DNA of 38,702 nt from the IMG/VR virus record IMGVR_UViG_2974499565_000001, positions 1 to 38,702 of that record; one strand, 5' to 3'. Below are positions 1-38,702 of the stretch, piece after piece. A model generated the notes under the pieces. It worked only from the letters and a program-made list of their open reading frames with translations, searched no databases and had not been told where the DNA came from. The stretch is from a virus (taxonomy: Duplodnaviria; Heunggongvirae; Uroviricota; Caudoviricetes; Demerecviridae). A program made the position numbers and the translations under genes. The stretch's first letter is position 1. Each line of letters starts with the position of its first letter.

Positions 1-483
1 ATGGCAAATGATGTTTTAGTACCAGATCTTATGTCCCCTGAAGGCATGGACGTAATCGAGGCTTATCTACAGTGTGGTAGCGATGTACGTATGGCTGCTC
101 GCAGTCTTGGTATGTCGGAAATTGCATTCAGGGATATTATGAATCGTGGGGAAGTCAAGAACTATCTCAATGATATATTTATGGAGAGTGGCTTCCGTAA
201 TCGTGACAAGTTATTTGGTGTACTCGATGAAGTTATCAAGCGTAAGCTGGAAGAACTCGAAGAAACTGGTATGGGATCTGACCAAGATATCATGGATATT
301 CTGTGGAAAGCCCACAAAATGAAGATGGAAGAGATGAAGATGATGGTAGAGCTAGAGAAAGCAAGAGCTGCCACACGTGCTCCTACTAATCAGACTAACA
401 TTCAGAACAATATTATTGCTGGCTCCGGTGATCAGAACTACATGGACTTAATTACTTCGCTAGCAACTGGAGGTAGAAAGTAA
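1..483 (+). CDS. terS: Terminase small subunit (T5-like)
   Basis: 160-aa ORF overlapping the terL start (TAATG). Closely resembles the T5 gene at this position (PDLMSPEG...[21 protein letters not shown]). The upstream RBS lies outside the window. Confidence 0.85.
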
Positions 484-1799
484 TGGAAGTCTCAAGACCG
501 TATATTAACACTACGGATGTTATTGACTTTGGTATAGACAAACGTTTCTTCCGTCTGCCAGTCTCTAGCATCCTAGCCCAAGAGGGGATTACACCTAATG
601 CCCCTCAGGTGGCAATTATTAATGCTTTAGAAGACCCTAGACATCGTTTCGTAACAGCATGTGTATCACGTCGTGTAGGCAAGTCATTCATCGCATACAC
701 GTTGGGATTCTTGAAACTTCTGGAACCCAACGTAAAGGTGCTTGTAGTTGCACCTAACTACTCACTGGCTAACATTGGTTGGTCACAGATTCGTGGTCTT
801 ATTAAGAAGTATGGATTGCAGACTGAACGTGAGAACGCCAAAGATAAAGAGATTGAGCTGGCAAACGGCTCTCTCTTCAAACTGGCTTCTGCGGCGCAGG
901 CTGACTCCGCGGTTGGACGTTCGTACGACTTCATTATCTTTGACGAAGCGGCAATTTCCGATGTTGGTGGTGCAGCGTTTGACATTCAGCTCCGTCCTAC
1001 CCTAGATAAGCCAAACTCTAAAGCTCTATTTATCTCTACACCTCGTGGTGGTAACTGGTTCAAAGAGTTCTATGAGAAAGGATTTAACGAAACGTTACCT
1101 AACTGGGTATCTATTCATGGTACATATCGGGATAATCCACGTGCTGATCTGAACGATATCGAGGAAGCGCGTCGTACTGTTAGTAAAAACTATTTCCGCC
1201 AAGAATATGAGGCTGACTTCTCGGTATTCGAAGGTCAAATCTTTGATACCTTCAATGCTATCGAACATGTTAAAGACCTTAAAGGTATGCGTCACTTCTT
1301 TAAAGATGATGAAGCATTCGAAACGTTGCTTGGTATTGACGTTGGTTATCGTGATCCAACAGCTGTTCTTACCATCAAATATCACTACGATACCGATATC
1401 TACTACATACTGGAAGAGTATCAACAGGCAGAGAAAACCACTGCCCAACATGCTGCTTACATCCAGCATTGTATAGATCGTTATAACGTTGACCGTATAT
1501 TTGTAGACTCCGCTGCTGCTCAGTTCCGTCAGGACTTAGCATATGAGCATGAGATCGCTTCCGCACCTGCTAAGAAGTCTGTCCTAGATGGTTTGGCATG
1601 CCTGCAAGCACTCTTCCAGCAGGGTAAGATCATTGTAGACGCTTCATGCACCTCACTGATTCACGCACTGGCCAACTATAAGTGGGATTTCCAAGAAGGT
1701 GAAGAAAAATTATCACGTGAAAAACCACGTCATGATGCAAGTTCACACCTTTGTGACGCCCTGCGTTATGGAATTTATTCAATTTCCCGTGGGAAATAA
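483..1799 (+). CDS. terL: Terminase large subunit
   Basis: 438 aa, the T5 length. Walker A-like SRRVGKS, Walker B FIIFDEAA, coupling motif ISTPRG, nuclease motifs GIDVG and HLCDALRY. Confidence 0.97.
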   Translation: MEVSRPYINTTDVIDFGIDKRFFRLPVSSILAQEGITPNAPQVAIINALEDPRHRFVTACVSRRVGKSFIAYTLGFLKLLEPNVKVLVVAPNYSLANIGWSQIRGLIKKYGLQTERENAKDKEIELANGSLFKLASAAQADSAVGRSYDFIIFDEAAISDVGGAAFDIQLRPTLDKPNSKALFISTPRGGNWFKEFYEKGFNETLPNWVSIHGTYRDNPRADLNDIEEARRTVSKNYFRQEYEADFSVFEGQIFDTFNAIEHVKDLKGMRHFFKDDEAFETLLGIDVGYRDPTAVLTIKYHYDTDIYYILEEYQQAEKTTAQHAAYIQHCIDRYNVDRIFVDSAAAQFRQDLAYEHEIASAPAKKSVLDGLACLQALFQQGKIIVDASCTSLIHALANYKWDFQEGEEKLSREKPRHDASSHLCDALRYGIYSISRGK

Positions 1800-1807
1800 A
1801 TAAGTAT

Positions 1808-1848
1808 AGGATGGGATACTACTCAGTTGGTATCCCATTCCTGCATTT
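1808..1848 (+). terminator. Hairpin after terL, probable intrinsic terminator
   Basis: ATGGGATAC (1811-1819) / GTATCCCAT (1830-1838) 9-bp stem, extendable with a bulge. The T-run (1845-1848) is short and offset. Confidence 0.55.
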
Positions 1849-1858
1849 TAAAATCCCC

Positions 1859-1887
1859 TTTACAAATTCGACATGATTATGTATACT
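1859..1887 (+). promoter_or_regulatory. Sigma70-type late promoter for the endonuclease-portal-head genes
   Basis: TTTACA (1859-1864), 17 bp, TATACT (1882-1887), with an AT-rich upstream tract. It sits right after the terL hairpin. Confidence 0.75.
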
Positions 1888-1970
1888 ATATTCATTGATC
1901 GGGAGAACTTCTCCCATAATAGAACGTAAACAAGAAAAATTAATGCTCCACATGGGGTGTAGGAGATTCT

Positions 1971-2645
1971 ATGGGTCGACAAAAGCTAACAATAAAAGAT
2001 ATAAATATTAGATTAGCTGATCGTGGAATCCAAATTGTCGGTGAGTATGTAAACCAACGTACAAAAACAGTATTTAAATGCCAGAGAGCACATGTTTGGG
2101 AAGCAACACCACATTCTATACTCCATATGGGGAGAGGTTGTCCACACTGCTCCAATAATACAATATCGTTAGATGAAGTTAATAACAGAATATCTAATAT
2201 AGGGTATACTCTGTTAAGCAGCTATACTAATGCTAAAACAAAACTACATCTACGCTGCAATAAGGGGCATGACTGTTTAATTACCTTAGATGGATTGACT
2301 CAAGGTAAGAGATGTCCTTATTGTTCTCTTAAGTGGGAGAATGGCGGATTCCTCTATATCATGTCCTCCTCTAGTGGTACTAAAGTAGGCATAAGCTTAT
2401 ACCCTGAGAAACGGCTGAATGAAGTTAAAAGAGAATCTGGATTTTCTGACCTATACTTGTTCACCATGTATCATCTGCCAGATAGAGAGACTGCTTTAGA
2501 TTTAGAAAAGGAAGTTCACAGAGAATATTATAATAAAAACTGTGGGTTTTCTAATTTTACAGGAAGCACGGAATTTTTTAATGTTGCTCCTGAGGATATA
2601 GTAATCTTTCTAAGTAGCTTTGGATTGGAGGATTATGGCCACTAA
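1971..2645 (+). CDS. Putative free-standing homing endonuclease: two tandem Zn-binding repeats plus a GIY-YIG-superfamily (T5orf172/MUG113-like) domain
   Basis: AGGAG RBS before the ATG. Repeats C37-x3-H41..C57PxC60 and C96-x3-H100..C115PxC118. C-terminal GFLYIM..KVG..KRL..LEKEVH..TEFF pattern. Confidence 0.75.
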   Translation: MGRQKLTIKDINIRLADRGIQIVGEYVNQRTKTVFKCQRAHVWEATPHSILHMGRGCPHCSNNTISLDEVNNRISNIGYTLLSSYTNAKTKLHLRCNKGHDCLITLDGLTQGKRCPYCSLKWENGGFLYIMSSSSGTKVGISLYPEKRLNEVKRESGFSDLYLFTMYHLPDRETALDLEKEVHREYYNKNCGFSNFTGSTEFFNVAPEDIVIFLSSFGLEDYGH

Positions 2646-3072
2646 TACTAAGTACAAACGTGATGCCATTTCCATAATGAGGGATGGTATAAAATCTAGG
2701 TATAGTAAGGATGGTTGCTGTGCTATATGTGGTAGTAGTGAAGACCTAGAACTTCACCATTATCATACTATATCTCAGCTAATAAAAAAATTTGCTAAAG
2801 AACTCCAGCTGGATTTCACTGATGAGAATATCGTCCTTTCAAATAGGGAAGCATTCTACAAGAAATATGAGCATGAGTTAGTTAGGGACGTGGTAACATT
2901 GTGCCAGCACCATCACCAACTATTACATAAGGTGTACACTAAAGAACCTCCCCTTTTCTCTGCAAATAAGCAGAAGGGATGGGTTCTTAAACAAAAGGAA
3001 AAGTTACAGAATCCTCACAAAGAGACACAAGTCAAGACTGAAACTAAATCAGGATTCGCAAGGTTCTTATAA
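2635..3072 (+). CDS. HNH nicking endonuclease (T5-type, next to portal)
   Basis: CAIC..LELHH..VTLCQHHHQLLH HNH/Zn motif and T5 synteny. The start is moved from the TTG at 2620 to the ATG at 2635, which follows GGAGG; 145 aa. Confidence 0.85.
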   Translation: MATNTKYKRDAISIMRDGIKSRYSKDGCCAICGSSEDLELHHYHTISQLIKKFAKELQLDFTDENIVLSNREAFYKKYEHELVRDVVTLCQHHHQLLHKVYTKEPPLFSANKQKGWVLKQKEKLQNPHKETQVKTETKSGFARFL

Positions 3073-4289
3073 TGGGTTTAAAAAGCTGGATTACTGAAAA
3101 GCTAAATCCGGGTCAACGTATTATAAGAGACATGGAACCAGTTAGTCATCGTACTAACCGAAAGCCTTTTACCACAGGTCAAGCCTACAGTAAGATTGAG
3201 ATTCTCAACCGAACTGCTAACATGGTTATTGATAGTGCGGCTGAGTGTTCTTACACTGTCGGAGCAAAATATAATATTGTCACGTACGCTAATGGCGTCA
3301 AGGCAAAGACTCTAGACACTCTCTTAAATGTACGACCTAATCCATTCATGGATATAAGCACATTCCGTAGACTTGTAGTCACTGACCTACTTTTTGAAGG
3401 TTGTGCATACATCTATTGGGATGGCACAGCACTTTACCATGTCCCGGCTGCTCTTATGCAGGTCGAGGCAGATGCCAATAAGTTTATCAAAAAATTTATA
3501 TTTAATAATCAGATAGACTATCGCGTAGATGAGATTATCTTTATAAAGGATAACAGTTACGTGTGTGGCACAAACTCTCAAATTTCTGGACAATCTCGTG
3601 TTGCTACTGTTATTGACTCTCTTGAGAAGCGTTCTAAAATGCTTAACTTTAAAGAGAAGTTCCTCGACAATGGTACAGTGATTGGTCTTATTCTTGAGAC
3701 GGATGAAATCCTGAACAAGAAATTGCGTGAGCGTAAACAAGAAGAATTACAACTCGATTATAATCCTAGTACGGGTCAGTCTACTGTCCTGATTCTAGAT
3801 GGTGGTATGAAAGCAAAACCGTACTCCCAAATATCCTCATTTAAAGATCTAGACTTTAAAGACGACATTGAACGTTTCGATAAGAGCGTCTGTCTGGCTT
3901 TTGGTGTTCCGCAAGTTCTGATTGATGGTGGTAATAACGCTAATATTCGACCAAACATCGAATTGTTCTACTACATGACAATCGTTCCTATGCTGAACAA
4001 ACTGACTAGTTCTCTTACTTTCTTCTTTGGTTACAAGATTACTCCTGATACTAAGGAAGTAGTTGCGTTAACTCCAGATAAGGAAGCTGAGGCTAAACAT
4101 TTAACCTCTCTGGTTAATAACGGTATCATGACTGGTAACGAAGCTCGTATGGAGCTGAACCTTGAACCTTTAGATGATGAGCAGATGAATAAGATTCGTA
4201 TTCCTGCTAACGTTGCTGGTTCTGCTACAGGTGTATCTGGTCAAGAAGGTGGTAGACCGCAAGGTTCCGCCGAAGGGGATGAAGAATGA
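3072..4289 (+). CDS. pb7: Portal protein
   Basis: 405 aa, near-identical to recalled T5 pb7 (WITEKLNPGQRIIRDMEP, RPNPFMD, LAFGVPQVL). HK97-like portal. Confidence 0.97.
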   Translation: MGLKSWITEKLNPGQRIIRDMEPVSHRTNRKPFTTGQAYSKIEILNRTANMVIDSAAECSYTVGAKYNIVTYANGVKAKTLDTLLNVRPNPFMDISTFRRLVVTDLLFEGCAYIYWDGTALYHVPAALMQVEADANKFIKKFIFNNQIDYRVDEIIFIKDNSYVCGTNSQISGQSRVATVIDSLEKRSKMLNFKEKFLDNGTVIGLILETDEILNKKLRERKQEELQLDYNPSTGQSTVLILDGGMKAKPYSQISSFKDLDFKDDIERFDKSVCLAFGVPQVLIDGGNNANIRPNIELFYYMTIVPMLNKLTSSLTFFFGYKITPDTKEVVALTPDKEAEAKHLTSLVNNGIMTGNEARMELNLEPLDDEQMNKIRIPANVAGSATGVSGQEGGRPQGSAEGDEE

Positions 4290-4768
4290 TTGATTATGAT
4301 GGTCTGAAGGCCATTTTTGGTGAGAAGTTACCAGAATCTCATATCTTCTTTGCTACGGTTGCAGCACACAAGTTTGTTCCAAACTATGCTACTCTACGTA
4401 AAGAGTTCGGAATGACCACTGCACATACCAACCGCAAGGTTTGGAATAAGTTCAAAGAAGCTTACGAAACTACTGCTCCGGTTGTCCCGGCTCTAGCTTT
4501 CACGAAGAATCTGGCTAAAACTCTAGCTGTTGAAGAAGGCGCGGCAATTAATCTAGGTGTTACGGTTACTGGTGGTACTGCACCATACACGTATGCTTGG
4601 ACTAAAGATGGTTCTCCACTAAGTGGTGCTGCCGGCCCTAACTTCAATAAAGCGACCGCGGCTGCAGAAGATGCAGGTACTTACAAAGTAGTAGTAACGG
4701 ATAGTAAATCTACTGCCATTACTTCTAACGAATGTGTAACTACTGTTAACCCTACTGCTGGAGGCTAA
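4286..4768 (+). CDS. pb10: Head decoration protein with C-terminal Ig-like domain
   Basis: IFGEKLPESHIFFATVAAHK N-terminus and GGTAPYTYAWTKDG..DAGTYKVVVTDS Ig motif, as in T5 pb10. Confidence 0.93.
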   Translation: MIDYDGLKAIFGEKLPESHIFFATVAAHKFVPNYATLRKEFGMTTAHTNRKVWNKFKEAYETTAPVVPALAFTKNLAKTLAVEEGAAINLGVTVTGGTAPYTYAWTKDGSPLSGAAGPNFNKATAAAEDAGTYKVVVTDSKSTAITSNECVTTVNPTAGG

Positions 4769-4771
4769 TAA

Positions 4772-5401
4772 ATGACAAATGCTGCGATTGACTATAACAA
4801 GTTAAAATCAGCACCGGTTCATTTAGACGCTTACGTTAAGTCTATTGATAGCGAGTCTGAAGGTGTCGTTAAGATCCGTGGATTCGCTAATACAATTAGT
4901 AAAGATCGCGCTGGTGACGTTATTCCTGCTTCGGCATGGAAAACGTCAAATGCACTTACTAACTACATGAAAAACCCGATTATTCTTTTCGGTCACGACC
5001 ATCGTCGTCCAATCGGTAAGTGTATTGATCTTAATCCTACAGAAATGGGACTTGAGATTGAATGTGAAGTTTATGAAGCTTCCGACCCTGCGATTTTCTC
5101 ACTAATTAAAAACGGTGTACTGAAAACTTTTAGTATTGGATTCCGCTGCCTAGATGCAGAATGGGATGAAGCTACTGATATTTTTATTATTAAAGATTTA
5201 GAACTATACGAAGTCTCGGTAGTTTCTGTACCGTGTAACCAAGACTCTACTTTTAACCTAGCTAAGAGTATGAATGGTCATGATTACACTGAATGGCGTA
5301 AATCTTTTACTGCAACAAGTTCTAAAGCTGTCCCAGCTCAAGAACGTAATCTTTCTGAACTAGAAAAACTTGCGATAGCTTTAGGCTACGTTAAAGAATA
5401 A
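4772..5401 (+). CDS. pb11: Prohead protease (HK97-type)
   Basis: ILFGHDH, FSIGF and EVSVVSVPCN motifs. GGAGG RBS. Confidence 0.95.
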   Translation: MTNAAIDYNKLKSAPVHLDAYVKSIDSESEGVVKIRGFANTISKDRAGDVIPASAWKTSNALTNYMKNPIILFGHDHRRPIGKCIDLNPTEMGLEIECEVYEASDPAIFSLIKNGVLKTFSIGFRCLDAEWDEATDIFIIKDLELYEVSVVSVPCNQDSTFNLAKSMNGHDYTEWRKSFTATSSKAVPAQERNLSELEKLAIALGYVKE

Positions 5402-5418
5402 CGGAGAATTATTTAAAA

Positions 5419-6795
5419 ATGACTATTGATATTAATAAGCTGAAGGAAGAACTTGGTCTGGGTGATCTGGCTAAATCTCTGGAAGGTCTGACTGCTGCTC
5501 AGAAAGCTGCGGAAGCTAAGCGTCTGCGTGAAGAGCAGGAAGAGAAAGAACTGGCTCGTATGAATGATCTGGTTTCTAAAGCTGTTGGCGAAGATCGTAA
5601 GAAGCTGGAAGAAGCACTGGATCTGGTTAAATCTCTGGATGAAAAGTCTAAGAAGAGCGCAGAACTATTTGCACAGACTGTAGAGAAGCAGCAGGAAACC
5701 ATCGTTGGTCTTCAGGACGAAATCAAGTCTCTGTTGGCAGCTCGTGAAGGTCGTTCCTTCGTTGGTGATAGCGTAGCTAAAGCTCTTTATGGCACTCAGG
5801 ATGCTTTCGAAGATGAAGTTGAGAAACTGGTTCTTCTGTCTTATATGATGGAGAAGGACGTATTCGAAACTGAACACGGTAAGGCTCACGTTAAAGCTGT
5901 AAACGGTTCTTCTTCCGTTTCCATGTCTAGCGAAGCATACGAAACTATCTTCTCTACTCGTATTATTCGTGACCTGCAGAAGGAACTGGTAGTTGGTGCG
6001 CTGTTCGATGAACTGCCAATGTCCAGTAAAATCCTTACTATGCTGGTTGAACCAGAAGCTGGTCGTGCTACCTGGGTAGATGCTTCCAAATTCGGTACTG
6101 ATGAAACTGTTGGTGACGAAGTTAAAGGTCAACTGACTGAAATTAGCTTCAAAACTTACAAGCTGGCTGCTAAGTCCTTCATCACTGATGAAACTGAAGA
6201 AGATGCTATCTTCTCCCTGCTGCCTCTGCTACGTAAGCGTCTGATCGAAGCACACGCTGTTTCTATTGAGGAAGCCTTCATGAACGGTACTGGTACTGGT
6301 CAGCCTAAGGGTCTTCTGAAACTGGCTGCTGATGACAGTGCTAAAGTTGTTACCGAAGCTAAAGCTGACGGTTCCGTACTGGTAACCGCTAAGACTATCT
6401 CTAAGCTGCGCCGTAAACTGGGCCGCCACGGTCTGAAGCTTTCCAAGCTGGTACTGATCGTATCTATGGATGCTTATTACGATCTGCTGGAAGATGAAGA
6501 ATGGCAGGACGTTGCTCAGGTTGGTAATGATGCTGTTAAACTGCAGGGTCAGGTTGGTCGTATTTACGGTCTGCCGGTTGTAGTTTCTGAGTACTTCCCA
6601 GCTAAAGCTGCTTCTGCAGAATTCGCAGTAATCGTCTATAAGGACAACTTCGTAATGCCACGTCAGCGTGCTGTTACTGTTGAACGTGAGCGCCAAGCTG
6701 GCAAACAGCGTGACGCATACTACGTTACTCAGCGTGTTAACCTGCAACGTTACTTTGAGAACGGCGTTGTATCTGGTGCTTACGCTGCATCTTAA
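5419..6795 (+). CDS. pb8: Major capsid protein precursor with coiled-coil delta/scaffold domain
   Basis: 458 aa, the T5 length. Charged helical N-terminus followed by HK97-fold sequence. Strongly biased highly expressed codons (CTG, GCT, CGT). Confidence 0.97.
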   Translation: MTIDINKLKEELGLGDLAKSLEGLTAAQKAAEAKRLREEQEEKELARMNDLVSKAVGEDRKKLEEALDLVKSLDEKSKKSAELFAQTVEKQQETIVGLQDEIKSLLAAREGRSFVGDSVAKALYGTQDAFEDEVEKLVLLSYMMEKDVFETEHGKAHVKAVNGSSSVSMSSEAYETIFSTRIIRDLQKELVVGALFDELPMSSKILTMLVEPEAGRATWVDASKFGTDETVGDEVKGQLTEISFKTYKLAAKSFITDETEEDAIFSLLPLLRKRLIEAHAVSIEEAFMNGTGTGQPKGLLKLAADDSAKVVTEAKADGSVLVTAKTISKLRRKLGRHGLKLSKLVLIVSMDAYYDLLEDEEWQDVAQVGNDAVKLQGQVGRIYGLPVVVSEYFPAKAASAEFAVIVYKDNFVMPRQRAVTVERERQAGKQRDAYYVTQRVNLQRYFENGVVSGAYAAS

Positions 6796-6814
6796 TACAG
6801 GCTTTTCAGCCGAT

Positions 6815-6840
6815 AAGGAGAGCTTCGGCTCTCCTTTTTT
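6815..6840 (+). terminator. Intrinsic terminator after major capsid gene
   Basis: AAGGAGAGC-TTCG-GCTCTCCTT stem with a C(UUCG)G tetraloop, then a T-run (6835-6840). Confidence 0.93.
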
Positions 6841-6857
6841 ATTGGGAAAAATAAATG
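6833..6857 (+). repeat. 25-nt exact repeat, copy 1 (CCTTTTTTATTGGGAAAAATAAATG)
   Basis: Identical to 11850-11874. Spans the terminator tail, leader and ATG of p144. Confidence 0.9.
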
Positions 6858-7367
6858 CAAATCATCACTGTTGAAGATTACAGACTATATGCTAACGCAA
6901 AACGTCCTGAAATTGAAACTCAAGTAGATATGATGATTAAAGCTGCCAATACGCTGATTACTAGCCTTTTAGGTATGGACGACGCGGATGCGGTAGATCA
7001 ATTAATCACTACTAAACCTAGCCGTAGGAAGTACTTTTTGAGTTCTCCTTCTGCTACATCAGTTACAAAGATGACTATTAATGAGGATGAAATAGATCCG
7101 GAGCAGTACAAACTGTATCCAGACGGTGTTATTCTCCTTAAGTTTAGTCCACCAGAAGGGTATATGGATGTAGAATATACACAAGGTGGTTTCAACCCAA
7201 TGCCTGAAGATCTCAAGTTGGCTGCATGTCTATTAGTAGATCACTGGCATAAACAAGATTATCGTCAAGCCAAGACTATTGGTGGTGAAACAGTAACGTT
7301 TAATAATACTAAGTCAGGTATTCCTGAGCATATTCGTACTATCATCGAAGTCTACAGGAGAGTATAA
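6855..7367 (+). CDS. p144: Head completion protein
   Basis: 170 aa. gp6/gp15-like MPEDLKLAACLLVDHW motif and T5 synteny. Confidence 0.85.
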   Translation: MQIITVEDYRLYANAKRPEIETQVDMMIKAANTLITSLLGMDDADAVDQLITTKPSRRKYFLSSPSATSVTKMTINEDEIDPEQYKLYPDGVILLKFSPPEGYMDVEYTQGGFNPMPEDLKLAACLLVDHWHKQDYRQAKTIGGETVTFNNTKSGIPEHIRTIIEVYRRV

Positions 7368-8134
7368 TGTCTCTTTCTGACCTAGCTAGACAGATTATTA
7401 AAGAGCAGTTAGATACAGCAGGACGATCTGAAAATAATAAGAACACTGTTGTGTATACTGTGGAAACTGGGCTTAAAGATCCAAAAAGGGATGGTACTGT
7501 TGCGCAAGTATCATTCAAATTCTCTAAGCCTGTATCACAAGACTTATTAAATGTGAGAACAGCCTCCATCTTAAAGGCTGTTTCCGCTAACTTAGATCTT
7601 TCTGGTGACTTAGGTGCTCTAGAAAATCTTATACAAGCCACGGCAGGAAAAAGATCCGCCGTTGGTAAGAAACGCTCAACCGGTAGGGTTCAGGTAAACT
7701 TTGGTGATCCTAGGGATACTGAAGATGGTTATTCAGGTGCAGTTACAGGCGCGGCAGGACGATTTGTTTCAAATAGTAATATGAAAGCTATATTAGAAAT
7801 AGTAGCTAAAGAATATCTTATTAAGGATATGAAGAAAGCAGGAGCACCTTTGAAGTTTAGAACTGGCCGCTTCGCCAACTCCCTTAAAATTAAAGATGTT
7901 ATGTTACGTGATGCTGAAACAAGCCGTAGTGCTCCTGAACTTAATGTGACCTATAATTATATGGTTAGACCTTACTCAGTATTCAACCCAGCAGTATCTA
8001 CCTACCGCAGACTGTCGTTATGTCCCTACCCTGGAGCAAGAAACCCACAAAAACTTATTGGGGAAGCGATAGCTAAAGCTGCAAGAGACCTGATTCACTC
8101 TAGATATAAAATCAAGGTTAATCAAGGAACCTAA
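7367..8134 (+). CDS. p143: Tail completion protein
   Basis: 255 aa, basic. T5 synteny and recalled similarity (PLKFRTGRFANS). Confidence 0.82.
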   Translation: MSLSDLARQIIKEQLDTAGRSENNKNTVVYTVETGLKDPKRDGTVAQVSFKFSKPVSQDLLNVRTASILKAVSANLDLSGDLGALENLIQATAGKRSAVGKKRSTGRVQVNFGDPRDTEDGYSGAVTGAAGRFVSNSNMKAILEIVAKEYLIKDMKKAGAPLKFRTGRFANSLKIKDVMLRDAETSRSAPELNVTYNYMVRPYSVFNPAVSTYRRLSLCPYPGARNPQKLIGEAIAKAARDLIHSRYKIKVNQGT

Positions 8135-8137
8135 TAA

Positions 8138-8623
8138 ATGGATCACAGAACAAGTATTGCACAAGCGCTGGTTGACCGAATCTCCACACAAATGGACGGA
8201 TCTCAGCCAGATGAGTATTTTAACAACCTTTATGGAAACGTTTCTCGTCAAACTTATAGATTTGAGGAGATCCGAGAATTCCCTTATGTGGCAGTTCATA
8301 TAGGAACTGAAACTGGGCAGTATCTTCCTTCAGGTCAACAGTGGATGTTTTTAGAACTTCCAATTCTGGTCTATGACAAAGAAGAAACAGATATTCAAGA
8401 GCAACTTGAAAAACTCGTAGCTGACATAAAAACCGTCATTGACACAGGTGGAAATTTAGAATATACTGTTAGTAAACCTAATGGATCGACCTTCCCATGT
8501 GAGGCAACTGATATGAGCATCACATCAGTTAGTACAGATGAGGGTCTACTGGCCCCATATGGTTTAGCGGAAATAAATGTAACAGTGCGCTATATGCCAC
8601 CTAAGCGTGCATTACGCAGATAA
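8138..8623 (+). CDS. p142: Tail terminator protein
   Basis: 161 aa immediately before the tail tube gene. T5 synteny and FPYVAVHIG motif. Confidence 0.82.
   Translation: MDHRTSIAQALVDRISTQMDGSQPDEYFNNLYGNVSRQTYRFEEIREFPYVAVHIGTETGQYLPSGQQWMFLELPILVYDKEETDIQEQLEKLVADIKTVIDTGGNLEYTVSKPNGSTFPCEATDMSITSVSTDEGLLAPYGLAEINVTVRYMPPKRALRR
8439..8467 (+). promoter_or_regulatory. Late promoter inside p142 driving pb6 (homologue of T5 PJ5)
   Basis: TTGACA (8439-8444), 17 bp, TATACT (8462-8467). The flanks match the recalled PJ5 sequence (TTGACACAGGTGGAAATTTAGAATATACTGTTAGTAAACCTAATGGATCGACC). Confidence 0.88.
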
Positions 8624-8649
8624 GTTACAGATTAGGAGAATATAAATAA

Positions 8650-10059
8650 ATGTCTTTACAACTATTACGTAATACTCGAATCTTCGTGTCTACGGTTAAG
8701 ACTGGTCATACCAAAGAAAACACGCAAGAGATTCTAGTTCAAGATGATATTTCTTGGGGTCAGGACAGTAACTCAACCGATATTACTGTTAACGAAGCTG
8801 GTCCGCGTCCAACTCGTGGTTCAAAACGTTTCAACGACTCCTTGAACGCTGCTGAGTGGAGCTTCTCTACTTACATCCTGCCTTACGCAGATAAAACTAC
8901 TGGTAAGCAGATCGTTCCAGATTACATGTTATGGCATGCGCTCTCTAGCGGTAAGCCTATCGATCTTGATGGGGATACTGGAGCTCATACTAACGAAACT
9001 AACTTCATGGTTAACTTTAAGGATAACGCGTACCACGAACTGGCTATGCTGCATATCTATATCCTTACTGATAAAGCATGGAGTTATATTGATTCCTGTC
9101 AGATCAACCAAGCCGAAGTAAACGTAGATATCGAAGATATCGGTCGTGTAACCTGGTCTGGTAATGGTAACCAGCTGATTCCACTGGACTCACAACCATT
9201 TGATCCTGATACTGTAGGTATCGATGATGAAACTTACATGACTATCCAAAGTTCTTATATTAAGAACAAACTGACTATCCTGAAGATTAAGGATATGGAC
9301 AGCGGTAAGGCGTACGATATTCCGATCACTGGTGGTAGCTTCACAATCAACAACAACATCACCTATCTGACTCCGAATATCATGTCCCGTGTAAACATTC
9401 CAATCGGTTCCTTTACTGGTGCATTCGAACTAACCGGTTCTCTTACTGCTTATCTAAACGATAAAGCTCTGGGTTCTATGGATCTGTACAAAGATCTGAT
9501 TAAGACCCTGAAAGTGGTTAACCGTTTCGAAATTGCCCTGGTTCTTGGTGGTGAGTACGATGATGAGCGCCCTGCAGCTGTTCTAGTTGCTAAGCAAGCC
9601 CACGTTAACATCCCAACTATCGAGACTGACGATGTACTTGGTACTTCTGTTGAGTTCAAGGCTATTCCTACTGATCTGGATACTGGTGATGAAGGTTACC
9701 TTGGTTTCTCTAACAAATATACCAAAACTACTATTGCTAACCTGATTGCTACAGGTGATGGCGGTCAAGCTGCTCCGGTTCCAGTTACTGGCATTACTGT
9801 TAAGTCTGCTGGTGATGCAACCACAGTTGAAAATAGTGCAACTCTCCAGATGACAGTAGATGTTCTGCCTGCAGAAGCTACTAATAAGGCTGTAACTTGG
9901 TCTATCTCTTCTGGTACAGCAGCTACTATTGATGCTGATTCCGGTCTGCTAACTGCTGACGCTTCTAAAGTAGGTGCAGTTACTGTTAAAGCTGTGGCTA
10001 AAGACGGTTCTGGTGTAGAAGGTACTAAGAGCATTACAGTTACTGCTTCTGGTGGCTAA
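8650..10059 (+). CDS. pb6: Major tail tube protein with C-terminal Ig-like (Big_2-type) domain
   Basis: MSLQLLRNTRIFVSTVKTGH start matches T5 pb6. C-terminal NKAVTWSISSG..AVAKDGSGV Ig motif. 469 aa. Confidence 0.97.
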   Translation: MSLQLLRNTRIFVSTVKTGHTKENTQEILVQDDISWGQDSNSTDITVNEAGPRPTRGSKRFNDSLNAAEWSFSTYILPYADKTTGKQIVPDYMLWHALSSGKPIDLDGDTGAHTNETNFMVNFKDNAYHELAMLHIYILTDKAWSYIDSCQINQAEVNVDIEDIGRVTWSGNGNQLIPLDSQPFDPDTVGIDDETYMTIQSSYIKNKLTILKIKDMDSGKAYDIPITGGSFTINNNITYLTPNIMSRVNIPIGSFTGAFELTGSLTAYLNDKALGSMDLYKDLIKTLKVVNRFEIALVLGGEYDDERPAAVLVAKQAHVNIPTIETDDVLGTSVEFKAIPTDLDTGDEGYLGFSNKYTKTTIANLIATGDGGQAAPVPVTGITVKSAGDATTVENSATLQMTVDVLPAEATNKAVTWSISSGTAATIDADSGLLTADASKVGAVTVKAVAKDGSGVEGTKSITVTASGG

Positions 10060-10063
10060 TTAA

Positions 10064-10960
10064 ATGTACTACTCTCTAATGCGAGAGTCAAAAGTTGTAG
10101 TTGAGTATGATGGCAGAGCGTATCACTTTGACGCTCTGTCAAACTATGACATCAATACCTCCTACGAGGAATTTAAAACTCTTCGTAGGACTATTCATCG
10201 TAGAACCAACTATGCTGACTCTGTTATTAACGCACAAACTCCATCATCAATATCGCTGGCTATAAATTTTAGTAATACCCTTACTGAGGCTAACTTCTTC
10301 GAATGGATGGGCTTTGATAGAGAGGGTACTACCTTCCTGCTACCACTTTATAGCACGAATATTGAACCAACGATGTTTAATATATACATAGTTAATAAAG
10401 ACAATAACTGTGTATATTTTGAAAACTGTTTTGTATCTAACGTTGACTTCTCTCTTGATAAAAACGTTCCAGTACTGAATGTTGGTATTGAGTCTGGTAA
10501 GTTTTCCGAGGTATCTACGTACCCTCCTGCTGGTATTGTTCAGGGCGAGGTTATGTCTTACAGTCCTCCTAGAGTAACTACAAACAGTAATATTTTACCC
10601 GCTCTTTTATCCGCTTCTATGTCCTTCCAACAGCAATGCTCTTGGAGAGAAGATAAAAGTGTATTTGACATAAACAAAATATATAATAATAAAAGAGCTT
10701 ATGTTAACGAGATGAATGCTTCGGCAACAATTGCGTTTTACTACACTAAGCGATTTGCTGGTGATATGTTCTACAATATTGAACCCGAAACTGATATCCC
10801 TTTAACTATCCGAAATGAACATATTTCGATTGATTTCCCTTCAGCACGTATAACAAAACGCCTACAATTCTCGGATCTATACAGGATTGAGTGGGATGTA
10901 ATTCCTACTGCTGATTCTGATCCGGTAAGAATCGACTTCTTTGGAGAAATAAAGAAATGA
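10064..10960 (+). CDS. p140: Baseplate tube / minor tail protein
   Basis: 298 aa directly after pb6. T5 synteny and recalled similarity. Confidence 0.85.
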   Translation: MYYSLMRESKVVVEYDGRAYHFDALSNYDINTSYEEFKTLRRTIHRRTNYADSVINAQTPSSISLAINFSNTLTEANFFEWMGFDREGTTFLLPLYSTNIEPTMFNIYIVNKDNNCVYFENCFVSNVDFSLDKNVPVLNVGIESGKFSEVSTYPPAGIVQGEVMSYSPPRVTTNSNILPALLSASMSFQQQCSWREDKSVFDINKIYNNKRAYVNEMNASATIAFYYTKRFAGDMFYNIEPETDIPLTIRNEHISIDFPSARITKRLQFSDLYRIEWDVIPTADSDPVRIDFFGEIKK

Positions 10961-11361
10961 TTAACTTAAAAGATATTACCCTAGATACTCGCTCTGTTAC
11001 GCTTTCCTACCCTGGTATGCCTAACTTTAAGCTTGAATTGAACTACATGTCTCGTGCCACTTCTAAGCGTGTTATTGCTTCTGCAAAACGTGACGAATGG
11101 GTTAACGGTACACTGTTACAGGTTCAGGATGATGACAAGTTCATTGAAGCTTTCGTTGATTCTGCTATCAAAGGTTGGACTGGTCTGACTATTGGTGATG
11201 TTGAGAAGCTGATGCTGATTGAAACTGAAGCTGATCCATCTACTGAAGTTCCTTTTAGCCGCGATAACGCTGTAATGCTAATGCAGAACTCTGCTGCGTT
11301 TGATTCCTGGATCAACCAGACAGTGTTCCACTTAGACACTTTTCGTAGCCCAAAAGCGTAA
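10957..11361 (+). CDS. p139: Tail assembly chaperone (gpG-like)
   Basis: 134 aa, first of two ORFs before the tape measure gene. GGAG RBS. Confidence 0.8.
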   Translation: MINLKDITLDTRSVTLSYPGMPNFKLELNYMSRATSKRVIASAKRDEWVNGTLLQVQDDDKFIEAFVDSAIKGWTGLTIGDVEKLMLIETEADPSTEVPFSRDNAVMLMQNSAAFDSWINQTVFHLDTFRSPKA

Positions 11362-11422
11362 ACAACTTCTAGATGCCGTTGCCAAATTCGCAGATAAATG
11401 CGTTAAGTCTTCGGCATCTAAA

Positions 11423-11791
11423 ATGACTAAAGAACAATACTTAATAATGTGCGAGTCAATGGGTATCGAACCAGATCCTGATGTGATGCCTGTTGAACTA
11501 GAAGATTTTCCACCTATTGTATCTACTAGTAAGCAAATCTATAACAGTCTCATTGATTGTTTCATACCGGGTGACTTTCCTATCTTTATAGGTAAAGATA
11601 AAAGTGCATTAGGTGTTTTATTTGATATCTATGGGATTACTGATCCGATAGAGAAAGAGTTCGTTCTACACATAATCAATATATTTGATTCGAAAGCAGT
11701 AGACGCAGCTCGTAAGAGAGCCGAGAAACATGGGAAACCAAATGGTCGCACTCCGAACATTAAACCTCATGGAAGATCTCGAGCTCAGTAA
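11423..11791 (+). CDS. p138: Tail assembly chaperone C-terminal ORF (gpT-like), probably translated as a frameshift fusion to p139
   Basis: 122 aa from the ATG. The frame stays open upstream to 11336, and there is no SD before the ATG. Confidence 0.75.
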   Translation: MTKEQYLIMCESMGIEPDPDVMPVELEDFPPIVSTSKQIYNSLIDCFIPGDFPIFIGKDKSALGVLFDIYGITDPIEKEFVLHIINIFDSKAVDAARKRAEKHGKPNGRTPNIKPHGRSRAQ

Positions 11792-11826
11792 AAGTTTCCT
11801 CCAATGGGCGTTCCACGATGAGGCTT

Positions 11827-11857
11827 GGCTCTGGGTGATTTGCCCAGAGCCTTTTTT
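11827..11857 (+). terminator. Intrinsic terminator between chaperone genes and tape measure gene
   Basis: GGCTCTGGG / CCCAGAGCC 9-bp stem followed by T6. Confidence 0.88.
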
Positions 11858-11874
11858 ATTGGGAAAAATAAATG
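11850..11874 (+). repeat. 25-nt exact repeat, copy 2
   Basis: Identical to 6833-6857. Ends in the pb2 ATG. Confidence 0.9.
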
Positions 11875-14800
11875 ACTGATAAGCTAATACGAGAACTACT
11901 GATAGACGTAAAGCAGAAAGGAGCAACCCGTACTGCAAAATCTATTGAAAGTGTTTCTGATGCGTTAGAAAATGCTGCTGCCGCTTCTGAACTGACTAAT
12001 GAACAGTTAGGAAAGATGCCCAAAACTCTATATTCCATTGAGAGGGCGGCGGATAGAGCAGCTAAGAGTCTAACAAAGATTCAGGCTTCTAGAGGTATGA
12101 CAGGTATTTCTCAATCTATTGATAAGATGATTACATCTCTTGATAGATTAGAAACTGCAATTCTCCAAGTTAGCCAAGACTTAAACCAAGGATTTGCCGA
12201 TGTAGGTAAATCAGTTAATAGAATGGGTAACGATGTAGTTGCTGCAACTGAAAGGGTTCAGGATAGATTACACGATACCAATACTACTATTAGAAATACT
12301 GGTAAAGCTTTTAATGATACTAGTACAGCAGCGGGGAGAGCTAGCCGAGCAATAGGTAATACTTCGGGTTCCGCTCGTGGTGCAACTCGTGACTTCGCAG
12401 CTATGGCTAAAGTAGGTGGTAGTTTACCTCTAATGTACGCTGCAATTGCATCTAACGTATTCGTTCTGCAATCTGCATTTGAACAGCTGAAGATGGGTGA
12501 TCAGTTAAACCGCCTAGAGAAGTTTGGTACTATCGTGGGTACTCAGACAGGTACTCCGGTACAAACTCTAGCTAGGTCGCTACAGGAAGCTGCTGGTTAT
12601 GCAATTTCTTTTGAAGAAGCAATGAGACAAGCATCCTCTGCTTCTGCATACGGTTTTGATGCTGAACAACTTAATAAATTCGGTCTAGTAGCTCGTCGTG
12701 CTGCTGCTGTTCTTGGTGTAGATATGACTGACGCACTTAACCGTGTAATCAAAGGTGTATCTAAACAAGAAATCGAACTTCTGGATGAACTTGGTGTTAC
12801 TATTCGTCTTAATGACGCATTCTCTGACTATGTTAAACAGCTTAATGCTGCTAACACAGGTATTACTTATAATATCAATAGTCTATCCACCTTCCAGAAA
12901 CAACAGGCGTACGCTAACGCAGTAATCGCAGAATCTACTAAACGTTTCGGATATCTGGATGAAGTATTACGTGCAACTCCGTGGGAACAGTTCGCTGCTA
13001 ACGCTGATGCTGCATTACGTAAAATTCAACAAGCTGCTGCTAAGTATCTTGGTCCAGTTATTGACTCTATTAACGCAGTATTCTATACATCTCAAGCTTC
13101 TATTTCTGCAACTGCTGCTAGAGCACAGGAACAGACTAACCGAGCTATTGATCCTAGTAACGTTGGTGCTGTGGCTCTTGGACTTGAGGCATCAGAAGCT
13201 GGGTATAATAAAGCTCTTGATATGTATAAAGAATCTCTAGAAAAGCGTAATAAGTTAAAAGCTGATCTAGATAAGCGCATGCAACAGGCTGACTTCTTTA
13301 CTGCTGGTGCAATTCGTTCTGTAGCCCAGGGTGTTCCTGTAAGTGCAGCAGCACTTGGTGCTTCTGAAGAAAATAAGAAGTTCGTAGCTGATACTGCTGC
13401 AATGGCACTACAGGTAGAGCGTCTTGATAAGGAAGTTGCTGACTCTACTGAAAATTTAGGAGCCTGGAAATCTGCATACCAAGCTGCTGGGGCAGCTGCT
13501 GCTAAGGCAAACCCTGAATTCCAGAAACAGATAAATCTACAGAAGGATGCAAACGATCCTGATGCAGTTTATGACTTTAACTCTGCAACCCTAAAAGGGT
13601 TGACAGAACAGCAGAAAGCGTATGACCAGACTAAGAAAACTGCTAGTGACTTAGCAAACGATATTCAGAACATTGCACAGAATACTAACACTGCTGCTAA
13701 AACAAGTGCATCGTTAGCTGATACAATTAAGACTATCGAATCACTGTCTGCTGGTACTGGTAAAAATGCTGATGAGTATGTTAAGAGCTTGAACTTAGGT
13801 TATAATACTCTAAGTGAAATGAAAACTGCTTCTCAAGCACTTGCTGGTTATGTAAAACTGACGGGTAATGAAACAAAGAATCAGTTAGCTGTTCAACAGA
13901 AGATTGCCGAAGTGTACAACCAGACTAAGGATAAAGAAAAAGCACAGGAAGCTGGTAGACGTCTGGAAGTTCAACAGTTAGAAGAACAGGAAGCAGCCCT
14001 TAAGCGGGTACTGGAAACTAACAAGGGTAACAAGGCAATTGAAAGTGAGATTGCTAAGATACAGCTAGAAAGGATCAAGATCACTAACCAGAACATGGAA
14101 GCTCAGAAGAAGGTTAAGGATTACACGGATAAGATCCTTGGTGTTGATCGTGAGATTGCTCTGCTTAACAACCGTACTATGACAGATACTCAGTATAAGT
14201 TAGCTCAGTTGAACCTTGAACTGACTATCGAGAAAGAGAAATATGCATGGTACTCTAAGCAGGTCGACAAGCAAAAAGATGCAGAACAATCAAGACGTGC
14301 TCAGGCACAGATTGAGCGTGAAATCTGGAAGTTCCGTCAGGACCAGCAAATGGAAATGGCTAGTGGGCGCGAGAGAGCTTTAGGGTTATCTCAAACCGAA
14401 CGTAACGTTACTGGTGAATCTCAGCGTTTAACTGAACAGCAAGCTCTATACCAAAGTCTATTGGAGATTACAAAAGGAAACGCACAAGCTCAGGAAGAGT
14501 ATAAGCGTAAAATCCAAGAAACTTCGGCAGCTCTAGCACAGCTTAAGATGCAACGTGATGCTCAAATGCAGCAAGCTGTTACTTCTTCTGTTGGTGGTAC
14601 TTACACACCTACTACTGGGCTAGAAGGTGATGATAAAGCCAATATGGATATGCAGAATAGAATGGCATCTTATGACCAGGCTATCTCTAAATTATCTGAA
14701 CTAAACTCTGAAGCAACTGCAGTAGCACAAAGTATGGGTAACCTAACTAATGCTATGATTCAGTTCTCCCAGGGGTCACTGGATACTACGTCTTTAGTAG

Positions 14801-15552
14801 CTGCTGGTATGCAAACTGTATCTTCAATGATTCAGTACAGTGTTGGCCAACAGGTAAGTGCTATTGATCAGGCTATTGCAGCAGAGCAGAAGCGTGATGG
14901 TAAATCAGAAGCATCCAAAGCGAAGATCAAGAAGTTAGAAGCTGAAAAGCTTAAGATCCAGCAAGATGCGGCTAAGAAGCAAATTATCATCCAAACAGCG
15001 GTTGCAGTTATGCAAGCAGCTACTGCAGTACCATATCCATTCTCAATTCCGTTAATGGTTGCGGCTGGATTAGCGGGTGCTATGGCATTAGCTCAGGCAT
15101 CTTCTGCATCTGGTATATCTAATATTGGAGACTCTGGTGGTGATACTGCTAGCTACTTAACACTTGGAGAGCGCCAGAAGAACGTCGACGTTTCTATGTC
15201 GGCTAATGCTGGGGAACTTTCTTATATGCGTGGTGATCAAGGTATTGGTAACGCTAACACCTTTGTTCCGCGTGCGGAAGGTGGTAATATGTATCCAGGC
15301 GTTAGTTACCAGATGGGTGAACATGGTACCGAGGTAGTTACTCCTATGGTTCCTATGAAGGCCACTCCAGCTGATGAGGTTAAAGGCTCATCTAGAGGCA
15401 CATCGGGTAGACCTATTGTGCTGAACATCAGTACGATGGATGCGGCGAGCTTCCGAGATTTTGCTTCGAGCAACAGCGCTGCTTTCAGGGATGCCGTGGA
15501 ACAGGCTCTTAATGAGAATGGAACCACCCTGAAATCACTTGGTAATTCTTAA
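11872..15552 (+). CDS. pb2: Tape measure protein
   Basis: 1226 aa, Ala/Gln-rich coiled coil with hydrophobic segments near both ends. MTDKLIRELLIDVKQKGATRTAKSI matches T5 pb2. Confidence 0.96.
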   Translation: MTDKLIRELLIDVKQKGATRTAKSIESVSDALENAAAASELTNEQLGKMPKTLYSIERAADRAAKSLTKIQASRGMTGISQSIDKMITSLDRLETAILQVSQDLNQGFADVGKSVNRMGNDVVAATERVQDRLHDTNTTIRNTGKAFNDTSTAAGRASRAIGNTSGSARGATRDFAAMAKVGGSLPLMYAAIASNVFVLQSAFEQLKMGDQLNRLEKFGTIVGTQTGTPVQTLARSLQEAAGYAISFEEAMRQASSASAYGFDAEQLNKFGLVARRAAAVLGVDMTDALNRVIKGVSKQEIELLDELGVTIRLNDAFSDYVKQLNAANTGITYNINSLSTFQKQQAYANAVIAESTKRFGYLDEVLRATPWEQFAANADAALRKIQQAAAKYLGPVIDSINAVFYTSQASISATAARAQEQTNRAIDPSNVGAVALGLEASEAGYNKALDMYKESLEKRNKLKADLDKRMQQADFFTAGAIRSVAQGVPVSAAALGASEENKKFVADTAAMALQVERLDKEVADSTENLGAWKSAYQAAGAAAAKANPEFQKQINLQKDANDPDAVYDFNSATLKGLTEQQKAYDQTKKTASDLANDIQNIAQNTNTAAKTSASLADTIKTIESLSAGTGKNADEYVKSLNLGYNTLSEMKTASQALAGYVKLTGNETKNQLAVQQKIAEVYNQTKDKEKAQEAGRRLEVQQLEEQEAALKRVLETNKGNKAIESEIAKIQLERIKITNQNMEAQKKVKDYTDKILGVDREIALLNNRTMTDTQYKLAQLNLELTIEKEKYAWYSKQVDKQKDAEQSRRAQAQIEREIWKFRQDQQMEMASGRERALGLSQTERNVTGESQRLTEQQALYQSLLEITKGNAQAQEEYKRKIQETSAALAQLKMQRDAQMQQAVTSSVGGTYTPTTGLEGDDKANMDMQNRMASYDQAISKLSELNSEATAVAQSMGNLTNAMIQFSQGSLDTTSLVAAGMQTVSSMIQYSVGQQVSAIDQAIAAEQKRDGKSEASKAKIKKLEAEKLKIQQDAAKKQIIIQTAVAVMQAATAVPYPFSIPLMVAAGLAGAMALAQASSASGISNIGDSGGDTASYLTLGERQKNVDVSMSANAGELSYMRGDQGIGNANTFVPRAEGGNMYPGVSYQMGEHGTEVVTPMVPMKATPADEVKGSSRGTSGRPIVLNISTMDAASFRDFASSNSAAFRDAVEQALNENGTTLKSLGNS

Positions 15553-15559
15553 TATTGGA

Positions 15560-15586
15560 GGAGGACTTTATGTCCTCCTTTTCTTT
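15560..15586 (+). terminator. Intrinsic terminator after pb2
   Basis: GGAGGAC-TTTAT-GTCCTCC followed by TTTTCTTT. Confidence 0.8.
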
Positions 15587-15605
15587 ATGGAAAAATAAAA
15601 ATTTC

Positions 15606-15663
15606 TTGATAAAATTTTCCAATCCTATTATAATATTGTTATTAAGAGGAGAAATTAACTATG
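15606..15663 (+). promoter_or_regulatory. Late promoter and RBS for pb9 (homologue of T5 PG25)
   Basis: TTGATA (15606-15611), 17 bp, TATAAT (15629-15634), with an A-tract UP element. RBS AAGAGGAGAAATTAACTATG. Matches the recalled PG25 sequence. Confidence 0.9.
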
Positions 15664-16275
15664 AGACTACCAGACCCATACACGAACCCAGAACTATCAG
15701 GGTTAGGTTTTGAAAGCGTTAACTTAGTAGACAATGACCCTATGATTCGTGATGAATTACCTAATGGTACTGTTAGGGAGGTTAAGGTGTCTGCTCAATA
15801 TTGGGGTATTAATATCTCTTATCCAGAATTATTCCCAGATGAGTTTGCAAAATTAGACTCATTTATACTTGACTATAAAAGAACGGGTGATTATATTGAT
15901 GTTTTATTACCTCAATATGAAGCTTTTAGAGTCCGTGGTGACACTAGTGCTGTGAGTATTTCAGCGGGTCAAAAAGGTTCCACTATTATGATGGATACTA
16001 AAGGTACACTACGTGGACTACCTAAGCCTGGAGATTTATTTAAACTCTCTAATCATCCTAAAGTATATAAAATCACTTCTATTACTACAGCAGGTAACTC
16101 ATGGAATCTGAGTATTTATCCTGATCTGTTCATTACTACTACAGGTAGTGAAAAGCCAGTATTCAATGGTATTTTATTCAGAACTAAACTTATGAATGGA
16201 GACAGTTTTGGTTCTACGTTAAATAATAACGGTACTTATTCTGGTATTTCACTTTCCTTGAGGGAAAGTCTATGA
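15661..16275 (+). CDS. pb9: Distal tail protein (Dit)
   Basis: 204 aa with an MRLPDPYTNP start. T5 length and synteny. Confidence 0.92.
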   Translation: MRLPDPYTNPELSGLGFESVNLVDNDPMIRDELPNGTVREVKVSAQYWGINISYPELFPDEFAKLDSFILDYKRTGDYIDVLLPQYEAFRVRGDTSAVSISAGQKGSTIMMDTKGTLRGLPKPGDLFKLSNHPKVYKITSITTAGNSWNLSIYPDLFITTTGSEKPVFNGILFRTKLMNGDSFGSTLNNNGTYSGISLSLRESL

Positions 16276-19121
16276 AGAAAATTCTTGACACAGCTAGAGA
16301 GTATTTAAGATCACACAATAAAATAAAAACAGCGTGTCTTATTACTCTTGAGCTTCCTAGCTCTACTGGATCTAGTACTTCTTATATCTACCTAACTGAC
16401 TACTTCAGGGATGTAGTATACAGCGGTATATTATATAGATCTGGTAAAGTTAAGTCTATAACAACACATAAGCAAAATAGAGATCTTTCCGTTGGTAGCC
16501 TTTCATTTACTATTACTGGTACAGCTGAGGACGAAGTACTAAAACTCGTTCAAAACGGTGTATCCTTCCTAGACAGAACTATCTCTATTCACCAAGCTGT
16601 TATTGATGAAGACGGCAATATTCTTCCGGTAGATCCAGAAACGAATGGTCCCCTTCTATACTTCCGCGGTAAGATTACTGGCGGCGGTATCAAAGATAAC
16701 GTAGCTACTTCCGGTATCAGTACTTCCATAATTACGTGGAACTGTTCAAATCAGTTCTACGATTTCGATAGAGTAAATGGACGTTATACTGATGATGCTG
16801 ACCATCGTGGCTTAGAGATTGTTGCAGGTGAGCTAGTACCTTCAAATGGTGCAAAACGTCCTGAGTATCAGGAAGACTATGGTTTCTTCCACTCTAACAA
16901 GAGTGTCTCATTCCTGGCGAAATATCAGGTACAGGAGGAAAGATATAAGTTACAATCTAAGAAGAAGCTATTTGGTCTATCAAGAAGTTATAGTTTAAAG
17001 AAATATTATGAAACTGTAACTAAAGAAGTAGATCTGGATTTCAACCTTGCAGCTAAATTTCTACCAGTAGTGTATGGAGTGCAGAAAATCCCGGGGCTTC
17101 CAGTATTTGCAGATACTGAGTTAAATAACCCAAACATTGTTTATGTTGTATATGCATTCTGTGAAGGTGAAATTGACGGATTTCTAGATTTCTACTTCGG
17201 CGATGTCCCCATGATCTGTATTGATGCAAACGATAGTACAGCTCGTACTTGTTTTGGTACTAAGAAAACAGCAGGTGACACGATGCAACGTATCGCATCT
17301 GGTATGTCAACTTCTGAACCTTCTGTACATGGTCAGGAATATAAGTATAACGATGGCAACGGTGATATCCGAATTTGGACTTACCATGGTAAAGCTGACC
17401 AGACTGCTTCCGAAGTACTAGTAAACATTGCCAAAGAGAAAGGTTTCTACCTTCAAAACAGTTATGGTAATGGCCCTGAGTACTGGGATGAACGATATAA
17501 GCTTCTGGATACTGCATATGCAGTCGTTCGTTTCACTATTAATGAGAATAGAACTGAGATTCCAGAAGTTAGTGCAGAAGTTCAAGGTAAAAAGGTTAAG
17601 ATCTATCATCCAGATGGTAGTGTGGTTGCTAATGCTACTAGTTTGAATGGTATCTGGCAGACTCTGGACTACTTAACTTCAGATCGTTACGGTGCTAATA
17701 TCACTATCGATCAGTTTCCATTGACTCAGTTAATCCAAGAAGCTTCGATTCTAGATATAATTGATGAATCCTATCAGCAATCTTGGCAGCCATATTGGAG
17801 ATATACTGGCTGGACTGATATGTCTAAGGATAATAGACAGATAGTTCAGATGAATACCATAGTAGATACTGCTGAATCTGTATTTAAGAACGTGCAAGGT
17901 CTCCTTGAGTCATATGGTGGTGCAATTAATAACCTCTCAGGTCAGTATAGAATAACAGTTGAGAAGTATTCAAATACTCCATTGGAGATTAACTTTTTAG
18001 ATACTTATGGTGACTTAGAGTTATCGGATACAACTGGTCGAAACAAGTTTAACTCAGTTCAGGCGTCTATTCTAGATCCTGCTCTAAGCTGGAAAACTAA
18101 TTCAATCACGTTCTTTAACTCCATATTTAAAGAACAAGATAAAGGATTAGATAAGAAGTTACAACTATCCTTTGCAAACATTACTAACTATTATACTGCA
18201 CGTAGTTTTGCTGATAGAGAACTGAAGAAGTCTCGTTACTCTAGAACTTTATCATTTTCTCTACCATACCATTTCATAGGTATTGAACCAAACGATCCGA
18301 TTGCATTTACATATGATCGTTATGGCTGGGAAAAGAAATATTTCCTAGTAGATGAAGTTGAAAACTCTAGAGAAGGCAAGATTAATATTACTCTACAAGA
18401 GTATGGAGAAGATGTGTTCATTAACTCCGAGCAAGTAGACAATAGTGGTAATGATATTCCTGATGTAAGTAATAACGTTCTTCCTCCAAGAGACTTTATT
18501 TATACCCCAACTCCTGGCGGTACTGTTGGAGCTATTGGTAAGAATGGTGAATTGTCTTGGCTTCCTAGCCTAACAAATAACGTTGTTTATTACTCTATTG
18601 TTCACTCCGGTCATGCTGATCCGTATATTGTGCAGCAGCTAGAGACTAATCCAAATGCTAGAATGATTCAAGAAATTATTGGAGAACCAGCTGGATTAGC
18701 AATCTTCGAGATTAGAGCAGTAGATATTAATGGTAGACGAAGTTCACCAGTAACCCTATCAGTAGAGCTAAACTCTGCTAAAAACTTAAGTGTTGTTAGT
18801 AACTTTAGAGTTATTAATACTGCTGCAGGAGATGCATCGGAATTTGTTGGGCCAGACGTTAAGTTGGCCTGGGATAGGATTCCAGAAGAAGACATTATTG
18901 AAGGAATCTACTACACTCTTGAAATCTACGATAATCTAGATCGTTTATTAAGAAGTGTCAGAATAGAAGATCAATATGTTTATGATTATCTACTGATATA
19001 TAATAAGGCAGACTATGCTTTGCTAAACGAAGATGCTCTAGGGATTAACAGAAAGTTACGTTTCCGAATTAGAGCAGAAGGTGATAATGGCGAGCAATCT
19101 GTGGATTGGGCATCTATTTAA
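16272..19121 (+). CDS. pb3: Baseplate hub / tail tip protein
   Basis: 949 aa, the T5 length. FnIII-like C-terminal segments and synteny. Confidence 0.93.
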   Translation: MKKILDTAREYLRSHNKIKTACLITLELPSSTGSSTSYIYLTDYFRDVVYSGILYRSGKVKSITTHKQNRDLSVGSLSFTITGTAEDEVLKLVQNGVSFLDRTISIHQAVIDEDGNILPVDPETNGPLLYFRGKITGGGIKDNVATSGISTSIITWNCSNQFYDFDRVNGRYTDDADHRGLEIVAGELVPSNGAKRPEYQEDYGFFHSNKSVSFLAKYQVQEERYKLQSKKKLFGLSRSYSLKKYYETVTKEVDLDFNLAAKFLPVVYGVQKIPGLPVFADTELNNPNIVYVVYAFCEGEIDGFLDFYFGDVPMICIDANDSTARTCFGTKKTAGDTMQRIASGMSTSEPSVHGQEYKYNDGNGDIRIWTYHGKADQTASEVLVNIAKEKGFYLQNSYGNGPEYWDERYKLLDTAYAVVRFTINENRTEIPEVSAEVQGKKVKIYHPDGSVVANATSLNGIWQTLDYLTSDRYGANITIDQFPLTQLIQEASILDIIDESYQQSWQPYWRYTGWTDMSKDNRQIVQMNTIVDTAESVFKNVQGLLESYGGAINNLSGQYRITVEKYSNTPLEINFLDTYGDLELSDTTGRNKFNSVQASILDPALSWKTNSITFFNSIFKEQDKGLDKKLQLSFANITNYYTARSFADRELKKSRYSRTLSFSLPYHFIGIEPNDPIAFTYDRYGWEKKYFLVDEVENSREGKINITLQEYGEDVFINSEQVDNSGNDIPDVSNNVLPPRDFIYTPTPGGTVGAIGKNGELSWLPSLTNNVVYYSIVHSGHADPYIVQQLETNPNARMIQEIIGEPAGLAIFEIRAVDINGRRSSPVTLSVELNSAKNLSVVSNFRVINTAAGDASEFVGPDVKLAWDRIPEEDIIEGIYYTLEIYDNLDRLLRSVRIEDQYVYDYLLIYNKADYALLNEDALGINRKLRFRIRAEGDNGEQSVDWASI

Positions 19122-21179
19122 ATGATTTCGAATAATGCACCAGCCAAGATGGTCTTAAATAGTATTATGACTGGATATACACTTGCGTATATCCAGCATT
19201 CTATCTACACCGACTACGACGTTATCGGTAGATCATTCTGGCTAAAACTTGGTGAAGAAGTAGAGAGACGAGACTATACTGGTGTCGATACTTTCTTTGT
19301 CATGATCAATAATTTAACTCCCTCTTCCACTTATCAGGTTCAGGGAGCTTTCTATGACTCGATTATAGATGAAGAACTTCTTGAAGCAAAGATTGGTATT
19401 AACCTTTCTAATGAAACTAATTTTAAAACAAAAGAAAGGCCGATCATTACTGCTGCAAGATCAGAATCAGAACCTGTTGATGTTGGTGTCGGTGCTCCGA
19501 TAGTTGTTGTGGAAACTGCTGGTGAAGCTAGTTACTGTACTATTGAATTAAAAAGCACTGCATCAGAAGATAGTGAATGGGTTAAATATTATATAGGTGC
19601 TCTGGGAGCTACCATCAAGTTTGGTGGAGTCCCTGTTGGCGACTATAAGATCAGAATATCTGGTCAAGTTACGATGCCAGATGGTGTTACAGTTGATTCA
19701 TCTGGTTATTATGAATATCCTAGCGTTTTCACTGTAGCTTATAATTTCGTACCACCTACTGCTCCAACTAACATTCATTTTAAAGCTGCTAGAATTGCAG
19801 ACGGTAAAGAACGTTATGATGTTAGAATTGAGTGGGATTGGTTAAAAGGTGGTGGTTCTAACGTTCGTGAGTTCTTAGTTACTTATATAGATTCTGCGGA
19901 ATTTGCTAGAACTGGATGGACTAAAGCCCAAAAGATAAACGTGGGTGCTGCCCAAGCTGCAACGATTGTTTCATTCCCATGGAAAGTTGATCATACCTTT
20001 AAGGTTGCATCGATTGCCTGGGGCCCTGATAAACAAGATATTACAGAATCTGCTCCTGTAACATTCATACTAAATGAAGATACTCCACTTGATAACAGCT
20101 TTGTTAATGAAACGGGTATTGAAGTTAACTATGCGTACATTAAAGGTAAACTTAATGACAATGGTACATGGAAGCAAACATTCTTAATTGATGCTGCAAC
20201 TGGTGCTATTAACATTGGTCTGCTAGACGAAGAAGGTAAAGCTCCAATCTCCTTTGATCCTATAAACCGTGTTGTTAACGTTGATGGTAAAGTAATTACT
20301 AGAGATATTAATGCTGCAAACTTTATTATGACTAACTTGTCTGGTAAAGATAATCCTGCAATCTACACTCAAGGCAAATCTTGGGGGGATAATAACTCTG
20401 GTATCTGGATGGGGATGGATAATGCCTCAGCCAAAGCAAAATTAGACATTGGTAATGCCACACAGTGGATTCGTTATGATGGTGATGTTTTACGTATCTC
20501 TAGTGGGGTAGTTATTGGAACGCCTAATGGTGATGTTGATATCGGAACTGGTTTGCAGGGTAAACAAACAGTATTTGTTTATAAATTAGCAACCTCCCTT
20601 CCTGCAAAACCCTTAGAACAAGATTACCCACCTCCTGGTTGGTCGAAGACTCCACCTAATCGTACAGATATGACTCAAAATATCTATGCGACTACAGGTA
20701 CACTTGATCCAGTCACTAATAAACTTCTTGTAGGTACTAGCTGGTCAGACGTGGTTCAATGGAGTGGTACTGAAGGTACTATCGGTCATGATGGACAACG
20801 TGGTCCTGGAATGTATTCTTTAGGTATTCCGGGTCTTGGTGGTTGGGATGATGGTCAGGCTAATGCCTTCTTCCAGAATAATTTCGGTGGTCCTCCCGTT
20901 AGATATGATGTGTTGACTGAGTTTAATAGTAATGCTCCACAATCTGCATTTACTCGTCAATGGAATGGTTCCGGTTGGGTTAGTCCCGCAATGGTACTTC
21001 ATGGTAACATGATCGTTGATGGTACTATAACCGCAAGTAAGATTGTGGCGAATAACGCCTTCTTATCCCAGATAGGTGTTAACGTTATCTACGATCGAAA
21101 CGCAGCATTATCAGATAACCCGGAAGCCTACTATAGAATGAAGATAGACCTAGCTACTGGGTATATCCATATAAGGTAA
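19122..21179 (+). CDS. pb4: Central straight fibre protein
   Basis: 685 aa. FnIII-like segments ([15 protein letters not shown]) and synteny. Confidence 0.9.
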
Positions 21180-21183
21180 AATA

Positions 21184-21606
21184 ATGAGTACAGAAAATAG
21201 AGTAATTGATATTGTTGTTGACGAGAAAGTACCTTATGGTCTTATCATGCAGTTTATGGATGTTGATGATAGTGTCTATCCTCCAGCCGAGGTTCCTGTG
21301 AATTTAACAGGCTATTCACTTCGTGGAACTATCAAGGCAAGTCTTGATGAGGATGCCGAGACTTTAGCAACTTTTAAAGCTCGTGTAATCGATGCTGCTC
21401 AGGGAGCTGCTGCTATTAGTCTATCAATCTCCGATGTTACTAATATTGGTAATAAGGCATCCAAAGAACGTGATAAATATAACCCAAGACAACGTTTCGC
21501 TGGTTACTATGACATTCTAATGACTCGTGATGTTATTGGCTCAGAAGTCAGCTCATTCCGTATCATGGAAGGTAAAGTTTATATCAGCGATGGAGTAACT
21601 CAATAA
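21184..21606 (+). CDS. p132: Collar / lateral fibre anchoring protein
   Basis: 140 aa, BppU-like ([18 protein letters not shown]). Lies between pb4 and the fibre gene. Confidence 0.88.
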
Positions 21607-24600
21607 TGGCAATCAGAACTAAAATTATTGTACAGCAGATTCTGAACATAGATGACACTACAACTACTGCTAGTAAGTATCCTAAGTATACAGTAGTTTT
21701 AGGTAACTCTATTAGTTCTATTACTGCTGGTGAATTGACTGCGGCTGTGGAAGCATCCGCAGCTTCAGCTGCTGCTGCAAAAGATTCTGAAATTGCAGCA
21801 AAAGAATCTGAAACAAATGCTAAGGACTCCGAGAACCTAGCTGCAATTTATGCTACTTCTTCTGAAACATCTGCAACTCAATCTGCGGCATCTGCTGCTG
21901 AGGCTGAAAGACAAGCAGGTCTATCACAAAAGAGTGCCGAAGCATCCGCTACATCCGCGGAAGAATCTAAAGGATTTAGAGATTCTGCGGAATTAGCGGC
22001 TCAAAATGCTGAAACTAGCCGTAGACTTGCAGAACAGGCTAAAACTGCTGCACAGCAAGCTCAGACAGCCGCAGAAACTGCTAAGACTGGTGCTGAAACC
22101 GCAAAAGCCGGAGCTGACGCTGCTGCTACAACTGCTGGTGAACATGCTGCTGCTGCTAAGCAATCGGAACTAAATGCTAAAGAATCAGAAACTAATGCTG
22201 CTGGTTCTGCTGTAGAAGCCGGAGATAAAGCTGTAGATGCTACTGCCGAGGCAGATCGTGCTAAAGCTGAGGCAGATCGTGCAACTCAGGTTGTTGATGG
22301 TAAACTTGATAAAGTAGATATTTCTGGCTTTATTAAAGTTTATAAGACGAAAGAAGAAGCAGATGCAGATGTTGCAAATCGTGTACTAGACGAGAAAGTT
22401 CTAGTCTGGAACCAAACTGATTCAAAATATGGTTGGTATAAAGTTGCAGGTACTGCTGAAGCTCCTGTTTTAGAACTTGTAGAAGTTGAACAAAAACTTG
22501 TATCAATCAACAACGTTCATGCTGACGATGCTGGTAACGTACAGATCACTCTTCCAGGTGGTAACCCTTCTTTATGGTTAGGTGAGGTTACTTGGTTCCC
22601 TTATGATAAAGATTCTGGTGTTGGTTATCCGGGTGTTCTACCTGCTGACGGTCGTGAAGTACTTCGTGTAGATTACCAAGATACTTGGGAAGCAATCGAA
22701 GCGGGTCTGATTCCTTCTGTTACTGAAGAAGAATGGCAGGCTGGTGCAACTCTTTACTTCTCTAAAGGTAACGGGACGACTACTTTCCGTTTACCGGATA
22801 TGATGCAAGGACAAGCATTCCGTGCACCAACTAAGGGCGAAGAAGATGCTGGTGTTGTTAAAGATCAGATTCCTTATATCACTACAGTTAATGGCATTGG
22901 ACCAGATGATGGTACTGGAGCAATTAAACTTCCTTATGTAGCAATGGTTAACGGAGCTATCGTACCAGATGAGGACGGAAACCTTTCTCTTGGTAACGTT
23001 GTTACCAAGAATGTGTGGGATGGTACTAATGGTGAAGTTCTACTTCGTGGTGCATTTGGTTTAGGTGGTGCGGGTATTGCGTTAAATGAGCCTAATTTAG
23101 TGTCTCTCTTCAAAGCTATGCGTGCTTTTGGTTCTGGTTACTATCGTAACGATACGGGTACTGAAGGACTACCAGCTTACTCTGCAGGATTTTACTCTAA
23201 AACAGCAGATACACATTCCTTTATTTGCCCCCAGTACTCAAGTGGTATTGTTTTCGTTGGTACTATTAATGATAATGTACTTGATGGTGAATCGCCTATG
23301 GTGCATACAAATATTCTTTATGGTACTGCGAATAAACCCGATCTGAATAATGATACTCAGGGAACTCTAGGCATTAATAAGGGAGGCACCGGGGCTAGTA
23401 CAGCTGATGCTGCAAAACAGAATATTGGTCTTGGAAGTTTTAGTACGGTATATGGCCAGGAGTCCCGTATGTACTGGCCACAAAACAATAACCGATATGT
23501 ATATTTAAACAATTCTGGAACTTGGGGGTGCTATGATATTGCTGAAGGTAAATCTATCCCGTTAGGATTAGGAAATGGAGGTACTGGTGCAACTGACGCT
23601 GGGGGTGCAAGAAATAATCTTGAACTTGGGGCGGGTGATTCTCCAATATTCGCAAATTTATCATTAACACGAGACGAAATTAATGGAGGCGGCTGGAGTA
23701 GCGGAACTGCATTATTTAATTCATATGTTAATGGTATAAGACGTGGTGCTACTACAATGTACAATGAGTTTCAAGCGGACGTATTTAAAACAACAATCGC
23801 AACTCATAATATGGATAATGGAAAAACCGCGTGGCTCCAATGGACTGAAGATGGTCACCTTCTCAATGTAAATGAAATGGGAATAAACAATCTACTTACA
23901 GTTAGAAATGGTGGTTTTCTTGGCCTTAATACTGTTGGTGGTGGGGGTAATAGAGATATTAAGCTATGGAACACATCTAGTGAGGTTGATATAAATCAGT
24001 CAGTGAGTGGTGTTCGTGGTAATTTCTATAATTCACACTGGCAGATTTATGGCTCTCGCGGTGGTAGTACAAATATGGATTCAATAACGCTACATCTCGG
24101 AAATCCTGATGAAGGAGATAATAAATGGTTCACATTTAATAGAGGTGCTGGTGGTTTTGGTGAAGCCCAGAAAGGCTGGAAGGGATTTCAAAGTAAGGGA
24201 GGATGGGGAATAGAGTGGGACCATATGGGAACGCCATTCTACTCTGACTCCCTTAATGCTGGTTCTGATTCTGGATCTTGGAGCCCTTTTATATCTGGAG
24301 GTTATCTTCACGAAGGGGGATATCACCTTAGAGCTGCGCTTGGTTTTATAGGGCAAGGTTCCCAAACATGGCCTAAAGCTTGTTTCAAACTTATAGGGGA
24401 TGGAGCGTATCATAGAGCTTTTGAATATGATGTTAATGGTAATATATTCACCTGGGGACAAGATTCATGGGGTGGTAGTTACGATTTTGCAAAAAATCCA
24501 ACATCAGATCGTGATCTTAAGAAGGATATTGAATATGTAGATGGTAGTGAAAGCTATGATCGTGTTATGCAATGGAAGCCTACAAAATTTAAGTATAAGA

Positions 24601-24905
24601 GAAGCGATATTCAAAGATACGGATTGATTGCGCAAGATCTACTAAGTATTGATGATCAGTATGTTAAGTTGGTACCTGGTTCCCCTATATTTGAGGATGT
24701 CATCGGTGTTACTGATGAGGGGGAAGAATATATTCATCACACTATAGAGACAGATAGAAATGATGATATACTGGCTTTAGATATCAATGTTATCGTTGCT
24801 GATATGGCTTGTGCTATGAAGTTTATGGGAGGAAAAATATCCCAGCTTGAACAGGAAATAGAGCAGCTTAAGAAGGCTCTAGTAGCTACTCTGGTAAATA
24901 AGTAA
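21606..24905 (+). CDS. ltfA: Lateral (L-shaped) tail fibre A with C-terminal S74-type autocleaving chaperone
   Basis: T5 pb1-like N-terminus (ASKYPKYTVVL), Ala-rich coiled coil, collar-like domain, GAFGLGG and LYGTANKP motifs. TSDRDLKKDI cleavage motif and terminal coiled coil. Confidence 0.92.
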   Translation: MAIRTKIIVQQILNIDDTTTTASKYPKYTVVLGNSISSITAGELTAAVEASAASAAAAKDSEIAAKESETNAKDSENLAAIYATSSETSATQSAASAAEAERQAGLSQKSAEASATSAEESKGFRDSAELAAQNAETSRRLAEQAKTAAQQAQTAAETAKTGAETAKAGADAAATTAGEHAAAAKQSELNAKESETNAAGSAVEAGDKAVDATAEADRAKAEADRATQVVDGKLDKVDISGFIKVYKTKEEADADVANRVLDEKVLVWNQTDSKYGWYKVAGTAEAPVLELVEVEQKLVSINNVHADDAGNVQITLPGGNPSLWLGEVTWFPYDKDSGVGYPGVLPADGREVLRVDYQDTWEAIEAGLIPSVTEEEWQAGATLYFSKGNGTTTFRLPDMMQGQAFRAPTKGEEDAGVVKDQIPYITTVNGIGPDDGTGAIKLPYVAMVNGAIVPDEDGNLSLGNVVTKNVWDGTNGEVLLRGAFGLGGAGIALNEPNLVSLFKAMRAFGSGYYRNDTGTEGLPAYSAGFYSKTADTHSFICPQYSSGIVFVGTINDNVLDGESPMVHTNILYGTANKPDLNNDTQGTLGINKGGTGASTADAAKQNIGLGSFSTVYGQESRMYWPQNNNRYVYLNNSGTWGCYDIAEGKSIPLGLGNGGTGATDAGGARNNLELGAGDSPIFANLSLTRDEINGGGWSSGTALFNSYVNGIRRGATTMYNEFQADVFKTTIATHNMDNGKTAWLQWTEDGHLLNVNEMGINNLLTVRNGGFLGLNTVGGGGNRDIKLWNTSSEVDINQSVSGVRGNFYNSHWQIYGSRGGSTNMDSITLHLGNPDEGDNKWFTFNRGAGGFGEAQKGWKGFQSKGGWGIEWDHMGTPFYSDSLNAGSDSGSWSPFISGGYLHEGGYHLRAALGFIGQGSQTWPKACFKLIGDGAYHRAFEYDVNGNIFTWGQDSWGGSYDFAKNPTSDRDLKKDIEYVDGSESYDRVMQWKPTKFKYKRSDIQRYGLIAQDLLSIDDQYVKLVPGSPIFEDVIGVTDEGEEYIHHTIETDRNDDILALDINVIVADMACAMKFMGGKISQLEQEIEQLKKALVATLVNK
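22248..22282 (+). repeat. GAGGCAGATCGTGC direct repeat with 21-nt (heptad) period in ltfA
   Basis: Copies at 22248-22261 and 22269-22282, encoding EADRAKA/EADRATQ. Confidence 0.8.
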
Positions 24906-24909
24906 GAGT

Positions 24910-24932
24910 ATAGGGGAGTAATTCTCCCCTAT
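24910..24932 (+). terminator. Stem-loop between ltfA and ltfB (weak terminator or processing site)
   Basis: ATAGGGGAG-TAATT-CTCCCCTAT 9-bp stem. The U-tract is short. Confidence 0.55.
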
Positions 24933-24948
24933 TTACTAAGGAAATACT

Positions 24949-26745
24949 ATGTCACGTAATTTAATGCCTAAATCCGGCGCAATGGCGCCTTACGTTGTAG
25001 TTAATAGAGACGCCGCGGTTGCCGGCGTTTTCTCTATTGATGGAGAAGCTGGTGCTGTTGTGCTAACTTCTAAATATCTACAAATTTCAAAGTATAATAC
25101 TGATAAAGCTGCTACCGATGCATCTATCAATAGTATTAACGAATCAATTGGTAATATCAACACTGCGTTAGGTGGTATTAATACTACTTTAAATACTAAA
25201 GCTGCTAAAGGTGCCAATAACGATATTACAGAATTAAATGCACTTACTAAAGCTATTAAAATTTCTCAAGGTGGTACGGGTGGAACTACTCCTAAAACTG
25301 CAAGAAAAGGCCTTAATGTCCCTGTTGGTGCCTTGGCTGAGGTAGTACCTGATGGGGATAACGTATTAAACTATGTAGCTGTTGCTGGTCAGAGTGGGTA
25401 TTATTCCTCTGGTGAATTAGTAGTTAACGGACCTCCTAAACAAGAAGGTTGGTGGACGTATAACTTCCACTGTCATGGAGTAGACATAAATGGTGTGGCA
25501 CAATATGGTATACTTCGTGCAGTTGGATTGTCTGGTAGTTCCTGGATTAACGTTCTTGATGGTACTGATAACTGGAGAGGATGGCAGGAACAATTTAATG
25601 CTCAGACTACTGTTCAAATCTCTAATGGAGGTACTGGCGCTCAGAGTGTAGGGCAAGCAAGAAGTAATTTTGGAATTGGGGAAACTGATATACCTGTTTT
25701 TGGTGGTATTGCTCTTGATGCCAAAAATAGTAGTACATCCGGTATTCTTTATCTAAGAAACAAGAATCCAGAAGGTGCACAGATTTCATACTCTAGAGTT
25801 TATAATGAAATTCAGGGTGGAGTTGCAAAAATAACACTTCAAGTAACCAGAGAAGGTGCAGACACAAATTATTATCAGTTTGATGAACATGGAAATGCGT
25901 TGAACTATAACTCCATAACAATAGGTCGTGGTATTGGTAACGCTCTTGGTGATAATTCCTTGGTTATTGGTGATGTTAATACAGGATTTAAATGGGGTGG
26001 TGATGGGGTTTTACAAGGTTATTGCAATGGTAGCAATGTTGTGTCTTGGGATTCTCAAAATATGCATATTGATGGACTTCTTTCAGTATGGCCTATTGAT
26101 AATAATGCTAATGGTATTAGGGTTTCAGGGGCTAGAACTGGTGGCGATAATGCGTTAATTGGGGGTCAAATTGCTGGCGGCGGCTGGAATGGTTGGCGAG
26201 ATCGCGCATCTGGTCTACTTGTTGAACTATCAGGTGATGATGCCGCATCAAACATATTCAAGGCTGTTAGGTGGGGCGGTGATTGGGCTGCTGGTCTTGA
26301 TGTTGTAAGATATGGTGCTGGAGGTTGTGAGGCGCATCTTAATATAAGAGGTGCAACTTACACATTTAATGATGCTGGGTATGCGTCTGCTGTTCAGTGG
26401 GTTAACACATCCGATATTCGCCTGAAAGCAAATCTAAAAGAGATTGAAAGCGCTAAAGAAAAAGTGAAATCGATTAAGGGTTATACTTATTTTAAGCGTA
26501 ATAATCTTGATGAAGATGAACACTCTATTTATTCTGAGGAAGCGGGTGTAATAGCTCAGGATGTGCAGGCTGTTTTGCCGGAGGCTGTTTATAAAATCTC
26601 TAACAGTGAGTATTTAGGTGTAAGTTATAGTGGTATTACCGCTCTCCTAGTTAACGCTTTTAATGAACTTAATGAAGTTGTTGAAAAGCAGCAGCAAGAA
26701 ATTGATGAACTTAAGAAATTGGTAAAACAATTACTTGATAAGTAA
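24949..26745 (+). CDS. ltfB: Lateral tail fibre B (second, branching fibre) with S74-type chaperone
   Basis: MSRNLMPKSGAMAPYVVVNRDAAVAGVFS N-terminus as recalled for DT57C-type LtfB. GDNSLVIGDVNTGFKW fibre motif and TSDIRLKANL cleavage motif. AAGGA RBS. Confidence 0.88.
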   Translation: MSRNLMPKSGAMAPYVVVNRDAAVAGVFSIDGEAGAVVLTSKYLQISKYNTDKAATDASINSINESIGNINTALGGINTTLNTKAAKGANNDITELNALTKAIKISQGGTGGTTPKTARKGLNVPVGALAEVVPDGDNVLNYVAVAGQSGYYSSGELVVNGPPKQEGWWTYNFHCHGVDINGVAQYGILRAVGLSGSSWINVLDGTDNWRGWQEQFNAQTTVQISNGGTGAQSVGQARSNFGIGETDIPVFGGIALDAKNSSTSGILYLRNKNPEGAQISYSRVYNEIQGGVAKITLQVTREGADTNYYQFDEHGNALNYNSITIGRGIGNALGDNSLVIGDVNTGFKWGGDGVLQGYCNGSNVVSWDSQNMHIDGLLSVWPIDNNANGIRVSGARTGGDNALIGGQIAGGGWNGWRDRASGLLVELSGDDAASNIFKAVRWGGDWAAGLDVVRYGAGGCEAHLNIRGATYTFNDAGYASAVQWVNTSDIRLKANLKEIESAKEKVKSIKGYTYFKRNNLDEDEHSIYSEEAGVIAQDVQAVLPEAVYKISNSEYLGVSYSGITALLVNAFNELNEVVEKQQQEIDELKKLVKQLLDK

Positions 26746-26781
26746 AAGAAAACCCCAGTGGATTTCCACTGGGGTTTATTA
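26746..26781. terminator. Bidirectional intrinsic terminator at the late/early convergence
   Basis: AAACCCCAGTGG-ATTT-CCACTGGGGTTT 12-bp stem (26750-26777) between converging stop codons, flanked by A-rich and T-rich runs. Confidence 0.92.
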
Positions 26782-27048
26782 TTATCTGCTGCCAGCAATA
26801 ACACCTAAGTTAAACACTGCTAACATAGCTCTAAGAGTAGGATCTTCTGAATTGCTACATAGTTCGACAAAAGCCTCTTCATCCCACTGGATTACATTGC
26901 CTTCACGATCTACCTTAAGAACTACGTTATTCACATCCGGTTCTGCTACCATAACATGATGATACGTAGCGGGATGTTCAAATGATCCTATCATATTAGG
27001 ATCAGCAAAATTATTTACTTCCTGAGCTTCCAAAGCCGCCTTCTCCAC
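26782..27048 (-). CDS. Hypothetical acidic protein, 88 aa
   Basis: GTG start 6 nt after a strong AGGAGA SD inside the dut 3' end. It fills the gap up to the terminator. Confidence 0.75.
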   Translation of the reverse strand: MEKAALEAQEVNNFADPNMIGSFEHPATYHHVMVAEPDVNNVVLKVDREGNVIQWDEEAFVELCSNSEDPTLRAMLAVFNLGVIAGSR

Positions 27049-27457
27049 GATCAGTCTCCTCTAGTTCGTCAACGATTTCAAAATGATGAGTTGAGTAGTG
27101 TGGTAGTACTACTAGCTGACAAAGTCTCTCGAAATTCTCCAGAGTTTGCATTTCAGAACCGTAGTTAAACAAGTTCATCTTAATAGTACCACGGTAGTCT
27201 GAGTCGATCACTCCTGCGGTATTTGCGATCATTAGTTTACGCTTACCTAAAGAGCTGCGAGGAACTACCAAACCAAACCAACCTCGCGGAATTTCCACCG
27301 CGACACCGGTGTCAATCATAAGGGATTTGCCTGGTGCAATAGCACGTAAATCTGCCGCAAGGTTAGTACCAAAGAATGCACGCAGATCCATACCTGCGGC
27401 ATCATCAGAACCAATCCTCGGCATGCAATCTGGATGAGTTAGTTTAATTTTAATCAT
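27011..27457 (-). CDS. dut: dUTPase (trimeric type)
   Basis: AGMDL, PRSSLG, GVIDSDYRG and RGEGGFGSSG motifs. Confidence 0.97.
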   Translation of the reverse strand: MIKIKLTHPDCMPRIGSDDAAGMDLRAFFGTNLAADLRAIAPGKSLMIDTGVAVEIPRGWFGLVVPRSSLGKRKLMIANTAGVIDSDYRGTIKMNLFNYGSEMQTLENFERLCQLVVLPHYSTHHFEIVDELEETDRGEGGFGSSGSK

Positions 27458-28329
27458 TGTCCTGCGATCTCCAAAATATCTTTCGTAAACTTATCTAATA
27501 CGTCTTGACCCACAGCAGCAATAGCATCTACACAATAGGTCGGTAAATCAACCAGAATCAGATTTCGGAAAAGCAACTCCTCCGATGCGTTCAGATTCTG
27601 TATATATTTCTGTTTCCCAGGCAGAGGGAGTTGATCAATAATATCCAGAACATTACCAAATTCACGGATAATATTATAACCACGTTTTGCACCGATGCCT
27701 TCAACACCACGGATGTTATCACCAAGATCTCCCATAATTGCTTTCAGAGAAATAAACTGATCTACATCGTCAACGTTATGATGTTCATACATATCACGAA
27801 GGTGGTACTCACGACGTGTGGTGAAGGAAAAGCGAGAAACTCGATCAGTTAATAGAGTATCCCAGTCACCATCAGTAGAGATCAGCCAAACGTGATCATA
27901 TAAATGACCAATGAGCTTAACAATATAAGCTGCCATATCGTCTGCTTCTACACCACGAATAGTGAAAGTTGGGAATGTGGTTTCACACAACTCGAAAGCA
28001 TCACGAAGATACTCGAAGAACTGTTCATCTAGTGCTTTCTCTTCTTCTGTACGTTGAGCATACTTTTCGTCACGGTTGCCCTTATAATCAGGAAGGTGCT
28101 CTAAACGGAATACAGACTTTCCTTTATCACCGAGAACGATTGTAGTTCTAGCTGAGTAGGATTTTGCGAGAGATTGAATTGTAGAAACATAACTTGAAGC
28201 GAATGGTTTCTTACTATTATTATGTTTGAAGCGGAAGCCTAAGTTAGTTCCATCAACAATCATTAGGTTGCGACGAGAAGCCAGCTCAGCTTCTTCCTCT
28301 TCAATAAATTTTCCCCAGGATTTACTCAT
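27454..28329 (-). CDS. D15: Flap endonuclease / 5'-3' exonuclease
   Basis: 291 aa, near-identical to recalled T5 exonuclease (MIVDGTNL, YKGNR, EADD, STDGD, GDLGDNIRGVEGIG). Confidence 0.97.
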   Translation of the reverse strand: MSKSWGKFIEEEEAELASRRNLMIVDGTNLGFRFKHNNSKKPFASSYVSTIQSLAKSYSARTTIVLGDKGKSVFRLEHLPDYKGNRDEKYAQRTEEEKALDEQFFEYLRDAFELCETTFPTFTIRGVEADDMAAYIVKLIGHLYDHVWLISTDGDWDTLLTDRVSRFSFTTRREYHLRDMYEHHNVDDVDQFISLKAIMGDLGDNIRGVEGIGAKRGYNIIREFGNVLDIIDQLPLPGKQKYIQNLNASEELLFRNLILVDLPTYCVDAIAAVGQDVLDKFTKDILEIAGQ

Positions 28330-28811
28330 TATTTAATTAAGTCCTCAACAGATGCGTGATGTAACCACGGTTCGAATAACCCGATTACGATTTCCATGTC
28401 TTTCTTATTTAACACCATATGGGTACGACTCATTAAGTTGTCAACCATCGGGTCTGAGCTATCCAAAGCAATTAACCACTGTCCTCTGTCTTTCTTGAAT
28501 ATTAAGGCTGGTTTGGAGTTCATCTGTTCACCTTCACGGGAACACTGCTGCCACCACTTCTCTAGAGTGGATTCACCAACATTAAATAAGTTACTTGAAA
28601 TACTATCATCTTTATACCACTTAACTTCGAAGCAGTATTTACTAATATGTCCACTTTGTGGTGGAAGGTAGATGTCACCCTTCAGTCCATGGCTCTGGCC
28701 AAAAGCACCAGAACCTGGAACACGTTCCCACTCAAGACCAGTACGTTCGCGTAGTATGTCTCTTACTTGATACTCACCACGTTTACCTTTCTCTCTACTA
28801 TCTACGGCCAT
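28329..28811 (-). CDS. D14: D14 protein, PD-(D/E)xK nuclease / Holliday junction resolvase-like
   Basis: SREKGKRGE..GD..FEVKW motif of Hjc-like nucleases and T5 synteny. Confidence 0.85.
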   Translation of the reverse strand: MAVDSREKGKRGEYQVRDILRERTGLEWERVPGSGAFGQSHGLKGDIYLPPQSGHISKYCFEVKWYKDDSISSNLFNVGESTLEKWWQQCSREGEQMNSKPALIFKKDRGQWLIALDSSDPMVDNLMSRTHMVLNKKDMEIVIGLFEPWLHHASVEDLIK

Positions 28812-28814
28812 GTT

Positions 28815-30653
28815 TTATTCTAAGTAGGAAAATCCTTCTGCATCTTTTTTAACAGTAATCTTATGAGCTAATGGATGCGTATGCCCATGAGAAACAATGA
28901 TGGAATTCAAACTATCTTCCTCATTTAATAATTCAACGAGAGTATCAAGTCCTTTCGTATCAATAAAGCTAATCACTTCATCAAGGAACAGAAGATTAAT
29001 ATTAACTTTACTAATAGATGTTAACAGCATACGGATTGCTAACAGTGTTGCTAGATTGATTCGACTTTGCTGACCAGTAGAGCAGTTCTCCATACTGGTT
29101 CTATTTCCATCATTGAAGATTACTACCTGTAATTTCGTTTCATCAAGCTCAAATCCAAGTGCGAACTTACCAGCAGTCATAATAGAAAGATAGTTATTAA
29201 TTAATTCCTCAAATACTTTCACACTATGCTCTAGTTTATACCCTACCAGATTTTTCAATGCAGCAATCAGAATATCAAGATCAGCTACAGCTTCGGCTAC
29301 TCCATCAAGTTTGGAAGTAATCTCAGTCATTTCTGATTCTGCTTTCTCGATCTGTTCTAGTTTTGCTTTGTATCTTGCATTGGCAACTTCAACATTTGAG
29401 TTATGCTCTTTAGCCATTGCAACTTTGGAACGGCCATCAGCAATTTCCTGCTCAAGCTGTCGGATTTGCACCTGTAGGATTTGCACATTGAGTTCTTCAA
29501 AAGAAGAATCACTCATTGAGTTTTTGAACTCGTCTCTAGCTGCTACTGCCTTATCTAAAGCATCTTTAGCTCTAGAATACGCAGTGTACTCGAGTTGTTC
29601 CTTCTTTAATACTTCCAGTTGCACTTCGAGTGTTTGCTTCTCTTTAAACAGAGGATCATACTCTGTTCTAGCCATATCCATTGCTTTTTGAGCAGCAGTT
29701 GTATCAAGGTGAGTACCACAAGTAGGACATTCAGTATTTGAAGCCTCTTGCTTGAACTTCTGATAACGTTTCTTGACTTCTCCCGCACGTGAGGTAACAA
29801 TCGTTAGGTCACGCGTAACACTTGAGATCTCTTCAGATTGGTCAGTGGGCGCAGGGAAATTTTTGAAAGGCTCGAAAGATTGTTCGGCAACTTGTACAGC
29901 TTTGTCCAAATTACGGAGTTTAGTAATATTAGCCTCTTGTGACTTGGCTAATGCCGCCTTAATTTTCGACTCAGTAAGTTCTTGTGCTAACGGTTCTTCC
30001 TCAAACTCTGGAACTTCAACTGGCTCTTGTAAACTTCCGAGATTGCCTTTTCCATTGAGGATCTTCGTAATTACGGCCATCTGGCCTTGCAAGTTACTTA
30101 ACGTACTTGCCACTTCTTTACGATCAGCCTTAATAGTTTCTGACATCTCTTTATACTGTTCCTGATTAAACAGATTAACAAGAAAAGCTTTACGTGTCGC
30201 GTCGGTTGCTTTGAGGAAGTCTAGATTGGAACCTACAGATTGATAGATCAGTTTAGTGAATGTTTGGAAGTCACCACCCATAATCTCTTCAATCATCTTA
30301 TATGTTTGGGTTGCTGTGTGTCCACTGATATCTTCTCCATTCTTAATCAGTGTAACCTTAGCAGTTGATTTAACTACTTTATGCAACTCATACTCATCTT
30401 CATCTTTCGAGAAGTAAGCGTGCATATCGTACTCTTTCTTCGGAGAACCCCAAGAGAATAAGGCGTCCTTCTTGATACCACGTGAGTTCTTGTTATAAAA
30501 CAATTCCTCAATAACAGTAGCAATAGTGGACTTCCCTAGACCGTTTCCTCCGATTAACTGAGTAACTGGATTCTTATCGAAATGAATTACGATATCCTTA
30601 CCGTAAGACATAACGTTGCTGAATTTTAGTGTCTTAATTATAATCTTTGACAT
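28815..30653 (-). CDS. D13: SbcC/Rad50-like recombination ATPase subunit
   Basis: Walker A GGNGLGKS, Zn-hook CPTC in the coiled coil, signature STGQQ, Walker B LFLDE. The start is set at MSKIII (30653); 612 aa. Confidence 0.95.
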   Translation of the reverse strand: MSKIIIKTLKFSNVMSYGKDIVIHFDKNPVTQLIGGNGLGKSTIATVIEELFYNKNSRGIKKDALFSWGSPKKEYDMHAYFSKDEDEYELHKVVKSTAKVTLIKNGEDISGHTATQTYKMIEEIMGGDFQTFTKLIYQSVGSNLDFLKATDATRKAFLVNLFNQEQYKEMSETIKADRKEVASTLSNLQGQMAVITKILNGKGNLGSLQEPVEVPEFEEEPLAQELTESKIKAALAKSQEANITKLRNLDKAVQVAEQSFEPFKNFPAPTDQSEEISSVTRDLTIVTSRAGEVKKRYQKFKQEASNTECPTCGTHLDTTAAQKAMDMARTEYDPLFKEKQTLEVQLEVLKKEQLEYTAYSRAKDALDKAVAARDEFKNSMSDSSFEELNVQILQVQIRQLEQEIADGRSKVAMAKEHNSNVEVANARYKAKLEQIEKAESEMTEITSKLDGVAEAVADLDILIAALKNLVGYKLEHSVKVFEELINNYLSIMTAGKFALGFELDETKLQVVIFNDGNRTSMENCSTGQQSRINLATLLAIRMLLTSISKVNINLLFLDEVISFIDTKGLDTLVELLNEEDSLNSIIVSHGHTHPLAHKITVKKDAEGFSYLE

Positions 30654-31611
30654 ATTTAGCAGCTCTAGCCAAGATTCTATCAATGTCGCCTTGAGACAGC
30701 TTCTCGACTTCACGGAAGTAAAGCTCAAGCTCGCCTAACATATCAAGATCAACAAGATTTAACTTAGCATCTTTAGTAACTCGATGGTTAATCTTTTTAT
30801 CTAAGAGATCGGAATCTTTAATAGACTTTAACTGAACGACGTCACCAGTGACTTCATAAATTACACGGTCATAGTCACTAGGCTCCATTTCCTCACCAAC
30901 TCCGATTGTTTTACGAATCAGTTGAGGTAAGTCACCAAGTTCAATCCATTCTACTTTTAATGTGTCGGTATCAATGATAAAACAACCATTTGTACCTTTT
31001 GTGCGTTCTCTATGGAACGATGTAGTTAAGGGAGATCCTGGATATAGAAGTCTAGTAGAGCCAACAGTTTGACTATTAGTATAAGAATGTAAATCACCAG
31101 CAATTACAGTGTCATAACAGTTATACCTCGTTAGATCAACCTCTGGTTTTACATGTGGAGGGATTTCACCACGAACATGCGTGAAACATAATTTTGATTC
31201 AGATGGTTTCCACTTTGGTTTGTGGATTTCATCATAGGGGATAATATCAAATTCAGGAGAACGATATGGTTTAGTAATGACTTCCCAATTTCCGTTTGTT
31301 ACTTTATTAATAACTCCTGCATAATGATATAGACATGAAATAGTTTTAGTTAACATTTCATGGTTCCCTGTGAAGATCTTGCCTGGATGGTCAAGTCTTG
31401 ACATGAACTGTTCAAGAAGTTCTATTTCTTCCGACGATGGGTCGGCAACATCAAGAATATCACCACCAGCAATATGCAGATCACAGTTATGATTATGGAA
31501 TATGTCATTTAACCGTTCTCCTAGCATCAGGAAGCGACGCTTCTGCCACTCCTTTGGAACTTTATCTTGTCCTAGTTTGATATGATGATCAGCACTAAAT
31601 AGTATTCTCAT
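30634..31611 (-). CDS. D12: SbcD/Mre11-like recombination nuclease subunit
   Basis: Metallophosphoesterase motifs ADHH, GDILD, GNHE and GDLH. Confidence 0.95.
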   Translation of the reverse strand: MRILFSADHHIKLGQDKVPKEWQKRRFLMLGERLNDIFHNHNCDLHIAGGDILDVADPSSEEIELLEQFMSRLDHPGKIFTGNHEMLTKTISCLYHYAGVINKVTNGNWEVITKPYRSPEFDIIPYDEIHKPKWKPSESKLCFTHVRGEIPPHVKPEVDLTRYNCYDTVIAGDLHSYTNSQTVGSTRLLYPGSPLTTSFHRERTKGTNGCFIIDTDTLKVEWIELGDLPQLIRKTIGVGEEMEPSDYDRVIYEVTGDVVQLKSIKDSDLLDKKINHRVTKDAKLNLVDLDMLGELELYFREVEKLSQGDIDRILARAAKYVKDYN

Positions 31612-31617
31612 AAGTTA

Positions 31618-31645
31618 AAAAAGAAAGGGAGCCGTAGCTCCCCTT
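31618..31645 (-). terminator. Intrinsic terminator between D11 and D12
   Basis: On the minus strand: GGGAGC-TACG-GCTCCC with a C(UACG)G tetraloop, then TTTCTTTTTT. Confidence 0.85.
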
Positions 31646-31651
31646 GGTTTA

Positions 31652-32425
31652 TTAGTCGTCCAGATCGCTAGCAGCTTCAGCGTCGATGCCTTTCTGAGAA
31701 CCAGCATCTCCACCAGACTTAGCGTCACCGCCGTCTTGCTTCTCACGACCTTCCATGAAGGCGAGAATAGCTTCTTTCTGCTCTTCATAGGACGGAACCG
31801 GGTAGGTTTCTTCCAGAGAAGGAACTTTTTCGAACTTGATGAACTCACCAGTATCATCACACATAGCTTCACCGAGGATATCAACATCAGCGGCGTGCAG
31901 TTTAGACTCAGCACTGGTAGGATCTTTCAGTTTCATCTGGAACTGCATTGCTGCGATCTGCTGTACATCGTACTCAGTATCGAAGCCTTTACCTTTCTTC
32001 TCGATAGAAATATCGATATCGAATGGATCTGCCAGTTCAAGCTGCTTCATGATAGACTGGATGCCTTTCAGGATAGTAGCTTTAACTTCCATAACTTTCA
32101 GTTTGTTATCGGAACGGTCGATAACGAAAGCAATGTAGTTTTTCTTCGGTTTCAGCGGAACACGATTACCATCTTTGTCCAGCTCTTTCTCGAAGAAGCC
32201 CATTTCGTGAATCGGGTCAGCTTTACCGCGAACGAAGCTCTCTTTAGTACGGTTGAAACGCAGACACTCAAACGGAGCTGCATTACCATCTTTGTTAGTC
32301 AGCCAGTAGACATAACGTGGAAGAACACCAGAAACGATACGAACACGAGTTACACCGTTGTTGAATTTCAGGAAGTCGATTTTATCGTTAGAACCGCCAG
32401 TAGTTTCGCCCCAAGACTTAGCCAT
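31652..32425 (-). CDS. D11: D11 protein, probable ssDNA-binding protein
   Basis: 257 aa, T5 synteny, highly expressed codon bias, flexible acidic C-terminal tail (..DAEAASDLDD). The function is inferred. Confidence 0.8.
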   Translation of the reverse strand: MAKSWGETTGGSNDKIDFLKFNNGVTRVRIVSGVLPRYVYWLTNKDGNAAPFECLRFNRTKESFVRGKADPIHEMGFFEKELDKDGNRVPLKPKKNYIAFVIDRSDNKLKVMEVKATILKGIQSIMKQLELADPFDIDISIEKKGKGFDTEYDVQQIAAMQFQMKLKDPTSAESKLHAADVDILGEAMCDDTGEFIKFEKVPSLEETYPVPSYEEQKEAILAFMEGREKQDGGDAKSGGDAGSQKGIDAEAASDLDD

Positions 32426-32780
32426 ATTTTATTTCCTCTTTAAAGATTATCTTCGATTTATTGATTGCAATTAGTGGGTTAGTGTCGATTACAGAACGTG
32501 GTATCCATACGGGAACATATTGCATGTCCAAACTCGGATCGTTTGTAAACTTATATTCGGCATAATTTCGTAGACTTAGAATTCCTAGATATTCTGCCAG
32601 TTGTCTATTAGACAATTTGTAAGGGTTATCAACAATAGTTGATTCATTCAAGATGAATGAAGAACCGACCAGTAGTTGGTGAGCATCAGGCTCTGCAAGC
32701 ATTCTATTAAATAGCTTGACAATCAGGTCGGAGTTTCCTCTAGCTAAGAGGTAAATTCTCTCGTAATCAAAGAATTTCAT
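32418..32780 (-). CDS. Hypothetical protein, 120 aa (T5-syntenic)
   Basis: ATG after a purine-rich GATGAGAGAC leader directly behind a promoter. Overlaps the D11 start. Confidence 0.8.
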   Translation of the reverse strand: MKFFDYERIYLLARGNSDLIVKLFNRMLAEPDAHQLLVGSSFILNESTIVDNPYKLSNRQLAEYLGILSLRNYAEYKFTNDPSLDMQYVPVWIPRSVIDTNPLIAINKSKIIFKEEIKYG

Positions 32781-32807
32781 TTTTGTCTCTCATCAATTTA
32801 TGTATAT

Positions 32808-32837
32808 ATTATACATTAAATCGGGAGGATTTGACAA
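32808..32837 (-). promoter_or_regulatory. Early promoter, proximal copy
   Basis: On the minus strand: TTGTCA, 18 bp, TATAAT, with an AAAAATAAAAAT UP element. Followed by ATATACATAAATTGATGAGAG. Confidence 0.8.
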
Positions 32838-32908
32838 GTACAATTTTTATTTTTCTGCCTCGGACTTTCTTATCAATCCGAAACTTTCTCTCTCAAATTT
32901 ATGTATAT

Positions 32909-32937
32909 ATTATACAATAATTATGAGCAGTTGCCAA
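32909..32937 (-). promoter_or_regulatory. Early promoter, distal copy overlapping the D10 3' end
   Basis: On the minus strand: TTGGCA, 17 bp, TATAAT, followed by ATATACATAAATTTGAGAGAG (a PN25-like initial transcribed region). Confidence 0.8.
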
Positions 32938-34273
32938 ATGCAATTTTAGCTAATTGTACTGCTTTCTCCGGAGTCATAGTAATAGTTTTCCATGCGTTAT
33001 TGCGATACACGGCCATACGTCCAGAAGCCTGTCTTAAACCAGTACCTCCTTTCATAATTAAATCTACAACAATCGGATCTAGTTTTCCGTCAACAATACG
33101 TTGAACGCGACCTGCTAGCTGTTCTATGAGAGATTCATTATTAATGAGACTTCCCATTATTAAACAAGATAGCTCGTTAAGAGAAATACCTTCTGAGAAG
33201 ATACTCTGAGCTGCTGCAAGTACACAAGGTCCGCCCTCCGCTACATCTTTCTGGATTCTCAATCGATCATCCAAAGGAGTTGCACCTATAATCTCATAGG
33301 TTGTAACACCACGTTGTGCGAGAGCTTCTAGTATTGTTTGAATTAGTTCTGTTCTATCACTTACAAAGAGAACCTTATGTCCCATGTTTACGTACAGATG
33401 TGCCAGATTAATAATAGTCTGACGATATTCAGGATTAGAGTATACATCATTAGCACGTAAAGCCCATGGAACGTTCTGGTTTCCAGAAAGCTCAACCGGT
33501 ACGGAGTACCTGTGGATTGTAGGAGGAACAGTATTATTAACCGGAGGACTAAAGATCTTATATCCAAAGAAATCTTTGAACATAACTTGCAAACCATCCT
33601 TACGTTTCAACGTACCGGATAGCCCAATCTTGTAGCGAGCGCAGGAAATTTCTAAGAAATTAGTAAATGTAGTTGCTACACAATGGTGCACTTCGTCTAC
33701 AATGACTGTACCAAACACTTTGGAAAGCTGGTTAGCGTGTTTGTTTACTGTCTGTATGTTACTGACCACAATAGGAGGGTCAATATTATACTTTCCTGAG
33801 CCAATAACTCCAGGTTCAAACCCAAACCACTTACGAACCTCGGCCATCCACATTTCACGGATGGAAGTATTTGTACATATTACTAGAGTTTTCTGTCCAA
33901 ACTTATATGCGAGTGCTAATGCTAGGATAGTTTTACCAAATCCTGGTTTACCATTGATAATACAGGTATCATCACACTCTTCATAAATAGGTAACTGATC
34001 CTCTTCACGCAGTTTAAACGATGGTTTTGGAATATTCACCGGAGCCAACGTGCGTTTATCAACCAGTTCGTACTTCACTCCCTTAGCATCTAGCAAATCT
34101 AGACGTGTAATGGGAATCCACTTAATCTCTTTAGCAACAACACCACTATTCTTATACATAATAGGGTATTTACTTGTCATTGTCTCGACATGATAAGTGG
34201 TTTGCTTACTACAATAATCCCAAAGTTCATCATCGGGCTTGAAATAGGCTTTATTAGATATAACAACCTTCAT
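32921..34273 (-). CDS. D10: Superfamily 2 helicase (UvsW-like)
   Basis: GKPGFGKT, VDEVHH, GLSGT, SEGIS and QLAGRVQR motifs; 450 aa. Confidence 0.95.
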   Translation of the reverse strand: MKVVISNKAYFKPDDELWDYCSKQTTYHVETMTSKYPIMYKNSGVVAKEIKWIPITRLDLLDAKGVKYELVDKRTLAPVNIPKPSFKLREEDQLPIYEECDDTCIINGKPGFGKTILALALAYKFGQKTLVICTNTSIREMWMAEVRKWFGFEPGVIGSGKYNIDPPIVVSNIQTVNKHANQLSKVFGTVIVDEVHHCVATTFTNFLEISCARYKIGLSGTLKRKDGLQVMFKDFFGYKIFSPPVNNTVPPTIHRYSVPVELSGNQNVPWALRANDVYSNPEYRQTIINLAHLYVNMGHKVLFVSDRTELIQTILEALAQRGVTTYEIIGATPLDDRLRIQKDVAEGGPCVLAAAQSIFSEGISLNELSCLIMGSLINNESLIEQLAGRVQRIVDGKLDPIVVDLIMKGGTGLRQASGRMAVYRNNAWKTITMTPEKAVQLAKIAFGNCS

Positions 34274-34767
34274 AATTTTATTCTAAGTCTAGGAATTTCA
34301 GGCTCCTCTTGATGGACTTGGTAAATAACAGGGCTATTATTTACCAGAATATAGCTTATATAAGCTGGTACATTAGAAAGTACAAAGGGATACGGAACCT
34401 TCGCTACGTAACATTGATACTTTCCATTATAAATTCTTGCAGACTGCAGGACTTTCGCAGTTACAACATCATAAAACGTAGTTTTCTTCCAGTTAATGAG
34501 ATTTCCATCAGAATCTATAAACTGAGTACGTTTCGATCCCACTAGCTGGGATAACATTGATATTCTACCACGAATAGGATAGAGCTTGTAAGGTAATTCC
34601 TTTCTTTTCTCATATAGAACAAGTCTACGTTGAGAAAATGTGCCAGGCAACTTCCTATTATCTAGCACATACTTGTTATATCTTGTAGTTATTACGGAAT
34701 AATCACCTTCTTGCTCAATTGATTCAAAAGCCCGCAGTGCATATACGGGCAGTTTGAAATCAAGCAC
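34270..34767 (-). CDS. Hypothetical protein, 165 aa, basic (T5-syntenic)
   Basis: Overlaps the pol stop and the D10 start, consistent with translational coupling. Confidence 0.8.
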   Translation of the reverse strand: MLDFKLPVYALRAFESIEQEGDYSVITTRYNKYVLDNRKLPGTFSQRRLVLYEKRKELPYKLYPIRGRISMLSQLVGSKRTQFIDSDGNLINWKKTTFYDVVTAKVLQSARIYNGKYQCYVAKVPYPFVLSNVPAYISYILVNNSPVIYQVHQEEPEIPRLRIKL

Positions 34768-37327
34768 CGAGAATCCGCTTCACGTTATCCAGATCTTTAC
34801 ATACAGCAATAAACTTATCATCCTTGTACTTGCTGTGGTCTGGATGCTCTTTATCCATAGCTGCTAACTTCTTGTATTCGAAGTCTGCATCGAGTAATAC
34901 ACCCTTAACATAACGAGTATATTCATCATCATCGATACATGCGATAGACGGGTGTTGTTTCTTCATCTTACCACAGGAGTAGTCACGAGACCCTCCAATT
35001 TCAGAATCAGAATCAATACCAATCGGGCAACCAGGGATACTGATACCGCGGTCTTTCTGAATGTTACGAATCAGGATTTCATTATACTGCTCGATCAGAT
35101 CTTCACGTACAATGGCAACCACGGAGTCGTGAACCAACATGACGATCTTCATCTCTTTTCCTAGACCCAGGGACAGGATTTCTTCATCAGCATCAATCGC
35201 ACCTAACAGCAGGCTGTCAGAAGATGCAGACTGAATGATTGCGTTAAATCCAGAACGGATTTCTTCACCCTGAACACCACGATCTTCGGAGTGGATGTTG
35301 TGCAGACGACGCTTACGACCAAAGTGACTGTAGATGAATCCAAAGTTCTTGATCTGATCGTGGCACTTATCAATCCAACGCTTAAGCTGCGGGAACTGAC
35401 CGAAGTAAGTTTCGATATAATCTTTCGCATCGGCAACAGTACATTCAACGAACGGTTCACCGGTTTTAGCTGCTTGCTCAAGCAATGCTTCGTTAACAGA
35501 ATGAGCTACCTTAGCTGGGCCAGAACCATACAGAATACCGAAGGTAATTGCCTTAGCTGCCTGACGCAGAGCTGGGAACAGCTTCTTAACATCACGCGGT
35601 TCACAGGATAATTTAAATACCATGTGGGCGATGTTAGAGTGGAAGTCAGGATACTTATCTGGCTCATTTTTCATGTTGATGAATACTTGTTGCATGTTTC
35701 TGTCACCAGACAGTACAGCAGCATAGTAAACTTCAGCAGTTGTTAAGTCCCATGCGATTACACGATATCCAGGTGGTGCAACTACACAACCTTTAATAAT
35801 GGATTCATCACGTGGTAACTGTTGCAGGTTCAGTTTACCAGAAGAACTCAGACGACCAGAAGTAGTCATGTGTTCATGGAACCCCGTACGGATGCAACCA
35901 TCGGCATCAATACTCAGAAGAATCTTCTCAACATAAGTAGAGATCAGCTTAGTCAGCTTACGAATCTCTAGCAGAGTCTTAGCAATCGGATGTTGAGTTG
36001 CTAATTCATTCAGAGCTTCTGCGTTCGTAGAATCTGCACCAGTATCTGTTAATTTACCCGTTGGAGTTAAGCCAACATAATCGAACAGAAGAACACGAAG
36101 TTGCTTAACAGAGTTAGGGTTAAATGCTTCATTCTGATCCTGCTCTAGCTTCTTAACTTCTGGATAAGTATACAGATGTTCACGAGCCGTGTTCAGACGA
36201 TGGGTCAGCTGATATTGAGCTTCTTTCAAGCGATCAACAGAAATAGGAACACCACGATCTTCAACACGTTGCAGGAATACACAACCAGGCATCAGAACTT
36301 CGTAATACAGATCACGCAGTTTCTCATTCTTCTCAATCTTCGGTAAGAAGAAGTTATGCAGACGCAAAGTAGCATCTGTATCTTTTGCAGCATATGGCCA
36401 CATAATATCAAACGGAATCAGATCATAGCTGAAATCCTCTTTCTTGATCTTATGGGCTTTGCAATAATCGTCCTTGAACTTATCGAGTTCAAAATCGTAA
36501 TCACCCATGTCAGTGTACTTCATAGCAAGAGATTTCAAGCCGTGAGTACCACGACGTTCATCTAGAACATAGTGTTGTAACATGGTATCATGAAGTCTAC
36601 GCTCTTTGCTAGCTTTCTCGAAGGAAAGTCCTAGATGGTAGGAATAAAAGTGCATATCGAACTTCAAGTTATGAAAAACAATGCCATGATTCTCACTGTC
36701 CAGAATCTTCTGAAGATAGTGAACTGCCACTTCTGTAATCACATCGGCGTCAATATAAACACCCTGGTACTCTTGGTGAGAAATGGAAACACCAAGCAGA
36801 TAACCATCACGGCAGTACAAAGCCGAGGTTTCGGAGTCAAATGCGATCGGGCCGATAACCATGTTATACACCATCTTGATGTATTCTTCGGCTTCATCAG
36901 GATCTGTAATCGGGCGATAATCACCAGCTTTAGCAATCTTCTCACGACCATTTATAATGTCATGAATACTTTCGACAGTTGCTTCAAAGACAGGTTTCAT
37001 TTCAGGTTTAAAGTGTAGCTGCGCTGGACTAATACTTGCAATCCAGTTCGCATACCCATTATGCTCTACACGTTTACCAGTATAATCACCAATACCTTTT
37101 TTACCTGCGAAGTGCAGGAAAGGTTCAGCACCAACTAGTACGACAAAATCGTAATCATTCGGGTCGAATGGATTATCTGGAGTTCCAAGGGTAATATGCT
37201 TTTTCAGCAAACGTCCAGATAGTTTCTCGTTACACATATGGAATACGTCAACTTCCTCACCGTAAAGCTGGAAGTGTTTATCATAACGAGTGTTATTTAG
37301 AGCTTTGTCAACTACTGCAATTTTCAA
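34760..37327 (-). CDS. pol: DNA polymerase, family A, with 3'-5' exonuclease
   Basis: 855 aa, the T5 length. Exo motifs FDSET, HNLKFD and YAAKD; polymerase motifs RLSSSGKLNLQQ, WDLTTAE, RQAAKAITFGILYG and VHDS. TTG start after AAGGAG. Confidence 0.97.
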   Translation of the reverse strand: MKIAVVDKALNNTRYDKHFQLYGEEVDVFHMCNEKLSGRLLKKHITLGTPDNPFDPNDYDFVVLVGAEPFLHFAGKKGIGDYTGKRVEHNGYANWIASISPAQLHFKPEMKPVFEATVESIHDIINGREKIAKAGDYRPITDPDEAEEYIKMVYNMVIGPIAFDSETSALYCRDGYLLGVSISHQEYQGVYIDADVITEVAVHYLQKILDSENHGIVFHNLKFDMHFYSYHLGLSFEKASKERRLHDTMLQHYVLDERRGTHGLKSLAMKYTDMGDYDFELDKFKDDYCKAHKIKKEDFSYDLIPFDIMWPYAAKDTDATLRLHNFFLPKIEKNEKLRDLYYEVLMPGCVFLQRVEDRGVPISVDRLKEAQYQLTHRLNTAREHLYTYPEVKKLEQDQNEAFNPNSVKQLRVLLFDYVGLTPTGKLTDTGADSTNAEALNELATQHPIAKTLLEIRKLTKLISTYVEKILLSIDADGCIRTGFHEHMTTSGRLSSSGKLNLQQLPRDESIIKGCVVAPPGYRVIAWDLTTAEVYYAAVLSGDRNMQQVFINMKNEPDKYPDFHSNIAHMVFKLSCEPRDVKKLFPALRQAAKAITFGILYGSGPAKVAHSVNEALLEQAAKTGEPFVECTVADAKDYIETYFGQFPQLKRWIDKCHDQIKNFGFIYSHFGRKRRLHNIHSEDRGVQGEEIRSGFNAIIQSASSDSLLLGAIDADEEILSLGLGKEMKIVMLVHDSVVAIVREDLIEQYNEILIRNIQKDRGISIPGCPIGIDSDSEIGGSRDYSCGKMKKQHPSIACIDDDEYTRYVKGVLLDADFEYKKLAAMDKEHPDHSKYKDDKFIAVCKDLDNVKRILGA

Positions 37328-37388
37328 ATTTAGTCTCCTTTTGGTAAGTAAGTATAACTTCAGTGTTTCTTCTCTAACTTACCAATAT

Positions 37389-37418
37389 ATTATACCAAAT
37401 CTTTAAGCGATTCAGCAA
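37389..37418 (-). promoter_or_regulatory. Early promoter for pol, inside the primase 3' end
   Basis: On the minus strand: TTGCTG, 18 bp, TATAAT, with an extended -10 (TGGTATAAT). Confidence 0.75.
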
Positions 37419-38280
37419 CTAAAATTTCAATACGTTGTGCTAACGTATCGATCTCTTCTTTATTAAGATCACCTGGGTCTTTCCCGTCTGGAAGAAGGAA
37501 ATTACCAACTACAGGTGTTAAACGTGTTTTTGTACGAATTAACTTAGCTAATGCTTGAGCAGCTTTATTACCGGAAGCATCGTTATCTAATAGAATAACT
37601 ACAACTTTAACTCCAGCAATAATGTAAGGGCTGAACTTATCTGCAATGTTATCAGAAGTGAACTGATGTGTACCAAAGCAGCAAGATGCGTAGTTAACAC
37701 CATTATCTTCTAGATTAAGCATATCAAAGATACCTTCAACTAGAACAAGAACTGGTGTGTTATATCGTACAGGGAAAATCGGTGGTGAAACTTGTTTAGG
37801 TTTTACTAAGTATTTAGGAGGGGCAGAACTGTTAATAGAACGACCCAGGAATAGGATATTACGTCCAACAGCATCTGTTATTGGGAATACAATTCTGCCT
37901 TCCCAGTCTGCTTGATGTTGGAAAGCAAAATATTTCTTCAAGGTCTTAGAACTGATACCTCGGAAATCACCTTCGAAAAGGTAAGCAGATTCAGGAATTG
38001 CAAGATTCGTAGATCCATTCCTAATCTCTGAAATCTTTTTACGTACTTGTGACAATCTTGGGGACTGTCGGTACTGAGTCTCATTAAAATAATGGTAAAT
38101 GCTTGGTATACCTTTACCGAAGCCACAACTCAAGCAATGCATAACTCCAGATTCTGGATCAATACGCAAACTTGGATGTTTATCATCATGATCTGGGTTG
38201 AGACAACAGATGAGGATGTCCCCACCTGTGTCTTTATATTCAATGCCTTTCAGATCAAGTAGTTCTGTTATTCTACTCAT
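37390..38280 (-). CDS. pri: DNA primase
   Basis: Zn finger CLNPDH..CLSC and TOPRIM motifs VEGIFD and LDNDASG; 296 aa. Confidence 0.95.
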   Translation of the reverse strand: MSRITELLDLKGIEYKDTGGDILICCLNPDHDDKHPSLRIDPESGVMHCLSCGFGKGIPSIYHYFNETQYRQSPRLSQVRKKISEIRNGSTNLAIPESAYLFEGDFRGISSKTLKKYFAFQHQADWEGRIVFPITDAVGRNILFLGRSINSSAPPKYLVKPKQVSPPIFPVRYNTPVLVLVEGIFDMLNLEDNGVNYASCCFGTHQFTSDNIADKFSPYIIAGVKVVVILLDNDASGNKAAQALAKLIRTKTRLTPVVGNFLLPDGKDPGDLNKEEIDTLAQRIEILVAESLKDLV

Positions 38281-38702
38281 ATATCACTGGCCTGTTCACC
38301 GGAGGAATTTTCTGGTTTCTCTTTCTTAGCACGTTTAGGTTGAGCTGGTTTATCTTTCTCAATTGGAATAACAAATTCAGCTTCCATTTGAATCACGTCT
38401 TCCATAGCCAAGTTAGTAGTGTTGTCCATTCGTAGAGTTTCCCAGTTCATCTTAGGCATGAACTTCACACCATCCGAGTTACGGGTCTTAACGAAGTCAA
38501 ACATAATAGCACCTTGACCGTTATCAGCTTTAGCAGCATTAAGGTTGGCAGCCATGTCTGCGGAATCTAGGATACCTTTAGACATACGAGTTCTACCATC
38601 TTGATCGATCTGATAAGGGGCTACACCAGCAACATTATGCTTCTGACAAATGGATTTGAAAGATGAACTTACAACCATCTGTTCTTTCCAGTCATACATG
38701 TC
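38277..38702 (-). CDS. D6: Replicative DnaB-like helicase, 3' fragment (5' part outside the window)
   Basis: APYQ..RMSKGILDSAD..VKTRN late DnaB motifs. Open to the window edge, upstream of primase as in T5. Confidence 0.85.
   Translation of the reverse strand, partial: DMYDWKEQMVVSSSFKSICQKHNVAGVAPYQIDQDGRTRMSKGILDSADMAANLNAAKADNGQGAIMFDFVKTRNSDGVKFMPKMNWETLRMDNTTNLAMEDVIQMEAEFVIPIEKDKPAQPKRAKKEKPENSSGEQASDI

Follow-up and report, generated by a model that had tools for sequence, protein, structure and literature searches.

The window, which is the whole 38,702-nt stretch of DNA that was analysed, makes up 38.7 kb at the start of a T5-like genome of 112.6 kb, in which 27 tRNAs were called. 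Salmonella phages RN29 and STWB21 are 93–94% identical to this genome across most of the tail region. The locus described here lies in the tail operon, between the baseplate tube protein gene p140 (10064..10960; PHROG 3889, E 5e-156) and the tape measure protein gene (11872..15552; 1226 aa), to which TMP_N/TMP_C genes correspond in position and size in relatives; all features are on the plus strand. As in the G/GT layout, two ORFs stand immediately 5' of the tape measure gene. The first is a homologue of T5 p139 (10957..11361; 134 aa, 15.1 kDa), a short tail assembly chaperone that we call G, and the second is the annotated p138 ORF (11423..11791), which makes up the remainder of the T part and is followed by an intrinsic terminator (11827..11851). 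A 25-nt stretch ahead of the tape measure start (11850–11874) recurs approximately 5 kb upstream in the contig of a close relative. In Salmonella phage GSW6 (OQ362005, positions 1–805 of locus L339), p140 and G are annotated as a single in-frame CDS of 1299 nt, which is either a genuine fusion or an artefact of assembly. A 41-kb record labelled as a Corynebacterium phage (PQ773600), with 94% identity to the window, is probably a T5-like fragment carrying the wrong host label.

The frame of p138 is +1 relative to that of p139 and extends well upstream of its annotated start. Whereas G runs from 10957 to the stop codon TAA at 11359–11361, the p138 frame is open over 151 codons, from 11336 to 11791, and a TAG in that frame (11333..11335) marks the 5' limit of an overlap of 26 nt. 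The first ATG, GTG, or TTG in the p138 frame is ATG 11423, 87 nt in. The overlap region contains ACT_TTT_CGT at 11338–11346 and AAA_G at 11353–11356. The original prediction was that a +1 ribosomal frameshift at one of these two sites joins the two products, and its coordinates for the TAG, the open frame, the ATG, and both candidate sites were all correct on re-reading. At the first site, TTT_CGT (11341..11346), the proposed shift would move Phe129 from TTT to TTC (11342–11344) and resume reading at GTA 11345, which gives a predicted fusion of 277 aa and 31.1 kDa with the junction ..HLDTF-VAQKR... TTTCG occurs 56 times in the window when 63 occurrences are expected, so the motif in one genome proves nothing. 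The site exceeds chance only through its conservation and because it goes against the codon-pair bias of the genome.

The two ORFs match successive segments of a single 258-position chaperone profile, PHROG 313, with p139 covering positions 12–139 (E 5e-33) and p138 covering positions 174–255; p138 also matches PHROG 3914. In the AF2 model of G (pLDDT 93.8), the best structural match was the HK97 tail assembly chaperone 2OB9 (Z 4.9, rmsd 5.8, 95 aligned), at a score below the level of a clear match. No match was obtained for G in a Pfam search, or for either G or T with Foldseek. A search for naturally fused, longer proteins found none, and it must be considered weak because a joined protein does exist in GenBank, as described below.

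For the comparison across relatives, we sampled named phages of Escherichia, Salmonella, Klebsiella, Serratia, Pectobacterium, Erwinia, Yersinia, Proteus, Vibrio, and Aeromonas, together with about 240 uncultivated contigs found by degenerate DNA patterns in which the codon before the Phe was fixed to AAY, and TTY and the next codon were left free. Klebsiella phage vB_Kpn_3 (L093), in which this region contains many breaks, and a locus with a break inside G (L082) were left out. Among the 316 loci with both parts, T was in the +1 frame in 125, in the −1 frame in 191, and in frame with G in none. All 125 of the +1 loci had TTT, and never TTC, at the same Phe, and the codon that followed was CGN in 124/125 and CAA in 1/125, while AGA and AGG did not occur. 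After clustering at 70%, CG followed the Phe in 31/32 of the +1 clusters vs. 1/29 of the −1 clusters. In the columns used for comparison, other conserved Phe residues were encoded by TTT in 54–78% and other Arg residues by a mixture of CGN and AGR, and only 7/54 Phe-Arg pairs in the long flanking ORFs of the sampled loci were TTT_CGN. In 36/56 clusters, the start of the open +1 frame lies 5 nt upstream of the Phe codon. My1 and Vibrio phage 70E34 have a 14-nt overlap, in which the G stop comes directly after TTT_CGT, and any shift must therefore be confined to the Phe and Arg codons and the two codons before them. TTT_CGT and a +1 T frame also occur together in another locus, L067. The sole +1 locus without TTT_CGN, L111, has TTT_CAA at the end of G, which suggests that TTT_C is the minimal core.

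Phe129 is invariant throughout the protein family, and in the −1 members with the heptamer G_GGA_AAC, this Phe is TTT in 49/52, although these slip one codon earlier and do not need TTT; for this reason, the number of TTT codons, taken by itself, is weaker evidence than it seems. The second and third bases of CGT also begin the Val codon of the +1 frame, so protein constraint may account for part of the CG conservation, and CG may have been kept either as a signal or as a consequence of that Val codon. Because the loci share ancestry, p-values calculated from these counts overstate the evidence, and we gave more weight to internal controls.

The codon usage of the window genome was also analyzed. 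TTT was followed by C in 42 of 532 cases and TTC in 142 of 546, and for both pyrimidines the corresponding values across the whole genome were 82/532 vs. 277/546; TTT_CGT was found twice and TTC_CGT 18 times. This avoidance of TTT before C or T is expected if UUU_Y is error-prone. Furthermore, in-frame TTT_CGN occurs five times in the genome, and only at the chaperone site does a long +1 frame follow (148 codons vs. 4–20 at the others). Over the 20 codons of G that precede the site (11281–11340), synonymous divergence among close relatives is low (pS 0.13 vs. 0.38), and no shared structure or SD explained this.

The relatives with T in the −1 frame provided a positive control, in that a canonical heptamer was found in 128/128 of the −1 clusters (A_AAT_TTT in 70, G_GGA_AAC in 52, A_AAA_AAC in 4, and A_AAT_TTC in 2). 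The heptamer A_AAT_TTT ends on the same Phe codon as the +1 site, and in an alignment of the predicted +1 and −1 fusions, the junction is free of gaps. The mean z of the downstream structure was −1.0 in the +1 loci vs. −2.3 in the −1 relatives.

Between the site and the annotated p138 ORF lies an unannotated coding linker of 26 codons in the +1 frame (11345..11422), which is predicted to form the helix that opens the T part (helix 2–20, confident at pLDDT 87–89 in the model of T). The original prediction anticipated codon-level conservation here in the p138 frame and no stops in relatives, and both were found. In the 61 nt from the G stop to ATG 11423, pN/pS in the T frame was 0.11 vs. 0.06 in the T body among 35 distinct close relatives; 17 of the 24 variable sites were at third positions; and stops were present in 0/35 relatives in the T frame and in 35/35 in each of the other frames. 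In the wider set, 56/56 of the +1 clusters had no stop in the +1 frame within the 66 nt past the site, whereas the other two frames contained stops there in 51 and 55 clusters. These nominally intergenic 61 nt are under purifying selection as coding sequence.

Selection upstream of ATG 11423 is difficult to reconcile with p138 as an independent gene, translated from that ATG or by re-initiation after the G stop, with no fusion made or needed. Two separate genes are annotated in nearly all the records inspected, and the announcement of phage Sugarland, with reference to Zivanovic 2014, reports the absence of a predicted frameshift signal in this phage, as in T5 (PMC6256483). At the column of ATG 11423, ATG is present in 20/32 clusters, but the remaining 12 have ATA, ATT, GTT, GTA, TTT, TTC, or CTA, and 3/32 have no ATG, GTG, or TTG anywhere up to 40 nt beyond this column. 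The original prediction saw no SD ahead of this ATG, and the calculated duplex agrees (−1.7 kcal/mol vs. −6.4 kcal/mol for the p139 start). In addition, a 9-bp stem (11370..11420, pairing 11370–11378 with 11412–11420; z −2.9) lies over the would-be RBS region. Two of its pairs are changed on both sides among 14 close relatives, it is kept in close relatives only, with no shared structure across the wider enteric set, and, closing just ahead of the ATG, it may keep this codon unused. The second ORF is without a conserved start or SD of its own, and ATG 11423 is probably an internal Met. Because an independent p138 would also leave the invariant TTT_C and the heptamers of the −1 relatives unexplained, we consider it very unlikely.

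A real fusion could also arise by a −2 shift, as in phage Mu, or by a short hop, since +1 and −2 reach the same frame (PMC3498833). The triplet two bases back is variable (ACT, ATT, CTT, CCT, GGT, CAT, or CGT) and tRNA-Phe cannot re-pair with it, whereas the TTC reached by a +1 slip is fully cognate and does not vary, and it is the +1 reading that gives the gap-free junction; a −2 mechanism is thus highly improbable. A still smaller probability attaches to a shift at Lys AAA_G (11353–11356), which the original prediction had named as a second site. AAA_G is present in the window and in close relatives, where re-pairing from AAA to AAG is possible, and it may make a minor local contribution. 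Over the family, however, a Lys re-pairing site falls within the overlap in only 14/32 clusters, and My1 and Vibrio phage 70E34 leave no room for one after TTT_CGT. Of the two motifs for which invariance had been proposed, TTT_C is invariant in the +1 loci and AAA_G is not conserved. Fusion by a +1 shift at the Phe site, the other part of the original prediction, fits the stop-free frame, the selection on the linker, and the invariant TTT_C, which all agree. Slippage of RNA polymerase on the T run, with loss of one base in some transcripts, can practically be dismissed, because the run, four T in the window (11340–11343), is 3 in 38/56 clusters and 4 in 18/56, far shorter than the usual slippage tracts, and the conserved feature is an in-frame codon context. 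In the RNA data, which consist of assembled contigs only and in which rare slippage would escape detection, the contig of one relative spans the site with no indel.

The best reading of the locus is a programmed +1 frameshift, in which the P-site tRNA-Phe slips from UUU to UUC and a 277-aa, 31-kDa G-T fusion is made; we give it a probability of about 0.88. Most ribosomes would terminate at TAA 11359, and the short chaperone G would be their product. At Phe129, tRNA-Phe (GAA) would occasionally re-pair from UUU to UUC, and reading would resume at GTA 11345. From the sequence comparisons, we infer the slip itself, its direction at the peptide level, and an efficiency of a few per cent. By analogy with lambda gpG/gpGT, G would coat the tape measure protein, and G-T, as the scarcer form, would link it to the tail tube subunit. 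A P-site slip from UUU to UUC is the model favoured for influenza PA-X (PMC3498833), and UUU_Ynn is reported to promote +1 shifts in bacteria particularly readily, with no need for a neighbouring stop (PMC5009743). The site seems to act as a bare, intrinsically leaky UUU_C context; neither an upstream SD nor an RNA structure common to the family was found in the +1 loci. CGU, at 20.2 per 1000, is not rare in E. coli (PMC3498833), and it is the main Arg codon of the phage, with 601 uses and a phage tRNA-Arg (ACG) of its own, so a hungry codon is unlikely as the trigger. As lambda needs G and G-T at approximately 30:1 (PMC5009743), a low intrinsic shift rate may suffice.

The lambda gpG/gpGT system and the G-T frameshift conserved among long-tailed phages have been summarised previously (PMC5009743). 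The feature described here would work like lambda G/GT and fits its layout: two ORFs overlap ahead of the tape measure gene, there is a short chaperone with a predicted rarer, extended form, and a resemblance in profile and possibly in fold, and members of the same family carry canonical −1 heptamers. However, the site is not a lambda-type −1 site. A tandem-slippage site in the window was rejected because T is in the +1 frame and an X_XXY_YYZ heptamer is found only in the −1 relatives; the site is instead UUU_CGN, and the downstream structure is weaker than in those relatives. A Mu-type −2 site was rejected on the variable −2 triplet already described; gpGT of Mu resembles the predicted product as a G-T fusion that reaches the +1 frame, but Mu shifts by −2 (PMC3498833). 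A prfB-type +1 site was also rejected, as most +1 clusters have no SD-like pairing and the A-site codon is CGN.

The +1 site of influenza A PA-X is UCC_UUU_CGU (PMC3498833), and the site in the window shares with it the core UUU_CGU and the proposed P-site slip from UUU to UUC, together with an in-frame UUU followed by C, an open +1 frame, and CGN in the A site. Unlike PA-X, the ribosome is bacterial, CGU is common in the host rather than rare, and the E-site codon is ACT in the window and one of eight codons, with TCC in 2/21, among 21 unbiased clusters. Bacterial UUU_Ynn sites, namely the argI error and Yersinia YopN-TyeA (PMC5009743), belong to the same tetranucleotide class and need no adjacent stop or SD, but the present site differs from them in showing conservation throughout a phage family and selection that runs counter to the TTT_Y avoidance of the genome. 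The tail chaperone of the archaeal HSTV-2, for which a +1 shift is probable (PMC5009743), would likewise connect G and T via the +1 frame.

Among the T5-like records that were opened, only that of Shivani (KP143763) joins G and T, as a single two-piece CDS (CPT_Shivani132, AJA73579.1), and the Shivani paper does not mention a frameshift (PMC4342426). Full-text literature searches, among the papers that they covered, found no description of a T5 +1 site or of a UUU_CGN site in a phage. The G/GT system is textbook knowledge and the fusion is already joined in the Shivani record. If the reading is true, T5 leaves the list of long-tailed phages thought to be without a chaperone frameshift, and the annotation would be corrected in a family of about 900 sequenced records. 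The locus would also allow a question raised by the PA-X paper (PMC3498833), what makes UUU_CGN shifty when CGU is not a rare codon, to be studied in a naturally occurring bacterial system.

The relationship between shift direction and phylogeny was analyzed in an unrooted tree of 61 fusions, in which the +1 label needs two changes. The +1 locus L250 is sister to the −1 locus L240 with a support of 100/100, inside a −1 clade, and a single clade of all the +1 rows was rejected (p-AU 0.0003). L250 and L273, which come from different metagenomes, have no heptamer, and in both, two extra bases turn TTT_CAG into TTT_CGT. A second gain of +1 in L250 is the simplest reading in this unrooted tree. On balance, we somewhat favour the broader proposal that T5-like phages use the PA-X core UUU_CGN as a +1 site that functions by itself on bacterial ribosomes, needing no rare codon, SD, or structure, and that the family has flipped between a −1 heptamer and +1 at the same Phe at least twice, once via a gain of two bases, a situation that would be undescribed in print. 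The −1/+1 sister pair provides a ready comparison, in which the direction is probably free and only the ratio of G to G-T matters.

Finally, in Aeromonas phage AhSzq-1 (NC_047949; L037), a record that is unannotated here, many TAG codons interrupt the frames of p140, G, T, and the tape measure gene under table 11. Amber reassignment has been reported in the genus of this phage. When TAG is read as Gln, all four frames are open, and TTT_CGA with T in the +1 frame is kept.
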